Shown here piece after piece: positions 1 through 64,000 of a stretch of DNA of 64,000 nucleotides. A program made the translations under genes and the position numbers. The notes beneath the pieces were generated by a model that saw only the letters and a list, made by a program, of their open reading frames with translations, was not told where the DNA came from and searched no databases. The stretch is from Desulfatiglandales bacterium. Its GTDB lineage: Bacteria; Desulfobacterota; DSM-4660; Desulfatiglandales; Desulfatiglandaceae. The stretch spans positions 1,248,001 to 1,312,000 of the forward strand of contig OY762721.1 in the NCBI GenBank assembly GCA_963666345.1, read 5' to 3'. Each line of letters opens with the position of its first letter. Positions within the stretch are counted from its first letter, which is position 1.

Positions 1-543
1 TCCTTCCGAGCCGATATACAGGTACTCAACGATATACTCAAAGCTGAAACCGCAATGTCCCCAATAGCCGGGGATATGTTTTCCAACAAGCGCATAACAC
101 ATGCTGACTAATGCTATAATGGGCAAGATCATTCCGGTCGCACGCCTGGCAGCTTCAAGAACCAAGATGACCAGCAGCAGTCCCATTATTACTTCAGAGG
201 GCATTGCCTGTAGACCCACGCTTTCCATTAATCTGTCATAACTGAATATTACATATGCGCAAAGAAAGGCTGAAGCGCCTGCCAGGATAATATTTAGGAT
301 ACTAGGTCTGTCCTTAAGCCTCTTTTTCTTAGAAAATGGAAATAACAAAAAACAAAGGACCAAACTGAATCCGGCATGTATCGCTCTTTGAATCATATTT
401 GGATATTGACCGAAACCGGCGGTATAGAGTTGAAAAAATACGAATAGGATACAAATGACACCTACGGCCGTGTTCCAAAAAGGTCTATAACCAGCATATT
501 CTTCCGAATTTTCTTCAACTCCACTATTTTTCAAGTTAGCCAT
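1..543 (-). CDS. TRAP transporter fused 4TM/12TM permease, N-terminal part (runs off window start)
   Basis: Manually translated from ATG at 543: MANLKNSG...FQLYTAGFG...QRAIHAGF...LEAARRATG...HIPGYWGHCGFSFEYIVEYLYIGSEG. Hydrophobic, with motifs typical of TAXI-associated fused permeases; directly downstream of a TAXI binding protein. Confidence 0.85.
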   Translation of the reverse strand, partial: MANLKNSGVEENSEEYAGYRPFWNTAVGVICILFVFFQLYTAGFGQYPNMIQRAIHAGFSLVLCFLLFPFSKKKRLKDRPSILNIILAGASAFLCAYVIFSYDRLMESVGLQAMPSEVIMGLLLVILVLEAARRATGMILPIIALVSMCYALVGKHIPGYWGHCGFSFEYIVEYLYIGSEG

Positions 544-689
544 CTAAACACCCCGCCGTCTATTAAAGCTAAGTTTTAATTCAAAGTTATAGAATCTCAA
601 TCTTCATAAACAAAAAATCGGTTATAAAGGGGAAGGTCCCTGAATTGGTTAGTAAAAGTGCCTAAAAAACCCATTTAGGACTCTTAACG

Positions 690-731
690 AAAAAAAGGCG
701 GCCCGAATTTTTTATCTAGGGCCGCCTTTTT
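690..731 (-). terminator. Hairpin with T/A tracts on both sides after the TAXI gene (terminator or mRNA-stabilising stem)
   Basis: AAAAAAGGCGGCCC...GGGCCGCCTTTTT inverted repeat. Confidence 0.65.
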
Positions 732-733
732 AT

Positions 734-1738
734 TTACTTTCCTTCCGGGGGTATAAGGTTATCAGGAATTTTTATTCCAATTTCTCTGAAATATCTTATG
801 GTCCCCATATGCAGCGGGAATTTTGTAAATTTCATCGTCATTTTTGGAATATCAAAGCCTTTCATTGCGGGGTAAGCCGCTTCTTGAAACTTTTTTTCCT
901 CACACAATGTTTTAACTATTGTGTATACTTGATCTTCTGTAATACTGTCGTTGTAGCCGATATATCCTATGCATTGAACCGGGGTTGTATATTCCGGCAC
1001 ATCTTCAGCGGCAACTCCCTCAGGAACCGTAGTAAAATTAAGATAAGGCAGATATTTGTTTACTTGAACGATCTGGTCCTTATTCCAGTCCAATATCCTT
1101 ACTTTTGTAAATGCCCTCAGTTCTTTGGTTGAAGCATCTAGAAAGAGTCCGCCCCCGGCCTTTACATAACCGCATATACGGTTGTCCTTTACCGCCGCAA
1201 CTGCATCAGCAAGACCTCCGCGGTAATATTCCGGCTTTATTCCAAGGCTATCCATAGTTGATTGAACAAGGACTTCACAGGCCGTTCCCCTATATCCGGG
1301 ACAGAACTTTTTGCCTTCCAGTTCTTTCAGCTTTGTAATACCGCTGTCAGCTCTAACGATATAATTCTGGGCATTAAAACTGTAAAGCCAAAGGGCCCTT
1401 GTCTTCTTCCTCGCTCGATCCTTAAATTTTCCCATTCCGTTGTAGGCTTCATAGAATACCGCAAAGGTACCAAGGCCGATTTGCAACTGCCCTCTATTGA
1501 TTCTCTCGAGATTATCGACAGCCCCGCCTGTGGCAACTGTAGTGACATTGAATTCGTCACCATTTACTGTATTGATTGTCTTTCCAGCCGATACAGCATA
1601 AACATAGTGGCTCGAGGAAGTACTGCACGCACCGCTCAATATTCTTACAGGCTCAGCTTGAATAGCAGTTACAGTCATAAAAAACATAAAAGCACTCATC
1701 AGGAATACCAGTTTGATTCTTGGGTGTTTTACATGCAT
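734..1738 (-). CDS. TAXI-family TRAP transporter solute-binding protein
   Basis: Signal peptide, TGGAVDNL and PLHMGTIRYFRE motifs; AAGGAG RBS favours a start at 1738 over 1759. Confidence 0.9.
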   Translation of the reverse strand: MHVKHPRIKLVFLMSAFMFFMTVTAIQAEPVRILSGACSTSSSHYVYAVSAGKTINTVNGDEFNVTTVATGGAVDNLERINRGQLQIGLGTFAVFYEAYNGMGKFKDRARKKTRALWLYSFNAQNYIVRADSGITKLKELEGKKFCPGYRGTACEVLVQSTMDSLGIKPEYYRGGLADAVAAVKDNRICGYVKAGGGLFLDASTKELRAFTKVRILDWNKDQIVQVNKYLPYLNFTTVPEGVAAEDVPEYTTPVQCIGYIGYNDSITEDQVYTIVKTLCEEKKFQEAAYPAMKGFDIPKMTMKFTKFPLHMGTIRYFREIGIKIPDNLIPPEGK

Positions 1739-1871
1739 GCTCGTTCTCCTTTCTTTCATCTAATTCAAAGCTTAAATTTTTATTGCTCCTTCGAAACCAC
1801 TAAGAATTGCCATTTTAAAATATAGAGTCGCGGAATATTCCTCCTATGATATTTGTTAATGAGTCATTTAA

Positions 1872-3188
1872 TCAGATCTTGATATCATTTCTTTCCATTG
1901 CCTCCCGTTCTATCTCCTTTCTGAAATTTGGATGGCATATTTCTAACAATGCCTTTGCCCGTTGACTCATATTTTTTCCTCTTAGTTCTGCGATTCCATA
2001 TTCGGTTACAACATAATCAGCAAGCGTTCTGGGAGTGGTCACACCCGCACCCTTTTTGAGGTTTGCCACTATCCTTGAGAACTTTCCTCTTCCAGCAGTG
2101 GAAGGCATAGCTATTACGAATTTACCACCCTTAGCCAAGGAAGCCCCAAGTGCAAAATCCAGCTGTCCACCCACACCGGTAAAAAGAGTGGAACCGATAC
2201 TTTCCGCACAAATCTGCCCTGTAACATCAACTTCAATGGCTGAGTTTATTGCTATAAATTTGCAATTTTCAGCTATTACTTGCGGGTTATTGGTGTAGCT
2301 AACCTCATGAAACTCGGCTATAGGGTTATCATTAAGAAAATCAAACAATATTTTACTGCCCATAACAAAAGTGGCTATCACCTTGCAGGGGTGAAGAGAC
2401 TTTTTTCTGCCGGTAATTACACCTCTTTTTAAAAGATCCACTATCCCATCACCAAACATCTCCGTATGAATACCGATATCCTTATGATCTTTGAGGCATG
2501 AAAGTATTGCGTTAGGGATTCCACCTATTCCCAGTTGAAGAGTTGACCCATCTTCAATTAGACTCGCGACATTTTTCCCAATCTTGAATTCTACTTCTCC
2601 AAGAATGGGAGAAATGGATTCGTAAAGCGGGTAATCGGATTCAATTATATAATCAAGATCCGATATATGAATTCGAGATCCGGATGTTGATGGGACTTTT
2701 GAATTTATTTCTCCAATGGTAATTTTTGCCATCTTGGCTGCAGTTGGCAGATAAGAAGTACAAATGCCATAACTGCAATACCCATACGAGTCAGGTGGTG
2801 AAAGCTGTAGTAATGCGATATCCGGCTTTACATAACCGTCTTTCATCAAGCGAGGCATCTCCCAATAGCGATTTGGGATGTAATCTGCTCTTCCGTCACA
2901 CATGGCTTTCCGGCTATTAGGACCAAGCATGCATGCGTTATGGAAAAAGCTTTTGGAATAGCACGGCTCTAAATATTCTGCTTCACCCTCGACTCTTACA
3001 TGGGTGATCACCACATTTCTTAGTTCTTCATGTCGCTTTACCAAGGCCTTTATAAATTCCCTTGGCGAGCCGTTTGAATGCCCTGTTATAATCAAGTTAT
3101 TCGATTTTACTAACTGCGCTGCTTCACCTGGGCTGACATAATTACATTTACAATTGAAATTGTGGCTATTTTGCTTGACTAACTTCAT
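1872..3188 (-). CDS. Acetyl-CoA hydrolase/CoA-transferase family protein (4-hydroxybutyrate CoA-transferase-like)
   Basis: TLQLGIGGIPNA, HTEMFGDG (catalytic Glu), GVGGQLDF and VVTEYGIAELRGK motifs. Confidence 0.9.
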   Translation of the reverse strand: MKLVKQNSHNFNCKCNYVSPGEAAQLVKSNNLIITGHSNGSPREFIKALVKRHEELRNVVITHVRVEGEAEYLEPCYSKSFFHNACMLGPNSRKAMCDGRADYIPNRYWEMPRLMKDGYVKPDIALLQLSPPDSYGYCSYGICTSYLPTAAKMAKITIGEINSKVPSTSGSRIHISDLDYIIESDYPLYESISPILGEVEFKIGKNVASLIEDGSTLQLGIGGIPNAILSCLKDHKDIGIHTEMFGDGIVDLLKRGVITGRKKSLHPCKVIATFVMGSKILFDFLNDNPIAEFHEVSYTNNPQVIAENCKFIAINSAIEVDVTGQICAESIGSTLFTGVGGQLDFALGASLAKGGKFVIAMPSTAGRGKFSRIVANLKKGAGVTTPRTLADYVVTEYGIAELRGKNMSQRAKALLEICHPNFRKEIEREAMERNDIKI

Positions 3189-3273
3189 ATAATTCCTCCT
3201 ATTTTTTTCAACTTCAAAGAGGACGACAATAATATATTCATAATATTTACCGTTTATTATGTTTACTTAACAA

Positions 3274-3301
3274 GCGACCCCGCAGCAGGCTGCGGGGTCG
3301 C
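3274..3301. repeat. Perfect GC-rich inverted repeat (REP-like hairpin)
   Basis: GCGACCCCGCAGC-AG-GCTGCGGGGTCGC. Confidence 0.6.
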
Positions 3302-3362
3302 CAGACGCAGCAGCAAATACAGCTCTGGGAAATTGTACCCTATGGGCCAAATATAACTATTA

Positions 3363-4904
3363 TCAGTATGAAGTTGGCCAGCAATGCATAAGGTGTTGTC
3401 CTATTCCATTGGTTTTATAGTTAAAATGATAAGTCAACATATTGATCAACCAATCGCGCGTATGTGCCGGTTCGATAACATCATTAAGGTTGAAAATTCT
3501 AGCTGCATTCCAGGGTTCTTTGTCTAAGTCCATTATCTTCATTTTTTCTGCAAATTTTTCGGGATCATCTTCTTTTTTCATATTATAGACTACGTTTACT
3601 CCCGTTTCAGGCGCCATAAAACTGATTTCGGCACTCGGCCATGCAACGATAGTATCCGAATTTCTTCCGCCACCCATATTCAGGAAGGCCTGACCATAGG
3701 TCTTTCGTACGACAACTGTGAGCTTTGGCACCGTTACGAGGGTAAGGGCATTCATAAAATTGATTATCTTTCCTGTAAGCTTCTTTCTCTCCCCTTCCAC
3801 GCCAACAAGAAATCCCGGAGTATCAACAAACATTAGTATGGGAATGTTATAGGAATCGCATAATACCAGGAAGTTTGTTATCTTCTCGCAGGCATCAGCA
3901 TCAAGGGCACCAGCTCGATGCATAGGGTTGTTCGCAATTATCCCGACAGACTTGCCTCCGATTCGTGCGAGTGTTGTAATTGCCGATCTTGCGAAATTAG
4001 CCTTAAGTTCAAAAAGTTCACTTCCATCGACTATTACCTTCAATATTTTTTTCATATCGTATACACGACTCGGACTTTCAGGAAGATATTTGAGGATGTC
4101 AGGCATTTCTTTTCCCGAACCGGCGGGAACTGGTGCGGTTGGTGGAAGCTGAGACGAATTTGTAGGCAGATAGGACAGAAAGTTTTTTAAAATATCTATA
4201 CATTCCTCATCGGTTTCACCCAGCATGTCCGCCAGGCCCGTAATTTCCGAATGAAGACGCCATCCACCCAGTTCTTCCCAGGGAGTCTCCTCTCCTGTTG
4301 CCAGACATGTAACTTTTGGGCTGGATACCGCCAAGATGGCCCCTTTTTTCATGACTCTAAAATCGGACATCATCGTATACCACGTGGGACTTCCAAAACA
4401 TGGCCCCAGCATCGCGGCAACCCAAGGCGCCTCTCTAAGTCTCTGGTATTGCGTAGGGTCATTACCCAACATGGTTACCATGCCTTTCGAACCCATATTA
4501 TCTGGCATTCTTGCCCCACCGGCTTCTCCCAAAAAGACCAGAGGGATACCTTTTCCGCAAACCATCCTTTTTAGATAACCAACTTTTTTTCCATTGACAC
4601 CGGCACTCGAGGCCCCCAAAACTGTAAGATCACAACTGAGAGATCCGACAGGCCGGCCATCTATTTTGCCAAATCCGATAACCTTCCCATCGCAGGGCGA
4701 CCTGCCTTCCATCGCCTTTTCAGCCGACTCGGTGAAAAGTCCGACTTCCTGAAAAGTATTCTCATCAAGCAGGTAGTCCATGCGCTCTCTTGCATTTAGC
4801 CACCCATTTTCCTTATACTTCTGAAGTTTCTTTTCTCCACCCATTGAAAGTGAATATTCTTTTCTTTCTTCAAATTTTTTCATAGCCGCTTCAAAATTAG
4901 CCAT
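3363..4904 (-). CDS. Biotin-dependent acyl-CoA carboxyltransferase subunit (PccB/MmdA-like)
   Basis: ARERMDYLLD, GGARMPD, CDSYNIPILMFVDTPGFLVG and VVRKTYGQA motifs. Confidence 0.9.
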   Translation of the reverse strand: MANFEAAMKKFEERKEYSLSMGGEKKLQKYKENGWLNARERMDYLLDENTFQEVGLFTESAEKAMEGRSPCDGKVIGFGKIDGRPVGSLSCDLTVLGASSAGVNGKKVGYLKRMVCGKGIPLVFLGEAGGARMPDNMGSKGMVTMLGNDPTQYQRLREAPWVAAMLGPCFGSPTWYTMMSDFRVMKKGAILAVSSPKVTCLATGEETPWEELGGWRLHSEITGLADMLGETDEECIDILKNFLSYLPTNSSQLPPTAPVPAGSGKEMPDILKYLPESPSRVYDMKKILKVIVDGSELFELKANFARSAITTLARIGGKSVGIIANNPMHRAGALDADACEKITNFLVLCDSYNIPILMFVDTPGFLVGVEGERKKLTGKIINFMNALTLVTVPKLTVVVRKTYGQAFLNMGGGRNSDTIVAWPSAEISFMAPETGVNVVYNMKKEDDPEKFAEKMKIMDLDKEPWNAARIFNLNDVIEPAHTRDWLINMLTYHFNYKTNGIGQHLMHCWPTSY

Positions 4905-4934
4905 GGTTATCTCCTTATCTTTTAATCGAGCTGT

Positions 4935-5150
4935 CTAAATTGATACTATTACAGCACCTGTTTCCACTGCATCACCGACACCGCATTTCACTTCACTAAT
5001 CGTGCCACCTTCGAATGCGACTACAGGAATCTCCATCTTCATAGCTTCCATAATTACAACCTCATCTCCTTCGCTGATGCTGTCTCCGGGAGAAACCTTA
5101 ACCTCTATTACCTTTCCTGCCATTGGAGCTGTTATGTCACCCATTTTCAT
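4935..5150 (-). CDS. Biotin carboxyl carrier protein (stand-alone biotinyl domain)
   Basis: APMAGKV and EAMKME biotinylation motif; AGGAGG RBS. Confidence 0.92.
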   Translation of the reverse strand: MKMGDITAPMAGKVIEVKVSPGDSISEGDEVVIMEAMKMEIPVVAFEGGTISEVKCGVGDAVETGAVIVSI

Positions 5151-5275
5151 TACCTCCTATCTAATATAAATTATTAATAATTTCAGATGTTCCACCTACC
5201 TACTGTCTTGCAAGACTATTATGTAAAATATATTGTATAACATTTATGTCAAGCTTTATTTTATTATGATTTTGT

Positions 5276-5292
5276 TGCAAATGATGTGCCAA
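5276..5292 (-). promoter_or_regulatory. Sigma-54 (-24/-12) promoter of the biotin carrier/carboxyltransferase operon
   Basis: Minus strand TTGGCACATCATTTGCA, GG-N10-GC spacing. Confidence 0.7.
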
Positions 5293-5719
5293 CCATTTCG
5301 CCATCCACGCTAACCCGAAAAATCCGATGATATTGAGCCGGTTACGATATCTCCCCTGTTTTATCTCTATTTCCTGCGGAAAAGACTGGTGTCACAAAAT
5401 TTTACGCATTGTAAAGAAAATATTGGCATTCATGCACCTCTACCTCGCATGATCAGCAATACCTTTACCCATTAAAGGAAGACAGCTCTGCCTGACAATA
5501 TCGATAAAAAGCGATTCAAAATCAGAGCATCGGCCGATTGCCGCACGGTTTTTGAAGGAACCATACGGGCATCTTTGATTTCCGGATGGTTCCTGATTAG
5601 TGGGATTGATTAATTAGGGATAATGGTCAGACGTGCTATCTAGCGCACAATCATAAATACTGGGGAGGATTGGATTGATTTTAGGTATACATGAGACTTA
5701 GGAAGCGCTATCCATTAGG

Positions 5720-6388
5720 CTAAAGCACCCATTTGCTATATTTTTTGTAATAATTTAATGCACTTCTTAGATTGTCTCTACGTGCCAGCTCCGCCTTCTC
5801 AGGTTCTTTATCCATAATCGCTTTCAGGACTTTTCTGTGCTCTTCCATCGCAAGCCGCATCCTGCCAGGCAATACAATAAGTCTTCGTTGAACAATTATC
5901 ATTTTGGTAAAAATTAGGTCATTCAATCTGGAAAGCTCATTGTTCCTTGCAGCTGCAAACATCTTGGTTTGAAATTCCGAGACTAGATTGAAATAGGTAT
6001 CCAGGTCATTTTCTTCAACCGCTCGCTCTATTGTTTCTCCAAACTTTCCAGAAAGTTCCTCCCATTCGGATGGATCTGATTTTTCAGCGGCCAATCTGGC
6101 GGCCAAACCCTCAAGGGATTCCCTGACCTGCATTATTTCGATAAGCGAATTGAAATCGATTCTTCTTACAACGGCACCCTTATTAGGTTCTTTTTCCACT
6201 AGGCCCCTGCTCTCCAGATCTATAAGTATTTCCCTGGCGAGCGGCCTGCTGATTTTGAATTCCAGTGTCAGGTCCTGCTCATTCAGTTTTGATCCCGGCA
6301 GATAGATACCCTCAACTATTCGATTCCTCAGCACCTCCGAAACATCGGCTCGATTGTTTTTAACTACATCTTTTTCTTTTTTCTTCAT
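5720..6388 (-). CDS. GntR family transcriptional regulator (FCD domain)
   Basis: PGSKLNEQ..ISRPLAREIL..GLVEKEPNKGAVV HTH and RESLEGLAARLAA; GAGGTG RBS before ATG 6388. Confidence 0.92.
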   Translation of the reverse strand: MKKKEKDVVKNNRADVSEVLRNRIVEGIYLPGSKLNEQDLTLEFKISRPLAREILIDLESRGLVEKEPNKGAVVRRIDFNSLIEIMQVRESLEGLAARLAAEKSDPSEWEELSGKFGETIERAVEENDLDTYFNLVSEFQTKMFAAARNNELSRLNDLIFTKMIIVQRRLIVLPGRMRLAMEEHRKVLKAIMDKEPEKAELARRDNLRSALNYYKKYSKWVL

Positions 6389-6863
6389 TATGCACCTCAA
6401 AGTATATTTTTAATGTGTTACAAATAATACTTGTTTGTTTGTATGTCAACATTGTCTTATAAATGTACAAATCGAAATCAAATTGTTGTCTCAACAAGCT
6501 TGAATCAATTCACAATGCTCTTTTAATCATTTTATCCTCCAGGCCAAAAACAGATCGCTTGGAAAAACCTACAAGATGATCCTGATTCGCTTCTCCTGAA
6601 GCACGAACGATGGAGATTGCAGAATGCCGTTTTTAAAAACCACGCTCATCAAGTACCAAAATTCACCTCCCCGGCTTCCACGAAAAACCTTGCCAATGCC
6701 CCTAATCTTGTTACTACATGGTCCTAAACCGGATTCATTTATATTGACTTTCTGCCCTCTTTTGGGAACTCTTAAGAACCGCCTTATCTATAAAGCATCA
6801 AGCCTTATCGAATCGCAATGGCGGAAAATCACTTTTGGAAAACCACTCTTAAAGGAACGGAAA

Positions 6864-7241
6864 ATGGCAGGTGATAAGAAAAGATCTTCAGGACCCGATC
6901 TGGTCATAACCAGGGCAAGGCGCGAACAGGAGGAGAGGGATAAGACCTACAGGGAAAGGGCACTTAAGATTTTCCCATGGGTGTGCGCCAGATGCGGCCG
7001 CGAATTCAGCGGCAGGAGGCTTCGCGAACTGACGGTTCACCACAAGGATCATGATCACGACAACAATCCCCTTGACGGCAGCAACTGGGAACTCTTGTGT
7101 ATATACTGTCATGATAATGAGCACTCACGCCTGCTGGAGGCCGAATGGACAAGGGATGCTGCACCTGAAAAAGGGAAAAAGAAACCATCCACATACAAGG
7201 CCTTCGCTGATCTTGGAGCCCTGCTGAAAAAGAAGGGGTGA
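6864..7241 (+). CDS. yajD: YajD family HNH nuclease
   Basis: YRERALKIFPWVCARCGREF..LTVHHKDHDHDNNPLDGSNWELLCIYCHDNEHSR; RBS-supported start 6864. Confidence 0.9.
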   Translation: MAGDKKRSSGPDLVITRARREQEERDKTYRERALKIFPWVCARCGREFSGRRLRELTVHHKDHDHDNNPLDGSNWELLCIYCHDNEHSRLLEAEWTRDAAPEKGKKKPSTYKAFADLGALLKKKG

Positions 7242-7476
7242 GTCTATTGCCAGGCTACTGCTGATGTGGTTATAAGATTTGGACAGGGCATATCCGTACC
7301 CGCAGGGAGTGGTTCAACAGGCTCCCTGATGCAGGCAATATCGGAATCAAAGAGTGCCCTCAATATGGAAAACCTTCAGAATGGAAGAATTTGATTCGAT
7401 GTAACGGGTCAATGCCTATATCGGGCAATGGACCCGTTTCATGATCAGAGCCTTTAATGAACGGAGGATTTCAAAA

Positions 7477-8811
7477 ATGTTCGAAAAGGACACCCTCAAA
7501 ATTCTTGAAAAGGCCCTTTATAAGCTGGAAGAAGGATTCAAAGAACTGCCCCAGGCGGATCAAAGTTTTGATCTGAATGGAATCGAAAAAGTCACGATGC
7601 AGGTAGCGGAAATCATGCATGATAATTACCCCTACTTTCATCCCTTTTACGCGGGTCAAATGCTGAAGCCCCCGCACCCGGTGGCGCGCATCGCGTATAT
7701 GCTTTCTCTCTGGATCAACCCCAATAACCACGCCCTTGACGGAGGACGGGCCAGTTCAAGGCTCGAAAAAGAGGCGGTAAAAGAGATTGCCCGACTGTTC
7801 GGATGGGATACCTTTCTGGGCCACCTGACAGGTGGAGGCACAATGGCCAATATGGAGGCACTCTGGATTTCAGGCAAAGTGGAACCGGGAAAGAAGGTGG
7901 TAGCCTCCGAGCAGGCACACTATACCCATAAACGCATCTCCGAGGTGCTGGGGCTGCCCTTTGAATCGATCTCCTGCAATGAGACGGGAAGGATGGATCT
8001 AGAATCCCTTAAAGGGATCCTCGACAGTAACGACGTAGGCACGGTAGTTGCGACCATAGGAACAACAGGCACAGGATCGGTCGATCCCCTGGCCGAGATA
8101 ATCGAACTCAAAAAAGAGTATGGTTTCAGGCTTCACGCCGATGCGGCTTATGGAGGCTATTTCATACTTGTGGACAATCTGGACCCTATTACAAAAAGTG
8201 CATACGACTGCCTTGGCGGGGCCGACTCCATTGTAATTGACCCACACAAACATGGACTGCAGCCTTACGGGTGCGGCTGTATCCTGTACAGGGACCCTGA
8301 GGTGGGCAGGTTTTACAAACATGATTCCCCATACACATATTTCACATCCTCGGACCTGCACCTGGGTGAAATCAGTCTTGAATGCTCAAGGGCAGGGGCT
8401 TCGGCCGTAGCACTGTGGGCAACCCAGAAGCTGCTGCCTCTTGTGAGAAACGGCCAGTTCGCAAGTGGTCTTTCCAAATCCCGCCAGGCAGCTACCAGGC
8501 TGTTTGAGAAGATAAAATCGGACAGTCGTTTCAGGACCATCTTTCCTCCTGAACTCGACATAGTGGTATGGGCACCTGACGGAAAAAGTGCCGGCCGGAT
8601 TTCCGATCGCTCAGAGGATATGTTTCGAGCCCTGGGAAAGGACAACCTTCATCTGGCAACCTTCAGATATCCCTCTTCGATGCTTCGAAAAAAATGGAAA
8701 GACGTGGATCTTGACCGGCACGACGTAACATGCCTCAGGTCATGCCTGATGAAACCTGAGCATGACGACTGGATCGAAAGCATATGGGAGAAGATTGAAC
8801 AGGCAGTCTGA
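7477..8811 (+). CDS. PLP-dependent group II amino acid decarboxylase family protein
   Basis: GGTMANMEAL, GTTGTGSVDP, HADAAYGG and DPHK (PLP lysine); GGAGG RBS before 7477. Confidence 0.88.
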   Translation: MFEKDTLKILEKALYKLEEGFKELPQADQSFDLNGIEKVTMQVAEIMHDNYPYFHPFYAGQMLKPPHPVARIAYMLSLWINPNNHALDGGRASSRLEKEAVKEIARLFGWDTFLGHLTGGGTMANMEALWISGKVEPGKKVVASEQAHYTHKRISEVLGLPFESISCNETGRMDLESLKGILDSNDVGTVVATIGTTGTGSVDPLAEIIELKKEYGFRLHADAAYGGYFILVDNLDPITKSAYDCLGGADSIVIDPHKHGLQPYGCGCILYRDPEVGRFYKHDSPYTYFTSSDLHLGEISLECSRAGASAVALWATQKLLPLVRNGQFASGLSKSRQAATRLFEKIKSDSRFRTIFPPELDIVVWAPDGKSAGRISDRSEDMFRALGKDNLHLATFRYPSSMLRKKWKDVDLDRHDVTCLRSCLMKPEHDDWIESIWEKIEQAV

Positions 8812-8876
8812 TTTGGTGATCGATTCTTTCGCGGACAGACTTTAACTATAACCCCTTCATACAGGTGTAAGAAAAG

Positions 8877-9497
8877 ATGGACCTTCCCTTTACCTTGATA
8901 AGCGTCTCTTTGATATGGATGATAGCAGTAATTACCCCCGGCCCCAATTTTTTTATCACCCTTCAAACGGCTATCAGCAGAACCAGGCGCTCCGCCCTTA
9001 TCGTGGCAGTTGGAATCTGTACCGGCACCGTAATATGGGGGATTGCCGGATTCTTCGGCATATCCGTCCTCTTTTCCGCCTCCCCCCTTGCCTACCTCTG
9101 TCTCAAACTTATCGGGGGGGGCTATCTGATTTATCTGGGTGTCAGGCTTTTTATCTCAAAGGCAGATGAGGACTCGACGGGACAAGATCTGCATCCAAAG
9201 GATATGAAGCCCTTTCAGGCCTTCAGGAGAGGAATCGTCACCAACCTTTCAAATCCAAAGGCAGCGGCATTTGTCGCCGGTCTTTTCGCCGCCACAATGC
9301 CTCCTGATGCACCTGCATGGTTGGGCCTTCTAACAACTGCCATAATGGTAACCATCTCCTTTGCATGGTATGCAGCGGTTGCCTCTCTTTTTTCGTTAGA
9401 CAGATTCAAGGCCGTTTATAATAGATCCGTTACCCGGATCAACAGGATCTCAGGGGCCATCTTTACGGGCTTCGGGCTGAAGCTGGCGGCGGATTAG
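8877..9497 (+). CDS. LysE/RhtB family translocator
   Basis: ITPGPNFF, GGGYLIYLG and TNLSNPKA motifs; about six TM helices. Confidence 0.92.
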   Translation: MDLPFTLISVSLIWMIAVITPGPNFFITLQTAISRTRRSALIVAVGICTGTVIWGIAGFFGISVLFSASPLAYLCLKLIGGGYLIYLGVRLFISKADEDSTGQDLHPKDMKPFQAFRRGIVTNLSNPKAAAFVAGLFAATMPPDAPAWLGLLTTAIMVTISFAWYAAVASLFSLDRFKAVYNRSVTRINRISGAIFTGFGLKLAAD

Positions 9498-9538
9498 TTT
9501 ACATTCGGAGGGACGGATTCACCCGGGCATTGATCCGG

Positions 9539-10876
9539 TCAGCAGATCCTGTTACGTCCAGTTCTCTTTGCCCTGTACATTGCCTCATCGGCCTCCTTAA
9601 GCAGCTGATCAACGGTCTTTGAGTGAGGTGGCGCCGCAGAAATTCCGCCACTGATTGTAAAGGGGATCTGCCCCGTCTGCGTAAGGAAAGGGGTATCTTC
9701 TATCCTTTTTCTCAGCCTTTCGGCCATTTTCTCTCCGCCCTTTGAATCTGTATCAGGCAGAAGTATGGCGAATTCCTCGCCACCGATACGGCCGAAAACA
9801 TCCGGGATACGCAGGGTATCCAACCCGATTTCAGCTAGATGTCTAAGCACCTGATCGCCTGTATCATGTCCGTATGTATCGTTTACCGTTTTGAAGTAAT
9901 CGATATCGATCATGAGAAGGCAAAGGGGACGGCCATACCTCTCGGCTCTGTGTATCTCCTTTTCCGCAAGATCCCTGAAATGCCTTCTGTTGAACAGCCC
10001 CGTGAGGGGATCGGTAGTTGCAAGTTTTCTAAGCCTGTCCTCGGTCTCTTTTATGTTCGATACATCCCTGTAAATGATGTAGAAACCGATATGATTCCCC
10101 TCTACGATTACAGGTGAGGATTGCATCGATACCTGGAAAGTGTTTCCGTCTTTTCTCCTTCTCACTGTCTCGAGCCTGATCGTCTCACCGGAGGTGACCC
10201 TCTTTCGTATGGATATTGCCTCTTCCAGACGGTCGCGGGGGGCAACAAGCCTGCTGATATCTTCACCGATTAATTCCTCAAGAGAATAACCGAATAGATT
10301 GGAGAACTCAGGGTTGGCCCCCGTGATCCGGCCTTCGTAATCAAAGACGGCCAAGGCCTCCGGAAGCTGGGTAAAAAGGCTCTCAAAATAGGCTTTCTGA
10401 AAACGCAACTCCTTTTCAAGCCCCTTTTGCTCTGTAATATCGGAAAAAGTTACCACCGCCTTTTTCTGCGGGTCCTCCTGCTCAAAACTCTTTAACTTCA
10501 TATGCCCGAAAAAAACGGTTCCATCTCTTCTTTTGCAGTTGACATCAATCTCCACCGGGGAACCTTTGTCATATGTTTCATAGGCCAGCCTTCCCACCCG
10601 ATGGAATTCTTCTTTTGAAGAATAGAGTATTTCCGATATCCTGCCGACCAGCTCTTCTTCTTTTTCGTAGCCGAACATCTCTACACCCACCCGGTTTGCC
10701 CACCGTATCGTTCTGTTCTCCAGAAGAAAGATACCAAAAAGGGCGGCATCCAGTATCCTGTCAAGGAGTTCCTTCTGCTTGATGAATTCGGCATCCATTT
10801 CCTGTCGTCTGGATGCCTTCTTTTCAAGGATACTTGTGCGCTCTTCCAATTCCCTGCGTGACGATCCTGAATCCAT
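9539..10876 (-). CDS. PAS-PAS-GGDEF diguanylate cyclase
   Basis: Two PAS/PAC repeats, DPLTGLFNRR, DIDYFKTVND, RIPD I-site and GGEEF. Confidence 0.93.
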   Translation of the reverse strand: MDSGSSRRELEERTSILEKKASRRQEMDAEFIKQKELLDRILDAALFGIFLLENRTIRWANRVGVEMFGYEKEEELVGRISEILYSSKEEFHRVGRLAYETYDKGSPVEIDVNCKRRDGTVFFGHMKLKSFEQEDPQKKAVVTFSDITEQKGLEKELRFQKAYFESLFTQLPEALAVFDYEGRITGANPEFSNLFGYSLEELIGEDISRLVAPRDRLEEAISIRKRVTSGETIRLETVRRRKDGNTFQVSMQSSPVIVEGNHIGFYIIYRDVSNIKETEDRLRKLATTDPLTGLFNRRHFRDLAEKEIHRAERYGRPLCLLMIDIDYFKTVNDTYGHDTGDQVLRHLAEIGLDTLRIPDVFGRIGGEEFAILLPDTDSKGGEKMAERLRKRIEDTPFLTQTGQIPFTISGGISAAPPHSKTVDQLLKEADEAMYRAKRTGRNRIC

Positions 10877-11092
10877 TCCAGCCCCTCCTGATCAAGACAG
10901 ACATCTCAGCCCTTTTGGGTGCTCATCCTAATAATGTCTCTTTAGAACTCACTGCGCGATAAATTGGAAAGACAACCAAACGGATAGCTTCTTTAATCAT
11001 ATTTTGACTCAAAGCTCTGATGTTGACAACAAAAAACTCTTCCATTTATCCTGTATTAGGATATACATTTAGAACTTTGAAAGGGGTGAAAA

Positions 11093-11524
11093 ATGGGAAA
11101 AGGCACATTTCGGAAGGTCGGCGAATCGGAAAACAGGATGTTCGGCCCCACCTGTCTTATCATATGCGGATATGACTCTTCAGAGCAGGAAGAGATCCTT
11201 TCCCTCATAAAGGAATGCCTGTCAGAATTACCCGTAATATTTGCGGCAAAAGCCGATAGCGGGACAAAACTGGGTGAGATGGCAGCATCAAAGGCGGGAA
11301 AAGGAAGAGGCATTTCATCTGATCTCAAAAGGGCGATAATAATGTCGGGGCTCACGGAAAAGGAACTGCACCTTCTCCTTAAAAGTTACAGGGACAAGGG
11401 GTTCCCGACACAGCTCTGGGCAACCCTGACACCCGTATCTGAAAAATGGACCCTCGAGCGCCTGCTGCAGGAACTCTCTGCAGAGGCCGAAGCATTCAGG
11501 ATAAGGCAGAAACAGGGACAGTGA
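11093..11524 (+). CDS. DUF3783 domain-containing protein
   Basis: IIMSGLTEKEL..LWATLTPVSEKWTLERLLQELSAE resembles DUF3783; GGGGTG RBS. Confidence 0.75.
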   Translation: MGKGTFRKVGESENRMFGPTCLIICGYDSSEQEEILSLIKECLSELPVIFAAKADSGTKLGEMAASKAGKGRGISSDLKRAIIMSGLTEKELHLLLKSYRDKGFPTQLWATLTPVSEKWTLERLLQELSAEAEAFRIRQKQGQ

Positions 11525-11563
11525 CAAAACAAAGCAGGAAGATACCTTTAAATCCGGCGCAAA

Positions 11564-12202
11564 ATGAAGAAGAAGATGATTATCGCAGCAGGCATAGGCC
11601 TTTTTCTGCTTTTTGCAATCGGTTTCATCTATTGCTGGTTCAATTATCAATTCTGGTCCCACCTGGACACGTCAACCTTTGACAGTCTAACAGAGTATAA
11701 TTCGGAAAGGGTAAAAGCCTACAGGGGAAGACAGATATTAATACACAGGGATTTTCATCCCCTTATGGTCAAAATTACAAGATACGCAGCTCAATGTGAC
11801 CTGACACTTCTTATCACACAAAGCTACCGCATACCAGGTAGGAGGACAAAAAACTGCATAGTGCCTCCCGCTGTAAAATCAAACCATCTTGCAGGCCATG
11901 CCGTTGATTTCAATATAAGGTTCAATGGAAGGCTTTTCGAGTCAAATGACATAAGGAAGGAAACTCTGCGCCTTGCCCCGGCAAATGTAAAGGCCTTCAT
12001 AGGGATGTTGGTATCGGATGATTCTCTTAGGTGGGGAGGTGAATTCAAAGAGGAAGACCCGGTGCATGTCGATGATGGCCTCAACACGGAATACCCGGAA
12101 AAATGGAACGCATGCTACAGAGCTTGTCTTAAGGACCTGTCAGGTGCAAAAAAGAAACATACAGTGTGGATAAAACGTATTATCCCCTTTGCTGCCTTTT
12201 AG
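11564..12202 (+). CDS. M15 family Zn metallopeptidase with N-terminal membrane anchor
   Basis: TQSYR, SNHLAGHAVD (SxHxxGxAxD), LRWGGEF and DPVHVD. Confidence 0.82.
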   Translation: MKKKMIIAAGIGLFLLFAIGFIYCWFNYQFWSHLDTSTFDSLTEYNSERVKAYRGRQILIHRDFHPLMVKITRYAAQCDLTLLITQSYRIPGRRTKNCIVPPAVKSNHLAGHAVDFNIRFNGRLFESNDIRKETLRLAPANVKAFIGMLVSDDSLRWGGEFKEEDPVHVDDGLNTEYPEKWNACYRACLKDLSGAKKKHTVWIKRIIPFAAF

Positions 12203-12402
12203 CCCTGCAAAAACCGCATGAACCTCAAGGCCTTATAAAGAGGCTGCCATTCGACCCTGAAAATAATTTTCGACAGATATGTCGCAGGCATCTTTCGGAA
12301 CGACATTTTTTTCCTTTTGATTGTCCCGGCAGGCAGTTAAAAGAATCGGCATTCATTAGTATTTACAAATTTTACAAACACTTAGAACAACCAATTCTTA
12401 TC

Positions 12403-12417
12403 TGGCACAGACCTTGC
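12403..12417 (+). promoter_or_regulatory. Sigma-54 (-24/-12) promoter
   Basis: TGGCACAGACCTTGC, GG-N10-GC spacing. Confidence 0.75.
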
Positions 12418-12638
12418 TTTTAAATACTACGAGTTGTTACTCCTGAAGCGGTTCTCCTCCTTGCGCTTCAGCAAAAACCCCTTCAACAGGAACCCGGGGA
12501 TGTAAGACGATTAAAATTTGTGCGGATTCCTGTCAAAATAGCAGATCCCCTGCGCCCCATAATGATTTATCAGGGGCGCCGGGGACCGATTAAAGGGCAG
12601 GGAATCGGATCTCATTAATGAAATCAGAGGAGGTTGTC

Positions 12639-13304
12639 ATGATCAAGACACCTAAATTCTTAAATACGGGCGTTTTACTTCTGACTGCGGTCGTAATACT
12701 CGGATTTTCCACCGACAGTCTCGCGAAACCCAGCAAAGACCGCAAGACCAGGGTGGTAATCAAACATCCCAGTCCCAATTACGGGAGAGTCGTTAAAAGA
12801 CTGCCTGCAAGGCACAGAAGAATTTCCGTGGGTAAGTCCGACTACTATTATAACAGCGGCAGGTTTTACAGAAGCCGTTCGAATGGATACGTGATAGTGC
12901 GACCGCCTATAGGGGCTATTGTGGCATCAATTCCCGTAGGAAATATAACCTTTACCATAGGAACCGTCCCATATTACTATTACAGCGGCATACATTACAG
13001 GAGGGTCCCAACAGGTTATCTGGTGGTTGAACCTCCCACCCAGACGGTAATCGTGGAAGAGACACCGAATGATTATTGGGAAGGCTTTTCATCCGGGGAA
13101 CAGGTAAAGGTAACGGCGCATCTTTTAAATGTGCGATCAGGTCCCGGAATGCGCCGTTCTTTGGTAGGCCAGGTACGAAGGGGCACGAGGCTTGTGGTTA
13201 GAGGGCACTCACCCGGCTGGCTTTACGTGAGTCTTCCCGACGGAAGGCATGGATGGGTAATGGCCGATTATATAACCGCTCTGCCTCAGCCCTCAAGCGG
13301 ATAG
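12639..13304 (+). CDS. Secreted DUF6515-like protein with C-terminal bacterial SH3 domain
   Basis: Signal peptide, Tyr-rich YYYNSGRFY/YYYYSGIHY..GYLVVEPP repeats, LNVRSGPG..GWLYV..GWV SH3; AGAGGAGG RBS. Confidence 0.8.
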   Translation: MIKTPKFLNTGVLLLTAVVILGFSTDSLAKPSKDRKTRVVIKHPSPNYGRVVKRLPARHRRISVGKSDYYYNSGRFYRSRSNGYVIVRPPIGAIVASIPVGNITFTIGTVPYYYYSGIHYRRVPTGYLVVEPPTQTVIVEETPNDYWEGFSSGEQVKVTAHLLNVRSGPGMRRSLVGQVRRGTRLVVRGHSPGWLYVSLPDGRHGWVMADYITALPQPSSG

Positions 13305-13499
13305 ATGAAGTAAACCTCCGTGAGGGCCTTTCGGTTCACTTGTCATTTATTGACAACCCCTTCTTTTACAGGACCAAAAGGCCCTCGTCCCTCCTGCATT
13401 TCTGTGCCGATACATTCTCTCCTAAAAAATGCGCTACTCTATTTTAGACCTTATTTTACGGATCGGGAAAGATATTTGAGGATAAAACTTTCAGCCTTC

Positions 13500-15770
13500 T
13501 CATCCCCTTTCCGTATCCAGCAGACCGATACCTTTTTGACTGTCTCCATCCTGGTAAACATGCAGGAAACGGCCACCTGCATCCTCAGGAAAGTGAATTA
13601 CCATAACCACCCCCAGTAAGGAAGAAACCTCCGGGGCAAGGATTTTCATACGATTCGGCATGCCCAGGAGAAGATCCTCCCTGAAAACGGCCTCCTTCAG
13701 GTCGGGATAAATCGCAATCGGCACGATTTTGGCCTCAACAAGGTCGTTAAAGAAATGGGTCCCGAAAGAGGCCTCAGGAGTGCTGCCGTCCTCCTCGAAT
13801 GAGACCTCCCCCAGGAACAGGGTACGGTTGATATCTTCATACCCCACGCGAACACCTAAATTTATATCGTTGCTGCCCCATCTGCCGGGGCCGAAAAGGC
13901 CGTATCGCTTGTCTTCAAGCACACGGTTGAGCCGGCTCACGGCCCGGCCGACACTCAGCTTTTCCTCAAAGGTAGACAAACGGCTGTATGCCCTGGGGTC
14001 CACGTATACCAGGTATTCCACATTATGGATGGCGCTGTTTGAAACGACCCGTGTATTGGTAAAAACAACGTCCTCCGGGTCAATGTTTTCAGGGATCGTC
14101 ACGCGCCTGACATCTTCGGACATAGCAAGCGAGCGACACTGGAGCAGATAGAGTTTGTCCCGTTCCCATGCGAACTCCACATCAACAGGGTGCCCGCAGG
14201 CATGCTCCAGTTTCCGGAGGATATTTCTCATCAAAGAGACAAAGGGTGAATTTTTCAGGAAATTATCAAAGGTCACGCAGCCCCTTTCAACATCCACCTC
14301 CTGCCCCTTGAACATGGGCGGAGTGAGATATCCGTCTTTATTGACCGAGAGGGCATCAAATCGGTCTTCATCGTTCATCTCCTTCATTATCTGATGGAAT
14401 GGAACAGCCTCCACGGCCCCTGATTCAAGATTAAGCGCGTCCACAAGCTTCTGGGAATATTTAATGATCTGACGGGCTTCTATTTCAGGCCGAAGACCGG
14501 GATGACTGAGGGGTATCATACGGGGGTAATCAGAGCCGACCCGGTCCACCGCCCTGGTCCCCAGGCCGTAGACAAGACGCACAAGGCCATCTTCCATCCG
14601 TATTTTGGGAGTCCATCGGTAGGGATTCCTTGAATAGGCCACGCCTCCTGCAAAGGGAAGGAAATATTTGCCGAAGCACCGTCCAACCACCTTCTGAACC
14701 AGCACGCTCATCTTTTCGTCAAAATCCAGGAGGTTATGGTCCCTGCGATAGAGTATGGGCGCAGGTCCGTAGGTGCTCATATGGACCTGTTTGAGACCCC
14801 ATATGAACTCTTTAAGCCGGGTTTCCAGGTCACCCTGATTTCTTAAAAAGACCGAATCATATTTTCCGGAAAAGGCGGAACCGAATGTGTCCTCAAGCAG
14901 GCTGGAGGATCTTAAAATCAAAGGCTCCTGCCCCAGGCCGTCTAGAAAACCCCTGAAGGTGTCTACCATGTCGGGGGGGAAAGAGGCCTCCTTGAACAGC
15001 TCCGAGATATTTCTGTATTCCTCTTCAACGGCCTCCCTGTTCTTGTATTTCTGGCTGTGAAAATGGTACAGGCCGTTGTAGTCGATGAAATCGGAAAAAA
15101 TCCCTGAATTAAAATAGTAGGACTCGGGCATGACCACATATTTTTTGAGAAGGGGGTCCTGTGACTTGAGCCTCGGCAGGATGATCTTGTAGGCGAGCAG
15201 CATGCCGGCCGCCTTGCCGCCGATCTTTCCCGGCCTGCGCCTGTTCCAGAAGCTGTGATCGAGCATCTCGTCCACGTCACGCATGGTAATGTGGTGTTTG
15301 CCTGTCCCGATAAAGGAAAGATGACTCGATATAAAATGGCTGATCAGGGCCACACGGACCCCCTCCGCCTCTATCGGATCGATGAACAGATCCCCCTCCG
15401 GAACGACGCAAAGGGCCTTCAGGGCCTGCTGGATCTTCCTGCCTGTAACGCCTTCGGTATTAACGACCCTGTTGAGTTCTTGAAACAGCGCCTCTTTCCG
15501 TGCAAGATTTATGTGATTTTCGATCTCCTGATCGGAGAAATGTCCCGCGAAATAGAGATCGATGAGCGCCCCCCGGTATTCGTTCAGCCCCTCTTCGCTC
15601 ACCTTCACTCCCGCCTTCTCCATCAGCTCTCGTGCCTCATTTGAAACCGCCTCCTGCTCAACAATGCCCCGTTTGCTTAAAGCGGAAAGGAAGATGTCAC
15701 GCATCTTATCCACAAGTTGCGGATACTTCATCATTTTTTGATACATCCTATAGGCTGGAACAAGATCCAT
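13500..15770 (-). CDS. PEP/pyruvate-binding (PPDK_N, ATP-grasp) domain protein
   Basis: IGGKAAG, LRSSSLLED..FSGKYDS, GLGTRAVDR, VDVEFA..LLQCRSL, GPGRWGS and FGTHFF. Confidence 0.85.
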   Translation of the reverse strand: MDLVPAYRMYQKMMKYPQLVDKMRDIFLSALSKRGIVEQEAVSNEARELMEKAGVKVSEEGLNEYRGALIDLYFAGHFSDQEIENHINLARKEALFQELNRVVNTEGVTGRKIQQALKALCVVPEGDLFIDPIEAEGVRVALISHFISSHLSFIGTGKHHITMRDVDEMLDHSFWNRRRPGKIGGKAAGMLLAYKIILPRLKSQDPLLKKYVVMPESYYFNSGIFSDFIDYNGLYHFHSQKYKNREAVEEEYRNISELFKEASFPPDMVDTFRGFLDGLGQEPLILRSSSLLEDTFGSAFSGKYDSVFLRNQGDLETRLKEFIWGLKQVHMSTYGPAPILYRRDHNLLDFDEKMSVLVQKVVGRCFGKYFLPFAGGVAYSRNPYRWTPKIRMEDGLVRLVYGLGTRAVDRVGSDYPRMIPLSHPGLRPEIEARQIIKYSQKLVDALNLESGAVEAVPFHQIMKEMNDEDRFDALSVNKDGYLTPPMFKGQEVDVERGCVTFDNFLKNSPFVSLMRNILRKLEHACGHPVDVEFAWERDKLYLLQCRSLAMSEDVRRVTIPENIDPEDVVFTNTRVVSNSAIHNVEYLVYVDPRAYSRLSTFEEKLSVGRAVSRLNRVLEDKRYGLFGPGRWGSNDINLGVRVGYEDINRTLFLGEVSFEEDGSTPEASFGTHFFNDLVEAKIVPIAIYPDLKEAVFREDLLLGMPNRMKILAPEVSSLLGVVMVIHFPEDAGGRFLHVYQDGDSQKGIGLLDTERG

Positions 15771-16031
15771 ATCTACCTTCCTTTTCTTTCAGTCGCGATT
15801 TTGGCGCCGGGCCGTGGCATGACCTGGCCCTCCTGTATTGACTCTATGATCCGTGAGCAAAGCGGACAGGCTTTTTTCCCACCGGTTTCGGTCAAAAGCA
15901 TCAGATTGGATTGCAGGCTCCGTAAGAGTATTAAAGAAAGGATTGCTCGGATGGATCGGTCTTTTTCATGGAAACCAGGTAGCGCGGCGCCTCGCCGCGA
16001 CAGAAATAATAAGGAGACCGGGGTCTTCCGC

Positions 16032-16271
16032 ATAAAACATTCTAGCCGCAAAAAGCGGCTAAGGCAATCCCCAAAACCTTTTGATAAACAAGGAATTAGA
16101 GGATGCCGGCCGATTCAAAGTCTCGACTTGATTATGACCATCCTCTTTGGTGGGATAAAGATCTCCGGCCCGAATGTTTTATAAAAATGAACTCTCTGAA
16201 GTAAACTATACGGTATCAAGTCGGAATTCCATTGAAAGCCCTGAAACAGGGATTTCAATGGAATTTTTTTT
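16032..16271 (+). ncRNA. Candidate structured non-coding RNA or leader ending in an intrinsic terminator
   Basis: Nested stems of 11, 7 and 8 bp, a 9-bp crossing pairing, and a long hairpin with T-tract; see findings. Confidence 0.45.
16225..16271 (+). terminator. Intrinsic terminator-like hairpin with no upstream + strand gene
   Basis: AATTCCATTGAAA-G-CCCTG-AAA-CAGGG-A-TTTCAATGGAATT followed by TTTTTT. Confidence 0.7.
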
Positions 16272-16463
16272 GCCATCCCTGCTGTCGGCAGCAAAAATTT
16301 TAAGGATACGCCGGTACGGAATCTAATTGAAGAAATGGACCTGATCGCTGTTTTTCTATATAATTTTGTTTTAGTCATGAATATACTTTACCGTTAAAAG
16401 AGCTGAAGACATTTGCAGAGTCCTGCTTAGTGAAACATCAAGCCGATTTAAGGGGCCGTAATT

Positions 16464-18545
16464 ATGGGCAAAATCATAAAATGGGCAATCATCGCCTTTT
16501 CCGTAGTCTTAGTGGTGGCGTTAATCGCCGGTTATATAATATTGGCAGGTTACGATTTCAATTCACTCAAGCCCCGGATAAGCAAGGCAGTCAAAGACTC
16601 CACCGGCCGTAAGCTCGTAATAGGAGGCGACATCGACCTGGCAATCGGCATAAGCCCTTCACTGGTTATTGAAGACATACGGTTTCAAAATGCCGCCTGG
16701 GGCTCCAGACCCGAAATGGTGACAGTGAAGCGACTGGAAGTAAAAGTGAGTCTTATTCCCTTGCTCGGTGGTAACATCGCAATCGAACGTTTAATCCTTC
16801 TTGAACCTGACATGTTGATTGAAACCGATAAATCGGATGTCACCAACCTGAGCTTTGAAACCGGAAAACCGGATAAAAAAAAGGCACGGGAAAAATTAAC
16901 GGCGGCAGAGGACGGAATGACGATTCCCGCCCTGGGTTTCAAGGAACTTCTCATCCAAAACGGCATTCTCACACATTTTGATTTCCGTACCGGTGACTCC
17001 CATCAGGTTGTCCTCAGACGGCTGAGCCTGGATAAAGTAGGCTCGGACTCACTCCTTGCTCTTGATATGATTGGAACTTTTAACGGCAGGGACTTCACGG
17101 CAAGCGGTGATCTCGGACCCCTGAAGGCTCTCGCAGACGAGAAAAGACCCTGGTCCGTGGATCTCAAAGCTGAAGCCCTGGGTATCGATTTGGGTCTTAA
17201 AGGAACGATTAAGGACGTATTGTCCCAAAAGGGACTTGATATCGCCTTTTCAATCCAGGCGAACGATTTTGCCGAGCTGAACCGGGTTACAGGCCTGGAT
17301 ATACAACTTATTCCGCCATTTAAGGTCTCGGGCCGGGTATCCGACCCAGGACCCGAAGCGTACCATATCTCTGAGTTCAAGACTCTTCTGGGCGCCACGG
17401 GCTTGGCCGGGGATTTAAAGATCGACCTTTCCAAAAAACGCGCCAAGGTCAAAGGCTCCCTTTTTTCAGAAAAAATGGATCTGCGTCCGCTCATGGCCCG
17501 AATGAAGGACGCGCCGCTCCAGTCCAAAGAGGCAGTGAAACCTTCGGAAAAGGTGTTCTCCGCCACACCTCTGCCTTTGGAAGGATTATCCGCGCTAGAT
17601 GCGGAACTTTTGTTTAAGGCAGGTCGAATTCTGACACCGCAGTTGGCGGTAAGGGACCTGAACCTCAAAATGATCCTCAAAAATGGGAAATTGGCCATTA
17701 AACCGCTTACAGCCTTGATGGGCGGGGGCAATCTTGAAGCAATGGTCGATCTGGTGCCTGATGGCAAGGCAGCGACGATACACGCTACTTTGAAGATAAC
17801 CTCTCTTGACATAGAAAAGATGTTAGAAGAACTAAAGGCAGGCGACATGGCATCGGGCAAACTGGATATGGATGTGGATCTAAAAGGCAAAGGTGATTCC
17901 CTAGCCCGGCTCATGGGTTCACTCAACGGGAAATCAATACTTATGATGCATGAGGGCCTTATCCGCAACAGTTATCTCGACCTGCTGGGCGGGGACCTGA
18001 CGGGCAGGCTGATTCAGTTGCTCAACCCGGCGGCCAAGAATAAGGATTATACGGTGGTAAACTGTCTGGTAAACCGATTCGATATCCGCAACGGAGTGGC
18101 GGACGCGACGGTCCTTGTCTTTGATACCGAGCAGATGAGTGTGGTGGGTGAGGGAAAAATAGATTTGGGCAGGGAAACCATCGATCTCGGCATAAAGCCT
18201 CAACCCAAAAAGGGGCTGGGGAAATTCGGTTTCAGCCTGGGCGAACTGGCAAAACCTTTAAGGTTGGGTGGAACACTTGCAAAACCCTCTCTGAAACTGG
18301 ATACTGCTCAGGCCTTAACTGCCATAGGTAAGGCGGTAGGCGGAATCGCACTTTTCGGCGGTGTCGGTATCGCCGCAAGCCTTGTGGGAAAAAAGGGAGA
18401 AAAAAATCTTTGCGAAATCGCCATGGAGGCGGCCAGAACCGGAATAAAACCGGGGGCGGCCGTCGAAAAGAATCAACCCGGGCAGGTGGTTGAAGAAACC
18501 TTAAAGGGTATAGGCGGCACCTTGAAAGGGCTTTTTGAAAAATAG
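16464..18545 (+). CDS. AsmA family protein
   Basis: N-terminal TM, DFNSLKPRISKAVKDSTGRKLVIGGDI and C-terminal GEGKIDLGRETIDL..LGGTLAKP. Confidence 0.88.
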   Translation: MGKIIKWAIIAFSVVLVVALIAGYIILAGYDFNSLKPRISKAVKDSTGRKLVIGGDIDLAIGISPSLVIEDIRFQNAAWGSRPEMVTVKRLEVKVSLIPLLGGNIAIERLILLEPDMLIETDKSDVTNLSFETGKPDKKKAREKLTAAEDGMTIPALGFKELLIQNGILTHFDFRTGDSHQVVLRRLSLDKVGSDSLLALDMIGTFNGRDFTASGDLGPLKALADEKRPWSVDLKAEALGIDLGLKGTIKDVLSQKGLDIAFSIQANDFAELNRVTGLDIQLIPPFKVSGRVSDPGPEAYHISEFKTLLGATGLAGDLKIDLSKKRAKVKGSLFSEKMDLRPLMARMKDAPLQSKEAVKPSEKVFSATPLPLEGLSALDAELLFKAGRILTPQLAVRDLNLKMILKNGKLAIKPLTALMGGGNLEAMVDLVPDGKAATIHATLKITSLDIEKMLEELKAGDMASGKLDMDVDLKGKGDSLARLMGSLNGKSILMMHEGLIRNSYLDLLGGDLTGRLIQLLNPAAKNKDYTVVNCLVNRFDIRNGVADATVLVFDTEQMSVVGEGKIDLGRETIDLGIKPQPKKGLGKFGFSLGELAKPLRLGGTLAKPSLKLDTAQALTAIGKAVGGIALFGGVGIAASLVGKKGEKNLCEIAMEAARTGIKPGAAVEKNQPGQVVEETLKGIGGTLKGLFEK

Positions 18546-18612
18546 CAGGCATGGAGTCACTGCTTCAGCCGCTTCAGCCGGTTTTTTTACGCGCTATCAT
18601 CAATGAAAGAGG

Positions 18613-18807
18613 TCATCCGCATATCTCTTTGACCCGCCCCACATCCCCGCTTGTCAGTCTCACCTTTATGCCGTGAGGATGTGAAGGAGAATTTGTCAGG
18701 ATATCCCTGACAAACCCTTCGGTCAATTTACCGCTTTTCTGGTCTTTTTTCAGTACTATCCTGACTTTAAGGCCCTGCTTTATATTCAACCTTTTCTTTC
18801 CATCCAT
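18613..18807 (-). CDS. YwbE family protein (DUF2196)
   Basis: VLKKDQKSGKLTEGFVRDILTNSPSHPHGIKVRLTSGDVGRV. Confidence 0.9.
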   Translation of the reverse strand: MDGKKRLNIKQGLKVRIVLKKDQKSGKLTEGFVRDILTNSPSHPHGIKVRLTSGDVGRVKEICG

Positions 18808-18911
18808 ATTATACTCCGGACTGCTATCAAATAAGACGACGGGATCAGTTTTTATCCCCTGTTTTTACCTTACCGCCTCAGCTTATTCAATATCATTATA
18901 TTTAATAGCAT

Positions 18912-19535
18912 CTAGAGTAAAGGCATGATGGTGAAGATTGCCGTACTCCAGACCGAGTGAGATATGATTGCCGCTGCAAGATTATCGGTGCGCCAGTAAA
19001 AGGCGCCCCAGAAAGCCCCCGCAACCGCGGCCGCCCCGATTAGGATGAAATTCATGGAGCAGATATGGACACCCGCATATAACGAGGTTGCAAGCAGGTA
19101 TCCTTTCCAGCCGCCGAGACGTTCCTGCAATCCCTTTTGAAGAAAACCCCGCCAGAAGATCTCTTCACTCGGGCCGGTAATAAGAAAGAGAAGGATTGAG
19201 ATGACCCAGGCTTGAGTGCCGGTCCCTTTGCCGTAGATGGCTCCGATCTGATCTCCTGCAAAACCGAAAAGTTGAAGACAGACCACACGGCCTATCATAA
19301 ATATGAAATAAAGGGCTATGGCGGCAGAAATGCCAATTACAAAGGACCGGGCGTCAAACCGGAGAGCGGATAAAATCCCTTTTCTCAACATCAAGGAAAG
19401 AGAGGCCAGTATTGCCGCAGACAGGGATATCTTTATCCAGAAGTTGCCCGCAGGGACGGCAAAGGCCAATACCCACAGCCCAAAGGCAAGTGCGATTAAA
19501 AGCGCAAATGATCTCCAGCCGGGCCTCTTTTTCAA
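18912..19535 (-). CDS. CPBP family intramembrane glutamic endopeptidase (CAAX protease-like)
   Basis: EEIFWRG, YAGVH and AIISHSVW motifs; multiple TM helices. Confidence 0.88.
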   Translation of the reverse strand: MKKRPGWRSFALLIALAFGLWVLAFAVPAGNFWIKISLSAAILASLSLMLRKGILSALRFDARSFVIGISAAIALYFIFMIGRVVCLQLFGFAGDQIGAIYGKGTGTQAWVISILLFLITGPSEEIFWRGFLQKGLQERLGGWKGYLLATSLYAGVHICSMNFILIGAAAVAGAFWGAFYWRTDNLAAAIISHSVWSTAIFTIMPLL

Positions 19536-20419
19536 ATTATACTCTCAAGTAGAAGTGAGATGACCAGTAATGTGCCGAAGGCGGTATTCAGTTGTGCTGT
19601 GCGGGCATCCGCATCCTTGGGTACCTCGCGGATCATCGCCTTGACAAGTTTGAATGCAATAGGCAGCGAGAAAAGTACAATGAGGGACCATTTCCCGAGG
19701 GGTCCGATAAAACACATCATTATAATGGAAATAAGTGCCGCCAGTACCATGGATACATAGACGATGGGTCCGTTATTACGTCCGAAGATCATGGCCAGAT
19801 TTCTTACATCAGCCTTTGCATCGGTTCCCACATCGCGCAGGTTATTGGCGAAAAGGACCAGCGCCACAAGCACACCGAACGGAATGGATACCCATAACGC
19901 GGCCCAGCTGAAGTGCCCTAGCTGAACAAAGTAGGCGCCCTCCACTGCCAGCGGTCCCCACATGAGGAATACTGAAAACTCCCCCCAGGCCCTGTATTTA
20001 TAAGACAAAGGAGGGGCGGTATAAAAAACGCCGGCGACAACTCCAACTACACCTATCCAGAGGATCTCCCAGCCGCGAAGGTATACGAGAGACAAACCCA
20101 GCGCAATGCCCAGGGAAAATAAAACAATCGAAACCCATAGCACCGGCATGGGATAAATTTTACCTTCAACCAAAGGGTGTGGCCGGTACTGTGTTGTGGC
20201 TGCCTCTTCAATATCCACGCCGCTTCTGTAATCAAAGAAGTCGTTCATCAGATTGACGCCGCCGTGTAACGCAATCATGGCAACAGCGCTTAAAAGGTAC
20301 AAACTCCATGAAAAAGCACCATGAGTGGCTGCAAGGGCCGCCCCCACGCTGACTGATATTACGGACATGCTGAATGACCAGGGCCGCATGGCTAAAAACC
20401 AGTTTTTATGGAAACTCAT
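19532..20419 (-). CDS. menA: MenA-like 1,4-dihydroxy-2-naphthoate prenyltransferase (UbiA family)
   Basis: MRPWSF, NLMNDFFDYRSGVD, YTAPPLSYKYRAWGE and ANNLRDVGTD; RBS favours ATG 20419. Confidence 0.8.
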   Translation of the reverse strand: MSFHKNWFLAMRPWSFSMSVISVSVGAALAATHGAFSWSLYLLSAVAMIALHGGVNLMNDFFDYRSGVDIEEAATTQYRPHPLVEGKIYPMPVLWVSIVLFSLGIALGLSLVYLRGWEILWIGVVGVVAGVFYTAPPLSYKYRAWGEFSVFLMWGPLAVEGAYFVQLGHFSWAALWVSIPFGVLVALVLFANNLRDVGTDAKADVRNLAMIFGRNNGPIVYVSMVLAALISIIMMCFIGPLGKWSLIVLFSLPIAFKLVKAMIREVPKDADARTAQLNTAFGTLLVISLLLESII

Positions 20420-20570
20420 AGTGTAATACCTCAAAATAATAGGTGATTTGTGAAGGGAAGATATTATATATCGATTTCATGTGTCAATCATCAATGCAAT
20501 GGGCATGGTCAATGCTACTCCTGGCTCTTCCCTGCTTGGACGCCTCATCAGGCAAATAATCCCCGGCCGG

Positions 20571-21662
20571 TTACCCCTGAAAGGGCTTATGGTTCATTAC
20601 TGCCCGTTCGGCTGTTCTCAGGGCTCCTTCGAGATAACCGCCGTGCCGGCTTGCAGTTTCAGTGCCGGCGAAATGGATGGTGCCTTCCCAGATAGAGGTT
20701 TTTCCTGCCGGGGGGTGATAGAGTGGGTGTTCGTACATGGGCGGCTGATCGAACCTGGTGGCGGTAAATCTCTCACGGGCCCAATCCTTGTAGAATAATG
20801 CCGCAGGCTGTGCCGCAGGTCTGCCGTAGATGATTTCAAGCTGGGATATAATCGCCTCGCGCACGTTCTGTTCATGGTTTCGCTGCACCGCCGGAATACC
20901 CACAAAACCGGTCAGTCCGTAGGGAGTCCCGCTGCTGTTTGAACCGTCATGGATCTCCCCGAGCGGTCCTCTCTGGCTGAAGGCCTCACCCGAGAAACCC
21001 TTCCGCCTCCAGAAAGGCTCTTTATAAAGGGCGCAGAACTTGGCCTGTCCCGCCATCCACGTCCCGATTTTAAGCATCTCCTGCGTCAGATCATGAGACA
21101 GCTCAGGGTCAAAGAGGATGGTTGCTGCAACAAGGCGCGGCGGCAGGGCAAGTATCACCTTTCCTGCACAAAACCTGGCCCATGGCTCTTTTTCCAGCTC
21201 TCCCACGCTCACCAGAGCGCCTGTCGGCTTTTTCTCGATCCTGCAGACCGGATGATTGAGCCTTATCCCGTTTTCAGGAATATCCTCACTCAGTTTCGCT
21301 ATAAGTGCACTCATGCCGCCTTTAAGGCGCCAGGAAAGAGGCTCCATTGCGTAACCGCTCACGGTCCGGGCGGTCCCGTCGGGGCCTTGAAACCGGCCCA
21401 GCCCCTCTTCAAACTGGCGATATCCCTTAAGGCCCAGGGTCTCAATAAGTCGCGCCATTTTCGGGTGAATATCAGGCCAGTACCAGGAGGGGCCGAGATC
21501 GGAGAAAAAACCTTGATGCTCCGGGCTTAATATCCTGCCCCCAATACGATCTCGGGCCTCAAGAACGACAAAGGATTTATTTCTCCTCGTAAGCAGCCAG
21601 GCGGCATAGATACCGCTCAGACCGCCTCCGATAATAATGGTATCAACTGTTTCCGTTGTCAT
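20571..21662 (-). CDS. Flavin monoamine oxidase family protein
   Basis: GGGLSG..EARDRIGGR FAD motif and FAGTETA..GYLEGAL. Confidence 0.88.
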   Translation of the reverse strand: MTTETVDTIIIGGGLSGIYAAWLLTRRNKSFVVLEARDRIGGRILSPEHQGFFSDLGPSWYWPDIHPKMARLIETLGLKGYRQFEEGLGRFQGPDGTARTVSGYAMEPLSWRLKGGMSALIAKLSEDIPENGIRLNHPVCRIEKKPTGALVSVGELEKEPWARFCAGKVILALPPRLVAATILFDPELSHDLTQEMLKIGTWMAGQAKFCALYKEPFWRRKGFSGEAFSQRGPLGEIHDGSNSSGTPYGLTGFVGIPAVQRNHEQNVREAIISQLEIIYGRPAAQPAALFYKDWARERFTATRFDQPPMYEHPLYHPPAGKTSIWEGTIHFAGTETASRHGGYLEGALRTAERAVMNHKPFQG

Positions 21663-21744
21663 TAAGACAACCTAACAATAAACAAAAAATAGTCAATATC
21701 CGAATTAACCATCCCTTCAGATAGTTTTTCTTTCGGGACACCCC

Positions 21745-21778
21745 ATTGTCGACCTAATATTTTATCAAGGTTGACAAT
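21745..21778 (+). promoter_or_regulatory. BirA operator overlapping the -35 of a sigma-70 promoter
   Basis: ATTGTCGACC-N14-GGTTGACAAT matches the BirA palindrome; TTGACA (21771)-17 bp-TATTAA (21794). Confidence 0.85.
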
Positions 21779-21841
21779 GGGGTGCTTTGATGCTATTAAC
21801 CACGTCTCCAACAGGATACGGATCAATAAGGGGATAAAGAC

Positions 21842-22813
21842 ATGACAACAAAGGACCTGTTGCTGGGGTATCTGAAGCAGGAAAACGGGAACTGGGTATC
21901 GGGCGAGGCACTGAGCACCAGGATAGACGTTACCAGGTCGGCCGTCTGGAAGCAGGTATGCGCCTTAAGGGATGAAGGGTACAAGATAGAGTCGTCTCCA
22001 AGGAAGGGATACATTCTGAAATCGGTTCCGGATCTTCTTCTTCCGGGCGAGATACAGCAGAATCTTAAAACGGAGTTTTTCGGAAAAGTGGGCATATATC
22101 ATTTCGCTGAGACGGATTCCACCAACATTCAGGCAAAGGCCCTTGCGGCAGAGGGCGCTCCCGAGGGTACCCTGGTAGTTGCCGAAAGCCAGAGCAGGGG
22201 AAAAGGCAGAAAGGGACGCAAGTGGTTTTCCCGGTCCCTTGGAGGGATATATTCCACAATAATTCTCAGGCCGAAAATAGCACCTAACGAGGCACTCAAG
22301 ATACCCCTGCTGACCGCCCTGGTGGCGGTAAAGACACTGCTGGCAATCACGCCTATAAAACCCACCATAAAATGGCCAAACGACATACTCGTTAACGGCA
22401 GGAAACTGGGCGGAATCCTTACCGAGATAAGCACGGAAGTGGATGAGGTCGATTTTGTAATAGTAGGATTCGGCATCAACATCAACACCGCCGAATTTCC
22501 GGATGACATAAAGCCGATCGCCACATCCGTTCTGCTCGAAACGGGCCGTACCCTCTCAAGGACGCTCTTTGTAAAAGAATATCTCAAAAACTATGAAGAA
22601 ATCTACGGCATCTTTATCAAAGGCGGGTTTGATCCGCTCATGAATGAATGGAGAACGCTCACCAATATCGTAGGCCATATGATCGCAGTCGATATGATAG
22701 GAAAGAGGGTCACAGGCCAGGTGGAGAAGATCGACAAAGAGGGGGCACTCATACTCTGGGATGAACAGGGAAACCAACACAGAATCTATTCCGGAGACGT
22801 CACATATCTATGA
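21842..22813 (+). CDS. birA: Bifunctional biotin ligase/biotin operon repressor
   Basis: N-terminal HTH (VSGEALS..TRSAVWK), DSTN, QSRGKGRKGRKW and KWPND..KLGGIL. Confidence 0.96.
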   Translation: MTTKDLLLGYLKQENGNWVSGEALSTRIDVTRSAVWKQVCALRDEGYKIESSPRKGYILKSVPDLLLPGEIQQNLKTEFFGKVGIYHFAETDSTNIQAKALAAEGAPEGTLVVAESQSRGKGRKGRKWFSRSLGGIYSTIILRPKIAPNEALKIPLLTALVAVKTLLAITPIKPTIKWPNDILVNGRKLGGILTEISTEVDEVDFVIVGFGININTAEFPDDIKPIATSVLLETGRTLSRTLFVKEYLKNYEEIYGIFIKGGFDPLMNEWRTLTNIVGHMIAVDMIGKRVTGQVEKIDKEGALILWDEQGNQHRIYSGDVTYL

Positions 22814-23352
22814 AAAATAACAGCATGACTGTTCAGGGAATGGTTTATGCCTCCCTGTTCGGGGCGGCAACCGCCGCAGGGGCTTATATAATCATTCCAA
22901 CGCCGCCCGTTCCCATTACACTTCAGACCCTTTTTCTCATGCTTGCGGGTACCCTGCTCGGCGGCCGGCTGGGAGCGATGAGCCAGATCGTATACATCCT
23001 TATAGGGTTAATGGGTCTGCCGGTTTTCGCCGGGGGAAAGGCGGGGCTTGGAGTCCTGTTCGGACCCACAGGAGGCTACCTCATAGGGTTCGTGGCAGCC
23101 GCTTTTGTAATAGGCTGGATGATGCAGATGAAAAAGAACGCCGGTGCGGCATGGGCCGCCTTTTCCATGGTAGTGGGAACAGCGTTAATCTATCTTCTGG
23201 GTGTTGCCCAGCTCTCTATTGTCGCGAAACTTTCCCTTATAAAGGCGGTTTCCCTTGGCGTGGTTCCCTTTCTGATCGGGGATGCCGTAAAGGTGACTGC
23301 GGCTGTAATCATATACACAAAACTGAAAGGCCATATCAGGCCCGAGAGATAG
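22810..23352 (+). CDS. bioY: Biotin transporter BioY (ECF S component)
   Basis: PVPITLQT, GLPVFAGG, GPTGGYLIGF and PFLIGDAVK. Confidence 0.95.
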   Translation: MKNNSMTVQGMVYASLFGAATAAGAYIIIPTPPVPITLQTLFLMLAGTLLGGRLGAMSQIVYILIGLMGLPVFAGGKAGLGVLFGPTGGYLIGFVAAAFVIGWMMQMKKNAGAAWAAFSMVVGTALIYLLGVAQLSIVAKLSLIKAVSLGVVPFLIGDAVKVTAAVIIYTKLKGHIRPER

Positions 23353-23356
23353 AAAA

Positions 23357-24196
23357 ATGATAAAAGTAAGGGATCTTTCATACAGATATGAATCAGGGAA
23401 CGAACCTGCCCTCAATGGGATAGACCTTGAGATTGAAAATGGTGAATACTTAGCCGTCATAGGCCCCATAGGGTGCGGTAAAACCACCCTTATAAGACAC
23501 TTAAACGGCCTTCTTATACCCTCAGGGGGAGAGGTATCCGTGGACGGGATGGATACAAGGGACCGGGAGAACCTTAAAAGGATCAGGCAGAAGGTGGGGA
23601 TGGTGTTTCAGAACCCCGACAATCAGATAGTCGGCATGAGCGTCGAGGAAGACGTGGCCTTCGGTCCCGGCAACCTGGCGCTTTCCCGGCACGAGATCAG
23701 GGAAAGGGTGAACGCGGCCCTGACCCTGGTGGGACTTGAAGGCTACAAAGACAGGGCGCCATATTCCCTTTCAAGCGGGGAAAAACAGCTTGTCGCTATA
23801 GCCGGAGTGCTTGCCATGGACCCTGATTACATAATACTTGATGAGCCTACCGCGCACCTGGATCCGCTAACCGCTAAAAAGGTGCTCCGGGTAATGGCCG
23901 GACTCCACGGAAAGGGTATCTCCATATGCCAAGTCTCACACAGCATGGATGAGATCGTCGCGGCGGACAGGGTGCTGATAATGAGCAGGGGTGAAATCAC
24001 CCTGCAGGGCACCCCTTCGGAGGTCTTCAGGGATCCCCCTGCCCTTAAAGGCCTGGGTCTTGAACTTCCCCCTGCGGCGGAGATCATGTGGCGGCTCAAG
24101 GGCAGGGGAATCGAGGTAAGAGCCGACATAGTTACGTTAGAGGAGGCCTGCGCGGAGCTGGCCGGGCTCATAGACGGTTCACAAATCAGGCGGTGA
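23357..24196 (+). CDS. ECF transporter ATP-binding component (EcfA/BioM-like)
   Basis: GPIGCGKTT, VFQNPDNQIV, LSSGEKQ and LDEPT. Confidence 0.92.
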   Translation: MIKVRDLSYRYESGNEPALNGIDLEIENGEYLAVIGPIGCGKTTLIRHLNGLLIPSGGEVSVDGMDTRDRENLKRIRQKVGMVFQNPDNQIVGMSVEEDVAFGPGNLALSRHEIRERVNAALTLVGLEGYKDRAPYSLSSGEKQLVAIAGVLAMDPDYIILDEPTAHLDPLTAKKVLRVMAGLHGKGISICQVSHSMDEIVAADRVLIMSRGEITLQGTPSEVFRDPPALKGLGLELPPAAEIMWRLKGRGIEVRADIVTLEEACAELAGLIDGSQIRR

Positions 24197-24221
24197 AGTC
24201 GGAGCGGTAAAGGGACAGGAC

Positions 24222-25001
24222 ATGTATATACCGGGACATTATATAGCGGGCGATTCCTTCATTCACAGGCTCGATCCCAGGGTAAAGCTTCTTTCCGTAA
24301 TAGCGCTGAGCCTTTTGATCCTTTCGGCAAACCCTGCTGCAGAGGCCGTCATAAGTCTCTTTCTGTTTTCCCTGATTGTAATCTCCCGGATATCGCCGGC
24401 CGTACTTTTAAGGAGCCTGCGACCGGTTTTTGTTTTCATCGCGATTCTTTTTCTGCTGCACCTGCTCTTTACAGAGGGTACGCCTGTTCCGCCTTTTCCC
24501 GACTGGCCCGTAACAGTCACATTCGAAGGACTTGGAAGAGGGCTTACGGTCTCCTGGCAGTTTGTGCTTCTGGTGCTAAGCGCATCGATACTCACCGCCG
24601 CCACATGCCCCACGGAACTTGTAGCCGCCATGGAAAGGCTTTTGAGGCCCTTCAGTTCTTTTGGAGTGCCTTCACACGATATCGCCATGATGGTGTCCAT
24701 GGCCTTCCGTTTTCTACCTACCTTTGTTCAGGAGTCTGCAAGGATAAAAGAGGCCCAGATGGCAAGAGGGGCCGGATTCACAAAGCTCACCATCAAATCC
24801 AGGCTGAGGGCGGCCGTATCCTTTTCCACGACACTGGTTATAAATTCCTTCAGAAGGGCTGACGAACTGGCGACTGCCATGGAGGCAAGGGCTTACAGCC
24901 GCGGGCACCGCACCTGTTTAAGGGAACTCAGACTCACCCGGATCGACTATCTGGCAACCGTTATGGTTTCAACCTTTATTGGCGCGTGTGTCATCATGTA
25001 G
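24222..25001 (+). CDS. ECF transporter transmembrane T component (EcfT/BioN-like)
   Basis: HRLDPRVKL, AFRFLP, AQMARG and AMEARAY. Confidence 0.92.
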   Translation: MYIPGHYIAGDSFIHRLDPRVKLLSVIALSLLILSANPAAEAVISLFLFSLIVISRISPAVLLRSLRPVFVFIAILFLLHLLFTEGTPVPPFPDWPVTVTFEGLGRGLTVSWQFVLLVLSASILTAATCPTELVAAMERLLRPFSSFGVPSHDIAMMVSMAFRFLPTFVQESARIKEAQMARGAGFTKLTIKSRLRAAVSFSTTLVINSFRRADELATAMEARAYSRGHRTCLRELRLTRIDYLATVMVSTFIGACVIM

Positions 25002-25003
25002 GC

Positions 25004-26086
25004 CTATGCGCCCGGTTTTTTGAGGTCAAAATAGTCTTCCACACCGGACAGGGAGATATTGATCTCCTTTTTCAGGTACCTTTTTTTTGCCCTTCCTATC
25101 CTTTCAAGGGAATGGTGCAGCCTCTCAAAGGTTATATTACCCTTCAGGATATGCCATCTTATTGCCTTTATGGATTCATGAACCCCTTTCTGCTTGTTGC
25201 ATATGAGCAGTATGTCCGTACCCGCCTCAAAGGCCCTGAGAGCGCCTTCAGCCACCTGCATGCCGCCTGTGATGGCACCCATGTCCAGATCATCGGTAAT
25301 AACAAGCCCGGTAAATCCAAGTTTTTCCCTTAACAGATCCGTTATGATCTTCTTTGACAGGGTCGCTGGATTTTCCGGATCAAGGCATGGATATACCGCG
25401 TGGGAGGTCATAATGGAGGATACTCCCCCGTCGATTGCACCTTTAAACGGCGGGAGATCCGCCTTTTCAAGCTCTTTCCCGGTAAGATCCATAACGGGCA
25501 GTTTATGGTGAGGATCAAGGGGGGCGGCACCCAGACCCGGGAAATGCTTTGCCACCGCCATGACACCCCTTTCCTGGAGCACCTTTATTACGGTCAGGCC
25601 CAGAGTTCCCACAGCTTCCGGATCGTTTCCGAACATGCGGCCTGAAAGGTGTTTTTCAGGCTCACCCCTTCTCACATCAAGGACAGGGGCCATATCCATA
25701 TTGAGGCCCACAAGCCTCATCTCCTTTGCGGTCACCTCCGCGAACCGGATCGCCTTTTCAAAAGGGTCGGGGTCTTCACCTATGGCGCTGTTTCCCGGGA
25801 AAACGGTAAAAGGCTCCTTCAGTCTGGCAACCCTTCCCCCTTCCTGATCCACCGCTATAAAAAGGGGAATACCGTTGTATTTCATTGCCCTTTCCTGCAG
25901 ATCCGCGCATAACCTTGCAAGCTGAAAAGGATCCTTTATGTTCCTTGAAAAGAGGATAATACCACCGAGTGAGAAGTCGCGTATCAATGCGTCCGTCTTC
26001 GAGTCAACGACAGGGCCCGGCATGCCGGCCATGAAAAGCCTGCCGATCTTCGCGTCAAGCTCTGATAGATCAAGTGTAGGGTTCAT
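25004..26086 (-). CDS. nagZ: Beta-N-acetylhexosaminidase (GH3)
   Basis: DQEGGRVAR, KHFPGLG..DPHH and ITDDLDMGA. Confidence 0.92.
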   Translation of the reverse strand: MNPTLDLSELDAKIGRLFMAGMPGPVVDSKTDALIRDFSLGGIILFSRNIKDPFQLARLCADLQERAMKYNGIPLFIAVDQEGGRVARLKEPFTVFPGNSAIGEDPDPFEKAIRFAEVTAKEMRLVGLNMDMAPVLDVRRGEPEKHLSGRMFGNDPEAVGTLGLTVIKVLQERGVMAVAKHFPGLGAAPLDPHHKLPVMDLTGKELEKADLPPFKGAIDGGVSSIMTSHAVYPCLDPENPATLSKKIITDLLREKLGFTGLVITDDLDMGAITGGMQVAEGALRAFEAGTDILLICNKQKGVHESIKAIRWHILKGNITFERLHHSLERIGRAKKRYLKKEINISLSGVEDYFDLKKPGA

Positions 26087-26539
26087 TATTATGCCTTATA
26101 TCTTTCTACGGATTTCAAACGATCAGGGGTTCCCTTGACAAACCTTCGAAGAATCCGTCACCGGAGCGAATTACTTCCAAATGGGCCGGCATTTTTTCCA
26201 CCCATTCCCACCTCAATTTTTTAACACACAAGCGCAGACGCCGGGATTCTTTTTTCGGTCTTATCTCATAAAAAAATACCACGGACATCCGCAGTAGCCG
26301 CAGAACGGGCTTTCTTCCCGGCTGCCTTATCAGCTAAGGAACCACTTGCAAAAGTCCGCGGATGCGGTTACTTCTCCGAAAACAATAGAGAAGGCCTAAA
26401 AAAGAGTGCCGGTGCCGGAGCGTATAGTTTCAAGATATTATCCCATTGACATATGCCCCGTTCAATTATAATCAGAAAATATCTATTGTAATTAAAAATA
26501 TTTTATTTCTCATCCTTTCTTGCTCCAACTGGAAAAGAC

Positions 26540-27451
26540 ATGAAGGCAATGATTCTTGCAGCAGGCCTCGGGACAAGGCTGAGGCCCCTGACCTTATTTA
26601 AACCCAAGCCGCTCATTCCGATTGCAAACATACCCATTATCGAAAGGGTAATCAATCACCTGAAAAAGCACGGTGTAGATGAAATAATCGTAAACACCCA
26701 CCATCATCACGATCAGTTATCCTCCTTTCTTGATAAGGGTCAACCCTTTGGAATCCCGGTAACCATCAGTTTCGAAAATGAGATCCTCGGAACAGGCGGC
26801 GGCCTCAAAAAGACCATGGGATTCTGGGACAGTGAACCCTTTTTCCTTGTAAACTCCGACATACTCACCGACATAGATCTCAGCGCGGCGCTAAAAACGC
26901 ACAGGGAAAGGGGCGCCATCGCCACCCTCATTCTTCATGATTATCAGCAATTCAATAAGATAAGCATTGATAAAGACGGATTTATAATGGAAATACCCCG
27001 TGAACCTCCCTCCAACCGCTCGGAAAGACTCGCGTTCACAGGCATACATGTAATCGAACGGGGACTTTTGGACCATATCACCGGGAATGGGTTCTCCGAT
27101 ATAATCGACTGCTACAGGCATCTCTTAAGAGAAAAAATCCCGGTGGCCGCATGCCTGGCATCAGGGCATAACTGGCGGGACGTGGGCAATATTGAAAGCT
27201 ACATAAAGGCAAACAGAGAGGCCCTTGGCCGGGGGCCTTTTCTTTTCGGTAAGGGATCAAAGATAGATCCGTCCGCCCGATTAAGTGACTGGGCCGTCAT
27301 TGGAGAGGGCGCCGTCATAGAGGCGGGCGTCAGGATCAAACGATCGGTCATATGGAAAAATGCCACGATTGAGCGTGGAAGATATGTCATCGACAGCATA
27401 ATAACAGGCAATGAGGTGGTGGTTAGCGATCTTGAAAACGCACTGTTCTGA
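26540..27451 (+). CDS. Sugar-phosphate nucleotidyltransferase, MurU-like
   Basis: ILAAGLGTRLRPLT..PKPL and LGTGGG; adjacent to an AmgK-like kinase. Confidence 0.85.
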   Translation: MKAMILAAGLGTRLRPLTLFKPKPLIPIANIPIIERVINHLKKHGVDEIIVNTHHHHDQLSSFLDKGQPFGIPVTISFENEILGTGGGLKKTMGFWDSEPFFLVNSDILTDIDLSAALKTHRERGAIATLILHDYQQFNKISIDKDGFIMEIPREPPSNRSERLAFTGIHVIERGLLDHITGNGFSDIIDCYRHLLREKIPVAACLASGHNWRDVGNIESYIKANREALGRGPFLFGKGSKIDPSARLSDWAVIGEGAVIEAGVRIKRSVIWKNATIERGRYVIDSIITGNEVVVSDLENALF

Positions 27452-27461
27452 TTTCAATCAT

Positions 27462-28475
27462 ATGGATAGGGAATTTAGAAAATTCATACTCGATTTTCTC
27501 CGTGAAAGGGGTCTTTCAGTCGAAGGGAATGAGATTTCGCTTCTCAAAGGGGACGGATCAAAAAGGAATTTCTGGAGGATAAACACCCCTCGTACAGGCC
27601 TCACCGGCTTCATCGCCATGGCCAACCCCCCAAAGGAAAACTTTCTTGAAAAAGAAAATAACGCCTATCTGCATATCGGGACCCATCTGAAAAAATCGGG
27701 TGTCCCTGTGCCTGAGATCTTAAAACATGACCTTGATCAGGGCTGGTTTATCATGGAGGACATGGGCCGTTTCAGCCTTCAGGAAGCCCTGCTGGCATCG
27801 GAAGACCCACAATCCCTTTATGAAAGGGTGCTGGAAGAGCTTTTAAGGCTCCAGATCCAAGGGGCAGAAGGCTTTGACGTCAAATGGTGCTGCCAGACCG
27901 AGGTCTACGACCGGGAGGTAATGATAACTCTGGAATCATACTATTTCAGGGATGCCTTTCTTCATCTTTACATGGGGGTGAAAGAAAAACGGTCTGAGCT
28001 GGAAGGCCCTTTCAGGTATCTGGCCGAGTCGGCATCAGGTGCGGATACCCGCTTTTTCATGCACCGCGACTTCCAGTCAAGGAATATCATGGTCTCATCA
28101 GGTAAAATCGGCATCATAGACTGGCAGGGGGGAAGGCTCGGCCCGCTCGGATATGACATCGCATCCCTTCTCATTGATCCTTATACGGAGCTATCGACCG
28201 GTCAGAAAAAGTTTCTCTATAAACGATATCTCACCATGCTCTGCTGCTACAGCGAAAAATGGGCCGAGGAACTTGACAGGTACTACCCCTATCTGGCCGT
28301 ACAGAGGAACCTCCAGATCCTGGGTGCATTTTCCTACCTGACAAAGGTGGCGAAAAAGACGCATTTCGAAAAATATATCCCTGCCGCACTCAGAAACCTC
28401 AAAGGACTCCTGGACGAATTGGACCACCCTGCCCTGTCGCCCCTAAAAGAACTGGTGGGCAGGCTGGCAGGCTGA
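27462..28475 (+). CDS. Aminoglycoside phosphotransferase-family kinase, AmgK-like (anomeric MurNAc/GlcNAc kinase)
   Basis: GDGSKRNFWR, HRDFQSRNIM, IIDWQGGRLGPLGYDIASLL and QRNLQILGAF. Confidence 0.85.
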   Translation: MDREFRKFILDFLRERGLSVEGNEISLLKGDGSKRNFWRINTPRTGLTGFIAMANPPKENFLEKENNAYLHIGTHLKKSGVPVPEILKHDLDQGWFIMEDMGRFSLQEALLASEDPQSLYERVLEELLRLQIQGAEGFDVKWCCQTEVYDREVMITLESYYFRDAFLHLYMGVKEKRSELEGPFRYLAESASGADTRFFMHRDFQSRNIMVSSGKIGIIDWQGGRLGPLGYDIASLLIDPYTELSTGQKKFLYKRYLTMLCCYSEKWAEELDRYYPYLAVQRNLQILGAFSYLTKVAKKTHFEKYIPAALRNLKGLLDELDHPALSPLKELVGRLAG

Positions 28476-28583
28476 AAAATGGATCGGCATCCATTTGCAC
28501 GAAAAATAGAATTGGACAGAAAAGATTCAATTTCCTTATTATAGTACAATATCCGTCAAAAAAATTATCCCGGGAGGCGTATT

Positions 28584-29003
28584 ATGGAAGGATGTGTTTT
28601 CTGCAAGATCATAAGAGGTGAGATACCCTGTTTCAAGGTCTATGAGGATGATAATGTGCTGGCATTTGAGGATATAAACCCGATAACCATCGGGCACACC
28701 CTTTTGATACCCAAAAGGCATTCTCAGAACCTGTGGGAGATATCGGACGGGGACCTGGCAGCCGTTCACAAGGCCTCCAAAAAGATAATATCGGCGATTA
28801 AAAAGACCCTCGACCCTGTCGGTGTTGCCTGCCTTCAGCTGAACGGAAGGGGAGTAAACCAGGTGATAATGCACTATCACCTCCACCTAATACCCAGGCA
28901 GGCTGGAGATCCTGAATTACCGGTTTCAAGCTGGGAATTAAAGCAGGGGGACATGGAAAAGATAAAAGAGACGGCGGAAAGAATCGCTGCGGCGGCACTC
29001 TGA
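28584..29003 (+). CDS. HIT family protein
   Basis: CVFCKII, DINPITIGHTL and HYHLHLIPR. Confidence 0.95.
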   Translation: MEGCVFCKIIRGEIPCFKVYEDDNVLAFEDINPITIGHTLLIPKRHSQNLWEISDGDLAAVHKASKKIISAIKKTLDPVGVACLQLNGRGVNQVIMHYHLHLIPRQAGDPELPVSSWELKQGDMEKIKETAERIAAAAL

Positions 29004-29049
29004 GCCATAAAGGCCGTCATCATGTTACAGGCAAAAGGGAAAAGACGGC

Positions 29050-29574
29050 CTATTCAACAAGTTCCACATTCCAGTATAGATAGTCCCGCCACGATTGAGG
29101 CACATCCCTCACACCTATGGTAATCCTGAGGGCCGGAAGCCATTCAGGCCTGCGCGGCTTGCGTACCAGTTTCATGCGTGCCTCCGCAGGCGTGCGCCCC
29201 CCCTTCTTTCTGTTACAGCGGACACAGCAGGTAACGATATTGTTCCATATCGTCTTTCCGCCTCTTGACTTTGGTATGACGTGGTCATAGGTAAGCTCAT
29301 CAGGGGGAAAACGCCTTCCGCAATACTGGCAGCTGTATTTGTCTCTCGTATAAATATTCTGTCTGGAAAATTTGACGGGCGTCAGCGGCCTTCTAACCAT
29401 CCTCAACAGGCGTACCACGGCTGGAAGCTTAACGGCAAAACTGACCGAATGGATTTCCCTGCCGTATTCTTCAAGGACCTCTACCTTTCCGAGCAGGAAC
29501 AGGGTTATCGCCTTTCTCCAGTTTATTATCTTGAGCGGCTCATATGTGATGTTGAGTAAAAGGACCTGTTCCAT
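29050..29574 (-). CDS. HNH endonuclease (McrA-like, stand-alone)
   Basis: RDKYSCQYCG..TYDHVIPKSRGG..WNNIVTCCVRCNRKKG. Confidence 0.92.
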   Translation of the reverse strand: MEQVLLLNITYEPLKIINWRKAITLFLLGKVEVLEEYGREIHSVSFAVKLPAVVRLLRMVRRPLTPVKFSRQNIYTRDKYSCQYCGRRFPPDELTYDHVIPKSRGGKTIWNNIVTCCVRCNRKKGGRTPAEARMKLVRKPRRPEWLPALRITIGVRDVPQSWRDYLYWNVELVE

Positions 29575-29937
29575 CTATAAGAACCCCGGCTTATCGGTTA
29601 GAATTCCATATTTTTTGGTCCGCACACTTTCGTATCAACAAAACAATTTTCATGATATTTAGCCAAAAATAATCAAAAAATCAAGCATAAAATGAAGCAT
29701 TTTTCAGTATGCGCATTCCTATCTCTTCAGGATCGCTACTGATTTCGGAAGAAGAGATCGGACGCAGTCTTCAAAGAGAAAATAAAAGGCATAGAAACAT
29801 GGAAAAGCAAAACACCCTGTTCAATATGCTGATCAATAATTGACATTTACCCCGGGTTGAAGTGTATAAAAGACCGGCAGGCCCGGTTTAAGGCCCTCAA
29901 AACCACAGACTCAAACCAGATCCGAAACGGTACGGAA

Positions 29938-30789
29938 ATGACATTTCTATACATAGCAACAGGATTGATTCTTCTTTACAGCATCTTAACCCTGATTATG
30001 ACCTATATGGTTCAGAAATTTCCCAGACGGCCCGTGAGAGACGTTCCTGACTGGGGGAACCTGAAAGACCTGGTTATACCGAGTATCGACGGCGGCTTTC
30101 TCGAAGTCTGGGTAGTGGAACCACCGTCGCCTTCTAGAGGGAAAGTCGTCCTGGCCCATGGATGGAGCCGAAACAGGGACAGGATGGTTTCAAGGGCCAG
30201 GGTATTCGCCCGGATGGGCTTTACAGCCGTTCTATACAGCGCCAGAGATCACGGCGGTTCAAGCCCCTGCAGTCTGATGAATGCGTTCAGGTTCACCGAA
30301 GATATGGAATCGATTCTCAAATGGTTGAATGAACCGGTGATACTCTATGGCCATTCCTTGGGTGCAGTGGCAGCCCTTACCGCTGCCGCAAAAAATCGAG
30401 GTCTTGTAAAAGCCTTATTTCTGGAGGGATGCTATGCAAAGACAAAAGAGGCCTTACTTAGTATCTATCGCCGTTACAATCTTGTTTTCGGCATCCTTTT
30501 CGGCCATGCCATAGTCTTCTGGTTCGATCTGTTCACCAAATTCAGGCTGGAACAAAGCAGCCCACTATTCCTTGCCTCCAGGGTAACCATACCGGTCCTG
30601 CTGATCCATGGGGAAGCCGATAAGACGTTTCCTCTTCATCACGCCTGGAGATTGAGAGATGGATTCCCCGGAGGAACTGCAGAACTCTTTGTCGCTCCAG
30701 GTGCCGATCACAGCAGCTCCTCTCTGGCAAAAGGCTTTCCCGAAGCGATCAGGGAATTTACTGACCGCCACTTTCACCATAAACAATGA
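29938..30789 (+). CDS. Alpha/beta hydrolase with N-terminal TM helix
   Basis: LAHGW, GHSLG nucleophile elbow, IHGEAD and GADH. Confidence 0.88.
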   Translation: MTFLYIATGLILLYSILTLIMTYMVQKFPRRPVRDVPDWGNLKDLVIPSIDGGFLEVWVVEPPSPSRGKVVLAHGWSRNRDRMVSRARVFARMGFTAVLYSARDHGGSSPCSLMNAFRFTEDMESILKWLNEPVILYGHSLGAVAALTAAAKNRGLVKALFLEGCYAKTKEALLSIYRRYNLVFGILFGHAIVFWFDLFTKFRLEQSSPLFLASRVTIPVLLIHGEADKTFPLHHAWRLRDGFPGGTAELFVAPGADHSSSSLAKGFPEAIREFTDRHFHHKQ

Positions 30790-31010
30790 TGCCTCAATGA
30801 TCTGCATCTATGGATTTACAGCCACTAATAGTTGGAACCCGGCCGGACATAGCGAGGTAATTTCCCAAAAACCCTATCTGTAAAGGACTTTACAGCTTGC
30901 AAAAAAAACTGACAACCCTCCTGTTTGCAGGTACCCTCCGGGACGTCCCTGTTTGACGTCAAAGCCTCTCTTATTGCCGAATTAAGGCCCTACCGTTTCT
31001 ACTTTTTCAT

Positions 31011-31027
31011 TTGGCATGTTAATTGCT
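31011..31027 (+). promoter_or_regulatory. Sigma-54 (-24/-12) promoter upstream of the acyl-CoA operon
   Basis: TTGGCATGTTAATTGCT, GG-N10-GC spacing. Confidence 0.7.
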
Positions 31028-31315
31028 TTTCAAGAAGGACAGTTACGTCAGGATTACTGTTTTAAGGTCTTTCTCCTGTTGGATTAAGTTCGACCTTCAT
31101 CATTAAATGCAACTAAGGCCATCAATTTCGAGCGATGTCCTCAACTCCTTCGAAGTGGATGAGCATCTGTATTTGGAAGTGAAGACTTTGACAAGTCGAA
31201 GTATTGAAGATTGCACTCTCAATATAAGGACCAAAGCGGGCATTAGGCTTCACACCCTGTTGGATAATGACGGCTATTAATAAGTCTCTGCATTTATCTT
31301 ATACGATTTTAAAAC

Positions 31316-31343
31316 TTGACAGTAAGTCAATATGACTTAAATT
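31316..31343 (+). promoter_or_regulatory. Putative sigma-70 promoter with overlapping palindromic operator
   Basis: TTGAC-N5-GTCAA and TAAGTCA-ATA-TGACTTA overlap TTGACA-16 bp-TAAATT. Confidence 0.55.
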
Positions 31344-31409
31344 GATGATTGGTTAGCTGGACAATATTTTTTTAATAAGTAATAATAATTTACTAAAAGT
31401 CAGCGGAGA

Positions 31410-33557
31410 GTGGAAGTGGAAAATCTTGATTTGATAATAAATCCGAAGTCAATTGCGGTTGTGGGAGCGAGCGGGCGTGCAGGAAGTCTAGGGAGGGCTA
31501 TTTTCAAGAATCTTCTTCAGGGAGACTACCGGGGGATACTATACCCGGTGAACCCTAAATCGACTTCGATTATGGGAGTTAAATCCTACGGGAGTCTGAC
31601 GGAGATACCGGATGAAGTAGACATGGCGGTTCTTATAATCCCCGCCGGGATGGTTCCGGATACCATTGAGCAGGCCGCGCTTAAAGGAGTGAAGGGTTGT
31701 ATAATCATTACTGCTGGATTCAAGGAGATAGGCGGTGAAGGTCTTGAACTTGACGGGAAATTGCAGGAAGTAATGAAGCGGACCGGGGTGAGGGTTGTAG
31801 GTCCGAATTGTCTGGGGATTATCAATACAAATAAAGATGTAAGCATGAATGCGAGTTTTGGAAGAGAGATTCCCCCTGCCGGGAACATTGCCTTTGTAGC
31901 TCAGTCGGGTGGACTATGCGCATCTGTTCTTGATTTTGCAGCGGGCAAGAATATAGGTTTTTCAAAATTTGTAAGCATCGGCAACAAAAGCGACTATAAC
32001 GAAGTGGATTTTTTACGCTACTTAAAGGATGATCCTGAAACCCGTGTAATCCTCATGTACCTGGAAGACATAAAGGACGGAAGGGCATTTATGGAGACAG
32101 CGAGGGAGGTAACATGGGGGGCCGGGAAACCGGTTATAGTTGTGAAGGCAGGCAGATCGGCGGAAGGCGCCAGGGCCGCCGCATCTCACACGGGATCTCT
32201 GGCCGGTTCGGACTCCAGCTATGATGCTATTTTTCTTCAGAGCGGTGTCCTGAGGGTTCCGGGACTTGACGAACTTTTCAACTTTGCAGTGGCTTTTTCG
32301 GAGCAGCCTCTTCCAAGAGGAAACAGGGTAGCCATTATTACCAATTCAGGGGGTCCGGGTATAATGGCGACGGATTCAGCGATCAGGCACGGCCTGAAGC
32401 TGGCGGAACTTTCCGAGGAGACAAAGCAGAAGTTGCTGGGATGTCTTCCCGGTACTGCAAGTGTAAAAAATCCGGTTGACGTTATCGGAGACGCGAACGT
32501 CGATCGATATGAAAACGCCATTCGCTATAGTCTTTCGGATGAAAACGTGGACAGTGCGATAGTTATCGTGAGCCCTGGGGCCTTAACCCCCATAATAGAG
32601 ACAGCCGAAGTAATAGCCCGTGTTGCAAAAGATTTTGACAAGCCTGTGCTGGCCTCGTTTATGGGAAATGTGGATGTTGCGGAAGGCGTGCACTATTTGG
32701 AGGAAAAGGGTATTCCCAATTATCCCTTTGCGGAATCGGCGGCCAGGGCGCTTGCAGGGATGGTGAAATTCCAGAGCAGCCTTAAGCCTGATGAGGTATT
32801 CAGGAAAAAGAGAGACATAAGGAGATATCAAGCAGATTCTGAAAGGGCTCGGAGCATCATCTCTGAGAAGCTTCGCGGAAAAGACAAATGTTCAATGACT
32901 GAAAAGGAAGCCAGTGAGATTTTGAGCTGTTATGGTTTTCCTCTTCTCAAAAGCAGGGTTGCCGGGGATATTTCGCAGGTTGAATCCATTGTTGGAGATA
33001 TCGGGCTGCCGGTTGTAATGAAAATCGATTCAAATGACATCCTCCACAAATCCGATGCCGGTGGGGTCAAGATAAACCTCCGGACTGTTGAAGAGGCGAA
33101 GTCGGCATATATGGAGATAGTGTCAAATGCCAAAAAATTCAGGGCTGACGCGGTAATCAACGGTGTGCTGATTGAACAGATGGCAAGGCCTGGTCAGGAA
33201 ATCATTCTTGGAGCGACCAAGGACAGGATCTTCGGTCACATATGCATGTTCGGACTGGGCGGGATATTTGTCGAAGCCATGAAAGACGTGGCTTTCAGGC
33301 TTGCGCCCATGTGGGAGTCCAGTGCGGAAAGGATGATTCAATCGATAAGGGGCTATAAGATCCTAAAAGGGGTCAGAGGGAATCCGCCCTCGGATATGAG
33401 TGCAATCAAGGAATGTCTTCTGAGGCTTTCCGAGATGCTTTCTGATAATCCCAATATCGTTGAACTGGATATCAACCCGTTGCTCGTTTATCCTGAAGGT
33501 CAGGGATGCGTTGTTGCGGACGTAAGGATCATACTGTCAAAAAACGGGGAAAAGTAG
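31410..33557 (+). CDS. Acetate/acyl-CoA ligase (ADP-forming) family, fused alpha+beta
   Basis: CoA-binding domain, GPNCLG, SHTGSLAGS (phospho-His), HKSDAGGV and LDINPL ATP-grasp. Confidence 0.92.
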   Translation: MEVENLDLIINPKSIAVVGASGRAGSLGRAIFKNLLQGDYRGILYPVNPKSTSIMGVKSYGSLTEIPDEVDMAVLIIPAGMVPDTIEQAALKGVKGCIIITAGFKEIGGEGLELDGKLQEVMKRTGVRVVGPNCLGIINTNKDVSMNASFGREIPPAGNIAFVAQSGGLCASVLDFAAGKNIGFSKFVSIGNKSDYNEVDFLRYLKDDPETRVILMYLEDIKDGRAFMETAREVTWGAGKPVIVVKAGRSAEGARAAASHTGSLAGSDSSYDAIFLQSGVLRVPGLDELFNFAVAFSEQPLPRGNRVAIITNSGGPGIMATDSAIRHGLKLAELSEETKQKLLGCLPGTASVKNPVDVIGDANVDRYENAIRYSLSDENVDSAIVIVSPGALTPIIETAEVIARVAKDFDKPVLASFMGNVDVAEGVHYLEEKGIPNYPFAESAARALAGMVKFQSSLKPDEVFRKKRDIRRYQADSERARSIISEKLRGKDKCSMTEKEASEILSCYGFPLLKSRVAGDISQVESIVGDIGLPVVMKIDSNDILHKSDAGGVKINLRTVEEAKSAYMEIVSNAKKFRADAVINGVLIEQMARPGQEIILGATKDRIFGHICMFGLGGIFVEAMKDVAFRLAPMWESSAERMIQSIRGYKILKGVRGNPPSDMSAIKECLLRLSEMLSDNPNIVELDINPLLVYPEGQGCVVADVRIILSKNGEK

Positions 33558-33647
33558 ACGATCAAAGTTGTTAATGTCCGGAAAGATGGAAAGTTAAAAA
33601 AAACAGGCCCAAAGATTGTGTCTAAAGATAATTAAGGAGGCTGAGAG

Positions 33648-34931
33648 ATGGCGGAAGCAGTGATAGTGTCGGTGGTGAGGACGCCTGTTGGTGTATTTGG
33701 AGGCACGCTGAAGACCACGCCTGTGGTTGAGCTTGGTGGTCTGGTGTTGAAGGAGGCGTTAAAGAGGGTGGGGCTGAGGCCTTATGCGACCGATGAACTG
33801 AGGAGTTACGAGCCTGACGCCTTAAAGGGCAGGGGCATGATAGAGCTTGAAAAGGGCTCATATGATTATGATGATTCTTTTGTACCTGTTGAGGTGGACG
33901 AGGTCATCATGGGCAACGTGGTGGGAGCCGGTCAGGGACAGAACGTTGCCCGTCAGGCCATGATAAGGGCGGGTATAAGCAAGGAGACCTCCGCCTTTAC
34001 GGTTAACAAGGTATGTGCTTCCGGGATGAAGGCTGTGGCGCTTGGCTGTCAGGCGATCCGTCATGGTGAGGCTGATGTGGTTCTTGCGGGAGGCATGGAG
34101 AATATGTCTCTTATTCCTTATGCGCTTCCGTCCGCCAGATGGGGAGCCAGGATGAACAATTCCGAGCTTGTGGATCTTATGGTAATGGACGGGCTCTTTG
34201 AGATATTTTACGGATATCACATGGGGATCACGGCCGAGAACATTGCCGAGGCCTATTCGATAAGCAGGCGGGAGCAGGACGAGCTGGGACTTATGAGTCA
34301 TCAGAGGGCGAGAAAGGCGATAACCGTTGGGCTGTTTAAAGATGAGATAGTGCCTGTGGTGATTCCTCAGAGGAAGGGTGATCCTATAGTATTTGATACT
34401 GATGAACGGCCCATGGACACGAGTATTGAGAAGATGGGCAGGCTCAGGCCGGCCTTTAAGAAAGAGGGCACGGTTACCGCGGGAAACGCGTCGGGGATAA
34501 ACGATGCTGCTGCGGCCCTTCTTCTTATGAGTGAGGATAAGGCAAAGGAGCTGGGATTGAAGCCACTTGTAAAGGTGCGTGCGGCTGCAAGTGCCGCCAT
34601 AGATCCCGCCTATATGGGGCTTGGTCCGATCCCGGCTGTAAGGAAGGTGCTTGCCTCGGAGGGTTTGACGATAGGGGATTTCGGGGTGGTGGAGTTAAAC
34701 GAGGCGTTTGCCTCTCAGGCCATAGCGTGCATGAGGGAGCTTGGTTTGAGTGAAGGCAACACCAATGTATTGGGAAGCGGCATATCGATCGGTCACCCCA
34801 TAGGCTGCAGCGGGGCAAGGCTGCTTGTTACGCTTACGTCCCTTATGTTGAGTGGGGGCCATGGTCTTGGTCTTGCCTCTTTGTGCATAGGTGGAGGCCA
34901 GGGCATGGCGACCGTGCTTGAGGCTGTTTGA
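33648..34931 (+). CDS. Acetyl-CoA C-acetyltransferase (thiolase)
   Basis: [20 protein letters not shown] and CIGGGQG. Confidence 0.95.
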
Positions 34932-34964
34932 GGCAACTTTTTTTTAAGTCGGGGGGTAGTTGAG

Positions 34965-35753
34965 ATGTCCTATGAGACGGTGTTATTTGATAGGGACGGT
35001 GATATCGGGATAATAAGGTTTAACCGTCCCAAGGCCTTGAACGCGATAAATGTTGAGATGCTGGGTGATTTAAACGGTGTGCTTGACGAGGTTGAAGCTG
35101 ACGGCACATTCAGGGTGCTTGTGCTGACAGGCGAGGGGGACAAGGCATTTGTCGCAGGGGCCGACATATCGCACATGGTGAATCTGGGCAGTCTTGAGGC
35201 AAGGCGTTTTTCCCGTGAAGGCCACAGGCTTATGGACAGGTTTGAGGCCCTTGCCATACCGGTGATTGCATGTGTGAACGGTTTTGCCCTTGGAGGCGGT
35301 ACCGAGATAGCCATGGCCTGTGATTTTATATACGCATCAGAGGGTGCAAGGTTTGGTCAACCGGAGATTAATCTGGGAATCATACCGGGGTTTGGGGGCA
35401 CGCAGAGGTTGAGCAGGCTGGTGGGAAAGAACATGGCCAAGGAGCTTTGCATGACCGGGGGGATAATAACGGCTATGGAGGCGGAGCGGATCGGGCTGGT
35501 AAACCGTGTGTTTCCCGCCGACAGGCTGTGGGAGGAGACGATGAAGACCGCAGTTGTTATATGCTCAAAGGGCCGTGTGTCCGTGCGTACGGTAAAAAGA
35601 TGCATAGACAGGGGCCTTGATACCGATCTTGCAAGCGGTTGTTATATGGAGTCTGAGGGATTTGCCGTTGTCTTCGCATCTCACGATGCAAAGGAGGGCA
35701 TGTCCGCTTTTCTTGAAAAACGAAAACCACAATTCAAAGGGGAGTTAGGATAA
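34965..35753 (+). CDS. Enoyl-CoA hydratase (crotonase)
   Basis: NRPKALNA, AFVAGADI, ALGGGTE and GQPEINLGIIPGFGGTQRL. Confidence 0.95.
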   Translation: MSYETVLFDRDGDIGIIRFNRPKALNAINVEMLGDLNGVLDEVEADGTFRVLVLTGEGDKAFVAGADISHMVNLGSLEARRFSREGHRLMDRFEALAIPVIACVNGFALGGGTEIAMACDFIYASEGARFGQPEINLGIIPGFGGTQRLSRLVGKNMAKELCMTGGIITAMEAERIGLVNRVFPADRLWEETMKTAVVICSKGRVSVRTVKRCIDRGLDTDLASGCYMESEGFAVVFASHDAKEGMSAFLEKRKPQFKGELG

Positions 35754-35754
35754 A

Positions 35755-36903
35755 ATGGATTTTGCACTTACCGAAGAACAACAGATGGTCAAGGATATGG
35801 CCCGGAGGTTTGCGGAAACTGAAATAAAACCCACTGCCGCCGAATTTGATGAGAAACATCAACATCCCGCTGATATCGTGGCCCAGCTCGGCGAACTCAA
35901 GATGATGGGCATAGCCGTGCCTGAGGAATACGGCGGAGGCGGCATGGATTACGTAAGCTACGTGCTGGCCCTGATCGAGATCTCCAAGGCATGCGCGTCC
36001 ACAGGCGTTATAATGAGCGTGAACAACTCTCTGTACTGTTTCCCCGTCATGGCATACGGTACTGAGGAGCAGAAAAAGAAATACCTGGAACCGTGTGCCT
36101 CCGGAGAAAAGATAGGCTGCTACGGGCTGACCGAGGCCGGTGCCGGCTCCGACCCGGCAGGGCTCAGGACTACGGCGGTAAAAGACGGAAATGAATGGAT
36201 ACTTAACGGGGAAAAGAAATTTATCACAAACGGAAATATCGCCTCCTACTGCGTGCTTGCAGCGCTTACCGAAAAGGGGGCGGGTTACAAGGGAATCAGC
36301 ACCTTTGTCGTAAACCTGGAAGACACACCCGGTTTCAAGGTCGGCCGGGTTGAAGACAAACTGGGGATACTCGCATCAGGCACATCCGAACTCATTTTCG
36401 AGGATGCCAGGGTGCCTGCCGATGCACTGCTTGGAAACGAGGGAGAGGGTTTCAAGCAGATGCTGTCGACCCTTGACGGGGGCCGGATCGGAATCGCTTC
36501 TCAGGCCATAGGGATCGGAAGGGCCGTCATAGAGGAGGCGGTAGAGTATGCAAAGACAAGAGAGCAGTTTGGAAAGCCGATAACCGCATTTCAGGCCATC
36601 CAGTGGAAGCTGGCCGACATGGCCACAGAACTGGACGCGGCTGAACTTCTGACACTAAGGGCTGCATGGCTTGAAAGCAACAAAAAGCCTTATGAAAAAG
36701 AGGCGGCCATGGCCAAAATGTATGCCTCCGATGCGGCAATGCGAGCGTCCATCGAAGGAGTACAAATCCTGGGCGGGTATGGATACTGCAAGGAATACCC
36801 CATGGAACGACACATGAGGGATGCAAAAATCTGTCAGATATATGAAGGTACCAACGAGATAATGCGTCTCGTTGTGGCCAACAATCTGATAAAAGGAAGA
36901 TAA
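35755..36903 (+). CDS. Acyl-CoA dehydrogenase (butyryl-CoA dehydrogenase-like)
   Basis: LTEAGAGSD, REQFGKPI..FQAIQ, GGYGY and IYEGTNEI. Confidence 0.95.
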   Translation: MDFALTEEQQMVKDMARRFAETEIKPTAAEFDEKHQHPADIVAQLGELKMMGIAVPEEYGGGGMDYVSYVLALIEISKACASTGVIMSVNNSLYCFPVMAYGTEEQKKKYLEPCASGEKIGCYGLTEAGAGSDPAGLRTTAVKDGNEWILNGEKKFITNGNIASYCVLAALTEKGAGYKGISTFVVNLEDTPGFKVGRVEDKLGILASGTSELIFEDARVPADALLGNEGEGFKQMLSTLDGGRIGIASQAIGIGRAVIEEAVEYAKTREQFGKPITAFQAIQWKLADMATELDAAELLTLRAAWLESNKKPYEKEAAMAKMYASDAAMRASIEGVQILGGYGYCKEYPMERHMRDAKICQIYEGTNEIMRLVVANNLIKGR

Positions 36904-36927
36904 AACCCGTCTTCTTCTCACCAAAAT

Positions 36928-36984
36928 GCTGCCTGAAGTCTTCAACCTGAACAGACAACCAGTTGAGGCAAGACCTCAGGCAGC
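36928..36984 (+). terminator. Long imperfect hairpin after the acyl-CoA operon
   Basis: GCTGCCTGA..GTCTT..CAAC / GTTG..AAGAC..TCAGGCAGC; no clear T-tract. Confidence 0.4.
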
Positions 36985-37210
36985 CTACCGAATACCTTCA
37001 ATTTCCTATATAATCTTCTTGCAGATACTTCAGACCGGACTGTTTTAAGGTTGACCTTGCATGCACAGGTATCTTAAAGTATTAATAAAACAGCTTTGTC
37101 TGGCATAACAGGCTTTTCAATCATCATGCAAAGGGACCCTGTCACTTTTTTTGTCGACCCGGCTCAGAGAACCAGGTTCCCCATAATGGAATAAAACACG
37201 GAGTCTCGTC

Positions 37211-37807
37211 ATGAGCATAAAAGTCTTAGGAATCTACGGAAGCCCAAGGGCCAAAGGGAATACGGATCAGCTTCTTGATAAAGCGCTGGAGGGGGCGAAA
37301 GCGCAGGGCGCAGAGATATCCTCCGTATATGCCAGGAAGCTTAAGATGTCAGGTTGTCTTGAGTGCGGAGGATGCGACAAGACAGGCAAATGCGTGGTAA
37401 AAGACGACATGCAGAAGGTCTATCCCCTTATCAAAGAAGCCGCGATAATTATTCTCAGCTCCCCCATGTTTTTTTATAGTGTCACCGCCCAGGTCAAGGC
37501 GATCATGGACAGAAGCCAGGCCATGTGGTCCGGAAGGATGCTGACCAAGACAAAGGAGCAGAGAAAGCAGTACGACAGTGGAAGAGGTTATCTGATCGCC
37601 TCAGGGGCGACAAGGGGGAAAAATCTGTTTGAAGGAGCGGAACTGACCACAAGATATTTTTTCGACGCCCTGGACATGAGCTATGAAGGGGGCCTTTTCT
37701 TCAGAAGGATTGAAAAGCCCTCTGACATAAAAGAAAAGGAAGGGGCACTTGAATCGGCCTTTGCCTTTGGTAAAAAGATCGTCATTGATGCAAAAAACAA
37801 GGCATAA
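37211..37807 (+). CDS. Flavodoxin-fold iron-sulfur flavoprotein (NADPH-dependent FMN reductase family)
   Basis: GSPRAKGNT, CLECGGC...C motif and SPMFF. Confidence 0.9.
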   Translation: MSIKVLGIYGSPRAKGNTDQLLDKALEGAKAQGAEISSVYARKLKMSGCLECGGCDKTGKCVVKDDMQKVYPLIKEAAIIILSSPMFFYSVTAQVKAIMDRSQAMWSGRMLTKTKEQRKQYDSGRGYLIASGATRGKNLFEGAELTTRYFFDALDMSYEGGLFFRRIEKPSDIKEKEGALESAFAFGKKIVIDAKNKA

Positions 37808-37872
37808 TCCCGACCGAGGCGGGAAAGTTGGTCTTTTTACGAAGCCGTCGTCGTATCCGTAAAAAACCAAAA

Positions 37873-37997
37873 GACGGCACAGTAAAAAGTTCCAAATGCA
37901 AGGCCTGCGAGCCTTGAGGAATGAGGCGTACTTTAAGTACGTCGCAATGACGAAAGACGAAGCATAACGCAGCAGTCGGTCTTTTTACGAAGCCGTC
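37873..37997. mobile_element. 125-bp MITE/REP-like element with 17-bp imperfect terminal inverted repeats
   Basis: GACGGCACAGTAAAAAG ... CTTTTTACGAAGCCGTC (14/17), internal hairpin CGTACTT-T-AAGTACG, and an extra end copy at 37830-37850. Confidence 0.65.
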
Positions 37998-38887
37998 GGC
38001 TTTGATTTACGCACCTTTGCTATATTCGATTTTATCTTCTCGAGCCCCGGCCTGGCAAGAGCCGTCTTTCCGAATTTTCCGCTAAATGCCTTCAAATCCA
38101 TCTCAAGGATCTTTTCCGTTGAGGGAAGGCACACCTTCCTTTCCTGTTTTACACTGTTGAAGGGACATACCTCCTGACAGATATCACAGCCGAAAAAGCA
38201 GTCGCCCATCAGAGCTGCCTGCTCATCCGTTACCTCCCCCTGATACTCAATAGTCAGGTAGGACAGGCATTTTGAGGCATCCACTGAAAAAGGCCTTTCA
38301 AGTGCCCCTGTGGGGCAGGCATCCATGCATCTCGTGCATGCCCCGCATTGATTTTGAAGAGGCCTTTTTTCTTCAAAGTCCATATCCACGGTTGTGAGAA
38401 CTTCGACAAGAAAAAAGTAGGACCCCTTACCCGGCAGGATACACATATTATTCTTACCAATAAACCCGATACCGGCCTCGTACGCGAAACTTCTCTCAAT
38501 GATCGGCGCCGAATCGACGCATACCCTGCTTCTGGAACCTTGATATGCCTCGCCCAATGACTTTACCAGCGACTTACCCAGTTTTCTCAATCGATTATGG
38601 TAATCTATTTTATCCGGTTCCGAATATCTTGCAGTGCGGTAACCGTCAGGTGTGCAAGGTATGCCGGGAGAATAAGGATAAGCCAGAGAAACTACCGTTT
38701 TACAGCCGTCAAGAAGGGACTCCGGATTTTCTCTCAGATCTTTATTCCTCTCTATCCATTTCATCTCGCCATTTTTTCCGGCATCGATCCATGAATGGAA
38801 GTGCTCTATAAAAAGGGGCCTCTTGGGTCTTGAAAACCCTACTGCGGCAAATCCAAATCTCAAGGCATCTTTGATGAGGTTATCCAA
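37985..38887 (-). CDS. queG: tRNA epoxyqueuosine(34) reductase
   Basis: DYH, VDSAPIIER, GFIGKN, CGACTRCMDACPTGA, CLSYLTIE and GCDICQEVCPFN. Confidence 0.93.
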   Translation of the reverse strand: MDNLIKDALRFGFAAVGFSRPKRPLFIEHFHSWIDAGKNGEMKWIERNKDLRENPESLLDGCKTVVSLAYPYSPGIPCTPDGYRTARYSEPDKIDYHNRLRKLGKSLVKSLGEAYQGSRSRVCVDSAPIIERSFAYEAGIGFIGKNNMCILPGKGSYFFLVEVLTTVDMDFEEKRPLQNQCGACTRCMDACPTGALERPFSVDASKCLSYLTIEYQGEVTDEQAALMGDCFFGCDICQEVCPFNSVKQERKVCLPSTEKILEMDLKAFSGKFGKTALARPGLEKIKSNIAKVRKSKPTAS

Positions 38888-39006
38888 GGCTCTGTTTTCT
38901 GCTCATACCTGCTCAATTAGAAAAAGATCTATTTCTTCAGTCCTGTCTGAGACCGATCCAACCGGGGGTCCTTATTTTTCAAATCCCCTATAACTCTTCA
39001 CCCTGT

Positions 39007-39903
39007 TTAGAGTTCAAAGGGCGTAAGGCTTTCAAAACCGTCGGAGGTCACCAGTATTGTCTGCTCAAACTGGGCGGAAAGGGACCCGTCCTCTGTGACC
39101 GCCGTCCACTGGTCGTCAAGTATGCGCAGTTCCTTTTTCCCGAAATTGATCATGGGCTCGATGGTAAAGACCATACCGGGGATCAGCGCCAGGCCTTCCC
39201 CCTTTCTTCCGTAATGCAAAACCTGGGGGGGTTCATGAAAGTCCAGCCCTACTCCGTGACCCACATATTCTCTGACTACGGAACAACCCTGTCCCTCGGC
39301 GTATCTCTGGATGGCCCATCCTATATCCCCCAGTTTTTTCCCAGGCCCCACCTGCTCCAGCCCCCTTTTGAGGCATTCCCTAGCGACTCCGACGATCTTA
39401 ACGGCATCACCGCCGGGGGTGCCTATAAAAAAGGTCTTGCTCATATCCGCGTAATAACCGTCAAGGATGGGGGTGACGTCAACGTTTACGATATCTCCAT
39501 CCTTGAGAATACGCTTTCCCGGAATACCGTGGCATATCTCTTCATTTACGGAAACACAGACACTCTTGGGATATCCCCTGTAATTCAAAGGGGCTGGAAT
39601 TGCTCCTCTTTTCAGGGTAAGTTCATGGACAAGTGTGTTGATCTCATCGGTATCCATTTCCGGCCTCAAATTCGCCTCAACAAGATCAAGGGTTTCAAGT
39701 GCGATCACACCCGCCTTTCTTATCCCTTCTATATCGGCCTTTTCCTTGAGTCTTATCCCGTAATTCTTCAAGTAGATCGATTTCAAGGCCTCATAAGACG
39801 GTTCTATCTCTTTTTTCAGGCAACAATTTTTGTATTTGAGCCCGCTTCCGCAGGGGCAGGGGTCATTACGCCCCACTTTTTTCTTCTTTTTTTTCAGTTT
39901 CAA
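39007..39903 (-). CDS. map: Type I methionine aminopeptidase with N-terminal SEC-C motif
   Basis: GRNDPCPCGSGLKYKNCC, then CHGIPG, DGYYAD, GHGVG..HEPP, TIEPMIN and SAQFEQT. Confidence 0.95.
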   Translation of the reverse strand: MKLKKKKKKVGRNDPCPCGSGLKYKNCCLKKEIEPSYEALKSIYLKNYGIRLKEKADIEGIRKAGVIALETLDLVEANLRPEMDTDEINTLVHELTLKRGAIPAPLNYRGYPKSVCVSVNEEICHGIPGKRILKDGDIVNVDVTPILDGYYADMSKTFFIGTPGGDAVKIVGVARECLKRGLEQVGPGKKLGDIGWAIQRYAEGQGCSVVREYVGHGVGLDFHEPPQVLHYGRKGEGLALIPGMVFTIEPMINFGKKELRILDDQWTAVTEDGSLSAQFEQTILVTSDGFESLTPFEL

Positions 39904-40343
39904 CTTCCATACCTCAAAGGATTAGTGTTTCACACGGCGCTCTTGTGCCGATTCGCTTGTACCTCTTAACAGAATTACGGATGGAAATCAAACGATGCGT
40001 CAGAATAGTGTTCGATTCATCTCTTTTACACACTCGGGCCGGAAGCCTAAAAAAGGCATACCTAATCCCCATTGCCTTGAGCGCTTTTCATCCTTTCTCG
40101 CCCCCCTATAAGGCCTCCGGAAAGAATCCCCCCTACGCTTGTACGTAAACAAGCAAAGGCATAAAAAAAAGGGCAGAGGTGTAAAAAGACCGGGGGGACC
40201 TTTTCAGTGAATTATGGCGGTTTACAGTAAAACCGGTTGAAAATCCCATTGTGAAAGGTTATGAAAATGCTCAACGACGGTTGGATTTAACCGGCAAGCG
40301 GATAAGGCATAAAAACTTTCAGATTAAATAAGGGCCCTGCGAC

Positions 40344-41579
40344 ATGATCTATCCCAGGCTTTCATATCTTGTTCCGGTCATATGCAGCAGAAGGATGCTC
40401 GTGGCTCTATTGATGGGCTTTGCCTGCGGCCTTCCCCTGCTCCTCACCATCACGTTGCTCCAGGCCTGGATGAAAGAGGAAGGGGTGGACCTCACGCTCA
40501 TCGGGCTGACCGCCCTTGTGGGCCTTCCCTACACGGTAAAATTTTTATGGGCCCCCGTTCTTGACCGTTTCACCCTCCCTTTTCTCGGACGCAGGCGCGG
40601 ATGGCTGCTTGTCGCGCAGATCTTTCTTGCCCTTTCCATTTTAGGCATTGCAGCTACCGATCCCTCAAAATCACCGATCCTGCTGACCTTTGCGGCATTT
40701 CTGGTAACATTTTTCAGTGCTTCCCAGGACATCGTAGTAGATGCATACAGGAGGGAGGACCTCCCTGACAGGGAACTCGGCCTCGGCTCCTCCCTTTATA
40801 TAAACGGATACAGGGTCGGGATGCTGCTTGCCTCCGGCGGCGGTCTCATCATGTCGGATCACATCTCCTTTCAGGTGGTCTACGCGATAATGGCGGCATG
40901 TATGCTTCCGGGGATAATAACCACGCTTCTGACCCCGGAACCCGGTATGGCGGAGGGCAGGCCTGAAACGATCAGGGATGCGGTGCTGGAACCGCTTTTG
41001 GAATATTTCCGACGTGACGGGGCAATGCTTATACTCCTTTTCATACTCCTTTACAAGATGGGGGATACCATGGCCGCCGCCATAACCACCCCCTTTTACC
41101 TGGATATAGGCTTTTCCAAGACCCAGGTCGGTACCGTTGTCAAGCTCTTCGGTTTCTGGGCCACCATCCTCGGCAGTCTCCTGGGTGGCGTATTGATGCT
41201 TCAGCTCGGTATAAACCGGTCCCTCTGGATCTTCGGTATACTGCAGGCCGCCTCCACATTCTGTTTTTCAATTCTTGCAGCGGTTGGTAACAACATCTCC
41301 CTTTTGTCAGGGGTAATCGCCTTTGAAAATCTTAGCAGCGGGATGGGTACCGCCGCCTATGCCGCTTTTATGGCAAGCATTACCGATAAGAGGTTCACCG
41401 CAACCCAGTATGCGCTTCTGACCAGCCTCATGGGTGTTCCCAGGGTCCTGGCATCCGCCCCTACAGGGATACTGGCCAAGAATTTAGGTTGGGAGGCATT
41501 TTTTATAATCTGCACATTAATAGCTATACCGGGTATGCTTCTTTTGTTAAGATGCGCCCCCTGGAATGAGAAAACCTGA
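40344..41579 (+). CDS. ampG: AmpG family muropeptide MFS transporter
   Basis: KFLWAPVLDR..GRRRGW, SASQDIVVDAYR and ATQYALLTSL. Confidence 0.93.
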   Translation: MIYPRLSYLVPVICSRRMLVALLMGFACGLPLLLTITLLQAWMKEEGVDLTLIGLTALVGLPYTVKFLWAPVLDRFTLPFLGRRRGWLLVAQIFLALSILGIAATDPSKSPILLTFAAFLVTFFSASQDIVVDAYRREDLPDRELGLGSSLYINGYRVGMLLASGGGLIMSDHISFQVVYAIMAACMLPGIITTLLTPEPGMAEGRPETIRDAVLEPLLEYFRRDGAMLILLFILLYKMGDTMAAAITTPFYLDIGFSKTQVGTVVKLFGFWATILGSLLGGVLMLQLGINRSLWIFGILQAASTFCFSILAAVGNNISLLSGVIAFENLSSGMGTAAYAAFMASITDKRFTATQYALLTSLMGVPRVLASAPTGILAKNLGWEAFFIICTLIAIPGMLLLLRCAPWNEKT

Positions 41580-41623
41580 TAGAAGCACGTCCGCTAAAGA
41601 CCACATGACGGAGGAAAAACCAG

Positions 41624-42133
41624 GTGAAGTGTTCGACATGCGGTAAAGAAACCGCAGAAGATAAAATTGTACGGATAGACGATGAGCCTGTGTGCGTTGA
41701 CTGCCTGTTCGGAGAAGTAACGCCCTTTACGATCAGGCCGATAGGTATTGTAAAAAATGACAAAAAAAGGAAAAAAACGGGATTCGGCACAACGGGCGGG
41801 GATATCTCCGTAATACATCTCCTTCCCGGCATGACTCGTTTCATGAAGGGGTTGAGCGAGGAAACCCACCTCATGATAGTATGGTATATACATAATGCCG
41901 GGGCGGTCAGAACCGACTTTTCACGCGGCTGGGACGGAAAGAGGGTCGGACCTTTCGCCTCCCGTACCCCGGACAGGGTGACCCCCATAGGGGTAACAGA
42001 CGTTGAACTGCTTGAGGTAGACTCCGACAGGCTTACGGTAAAAGGGCTGGATGCCGTTGATGGAACTCCGGTTCTGGATATAAAGGTAGGGATGGAGAGT
42101 CTTGAAAGAACCGGAAGGAAAAACTATTCATGA
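41624..42133 (+). CDS. TsaA/TrmO (YaeB)-like SAM-binding protein with N-terminal CxxC..CxxC
   Basis: PIGIV, GPFASRTPDRVTPIG and LDAVDGTPVLDIK. Confidence 0.8.
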   Translation: MKCSTCGKETAEDKIVRIDDEPVCVDCLFGEVTPFTIRPIGIVKNDKKRKKTGFGTTGGDISVIHLLPGMTRFMKGLSEETHLMIVWYIHNAGAVRTDFSRGWDGKRVGPFASRTPDRVTPIGVTDVELLEVDSDRLTVKGLDAVDGTPVLDIKVGMESLERTGRKNYS

Positions 42134-42876
42134 AAAAATTAAAGGCCATAGGCTTTGATCTCTTTAATACATTGATAACGGTCGAGGCCCATGCCCTGGG
42201 CACCGCCCTTTCCAGGTTGATTCGAACCCTCAACATGGAAGGCATCCCGATTGAGGAGGATCAATTCGTTGAGGCGCACAGAAAAGCCGCAACAGGCTTT
42301 CTGGAGCAGATAAAAGCCACGGGCAGGGAGACGCACAACAGCTTCTGGATAAGTAAGGCCCTTGAAAACCTCGGTCATGATTACCCCCCTGATTCCCCTC
42401 AGGTCAGTGCCGCGGTTGATTCATACTTCAGTTCCTTTATCCTGCACTGCCATCTTATCCCGGGGACCCTGCAACTGCTTGAAACCCTGGGACATGGTTA
42501 CAGGCTGGGCATGCTTTCAAATTTTACGCACCCCCCTGCTGCAAGAGAAATTATCCATGCACTGGGGATATCAAAGTTCTTTGATACGATACTCATATCA
42601 GGAGAAATCGGTTTCAGAAAGCCCCACCCTCTTGTCTTTAAGATGCTCCTGGAAGAGTTGGAGGTGAGGCAGGATGAATTGATATATATCGGAGATGACC
42701 CTGAAGCGGATATTGAAGGTGCCCTGAGATCAGGTATAAGGCCCGTGCTTACGACATATGTAAGGGATAATAATATAGCCTACGCGCCGGGGATCCTCTC
42801 CCGGGGATATGAGCAGGTGGATCCGGGGATAGAAACGATTTCAGACTGGCAGGATCTGTTGGGCCTTATCCGGTAG
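42130..42876 (+). CDS. HAD family hydrolase
   Basis: FDLFNTL, LSNF, RKPHP and IGDDPEADIEGA. Confidence 0.9.
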   Translation: MKKLKAIGFDLFNTLITVEAHALGTALSRLIRTLNMEGIPIEEDQFVEAHRKAATGFLEQIKATGRETHNSFWISKALENLGHDYPPDSPQVSAAVDSYFSSFILHCHLIPGTLQLLETLGHGYRLGMLSNFTHPPAAREIIHALGISKFFDTILISGEIGFRKPHPLVFKMLLEELEVRQDELIYIGDDPEADIEGALRSGIRPVLTTYVRDNNIAYAPGILSRGYEQVDPGIETISDWQDLLGLIR

Positions 42877-42890
42877 AAGACAGGAATTCT

Positions 42891-44453
42891 TTATTTGGCA
42901 TATTCCACTGCCCGTGTCTCCCTGATTACCGTGACCTTTATCTGTCCGGGATAACTCAATTCCTTTTCTATCTTCTTTGCAATATCCTTGCATATGATAA
43001 AGGACTGGTCGTCGTTTATTTTCTTTCCCTCCACCATGATCCTTATCTCTCTGCCTGCCTGTATTGCAAAGGCGTTGTTAACTCCGTTAAAGGACGTGGC
43101 AATCTTCTCAAGGCCTTCAAGCCGCTTGACATATGATTCAAGCATCTCCTGGCGCGCACCGGGCCTGGCTCCCGAAAGGGTGTCGGCGGCCTGGACCAGG
43201 ATGTCAAGTACGCTCTCCGGTTCCACCTCTTCATGATGAGCTGAAATGGCGTGGACCACCCGGTTTGACTCCCCGAATTTCTTCGCCAGATCGGCGCCTA
43301 TAATGGCGTGAGGCCCTTCCACCTCATGATCAACGGCCTTTCCTATGTCATGCAGAAGGCCCGCCCTTTTTGCCTGCTTCACGTTCTGGCCCAGCTCAGC
43401 AGCCATCACCCCGCAGATAAAACTGACTTCCCTTGAGTGCTGCAAGACATTCTGAGCGTAACTCGACCGGTATTTAAGGCGCCCTATGAGTTTTATCAGC
43501 TCCCGGTTGATCCCGTGGACACCCACATCGAATGTCGCCTGTTCCCCCGCCTCGAAAATAGCCGCTTCGACCTCCTTTTCCACCTTTGCGACGATTTCCT
43601 CTATCCTGGCAGGATGAATCCGTCCGTCCTCTATGAGCCTTTCAAGGGATATCTTTGCGACCTCCCTCCTTACCGGATTGAAACCTGAAAGGATCACCGC
43701 CTCCGGGGTGTCATCGACGATGAGGTCAATCCCGGTGGCAGCCTCTATTGCCCTTATGTTTCTTCCCTCCCGTCCGATAATCCGGCCCTTCATCTCCTCA
43801 TTGGGAAGACTGACGACGGATACCGTCTTTTCCGCTACATAATCCCCGGCATATCTCTTAACGGCAAGCGCAAGGATCTCCTGGGCCTTTCTGTCCGCCT
43901 CGGTCCGTGCCTCGTTTTCGATTTTCCGGATCAGTTTTGCGGAATCATGTTTTGCCTCTGATTCCATTGATTTTATCAGGACCTGTTTGGCCTCATCCCG
44001 CGAGATACCGGCAATCATCTCCAGCTCTTTTATCTGCTCTGCAATCAGGCGCTCATACTCCCGTTCTTTATCCTTCAGTCCCCTTTCGGCATTTTCAACG
44101 GCCCGTTCCCTTTCGGAGGTTCTGTTTTCCTTTTTTTCAAGCTGATCCATTTTCCTGTCCAGGTTCTCTTCTTTGTGAAAGAGCCGTTTTTCCTGGATAT
44201 GTATCTGCTCCTTTTTTTCTTTTGTCTCCTTTTCAAACTCGACTTTCATCTGAAAGAGGGTATCTTTGGCCTGAAGCATGGCCTCTTTCTTGGTTGTTCT
44301 GGCCTCTTTTTGAGCATCCTCCAGGATCTTTTTGGAATACGCCTCGATAGAATCTATCCTGCCCTGCTCCATCTTTTTTCTTACAAAAAACCCGATAAAA
44401 AGGCCTGTAATCATGCCCGCGGCAATCGCCCCGATTACGTATAATAATGTCAT
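42891..44453 (-). CDS. rny: Ribonuclease Y
   Basis: N-terminal TM, coiled coil, KH ([13 protein letters not shown]) and HD (LLHDIGK). Confidence 0.97.
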
Positions 44454-44893
44454 GGTATATTTCTACTCCTCACCGCGCCCCCGGAACAGGCGCCAATGGG
44501 GCTGAATCGTAATGATCAGCACGTTAAAGTATGGCACTTCAAGTGCATAAGGCAGGAAGAAGATATGTAAGGGGGGTAATAATTACGTAGGTATATCAGG
44601 ATAGATCAAGCCTTTATGATTGCAATATTTTCATCTGTTTACGGCTGCATTTCATAAAAACCTGTCATCTCCTCCAAAAAAGCCGACATCTTTCAAAAAA
44701 ATATCTATATCTATAAATCCATATTGGGTAAAAGCCCCTTTTGATGTATCTTTCAGCCCTGCACTTTCTAAAAAGCATCTTTCCCCAGGCGCAGCAAGCC
44801 TTAGCCGGCATGCTGTTTTCGGGTGATATACAATCACGACCCGCGTATTTTGAAATCGGTCTCTTCAGACGGTTTCGCTAAAAAAAGGCCGTG

Positions 44894-45175
44894 TTATTCC
44901 AAATAACTGTCGATCTGAAAGCTCAGAGTACGGGCTCGTTCCTGGATATCTCTTTCCAGGTTTTCGCGATCCTTTTTCTGCTGCAGGTATTCGCTTGCTA
45001 TATCAAAGGCTGCCAGTATAGCAATTTTTCTCTCCGAAAGCCCTTGGGTACTCTCCTTTATATCATTGAACCTCTCATTCACAAATTGAGCCACCCTTTG
45101 AATCTGAGCCTCATCATTATCACTTCTTATCAAATATTCCTGATTTAATATTTTTACTCTTACAGGCTTTTGCAA
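44894..45175 (-). CDS. zapA: Cell division protein ZapA
   Basis: VRVKILNQEY..VAQFVN..IAILAAFDIA; zapB-zapA-rny context. Confidence 0.9.
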   Translation of the reverse strand: MQKPVRVKILNQEYLIRSDNDEAQIQRVAQFVNERFNDIKESTQGLSERKIAILAAFDIASEYLQQKKDRENLERDIQERARTLSFQIDSYLE

Positions 45176-45192
45176 GGATTACCTCCAAGCTC

Positions 45193-45429
45193 TCAAAAGC
45201 CGATCTGTTCAATTTTCTCCAAAAGGGATATGACCTTCTGCCTTGCCATATCTCTTGACGACCTGAGTGAATCAAGCTCACGGTTTAAATCGACCAGTTT
45301 CTCCTCCTGGATCTGGGTCTTTTCAGAAAGAGACTCCTTTTCCTTTTTAAGGGCACTTACATGCTCAATGAGTTTATCTATCTTTTCTTCGAGTATCTGG
45401 AACTGGTCTATTTCTATGCTGTCTGACAT
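45193..45429 (-). CDS. zapB: ZapB-like coiled-coil protein
   Basis: LEEKIDKLI..LKKEKESL coiled coil immediately upstream of zapA. Confidence 0.75.
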   Translation of the reverse strand: MSDSIEIDQFQILEEKIDKLIEHVSALKKEKESLSEKTQIQEEKLVDLNRELDSLRSSRDMARQKVISLLEKIEQIGF

Positions 45430-45490
45430 GGTAGCACCTTTCTCTTTATTGTATTCTGGCATCCTATAGCCAAAACAGCCAAAGGTCAAT

Positions 45491-45522
45491 AAAAAAGGCA
45501 GGTCTGCCAGGCCTGCCTTTTT
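45491..45522 (-). terminator. Intrinsic terminator after atpC
   Basis: AAAAAAGGCAGG...CCTGCCTTTTT. Confidence 0.8.
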
Positions 45523-45552
45523 AAGGATATTTCTAAAAAAACTATAAGGTTA

Positions 45553-45960
45553 TCATATTTTTTTTGCCACCTTCAAACGGATCAAGGCCCTTTTAAGAGC
45601 AGACTCCACCCTGAGAAAGTCCAAATCCTTATGGCCTTTTTCCTTTTTTATCCTCTCTTTTGCCCTTTCAAGTGCCCTGCGAGCCCTTTCCACATCTATA
45701 TCGCAGGCAAGCTCCGCCGAATCAACGAGTACGGAGACCTTGTTTTCCGAAACCTCGGCAAAACCGCTTGATACGGCAAGGCATTCTTCCTCGCCCTCGG
45801 CGACATATCTCATCTCCCCTGGAACGATCCCCGACAGAAAGGCTATATGGCCTTCCAGTACTCCGAACTCGCCCAGAGAGCCCGGCGCTACAACGCTTTC
45901 TACTTCCCGGCTTATGACAACATTTTCAGGTGTGACAACTTCAAGGTACAATTTTCCCAT
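45553..45960 (-). CDS. atpC: ATP synthase F1 epsilon
   Basis: LEVVTPE, GEFGVLEGH and SGFAEV. Confidence 0.96.
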   Translation of the reverse strand: MGKLYLEVVTPENVVISREVESVVAPGSLGEFGVLEGHIAFLSGIVPGEMRYVAEGEEECLAVSSGFAEVSENKVSVLVDSAELACDIDVERARRALERAKERIKKEKGHKDLDFLRVESALKRALIRLKVAKKI

Positions 45961-45976
45961 CTATTATCCTTAACCT

Positions 45977-48303
<2,327 letters not shown>

Positions 48304-48365
48304 CTATTTCCCTCTCCTGCCCCCGGCCCTGACATTCTTAAAGAAAGTGGCAGGGTAATGTCCGC

Positions 48366-49880
48366 CTATGCGGCCGGCTGGAAGATCCCCTCGAATTCTT
48401 CCAGGGCCTTTTCCAGTTTATCACCCAGTTCATCAGATATCTGTTTGGAGCCCTTGATCTCCTTTAATATATCAGGGTGGCTGCCGGCCATGAATTCAAG
48501 CATCTGTTTCTCGTAATCGCTCACAGCCTCGGCAGGCCATTTATCCAGAAAGCCTTTGGTTCCCGCATAGAGGATGGACACCTGGTTTTCTGCAGGCATC
48601 GGCTGATATTGCGGCTGTTTGAGGATTTCGACAAGCCTTCTTCCCCTTTCGAGCTGCCTCTGAGTGGCCTTATCAAGGTCACTTCCAAACTGGGCGAATG
48701 CCTCCAGTTCTCTGAACTGGGCCATGTCGAGCCTGAGTGTGCCTGCGACCTTTTTCATGGCCTTTGTCTGAGCCGCGCCTCCCACGCGCGATACCGAAAG
48801 CCCCACATTGATGGCCGGCCTGATCCCGGAGAAAAACAGGTTGGGTTCCAGGTACACCTGACCATCGGTAATGGAAATGACATTGGTGGGTATAAACGCG
48901 GACACGTCTCCCGCCTGAGTTTCTATGATCGGAAGGGCCGTAAGAGAACCCGCGCCCTTCTCGTCATTAAGCTTGGCAGCCCTTTCGAGCAGTCTTGAAT
49001 GGTTGTAAAATATGTCGCCCGGAAACGCCTCTCTTCCCGGGGGACGCCTCAGAAGCAGCGACACCTGTCTATAGGCGGTTGCCTGCTTGGAAAGGTCATC
49101 GTAGATGATAAGGGCGTGCTGTCCTTTATCCCTGTAGTACTCCCCGATGGCGCATCCCGCATAGGGGGCTATATACTGCTGCGTTGCGGGGTCACTGGCG
49201 CAGGCGGCCACCACAGTGGTGTATTCCATGGCACCGTTCCGCTCCAGCACGTCAACCACCTGGGCCACGGTCGATTTCTTCTGACCCACTGCGACATAGA
49301 TGCAGAAGATATCCGTATCCTTCTGGTTGATTATGGCATCCACGCATATGGCCGTCTTTCCGATCTGCCGGTCCCCGATGATCAGCTCCCTCTGTCCCCT
49401 TCCTATAGGCGTCATGGCATCGATCGCCTTGATGCCGGTGTACATCGACTCATTTACCGGCTGACGCTCGATAACACCGGGCGCGACAACCTCCAGACGG
49501 CGAAACTCCTTGGCGTCAATCGGCCCTTTTCCGTCCAAAGGCTGGCCCACGCTATCTATTACCCGTCCCAGGACCGCCTTGCCGACCGGAATTTCGGCGA
49601 TTCTGTTGGTCCTCTTGACGACGTCACCCTCCTTGATCCTGGCAACATCACCCATGACGGCGACACCGACATTATCCTCTTCGAGGTTCAGACACAAGCC
49701 ATAGATGTTTCCTGGAAATTCAACCATCTCCATGGCCATGGCCTTCTCAATGCCATAGACGCGGGCGATCCCATCTCCAACCGAAAGCACGGTCCCTGTT
49801 TCGCTTACCTCTACCTTTTTCTCATAATCCTTGATCTGATCCCGGATTATCTGACTTATCTCTTCTGCTCTGATCTCCAT
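48366..49880 (-). CDS. atpA: ATP synthase F1 alpha
   Basis: [14 protein letters not shown] and [10 protein letters not shown]. Confidence 0.99.
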
Positions 49881-50431
49881 TAGTTATCCCCACCCCTTCT
49901 TATTGATTCTTTCAAACCTTCCAGCTGTGCCCTGACACTGCCATCGAGTACCAAATCTCCAAGCTTAACCATCAGGCCCCCTATAAGGTCTTCATCTTCA
50001 CTGATCTCCATCTTTACCTCTTTTGAAGTAATATGCCCCAGAGCGGCCCGGAGCTTATCCAGAGCGTCCTTATCTAAGGGTCTCGCCGTAGTTACCTGAG
50101 CGCGGGTGATATTTGAAATCTCATCGGTCAGCCTGGCATAATATTCGTTTATGCCGGACATGGCTGAGATCCTGTTCCTGTCGAGCAGAAGTCGCAAAAA
50201 ATTATTAATGACATTGGATAGTTCTCCTTTACGGAGAACATTTTCCAGGACCTTTTTGCGATCCTCAACCGAAAATATCCGGCTGGAAATTACCTGAAAG
50301 AATTCCTCATTTTCAGAACAAAAACCGGTAAATTCCTGCAGATCCCGGCCATAGGTTTCATAATTTCCATCTTCAATGCCCAGGCTCAACAGGGCCTTTG
50401 CGTATCTTCTTGAGATCTTTGAACTGATCAA
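49880..50431 (-). CDS. atpH: ATP synthase F1 delta
   Basis: RRYAKAL and LIGG..DGSVR. Confidence 0.96.
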
Positions 50432-51033
50432 TGCAGGGTACCTAACCTTTCTATGAATTCGTTGACAAGGTGATCCTGATCTTTGTCATTAATCTCTCTT
50501 CTTACAATCTCCTCCGCCTTGCCGGCCGCAATTTCGACCAACTCCTGTCTCAATCTGTCCCTTGCGGCCTGCACTTCCCTTTCAATGGTTTCATCGACCT
50601 GGTCAAGTATCTGAGATGCCCTTGCCTTTGCATGGGAAATGATCTTTTCCTTTTCCGCCTCCCCTTCGGCCCTGAACCGTTCGAGGATTTCCTCGCGGGA
50701 CTTTTCAAACTCCTTCAGCTTCTGCTCCAGTTCCTGATAGCGGTTTTCAGCCGTGTCTTTCTCCTTCTGTAGGCCTTCGAGTCTCTTTCCGATCTCCTCC
50801 CGTCTGGCCACGAAAAAATCCTTTAACGCGGTCTTCTTTACGACAAAAAAGAGTATGATCACAAGGAGGGCGAAATTGATAAAACGGTAGAGGAGGTTGG
50901 TCAGTTTTCCCCCGTCGTGTCCCCCTGCTCCTTCGGAGGCGAAGGTCGGAAAAGCAGTGAATGCCAGGCACAAAATCAGGGTAAGGAAGATGAAAAGAGA
51001 CAGTCTCCTTTTTCCAGCCGTAGTTAAGATCAT
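50428..51033 (-). CDS. atpF: ATP synthase F0 subunit b
   Basis: INFALL TM plus coiled coil; operon position. Confidence 0.92.
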   Translation of the reverse strand: MILTTAGKRRLSLFIFLTLILCLAFTAFPTFASEGAGGHDGGKLTNLLYRFINFALLVIILFFVVKKTALKDFFVARREEIGKRLEGLQKEKDTAENRYQELEQKLKEFEKSREEILERFRAEGEAEKEKIISHAKARASQILDQVDETIEREVQAARDRLRQELVEIAAGKAEEIVRREINDKDQDHLVNEFIERLGTLH

Positions 51034-51458
51034 TGAATGACCCTCCCAAGGACCTTTTCTGCAAGTTCATTGGAAAGCTCATCGGCATGGGCATCCAGCA
51101 CGCCCTTTATCTCTGCAATCCTTGCGTCTATGTCCTTTTGAGCCTCGTTAACGCTTTGCTCGGACGAACCTTGAGCTTCCTTTATCAAGGCATGCTCTTT
51201 TTCGATACCCAGGCCTTTGATCTTTTCCTTTTCAAGGTACCCCTCTTTTCTCGCCTTTATCATCCCCTCTTCAATCTCCCTGATGCCCTTGTCCGATTTA
51301 TCACTCAGATCACCAATGGAATTTTCAAGGGAACTCATCTCCTGATTTCTGCGGGAAATAATATCACGGATCGGTTTGTAGAGAAAAATATTGAGTAAAA
51401 GGAGAAGAATGAGGAAATTGGCAATCTGAAGGAATAGGCTGAAGTCTATATTCAACAT
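51030..51458 (-). CDS. ATP synthase F0 subunit b'
   Basis: QIANFLILLLLLNIFLYKPI plus coiled coil; second b-type gene. Confidence 0.9.
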   Translation of the reverse strand: MLNIDFSLFLQIANFLILLLLLNIFLYKPIRDIISRRNQEMSSLENSIGDLSDKSDKGIREIEEGMIKARKEGYLEKEKIKGLGIEKEHALIKEAQGSSEQSVNEAQKDIDARIAEIKGVLDAHADELSNELAEKVLGRVIQ

Positions 51459-51587
51459 TTCAAGTTAAGTCCTCTTTCTCTTGATTTATAAAAAGGCAAA
51501 TGTTCAGGTAGGCTCGGCCACTGTTCAGGCTAGATCTTATTATCAAATTTTCACGAAAAGTCAAATTACTTTTAATGAAAATGGAAA

Positions 51588-51953
51588 TTATTTATTCAAA
51601 AGGGCAATTTTCTTGTCAATATCCCCTTTTTTCCCGCGCATACTGCAGTGACCTTCAAAAATAACGCCCTCTTCCATAGTAACAACAGGGGCCTGGATAT
51701 TGCCGCTCACCTTTCCGGGTGAGCAGATCTCTATTCTGCTCTTCGCGATCAGAGTTCCTTTTGCCTGACCGCTGATGATTATTTTATCGGCATTTATGTC
51801 AGCCTCAACAATGGCAGTACTCCCTATAAGGAGAGTGCCTTCGGTAGATACCTCCCCCTTAAAATAACCGTCGATACGTACAGCTCCGGAAAAAGAAAGC
51901 TTTCCCTCGAATTCCGTATCTTTACCAAAAAAGGCGTTGAGTTTCTCTTTCAT
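51588..51953 (-). CDS. Bactofilin (polymer-forming cytoskeletal protein)
   Basis: FEGKLSFSGAVRIDG..GKVSGNI..GVIFEGHCSM. Confidence 0.92.
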   Translation of the reverse strand: MKEKLNAFFGKDTEFEGKLSFSGAVRIDGYFKGEVSTEGTLLIGSTAIVEADINADKIIISGQAKGTLIAKSRIEICSPGKVSGNIQAPVVTMEEGVIFEGHCSMRGKKGDIDKKIALLNK

Positions 51954-52036
51954 AAGTTTTTATTTCACTTTGCGGGCGGATCGGTGTGCGCTGATTAACA
52001 CATTATTGTCTGTTTTACAAGAAAAATTGCACCAGT

Positions 52037-53212
52037 CTACTGCCATCTTCCGGGAATCACGGCCCCGCAGAACCTGCATGCCCCATTATCCATATTGTAC
52101 TGTCTTATCAGATAGCCCTTTCTCTCTATCAGGATCTTTTTGCAGTTGTGGCAGTATGTATTGGTCGCCTCGTGCCCCGGCACATTTCCCAGGTACACAT
52201 AGCGGACACCTTCGTTCAGGGCGATTTTTCTCAAATTTTCCAGGGTCTCAACAGGTGTGAAGGGAAGCCGCGTAAGCCTGTAGTCGGGATGGAACCTCGA
52301 AAGATGGAGAGGGTGATCCGGGCCAAGCTCTTTCAGTATCCAACCGCACATCCTCTTTATCATATCAGGCTTGTCCACATAGGTCGGTACTACAAGGGTG
52401 GTAATCTCAAACCACACCCCTTGTGCGTGAAGGGTCTTGAAACAGTCGAGCACAGGCTGAAGCCTCCCTCCGTTAAGGCACCGATATGTTGAGTCGTCAA
52501 ATGATTTGAGGTTCACATTTGCCCCGTCCAGATATCTGCAGAGCTCATTCAGGGGACCTCCGTTTATATACCCGTTTGACACAAGCACATTTTTTATTCC
52601 TGCCTGCCTGGCAAGACGTGCCGTATCAAAGACATACTCATAAAAAGTTACAGGTTCGGAATATGTGTAGGCTATGGAAGGGATTTTCTCTTTTTTCACT
52701 CTATCAACCGCGTCCACGGGGAATAATTCTCCATGCCTGACATCCTCCGGCCTTCTCTGTGAGATTTCCCAGTTCTGACAGTTGAGGCATCTTAAATTGC
52801 ACCCTGTCGTTGCCATGGAAAAAATCAGGGACCCCGGCAGAAAATGATTGAGCGGTTTCTTTTCTATCGGGTCGATATGCACGGCACAGGGATTGCCGTA
52901 GGCAAGGGAATAGAGCTTTCCCTTTATATTGACCTTTGACCGGCAGATGCTTCTGTCCCCTGGCTCAAGCACACATCTGTTGGGACACACCCTGCACTGG
53001 ACCGTTGAGCCGATAGACGCATAATGAAAGCCTTCAACAGACCATTTCCACGGTTTATCAGGGGCATCACCTTTGAAGATACTTCCACTTATATCCTTTT
53101 CGATCTCATCTTTTTTTCCTGCAAATCCGAGCCCCGTCAAGGGGCAGAGAAGAGCTGCGGTCCCTAAGCCCAGGGATTTCAAAAACTCCTTCCTGCTTAT
53201 CAGATTTGCCAT
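52037..53212 (-). CDS. amrS: AmmeMemoRadiSam system radical SAM enzyme with Tat-like N-terminus
   Basis: DPIEKKPLNHFLPGS, GCNLRCLNCQNWEISQ, IAYTYSEP, HLSRFHPDY and YVYLGNV. Confidence 0.92.
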   Translation of the reverse strand: MANLISRKEFLKSLGLGTAALLCPLTGLGFAGKKDEIEKDISGSIFKGDAPDKPWKWSVEGFHYASIGSTVQCRVCPNRCVLEPGDRSICRSKVNIKGKLYSLAYGNPCAVHIDPIEKKPLNHFLPGSLIFSMATTGCNLRCLNCQNWEISQRRPEDVRHGELFPVDAVDRVKKEKIPSIAYTYSEPVTFYEYVFDTARLARQAGIKNVLVSNGYINGGPLNELCRYLDGANVNLKSFDDSTYRCLNGGRLQPVLDCFKTLHAQGVWFEITTLVVPTYVDKPDMIKRMCGWILKELGPDHPLHLSRFHPDYRLTRLPFTPVETLENLRKIALNEGVRYVYLGNVPGHEATNTYCHNCKKILIERKGYLIRQYNMDNGACRFCGAVIPGRWQ

Positions 53213-53287
53213 TGTTCTGTTACCATAAACTTTAAGTTAATGCCTGCCCGGTTTCTCAAAAGAGGCGTCATAATATGTCCAGGGGCG

Positions 53288-55375
53288 TCATCTCTTACGG
53301 TTTATAATGATCATACTTGAAATCTTGACAATTATCAAAAAGGCAAGCGCCGATCTGACGCCATAAAAGGGAACCAGCATGGTGCCGACTATGACGGTCC
53401 CTAAAGAGGCCCCGCACAAATCCGCGGCAAGACACCCGGCGGCCGGACTGCCTTTCTCACCGATCAGCCTTGCCGCCACCGGGAACTGAAATCCGCCGAA
53501 AAAAGAAACCACAAAGCAGTAGGCCAGAAAGACATACTCATGAATATCTTCCCTTAAAACGGAGATCCATAAAAGAAAGGCGGCAAGAAGGATCAAGATA
53601 ATCACTTCCGAAATATTGAGCTTCACAAAATCGCTGCCGCCGCTTAAGGTGCCTGCAAATGCGCCGGGCAGAAGACCAAGCAGAAAGGCGGTGACGATTC
53701 CACCTATTTTCAGATACACGTGACCATATATCACCTGGAAGGTAAATATTATCAGCATCTCAACCCCCATCGAAACAAACCCGGTTGCAAAAAGGAGGTA
53801 TTCCTCCCTTCTGATACCGGACAGATACAGCGCGCTCAAAAATCCCACCGCCGTCAGAATATACCAGGGAGATGCACCATGCCTTGAGAACCACTGCCTG
53901 AATGTCAGGTTCATGATCCTCGGCTCAAAATCAGAATTGACCGCCGCCTTTTTGTCCAGTTGGCCCGCAAGTTGAATGACCCTTTCTCTTGACACATCCC
54001 CGTAGAAATACCCCTCGATATACTCGGTGTCTATCGGGCGCATCGCAAGCCTTTTCGGGATATCGGACCACAATTCCCCGTCCCTGCATATAAAATAGGC
54101 CTCCCTGCCCGGCAGGACCATGACATTGTTGAACTGCGTGCGTGCGGTGGAATAAAGTATTGAAAGCTTTTTCCTTTCTGTATCACTCAGGTAATTCGGG
54201 GAATAGGACAGGGAAAGGGAAAGGACCCCCCCACTTTTCATTGACCTCTTTGCCAGGGCAAAAAACTCCCCGGTAAAAAAGCGGTTTACCTGAAAGGTAT
54301 CCGGAGCGGGAAGATCCACGATTATGGCATCATAGGGCCCTTTCGGTGATTTCAGATAGTGCCTTCCATCGGTATTGATTATATTCAGCGCCCCTGACCT
54401 GCTTACTATACCCATTTCAAGAGCCGCCTCCGTCAGGCAGGGGTCCAGTTCGATATAATCCACCCGCTCGGGCCGGTATTTTTCCAGCTCCCTGACCGGC
54501 TCGCCAAGACCGCCTGAAATCAGCAGGACATGGCTAATCTCGTCCAACTGACAAAGTGGGTAATGGATCTTCTCTTCGCTTCTCATGATATCACCTTCGG
54601 AATATAGCGGGATTCCGGACTCCCAGAAGGTGTATTGGCCCTTTTCCTTAGAGATAACCACCCTGCCGTAAGGGGATTCAAGATACCTTGTGATATTTCC
54701 ATACTGCCCGGTAAGTGACTTGATTTCAGAAGCGCTGTCCAGTGCATAGGCATAAAAGGCTGACACAACGACAAGCGCGGAAAGAAACAGCCACCTGCTG
54801 TGCCTTTTTTTTAAAAACAGAAAAAAGGCCGCCAGCAGGATAGATGAACCAAAGGCCACGGTATGAAACGGCTTGAGCCAGTAGACCAGGATGAAGCTGA
54901 AAACCGCACCGCCCGATATGTCCCCTATGCTGTCGGAGACATAGAGTTCACCGCTCGTAAATGAGCGGCCGCGACTGTTAAGGAGTTTCTGTGAATAGGG
55001 GAGCACGAAACCGGTCAAAAGACAGTAAGGGGCGATTATCAGGAATACATAGAAAAATATGGAGTAAAAACCGGGCGAGGCACCATGGATGAACAGACGC
55101 TGCCCAAGGTATCTTATGGCTGAAATCTGAGCAAGGGGAAGCATGGCTATGAATAAAAGCAGCAGTGAATATGTCGAATCCGATGTGATTTTTACCGGCT
55201 TCGCCGCCAGGCTTCCAAGCCCCGTAAGCATAAGCCAGCTGAACAGCACTACTGCGATTGTGATTTCATTACCATGGAACTGAGCCAGAAACTCCCTTAT
55301 CGTGATCAGCTGGGTGGTGACTGAGCTTATCCCTGTGCCTATGACAGTCCATATTATAACCCTTTTGAGGTTCAA
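53288..55375 (-). CDS. Membrane-fused spermidine synthase-like SAM-dependent protein
   Basis: About 7 N-terminal TM helices, ESPYG, ISGGLG, IELDP, DGRHYL, YDAIIVDLP, NRFFTGEFF, then about 6-7 C-terminal TM helices. Confidence 0.82.
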   Translation of the reverse strand: MNLKRVIIWTVIGTGISSVTTQLITIREFLAQFHGNEITIAVVLFSWLMLTGLGSLAAKPVKITSDSTYSLLLLFIAMLPLAQISAIRYLGQRLFIHGASPGFYSIFFYVFLIIAPYCLLTGFVLPYSQKLLNSRGRSFTSGELYVSDSIGDISGGAVFSFILVYWLKPFHTVAFGSSILLAAFFLFLKKRHSRWLFLSALVVVSAFYAYALDSASEIKSLTGQYGNITRYLESPYGRVVISKEKGQYTFWESGIPLYSEGDIMRSEEKIHYPLCQLDEISHVLLISGGLGEPVRELEKYRPERVDYIELDPCLTEAALEMGIVSRSGALNIINTDGRHYLKSPKGPYDAIIVDLPAPDTFQVNRFFTGEFFALAKRSMKSGGVLSLSLSYSPNYLSDTERKKLSILYSTARTQFNNVMVLPGREAYFICRDGELWSDIPKRLAMRPIDTEYIEGYFYGDVSRERVIQLAGQLDKKAAVNSDFEPRIMNLTFRQWFSRHGASPWYILTAVGFLSALYLSGIRREEYLLFATGFVSMGVEMLIIFTFQVIYGHVYLKIGGIVTAFLLGLLPGAFAGTLSGGSDFVKLNISEVIILILLAAFLLWISVLREDIHEYVFLAYCFVVSFFGGFQFPVAARLIGEKGSPAAGCLAADLCGASLGTVIVGTMLVPFYGVRSALAFLIIVKISSMIIINRKR

Positions 55376-55482
55376 CAGAAGGACTCCTCCACAGGTGAGA
55401 GCCGAACAGACTCATTGTTATTCTGAAAAAGGCCGTGAAACAGTCTCAATATAGATCATCGGCAGATGGACAGACATGGCAC

Positions 55483-56214
55483 CTATTCTTCTTCAAACGC
55501 CTGTACCTGATAGGTTGAGACATCCAGATCACCCTTTGTCCAGGCATCCGCCGCAAGTCCCGCCTTAAGGCAGAGATGCCTCAGAAAATCCCCTTTATCA
55601 GGGAGCTGATCCCAGACCTGAGGAAGAAAAGTGGCCTGATTGTATCCTTTTTTGATTATAACCCCGTCCACATGGGGGCGGAGTTTTTCCAGCAGATCAT
55701 CCCTGTCTGAATACTCAAGAGGTTCGGGGTCTGTCAGGATGCTTACCTCTATGTCTATATCATCCAGCTCATCAGGGCTTAAGGGGGGAAACCTGGGGTC
55801 CTTGAAGGCGGCGTTTACGGCATTTTCCTCTACCCCTTCAAGGAGGCTCTCGCGCGCGATTATATGACCTATGCATCCCCTGAGTGCGCCTGCCTTGGTG
55901 AGGGTAACAAAGGTGCCCCGTCTTTCATTGAAGACCTCGGGCGGTTTTTCATCGCCCATATCCTTTGAGCCGCCCAAAAGCCTCGCCTTGATGGTCTCCC
56001 GTGCAAGTTTGAGAAGATATGAACCCTGTTCATTGCTTAGCCTGTCCGAACCGGTCATCTTTTCCGCCCCCTTTTCATTTCTATATTTCGAATCAGTCAT
56101 GCTTTTTTTGGTTTTAACACCGCTTTCAGCGCAGGCTGAGGCATAACAAGCTGCAATCACAGTTGAAATTACAGCCAGCCCCAACAGCAATGAACTGAGA
56201 GATGTTTTCCCCAT
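55483..56214 (-). CDS. amrA: AmmeMemoRadiSam system protein A (AMMECR1 domain), possibly with a lipoprotein signal
   Basis: GTFVTL..LRGCIG, AAFKDPRF, EVSILT, ATFLPQVW and LCLKAG; start ambiguous (56214 vs 56058). Confidence 0.9.
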   Translation of the reverse strand: MGKTSLSSLLLGLAVISTVIAACYASACAESGVKTKKSMTDSKYRNEKGAEKMTGSDRLSNEQGSYLLKLARETIKARLLGGSKDMGDEKPPEVFNERRGTFVTLTKAGALRGCIGHIIARESLLEGVEENAVNAAFKDPRFPPLSPDELDDIDIEVSILTDPEPLEYSDRDDLLEKLRPHVDGVIIKKGYNQATFLPQVWDQLPDKGDFLRHLCLKAGLAADAWTKGDLDVSTYQVQAFEEE

Positions 56215-56462
56215 CAATCTCATTCCTCCATAAAACCCGGTGAAAAACAACCCTTTTCATGATAACCCAAATCAATTTACTGTCAACAGCAATAAGGACT
56301 TCGCGCTCCTTTTATCCCCTCTCTCCAGGCATCCGGCCCCCAGAGCCGGCCGAGCAAAGAAAAGAGTCCTGCCCCGGAGCGCGGTTTCCTATTATTCTTG
56401 TTGACCTTTCGGCAGAATCCGATTAGTCAGACACAACATAAATTTTTTACTGGAAAAGGCAG

Positions 56463-57293
56463 ATGGAAATAACTCTTGTTCATATCGCGATCCTTCTTTT
56501 AACCGGCATTGCAGCAGGATTTGCCTCCGGGCTTCTGGGAGTCGGGGGCGGATTTATCATGATTCCGGTACAGTTCTGGCTGCTCAAGGCGGCAGGGGTG
56601 GATCCCACCCTGTCCATCAGGATAGCGCTCGGGACCAATCTAATGGTCGTATTCCCGACGGCGTTAAGCGGCGCGATCTCTCACCACAAAAGAGGGGCCG
56701 TCCTGCTGAAAGAGGGGATCATACTGGGAGTGACCGGTCTGGCAGGGGCCTACCTCGGCGCAATAACAGCATCCCATCTTCCGGAAAAGATAATGACCCT
56801 TATCCTGGGGGGCTTTATAATCTTTGTAGGTATCAGGATGCTTACCTCGAAATCGCTTAAGACGCATGAAAGGAGCGCCAAGGACATAAAGATGTGTGCC
56901 ATTTGGGGCCTGCCCCTGGGAATCCTCTGCGGGGTCATGGGGGTCGCGGGCGGGGGTGTAATGGTACCTCTGATGGTGATAGCCTTGAAATTCACCATCC
57001 ATCAGGCAGTGGCAACCTCCATGCTGGTCATGGTATTCAACTCGGCAGGCGGCGCCTTCTCCTTTCTCGTAAACGGCCTTGGTATTGAAGGGCTTCCGCC
57101 CTATTCCACAGGATACGTCAACTGGCTCCAGTGGGTCCTCCTTGCGGGCTGCAGCATACCCATGGCGATCGTGGGTGCGAAAGCGGCCCACAGACTGCCC
57201 GCAGAGCGCATAAAGAAGCTCTTTGTGATAGCCATGTTTTACATAGGCCTCAAGATGACAGGGGCCTTCGCCTGGCTCAATCTCCCACTGTAA
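56463..57293 (+). CDS. TauE/SafE family (TSUP) exporter
   Basis: GLLGVGGGFIMIP and GVAGGGVMVP repeats; AVATS. Confidence 0.92.
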   Translation: MEITLVHIAILLLTGIAAGFASGLLGVGGGFIMIPVQFWLLKAAGVDPTLSIRIALGTNLMVVFPTALSGAISHHKRGAVLLKEGIILGVTGLAGAYLGAITASHLPEKIMTLILGGFIIFVGIRMLTSKSLKTHERSAKDIKMCAIWGLPLGILCGVMGVAGGGVMVPLMVIALKFTIHQAVATSMLVMVFNSAGGAFSFLVNGLGIEGLPPYSTGYVNWLQWVLLAGCSIPMAIVGAKAAHRLPAERIKKLFVIAMFYIGLKMTGAFAWLNLPL

Positions 57294-57397
57294 AAGCAAA
57301 ACCGGATCGAACACCCTTGACCATTTTTTTCATCTCCCCTACACTTCGGCATGTTTTCAAATTAAATTCGCAGGATCGCAACCCCGGAGGCATAAAA

Positions 57398-58039
57398 ATG
57401 GAAAGCCTTGAGAAAAAAAGGCAGCGGCTGGAAAAGATATTCGAGACACTCGACCCCTTATACACGACGGACAAGACCGCGCTGAATTACAGGACCCCGT
57501 TTGAGCTTCTCATCGCCACGATCCTTTCGGCGCAGTGCACGGACAGGCAGGTAAACGTGGTAACAAAGTCCCTTTTCAAAAAATATAAAGGACCTAACGA
57601 TTATCTCGGGGCATCGGTAGAAGAGCTGCAGAATGATATAAGGCCGACAGGCTTTTACAAAAACAAGACAAAATCGATCAAGGGATGCTGCCGGGGCCTA
57701 ATCGATCTATATGCCGGCGAGGTCCCTTCAACCATGGAGGAACTGGTAAGGCTGCCAGGGGTCGGCAGAAAGACTGCCAACTGCGTCCTCGGAGCGGTCT
57801 TCGGCGTGCCGGGCGTTGTCGTCGACACCCATGTAAAAAGGCTCTCCATGAGGCTCGGGCTGACAGAGGAAACAAATCCCGACAAGATCGAATTTGAGAT
57901 ACAGAAACTTCTTCCGCCCGACAGGTGGCGGCGGTTTTCAGACATAATGATCTATCATGGAAGGCAGATATGCAAGGCGCGCAAACCTGATCATGCCGGT
58001 TGCGCGGTCTTTAAATACTGTCCGTCCCATGCGATATAG
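57398..58039 (+). CDS. nth: Endonuclease III
   Basis: LLIATILSAQCTD, LPGVGRKTAN HhH and VDTHV; GGAGG RBS before 57398. Confidence 0.95.
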   Translation: MESLEKKRQRLEKIFETLDPLYTTDKTALNYRTPFELLIATILSAQCTDRQVNVVTKSLFKKYKGPNDYLGASVEELQNDIRPTGFYKNKTKSIKGCCRGLIDLYAGEVPSTMEELVRLPGVGRKTANCVLGAVFGVPGVVVDTHVKRLSMRLGLTEETNPDKIEFEIQKLLPPDRWRRFSDIMIYHGRQICKARKPDHAGCAVFKYCPSHAI

Positions 58040-58076
58040 CCTTATGAAAAGACTCTCGCTGATCCTGTCTTATTTT

Positions 58077-58844
58077 CTACAGCTCGAATTCCGCTACCAG
58101 GAAGGTGTGGTCCGAGGGTTTTTCCAATGCCCTGGCCTTTGTGTCTATCCAGCAGGTCCTTGATTTTTCCGCAAGGCAGGAGGTTGCAAGGATATAGTCG
58201 ATACGCCACCCCAGGTTGCGCTTGAGCGCGCCCGGGATTCTATAGTCCCAGAAGGTAAAATTACCCCCTTCAGGCACATGTTTTCTGAATATATCAAAAA
58301 GCCCCCATTTCAGAATATCTTTCAATATAGACTGCTCTTCAGGATGAAAGGCGACCTCGCCCCTGAACCTGTCAGGATCGAACAGGTCCCTGTCTTCCAG
58401 GGCCACATTGAAATCTCCGGCGACAATGAGAGGTCTGGATGGATCACGCCTGTCTTTCAGAAAAGATAAGAGACCCCTCAGCCAGCTCAGCTTGTAATCA
58501 AATTTCTGAGTGCCCGCCTCGAACCCCTGCGGCACGTAGACATTTATAACCGATATGCCGCACACATCAACGCTTATGAATCTGGCATCTTCATCCTCTT
58601 CGTAAAGCGTGCAAACGACCCCTTCCAATGGATGCCTGCTGATGACGGCAACCCCGTTATAGCTCTTCTGCCCCCTGAAGACCGCGCCAAAGCCCGCCTT
58701 TTTGAAGGCATCCAGAGGGAAATCCTTGTCCTGGACCTTTGTCTCCTGGACGCACAGGATATCCGGAGACTCCCTTTTAAGCCAGTCAAGGATTACAGGC
58801 AACCGGGCCCTTATGGAATTGGCATTAAAGCTTGCCAGCTTCAC
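58077..58844 (-). CDS. xth: Exodeoxyribonuclease III
   Basis: FNANSIRAR, VQETK, YNGVA, GDFNVA, WRIDY and SDH. Confidence 0.95.
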   Translation of the reverse strand: MKLASFNANSIRARLPVILDWLKRESPDILCVQETKVQDKDFPLDAFKKAGFGAVFRGQKSYNGVAVISRHPLEGVVCTLYEEDEDARFISVDVCGISVINVYVPQGFEAGTQKFDYKLSWLRGLLSFLKDRRDPSRPLIVAGDFNVALEDRDLFDPDRFRGEVAFHPEEQSILKDILKWGLFDIFRKHVPEGGNFTFWDYRIPGALKRNLGWRIDYILATSCLAEKSRTCWIDTKARALEKPSDHTFLVAEFEL

Positions 58845-60751
58845 TATTTCACCTTGCTTCCTGCAGCGGTTTTTTCATCAGGCGTAAGGATGTGACAACC
58901 CGCCTCGTCTCCTGCGGCAAGTATCATGCCCCTTGATTCAACTCCCATGAGGGTCACAGGTTCCAGGTTGGCGACAAAAAGGGCCTGTTTCCCCTCCAGT
59001 TCATCTGCGCTGTAATAATTGGCGATACCGGCTACGACAGTCCTTTCCTCACCCATGTCGACGGTCAACTTCAGAAGCTTTTTTGATTTCCTGATCGGCT
59101 CGGCCTTCAGGATGGTACCGACCCTCAGGTCCAGTTTTTTGAAATCATCAAACAGTATCAAGGGTTTTTCCTTTTCTTTTGGCTGAGCGGTTTTCACCGC
59201 CTTTGCCCCTGCTTCCTGTCCGGCGGATTCCACTCTTGGAAAAAGCGCTTCGGCCTTTGTAATCTTCCTTACAGCCCTCATCTCACCCCAACCTTTGAGC
59301 TCTTGAGGGCCCAGTTTTTCCCCCTTAAAATCAAGGCCGAGCTGATCCTGAATCTTCTCCGCCGATTCAGGGATAAAAGGCCACAGCAGAGATGAGATTA
59401 TCTTGAGCGTTTCAAGCACATGGAACATTACCGTGCCCAGCCTTTCCTTGTCCGACTTTGCAAGGACCCATGGCGCCATTGAATCTATATATTTGTTCAC
59501 CGCCCCCACCAGATCCCAGACAGCTATAAGGGCCTTGTGAAAGCCGAGTTGCATCATCAGCGATTCATAGGTATCAAGCAGCCCGAGAGCCTTTTCCTTC
59601 AAAGCGTCGTCAGGGCTTTCCGCCCGACCCGGCTCGGGTGCGTCCCCATTGAAATACTTATGCACCATTGTCAGGCTTCTGCTCACCAGGTTACCGAGGT
59701 CGTTTGCCAGATCCGAATTAATCCTTCCCACAAGAGCCTCTTCGCTGAAATCGGAATCAAGTCCGAAGACCATCTCCCTCAACAGAAAGTACCTCATGGC
59801 ATCGAGTCCGTAGACATCCAGTAATTTCAGAGGCTTTACGACGTTTCCAACGCTCTTTGACATTTTGCCTGCATTGACATTCCAGTATCCATGAACATTC
59901 AGATGCCTGTAAGGTTCGATTCCGGCTGATTTAAGCATGCATGGCCAATATATGCCGTGCGGTTTGAGGATGTCCTTCGCGATTGTGTGCTCGGCCGAAG
60001 GCCAGAATCTTGAAAAAAGTTCTCCATCCGGGTAGCCCATGGCTGACACATAGTTTATCAATGCGTCAAACCAGACATAGGTAACGAAATTTTCATCAAA
60101 AGGCAGGGTTATCCCCCAGGTGAGGCGTGATTTGGGTCTGGAAATGCAAAGGTCTTCAAGCGGTTCCTTGAGAAAAGAAAGGACCTCGTTCTTATATCTT
60201 TCAGGTCTTATAAAATCAGGATTCTTCCGGATATGATCTATGAGCCAGTCCTGATATCTGCTCATCCTGAAAAAATAGTTCGCCTCTTTTATGACTTTGG
60301 GCTCTGTCTGGTGGTCGGGACACTTTCCATCGACCAGTTCTTTTTCAGTATAGAACCTTTCACATCCCACACAGTAGAGGCCTTCGTACTCGCTGAAATA
60401 GATGTCACCCCTGTCCCTGACCCTGTTCAATATCAGCTGAACGGTGTCCATATGGGATCGGTCGGTGGTGCGAACAAAATAATCGTTGCTGATATTGAGC
60501 CTGGGCCAGAGGTCCCTGAACAACCCGCTTATCCCGTCCACATATTCCTTGGGAGTCTTGCCCGCCTTTTCCGCGGCCTCGACTATCTTGTCGCCATGTT
60601 CATCCGTCCCTGTCAGAAAATAACTTTCAAATCCCCACAGCAGGTGAAATCTTTTCATTAGATCGGCCACGATCGTCGTGTAGGCGTGGCCGATATGGGG
60701 TTCGGCATTTACGTAATAGATCGGCGTGCTGACATAGAATTTTTTAGACAA
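58844..60751 (-). CDS. metG: Methionine--tRNA ligase
   Basis: PHIGH, KMSKS and C-terminal tRNA-binding domain. Confidence 0.98.
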   Translation of the reverse strand: MSKKFYVSTPIYYVNAEPHIGHAYTTIVADLMKRFHLLWGFESYFLTGTDEHGDKIVEAAEKAGKTPKEYVDGISGLFRDLWPRLNISNDYFVRTTDRSHMDTVQLILNRVRDRGDIYFSEYEGLYCVGCERFYTEKELVDGKCPDHQTEPKVIKEANYFFRMSRYQDWLIDHIRKNPDFIRPERYKNEVLSFLKEPLEDLCISRPKSRLTWGITLPFDENFVTYVWFDALINYVSAMGYPDGELFSRFWPSAEHTIAKDILKPHGIYWPCMLKSAGIEPYRHLNVHGYWNVNAGKMSKSVGNVVKPLKLLDVYGLDAMRYFLLREMVFGLDSDFSEEALVGRINSDLANDLGNLVSRSLTMVHKYFNGDAPEPGRAESPDDALKEKALGLLDTYESLMMQLGFHKALIAVWDLVGAVNKYIDSMAPWVLAKSDKERLGTVMFHVLETLKIISSLLWPFIPESAEKIQDQLGLDFKGEKLGPQELKGWGEMRAVRKITKAEALFPRVESAGQEAGAKAVKTAQPKEKEKPLILFDDFKKLDLRVGTILKAEPIRKSKKLLKLTVDMGEERTVVAGIANYYSADELEGKQALFVANLEPVTLMGVESRGMILAAGDEAGCHILTPDEKTAAGSKVK

Positions 60752-60759
60752 TGTCCTGG

Positions 60760-61587
60760 TTACTCCTTTTTTGATCTTCTTTTGAAAATTCCATCCTGTG
60801 CGATATCCCTGGTAGTGATCTCCTTTTCCTCTCCCGACTCTATCTCAACGGTCAGGGTTTCCTTCAGGACATTCTGGCGTGTTACCTTTCCGCTCCCGAA
60901 TCTCGTGTAGACCTTTTTGCCCACCTTGGGCAGTTTCTTTTTGATATCCTCGTAGAGTTTATGCTCATAGGAAAGGCAGCACATCAGTCTGCCGCACATA
61001 CCCGATATCTTGCTCGGGTTCAAGGATATGTTCTGTTCTTTTGCCATCTTTATGGTCACGGGATCGAACTTGTTTAAGAATGATGAACAGCAAAGGGCCC
61101 TTCCGCAGGGGCCGAGGCCGCCTACCATCTTTGCCTGATGACGCACCCCTATCTGCCTCATTTCTATCCTGGTCCTGAATTTCTTTACCAGATCCTTTAC
61201 CAGTTCCCTGAAATCCACCCTCCCGTCGGCAGTAAAATAGACGATGATCTTGCTGCCGTCAAAACGTCTTTCCACTGACACGAGAGACATGGGGATGGAT
61301 CTATCCTTGATACGCTGATAACAATAATTAGAGACGCTTTCTTCCATTCCGGAACTTCTTTCGTACCTTTCTATTTCTTCCTTTGTGGCCAGCCTGTATA
61401 CCTTTTTCAGGGGCCTGGGATAACTCTTTATCTCCATCTCCTGAGGTTCGGCGGTTACGCAACCTATGGAAGGTCCTTCCTCGGTTATGACCATCACCTT
61501 ATCGCCTTTTTTAAGGACGAAATGGCCTGAGCAGAAATCATATACCTTGCCCTTATTCTTGAATTGTATGCCTACTACCTTGTTCAT
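60760..61587 (-). CDS. ricT: PSP1 domain / RicT (YaaT) family protein
   Basis: FTADGRVDFRELV, RIEMRQIGVR, GPCGRALCC and SGMCGRLMCCL. Confidence 0.92.
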   Translation of the reverse strand: MNKVVGIQFKNKGKVYDFCSGHFVLKKGDKVMVITEEGPSIGCVTAEPQEMEIKSYPRPLKKVYRLATKEEIERYERSSGMEESVSNYCYQRIKDRSIPMSLVSVERRFDGSKIIVYFTADGRVDFRELVKDLVKKFRTRIEMRQIGVRHQAKMVGGLGPCGRALCCSSFLNKFDPVTIKMAKEQNISLNPSKISGMCGRLMCCLSYEHKLYEDIKKKLPKVGKKVYTRFGSGKVTRQNVLKETLTVEIESGEEKEITTRDIAQDGIFKRRSKKE

Positions 61588-61604
61588 GGCAGGCCTCGTA
61601 AGGG

Positions 61605-62657
61605 TTAAATATGGCCTGGCTCCCGACCCGCATAACCGGCAAGCGCCAGCAGTAAATGTTCCATAACAAGTTTTGTGTTGCGCATCCTCCTGAGATCGCT
61701 CTTGGCCCTGTCCAGGGCCGAGAGGTTTTCAATAAGGCCTTCTATCTTAAGGCCTTTGGAAATCTTTTTCAACTTCCCGGAAAAATCGGCATTTATCAAT
61801 ATCTCATCGGCACATGAAAGCCTGGTTGCCAAAAGATCCCTGTACCAGCTCTCCCATACCTCCAGCATCTCCAGTATTATCAGCCTTTCATCCGGTTTTT
61901 CCTCATCCGAGACCTTTTTTTCCTCGTCCCCCAGGTCATAGGCAATTTTCAATGCCTGACCCCTGGAAAGGCCGGGGATGTTCAGGGCCCTGGATATCCA
62001 CCTCTGCCTCTTTTCAAGGAAACCTTCCTTGCATATCCTGAGGGCTCCGCCTATGCTGCCGCCGGAAAGCCTGGCCGCAAGATCCGCCGAGTCCTTGTCG
62101 ACTCCTTCCCTGGAGCGGATGAAACCGCATATCTCTTCCATGGAAAGTGGTTGGAAGGAGACCCTCTGGCACCTTGATACAACCGTCGGCAGAAGTTCCA
62201 GAGGATCGGTTACGCTCAGGATGAAGATATTGTTCGGGGGCGGCTCCTCAAGTGTCTTTAAAAAGGAATTGGCCGACTCACGGTTAAGTCTTTCAGCCTG
62301 CTGAAGAATCGATACCCTGTAACCACCTGACACGGGCGGAAAGGCTATCCTCCTGTTCAACTCCCTTATCTGAGATATCCTTATATCCTGCCCATCAGGC
62401 ACTATCTCCAGAAAATCGGGAAAATTGCGGCCGGCGATCTGCCTGCAGATTGGGCAGGACCCGCAATTTTCCCCATTTTCCGGGTTCATGCAATTGAGTG
62501 CGGCGGTAAAGGCAAGGGCGGTCGTTGTCTTTCCGATACCGGGTATTCCTGTAAACAGATAGGAATGCGGAATCTTACCGCCCCTTATTACCTGTTTCAG
62601 GAACCCTTTGGCCTTTTCCTGACCTATGATCTGTGAAAAAGACAAGAAATCATTCAT
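61605..62657 (-). CDS. holB: DNA polymerase III delta prime
   Basis: HSYLFTG..GKTT, C4 zinc motif, ANSFLKTLEEPP and LPTVVSRC. Confidence 0.95.
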   Translation of the reverse strand: MNDFLSFSQIIGQEKAKGFLKQVIRGGKIPHSYLFTGIPGIGKTTTALAFTAALNCMNPENGENCGSCPICRQIAGRNFPDFLEIVPDGQDIRISQIRELNRRIAFPPVSGGYRVSILQQAERLNRESANSFLKTLEEPPPNNIFILSVTDPLELLPTVVSRCQRVSFQPLSMEEICGFIRSREGVDKDSADLAARLSGGSIGGALRICKEGFLEKRQRWISRALNIPGLSRGQALKIAYDLGDEEKKVSDEEKPDERLIILEMLEVWESWYRDLLATRLSCADEILINADFSGKLKKISKGLKIEGLIENLSALDRAKSDLRRMRNTKLVMEHLLLALAGYAGREPGHI

Positions 62658-63295
62658 TCGCCGATCTTGGACACTACCGGACGGAGAGATTCAAAGATCG
62701 ACTCCTCCAGTTTACCCACCTCCAAGGTGCCGTCAACGACCAGAAACCTGTCCTTTTCAGCCCCTGCCAGGGCAAGATATCCCTGCCTTACAGTCTCGTG
62801 GAATGCCATCTTCTCCCTTTCAAATCTGTCTTGCCCGCTCTGCGCCTCTGAAAGGTTCCGCTTTAATGCCCTGGCAATGCCGATTTCGACGGGACAGTCG
62901 ATAAGAAAGGTTATATCCGGGACAACACCTGCTGTCACATTCTCTTTCAGGATATTCAGCAAACCGGGATCCAGCCCTCTCGCATATCCCTGGTACACGG
63001 TTGTCGCATCAAAGAAACGGTCGCATATGACCCAGTCTCCCCTTTCAAGGGCGGGCATGATTATCTCGGCCATATGCTGGGCCCTGTCCGCGCAATACAG
63101 CATCAGTTCGGCTAGGGGGGAAAGGTTCTTATTCCCGGAGTCAAGAAGGATCTCTCTTATATCCTTGCCTATCTTCGTACCCCCCGGCTCGAGTGTGTGA
63201 ACAACGGGGATTGAGATTTTTTTCAACCTCTTCACAAGCCTTTTTACCTGGGTCGATTTACCGCAACCCTCAATACCTTCGAAGGTAATAAACAA
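62654..63295 (-). CDS. tmk: Thymidylate kinase
   Basis: FITFEGIEGCGKST, EPGGT, CDRF and YQG; TTG 63295 follows GAGGTG (ORF extends to ATG 63307). Confidence 0.96.
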   Translation of the reverse strand: MFITFEGIEGCGKSTQVKRLVKRLKKISIPVVHTLEPGGTKIGKDIREILLDSGNKNLSPLAELMLYCADRAQHMAEIIMPALERGDWVICDRFFDATTVYQGYARGLDPGLLNILKENVTAGVVPDITFLIDCPVEIGIARALKRNLSEAQSGQDRFEREKMAFHETVRQGYLALAGAEKDRFLVVDGTLEVGKLEESIFESLRPVVSKIGE

Positions 63296-63619
63296 AATGC
63301 ACCTCATAAAATAGTGTTTTCAGTACAATCTTTAGGCCGGGAGTATAGAAAAATTGATACAGGTAATCAAGAAGCAAAAAGGCCGGAGCTGATCCATGCC
63401 CGAATAAAGAACCTCAACTTAATCTTTTCTATTGACAACTGGACGATAATGACTAAAATCCGTTCGCCTTCATACCGCTCCCGCACAATCCTCTGAAGGT
63501 GCGCTGCATCCGTGCCCACGGGCGCAAAAAGGTTTGAAGCAAAGGCTACCGACGACAATACCGCCTTGGTTTGAAAGAAGACTCAAGGGCCCAATTGCAA
63601 AAAGGAGATTCAGACACGC

Positions 63620-64000
63620 ATGGACGATACCGGAAAACGCTTTTTAGAAGAACTCAACATGAAAAAGGAACAGTATGAAAAGGCAATAGCAAGGCTCAAA
63701 AAAAACCAGATGGATTATAATGATTATGCCCTCGGCGATAACAATATGGACGAATCGGACCAGGCCCAGCATGAAATATCGGTCTTCACCAATTACAACC
63801 TGATTGAGAAAAAGATCAGCGAGCTCAAAAAGGTAGACAGCCTGATACAAACGATTCTGAAAAGCAACAGATTCGGTGACTGCGAAGAGTGCGGGGAACC
63901 GATTCCGATTGAAAGGCTGCTTGTCGTGCCGGGCACGACCCTTTGCGTGGACTGCCAGAAGGAACTCGAAAAAAATGGTTATTCGAGGGGCCTGAACCGC
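63620..64000 (+). CDS. TraR/DksA C4 zinc-finger protein (runs off window end)
   Basis: Manually translated MDDTGKRF...DESDQA...FGDCEECGEPIPIERLLVVPGTTLCVDCQ; AAGGAG RBS; TTGACA-16 bp-TAAAAT at 63432-63459. Confidence 0.88.
   Translation, partial: MDDTGKRFLEELNMKKEQYEKAIARLKKNQMDYNDYALGDNNMDESDQAQHEISVFTNYNLIEKKISELKKVDSLIQTILKSNRFGDCEECGEPIPIERLLVVPGTTLCVDCQKELEKNGYSRGLNR

Follow-up and report, generated by a model that had tools for sequence, protein, structure and literature searches.

Does the + strand stretch at 15906-16271 of a Desulfatiglandales genome encode a new class of structured RNA? The stretch lies in a 693-bp gap (15771-16463) that separates a PPDK_N-domain gene from the divergent gene asmA, within a 64,000-nt window of DNA ("the window" below is always this whole stretch, at its full length), and the host genome is a single contig of 4.16 Mb. 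It had been proposed, from its letters, to be a riboswitch or attenuator of asmA or else an independent noncoding RNA, with a switch pairing and an orphan terminator. When we checked the sequence, the complementary segments all proved to be at the coordinates given in this original prediction, as did the promoter-like hexamers and the hairpin with its T-run (Table 1). The surrounding genes are all ordinary chromosomal genes, and none belongs to a mobile element. The reading that we prefer, with no more than moderate confidence, is that repeat relics and young palindromes make up the stretch as a lineage-restricted mosaic, in which the hairpin and T-run probably terminate stray + strand transcription.

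Table 1. Features of the asmA upstream gap and its flanks, in window coordinates
Feature	Position	Strand	Description
Left flank gene	13500..15770	-	756-aa protein, PPDK_N (PEP-utilising, ATP-binding) domain, Pfam PF01326, E 6e-48
Promoter-like site TTGGAT-17-TATTAA	15906..15934 (TTGGAT 15906-11, TATTAA 15929-34)	+	Weak; from the original prediction
Upstream GC hairpin	15981..15999; CGCGGCG 15983-89 / CGCCGCG 15993-99		Possible relic of the dispersed repeat's central hairpin
Core	16032..16182		Closing stem, hairpin 16043-61, helix 16063-71/16099-107, further small hairpins; single copy, lineage-restricted
Closing stem	ATAAAACATTC 16032-42 / GAATGTTTTAT 16172-82		11 bp
First core hairpin	TAGCCGC 16043-49 / GCGGCTA 16055-61		Segments found as predicted
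Inner complementary pair	AGAGGATG 16098-105 / CATCCTCT 16139-46		Segments found as predicted
Loop-tail complement	CGACTTGAT 16124-32 / ATCAAGTCG 16215-23	+	9 nt; segments found as predicted
Decayed solo 5' module of ~145-nt dispersed hairpin repeat	16185..16228	+	Contains ATCAAGTCG 16215-23
Intrinsic-terminator-like hairpin	16225..16271	+	18 pairs (16225-65), one G.A mismatch, AAA loop, T8 at 16264-71
Promoter-like site TGGACC-17-TATAAT	16336..16364	+	10/12 positions; likely asmA promoter, downstream of terminator
Right flank gene asmA	16464..18545	+	693-aa AsmA-family protein, Pfam PF05170, E 1.2e-41

The description of the stretch as highly structured applies to the core and hairpin modules, but not to the 5' part. 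As a whole, 15935-16275 folds at -112.2 kcal/mol on the + strand, with a z-score of -4.38 that none of 100 shuffles reaches. The core (16028-16186) has a z-score of -4.86 and the hairpin region (16183-16275; -27.6 kcal/mol) one of -4.19, with 0/200 shuffles as stable in either case, whereas the 5' part at 15935-16031 folds ordinarily (z -0.74; 49/200 shuffles as stable). The DNA beyond the hairpin is ordinary as well (16272-16470; z +0.56). When 5000 native 159-nt windows drawn at random from the host genome serve as the reference, with correction for GC content, the core scores z -2.46 and 41 of the 5000 are as stable, which places it in the top 0.8% of its own genome: unusual, not extreme. 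The - strand folds about as well as the + strand, both over the full region (-110.5 kcal/mol; z -4.19) and over the core (z -4.45; 0/200 shuffles as stable). Nothing in the palindromes marks an RNA strand: the principal helices consist of inverted repeats with perfect Watson-Crick pairing, and the two strands fold nearly equally.

Not all of the proposed helices are expected to form. In the predicted ensemble, the closing stem and the first hairpin have pair probabilities of 0.87-1.0, and these two together with the helix 16063-71/16099-107 span 0.5-1.0. The segments of the ATCCC/GGGAT pairing and of AGAGGATG/CATCCTCT are both present, but their ensemble pairing probability is ~0; forcing the former costs 9.5 kcal/mol relative to the optimum and forcing the latter 4.2 kcal/mol.

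The idea of a conserved structured RNA fared poorly: no homologs were found, and the substitutions in a diverged strain, described below, are neutral with respect to the fold. That the stretch matches no known RNA family was borne out, with no Rfam hit at gathering score in the whole window and only noise at E>1 within 15700-16500; likewise, no tRNA or tmRNA was found in 15000-17000. The 15906-16271 stretch is single copy in the host genome. BLAST with the core gave no match in the 208 other genomes of the class and none among plasmids. Searching 104 same-family genomes with a 54-pair covariance model built from the core yielded no credible hit either, the best being a partial match at E 0.055 per genome. 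The exact core pattern occurs in 0 stretches of a genome-contig collection and 0 of a viral-contig collection, and a pattern from the tail in 5 stretches, only one of them a Desulfatiglandales MAG, as against ~4 expected by chance (an estimate). BLAST of 15900-16300 against 60 relatives yielded only 20-28-nt hits in three of them, and at E 0.003-0.008 we treated these as chance. A metagenome scan with AsmA recovered only a 100%-identical contig (L036), which carries a single SNP (T16068C) across the 693-bp gap.

Dispersed copies, the observation that would mark the stretch as a MITE, were found for the tail, whereas none was found for the core. The core resembles a MITE in its perfect 11-bp terminal inverted repeats (16032-42 and 16172-82). 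It differs in being single copy, and is thus not a MITE family member in the host genome: its end words form no second inverted pair there, and no copy was found in relatives, in plasmids or, by pattern, in the viral and genome collections.

The gene order around the gap is not kept in relatives. AsmA orthologs in six genomes (35-43% identity) have different upstream neighbours, and no DNA resembling the 15906-16271 stretch was found upstream of them. In genome G016, the left gene has an ortholog (65% identity) that comes immediately after a gene for glutamate dehydrogenase; the counterpart of this dehydrogenase gene in the host genome sits 2 Mb from the locus, so that the gap is a lineage-specific junction.

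The tail has a different origin from the core. BLAST of 16020-16280 against the 209 genomes of the class gave a match in one other genome (G152), in which 38/43 nt are identical to window positions 16187-16228 and the copy follows immediately after the stop codon of a gene for an ABC ATPase. A remnant of a livG-type ABC ATPase gene was considered for the window and rejected (tblastn E 0.23 or worse). A search with the G152 gap then identified the matching piece as the start of a ~145-nt repeat that is present in 94/209 genomes of the class, distributed as 30/104 in family f1, 23/34 in f3 and 40/61 in f6. Three genomes contain 14, 23 and at least 46 matches; the host genome has two by BLAST, and a profile search there finds ~7 decayed copies at E<0.01. 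A solo module, either 5' or 3', accounts for many of the hits. The repeat has two covarying terminal hairpins and is often co-oriented with, and directly behind, the preceding gene. Twelve high-identity copies share a 39-pair fold in which 6 pairs show compensatory double changes. Rfam gave no match for the repeat at six loci, and no published description of a 145-nt repeat was found in a literature search tied to Desulfatiglans. This hairpin repeat family is common in the bacterial order and apparently undescribed, and it should be masked or annotated before these sulfate-reducer-like genomes are screened for noncoding RNAs.

The copy in the window is a decayed one. Positions 16185-16228 align to positions 1-44 of the repeat consensus, and 0/1000 shuffles align as well; the module hairpin is disrupted (alignment A4) and the profile score is only 11.6 bits. 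At 16199 and 16209, the diverged strain carries the bases of the closest copy in the same alignment (genome G150), as expected if the window holds a decaying relic. A further segment, GCGCGG--CGCCTCGCC at 15981-97, aligns to consensus positions 81-97, which form the central hairpin, and 5/1000 shuffles score as high. The core does not align to the consensus in either orientation. Had the core originated from the repeat by inverted copying, the 9-nt loop-tail complementarity would have been explained; this idea was dropped on the alignment p-values (reverse complement against the consensus, p 0.99; against the tail, p 0.13). With REP/BIME, REPIN and MITE-like repeats (PMC2817692, PMC2229807, PMC3184786), the tail at 16185-16228 shares the character of a decayed solo module of a multi-copy hairpin repeat. 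As regards REP-RAYT-type systems, none of the 12 Y1_Tnp loci examined (among 39 matches in 4 genomes) carries the repeat within 1.5 kb.

The homology to the repeat ends at an exact CGGAATT, which is the base of the 5' arm of the terminator-like hairpin. Because the 3' arm is the reverse complement of this arm, the sequence suggests that the hairpin may have arisen by inverted duplication.

The hairpin at 16225-71 has the stem and U-run of a Rho-independent terminator (about -23 to -25 kcal/mol). It was recovered by a genome-wide terminator scan (dG -22.7, 18 pairs, T8) and is absent from the output of a simpler scan; the stem contains one mismatch. The T-run follows the hairpin on the + strand only, with none after it on the - strand, and no + strand gene precedes it, so the orphan terminator of the original prediction is upheld as a strong, intrinsic-terminator-like hairpin on that strand. 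A census of the genome at dG <= -18 and T >= 7 gave 56 sites, among which the hairpin with its T8 ranks with the strongest terminator-like sites. Of the 56, 25 are <=200 nt behind a co-oriented ORF and 5 follow one at a greater distance; another 13 are orphaned, and ORFs contain the remaining 13. These classes are approximate because the crude gene calls accepted a spurious 155-aa frame and thus filed the 16225-71 hairpin behind a co-oriented ORF. Strong terminator-like sites look functional in this organism, since 43/56 lie outside ORFs and those closely behind a co-oriented ORF outnumber the orphaned ones (25 against 13), a point that counts against a mere relic. The hairpin and T-run probably act as a stop for + strand transcription. 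The same DNA was also considered as a sigma-54 promoter (TGGAAT-N5-TTGC, 16259-73) and rejected: the site has 2 mismatches, such matches number 45 in the window against 51.5 expected, and its spacing would be broken by a 2-nt T-run deletion in the diverged strain.

A promoter for such transcription is less apparent. The hexamers of the possible promoter at 15906-34 are present, but they match the consensus at only 7/12 positions, below the 9/12 cut-off of our scan. That scan, which covered sigma-70-type consensus sites, found no + strand site of at least 9/12 between 15771 and 16225.

Sequence variation allowed us to ask how the fold tolerates change. A look-up of sequencing runs found the sequence in 10 DNA runs from 7 studies, with no RNA run among the 11 listed; contigs of four runs were compared with the locus, and one metagenome run, X9, contains a diverged relative. 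Differences between X9 and the window number 8/366 and 2/139 nt in the left gene, 20/487 at 15548-16034, 18/235 at 16036-16270, 11-12/114 at 16241-16354 and 68/682 within asmA. Ten of the 14 listed changes in the left gene fall at third codon positions. The divergence of 16036-16270 is thus 7.7%, as compared with 1.4-3.6% in the left gene; if the 10% of asmA is instead taken as the neutral yardstick, the element would be more conserved than neutral, which is a counterpoint to its reading as a relic.

The fold tests used 15 substitutions, among the 18 differences in 16036-16270, from this one strain, and their power is low. On the + strand fold, the 15 listed substitutions break 8 pairs, as compared with 7.0 +/- 1.6 when placed at random, change 5 unpaired bases and keep one pair, in which both bases have changed (16068 U>C, 16103 A>G). 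On the - strand fold they break 3 pairs against 4.4 expected (p 0.22). Refolding costs the + strand 6.5 kcal/mol, against 8.9 +/- 5.4 for random placement (p 0.34; range 0.2-0.3), and changes the - strand by -1.1 to -2.0, against +4.4 (p 0.13 at -1.1; range 0.07-0.18). With 15 changes in one strain and low power, selection for the fold is not detectable on either strand, and the divergence looks neutral. The terminator-like hairpin itself has been degraded in X9: T16227C and G16234C occur in the stem with no partner changes among the listed differences, the T-run is 2 T shorter and the hairpin weakens from -25.1 to -14.8 kcal/mol.

Our preferred interpretation of these results is that 15906-16271 is an intergenic patch of three kinds of sequence and not one evolved RNA. 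The first part would be ordinary DNA with a GC hairpin that may be left over from the dispersed repeat. The second would be a unique 151-nt module of perfect, probably young, palindromes. The third would be the decayed solo module of the ~145-nt REP/MITE-like repeat, which runs into the 18-bp hairpin and T8. This hairpin and T-run would halt, short of the asmA promoter, + strand transcription that issues from the divergent promoter region, and any RNA that ends there would be a non-conserved by-product, neither a riboswitch nor a pseudoknotted regulator; the patch as a whole would then lack a selected function. The locus shows how a highly structured, pseudoknotted RNA can be mimicked by repeat relics in combination with perfect palindromes, and we advise against pursuing the stretch as a candidate riboswitch or a new structured-RNA class.

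Several alternatives assign the stretch a function, and those that draw on known RNA classes (riboswitch, CsrA sponge and 6S RNA) are not supported. A cis-acting leader of asmA, whether riboswitch or attenuator, would start upstream of the core and rely on conditional read-through of the terminator. We consider this very unlikely. The structured region and terminator are indeed co-oriented with asmA, 193 nt upstream of its start codon, and 16098-105 has alternative pairings within 4.2 kcal/mol of the optimum, but the proposed switch does not withstand comparison with chance: the CGACTTGAT/ATCAAGTCG duplex scores -15.4 against -11.5 +/- 2.5 (p 0.07 by duplex energy; p 0.13 by local alignment), its tail partner sits within the decayed repeat module, and the pairing reaches the edge of the terminator stem but does not invade it. 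An antiterminator was not found either, the best upstream duplex with the terminator 5' arm (-14.6 kcal/mol) being no better than with shuffled arms (-13.6 +/- 2.6 kcal/mol; p 0.34). Transcription-attenuating riboswitches and leaders also place a structured element and then a hairpin with a U-run upstream of a co-oriented gene; here, however, the antiterminator, a conserved aptamer and relatives are all missing, and the terminator is separated from asmA by the 10/12 promoter-like site. The cross-species conservation of the sensor that characterizes riboswitches is not seen in Rfam, covariance-model or BLAST searches, and it would be unusual for an aptamer to occur in a single species only. The unrelated regions upstream of the six asmA orthologs point in the same direction. 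A small protein gene followed by its own terminator is highly improbable. A 33-codon ORF (16103-16204, + strand) begins 8 nt behind an AAGGA and ends 20 nt before the hairpin, but in X9 it shows 8 non-synonymous codons, including a change of its start from ATG to GTG, against 1 synonymous codon, and we rejected it. No ORF in the gap has a Pfam or NCBIfam match, the 121-aa frame has no relative among proteins of 66-212 residues in a search of 5.8 billion protein clusters, and the X9 changes in the 155-aa frame are spread 7/5/6 over the codon positions. The lack of family matches and of codon periodicity agrees with the original view that the region is noncoding.

A CsrA-sequestering sponge, offered originally as a weaker alternative, is scarcely credible. 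The genome encodes CsrA, and the 337 nt contain 11 GGA and 7 A.GGA motifs, the latter count being reached in only 1.1% of genome windows; yet at least 11 GGA occur in 11-12% of genome windows, all 11 lie wholly or partly in predicted stems with none in a hairpin loop, and the covariance-model search with the core gave no sign of conservation. Moreover, fliW directly follows csrA in this genome, the arrangement of the protein-antagonised CsrA type, which is not known to have sponge RNAs. The stretch has the size (150-330 nt), the several GGA motifs and the long closing stem found among CsrB/RsmZ-type sponges and 6S RNA. It departs from the former in keeping its GGA motifs out of hairpin loops and in the pairing of CsrA with FliW, and from the latter in a multibranched fold in place of a rod with a central bubble. 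No RF00013 match was found in the window, the genome or 24 same-family genomes, and 6S RNA was rejected because it would be conserved within the family, as the core is not. The relevant strand could also be the - strand, with the core holding the promoter, and the gap the long leader, of the PPDK_N-domain gene. A TTGCCT-17-TAGAAT site (9/12) does lie inside the core at 16067-16039, the - strand fold is as stable as that of the + strand, the X9 changes cost it nothing (dMFE -1.1 to -2.0), and a 15-codon upstream ORF with an AGGAGG precedes the start of the gene. Even so, this reading is quite unlikely: the leader proper (16032-15765) is not unusually structured (z -1.36; 17/200 shuffles as stable), the tests against random placement do not reach significance (p 0.07-0.27), the 15-codon peptide is not conserved (4 non-synonymous codons against 1 synonymous), the G016 ortholog has no such leader, and the + strand T8 would be left unexplained.

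The alternative that deserves most attention is a young, species-specific, trans-acting sRNA of ~240-330 nt on the + strand, which would run from an unrecognised promoter 5' of the core to the terminator at 16225-16271, with the stable core as a scaffold and single-stranded loops that pair with targets. We regard it as possible, though on balance doubtful. A strong terminator that lies between divergent genes and follows no + strand gene is what one would expect of such a gene, and according to the Salmonella study (PMC2330248), a terminator between two divergent genes is the first orphan-terminator type named. That work reports 28 sRNA genes predicted mainly from orphan terminators, some of them between divergent genes, and 19 confirmed sRNAs. 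This record makes a real transcript at 15906-16271 plausible. The likeness to the island-encoded Isr sRNAs described there extends to a Rho-independent terminator between divergent genes with no same-strand gene upstream; the present element differs in having no recognisable promoter and in its lack of conservation, even relative to a diverged strain in which the terminator is degraded. The fold strength of the core (z -4.9) also favours an sRNA, and the asmA promoter-like site downstream would make the unit independent. These points are offset by the absence of a + strand promoter-like site of at least 9/12 between 15771 and 16225, by the lack of conservation outside the lineage, by X9 substitutions that do not spare the fold and weaken the terminator, and by a - strand that folds about equally well. 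In addition, Hfq was not found in the genome, and part of the sRNA would consist of a decayed repeat module.

An sRNA and the repeat relic could be reconciled by the birth of an sRNA gene, a scenario that we consider unlikely. The decayed REP-like module would have gained a terminator by its own inverted duplication and a T-run and, joined with the young palindromic module, would have become a species-specific sRNA of ~240-330 nt. If it is transcribed, the locus would offer a modest case of a repeat that gave rise to a terminator or sRNA. One detail of the core is in keeping with an sRNA. The pair 16068:16103 is U-A in the window, C.A in L036, X6 and X10, and C-G in X9, a compensatory series of a type for which we estimate, without formal computation, a chance on the order of 0.05-0.1.

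The ~145-nt dispersed repeat, of which a decayed solo 5' module lies in the gap between the PPDK_N-domain gene and asmA, is contained in 94 of the 209 class genomes; the three genomes counted have from 14 to at least 46 matches each. Solo modules, either 5' or 3', are numerous among the matches. The repeat begins and ends in two similar hairpins, each of 8 bp with a CAAG-type loop, and between them lies a central helix system. Twelve copies have 39 pairs in common, with compensatory changes at 6 of these, and no match to Rfam was obtained for the six repeat loci scanned. The ORFs upstream of the repeat are co-oriented with it in 8 of 10 cases, and in 4 of the 12 copies the TGA stop of the upstream co-oriented ORF falls within the first ATGA of the repeat.

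A Y1 transposase lies beside the repeat at none of the 12 loci examined. In the window's genome the Y1 transposase family (IS200/IS605 type) has 17 matches; several of these score identically, which suggests that copies have recently been active. In a same-order genome (G164), a stretch close to one copy of the repeat (L084:346-445, minus strand) strongly matches the pyrrolysine insertion element PYLIS_3 (72.9 bits, E 1.7e-13).

Repeat copies and other features (C1, contig of the window's genome; L081-L092, loci from class genomes)
Feature	Location	Strand	Detail
Repeat copy	L081:1624-1767	-	
Repeat copy	L082:1187-1329	-	
Further repeat copies	L083-L092		
Repeat sequence in window	16185-16228		
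Repeat copy, own genome	C1:1317111-1317236		
Repeat copy, own genome	C1:3930717-3930861		
Example Y1 transposase match	C1:3695309-3695662		
Example Y1 transposase match	C1:3777867-3778220		
Example Y1 transposase match	C1:4158235-4158588		
Upstream ORF	window 15773-15834	-	15 codons, MPRPGAKIATERKGR
Perfect sigma-54 pattern match (predicted)	window 5277-5291	-	TGGCAC-N5-TTGC
Perfect sigma-54 pattern match (predicted)	window 12403-12417	+	TGGCAC-N5-TTGC

Across window positions 15000-17200, the divergence of the related strain in sequencing run X9 climbs through the gap from ~2% in the PPDK_N-domain gene to ~10% in asmA, which suggests either that a recombination boundary lies within the intergenic region or close to it, or that the X9 contigs derive from more than one strain. 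The short upstream ORF is preceded by a strong AGGAGG, and its stop precedes the PPDK_N-domain gene's start codon by 2 nt; the X9 strain does not conserve the ORF's peptide (4 non-synonymous versus 1 synonymous codons).

6S RNA (RF00013) was detected neither in the whole genome holding the window nor in any of the 24 same-family genomes examined, and is present in 3 of 4 genomes of a sister family; the window's family may possess a divergent 6S RNA. Hfq (PF17209) has no match in the window's genome. In the same genome, at C1:2377869-2378533, fliW lies directly 3' of csrA. The sigma-54 promoter pattern has two perfect matches in the window.
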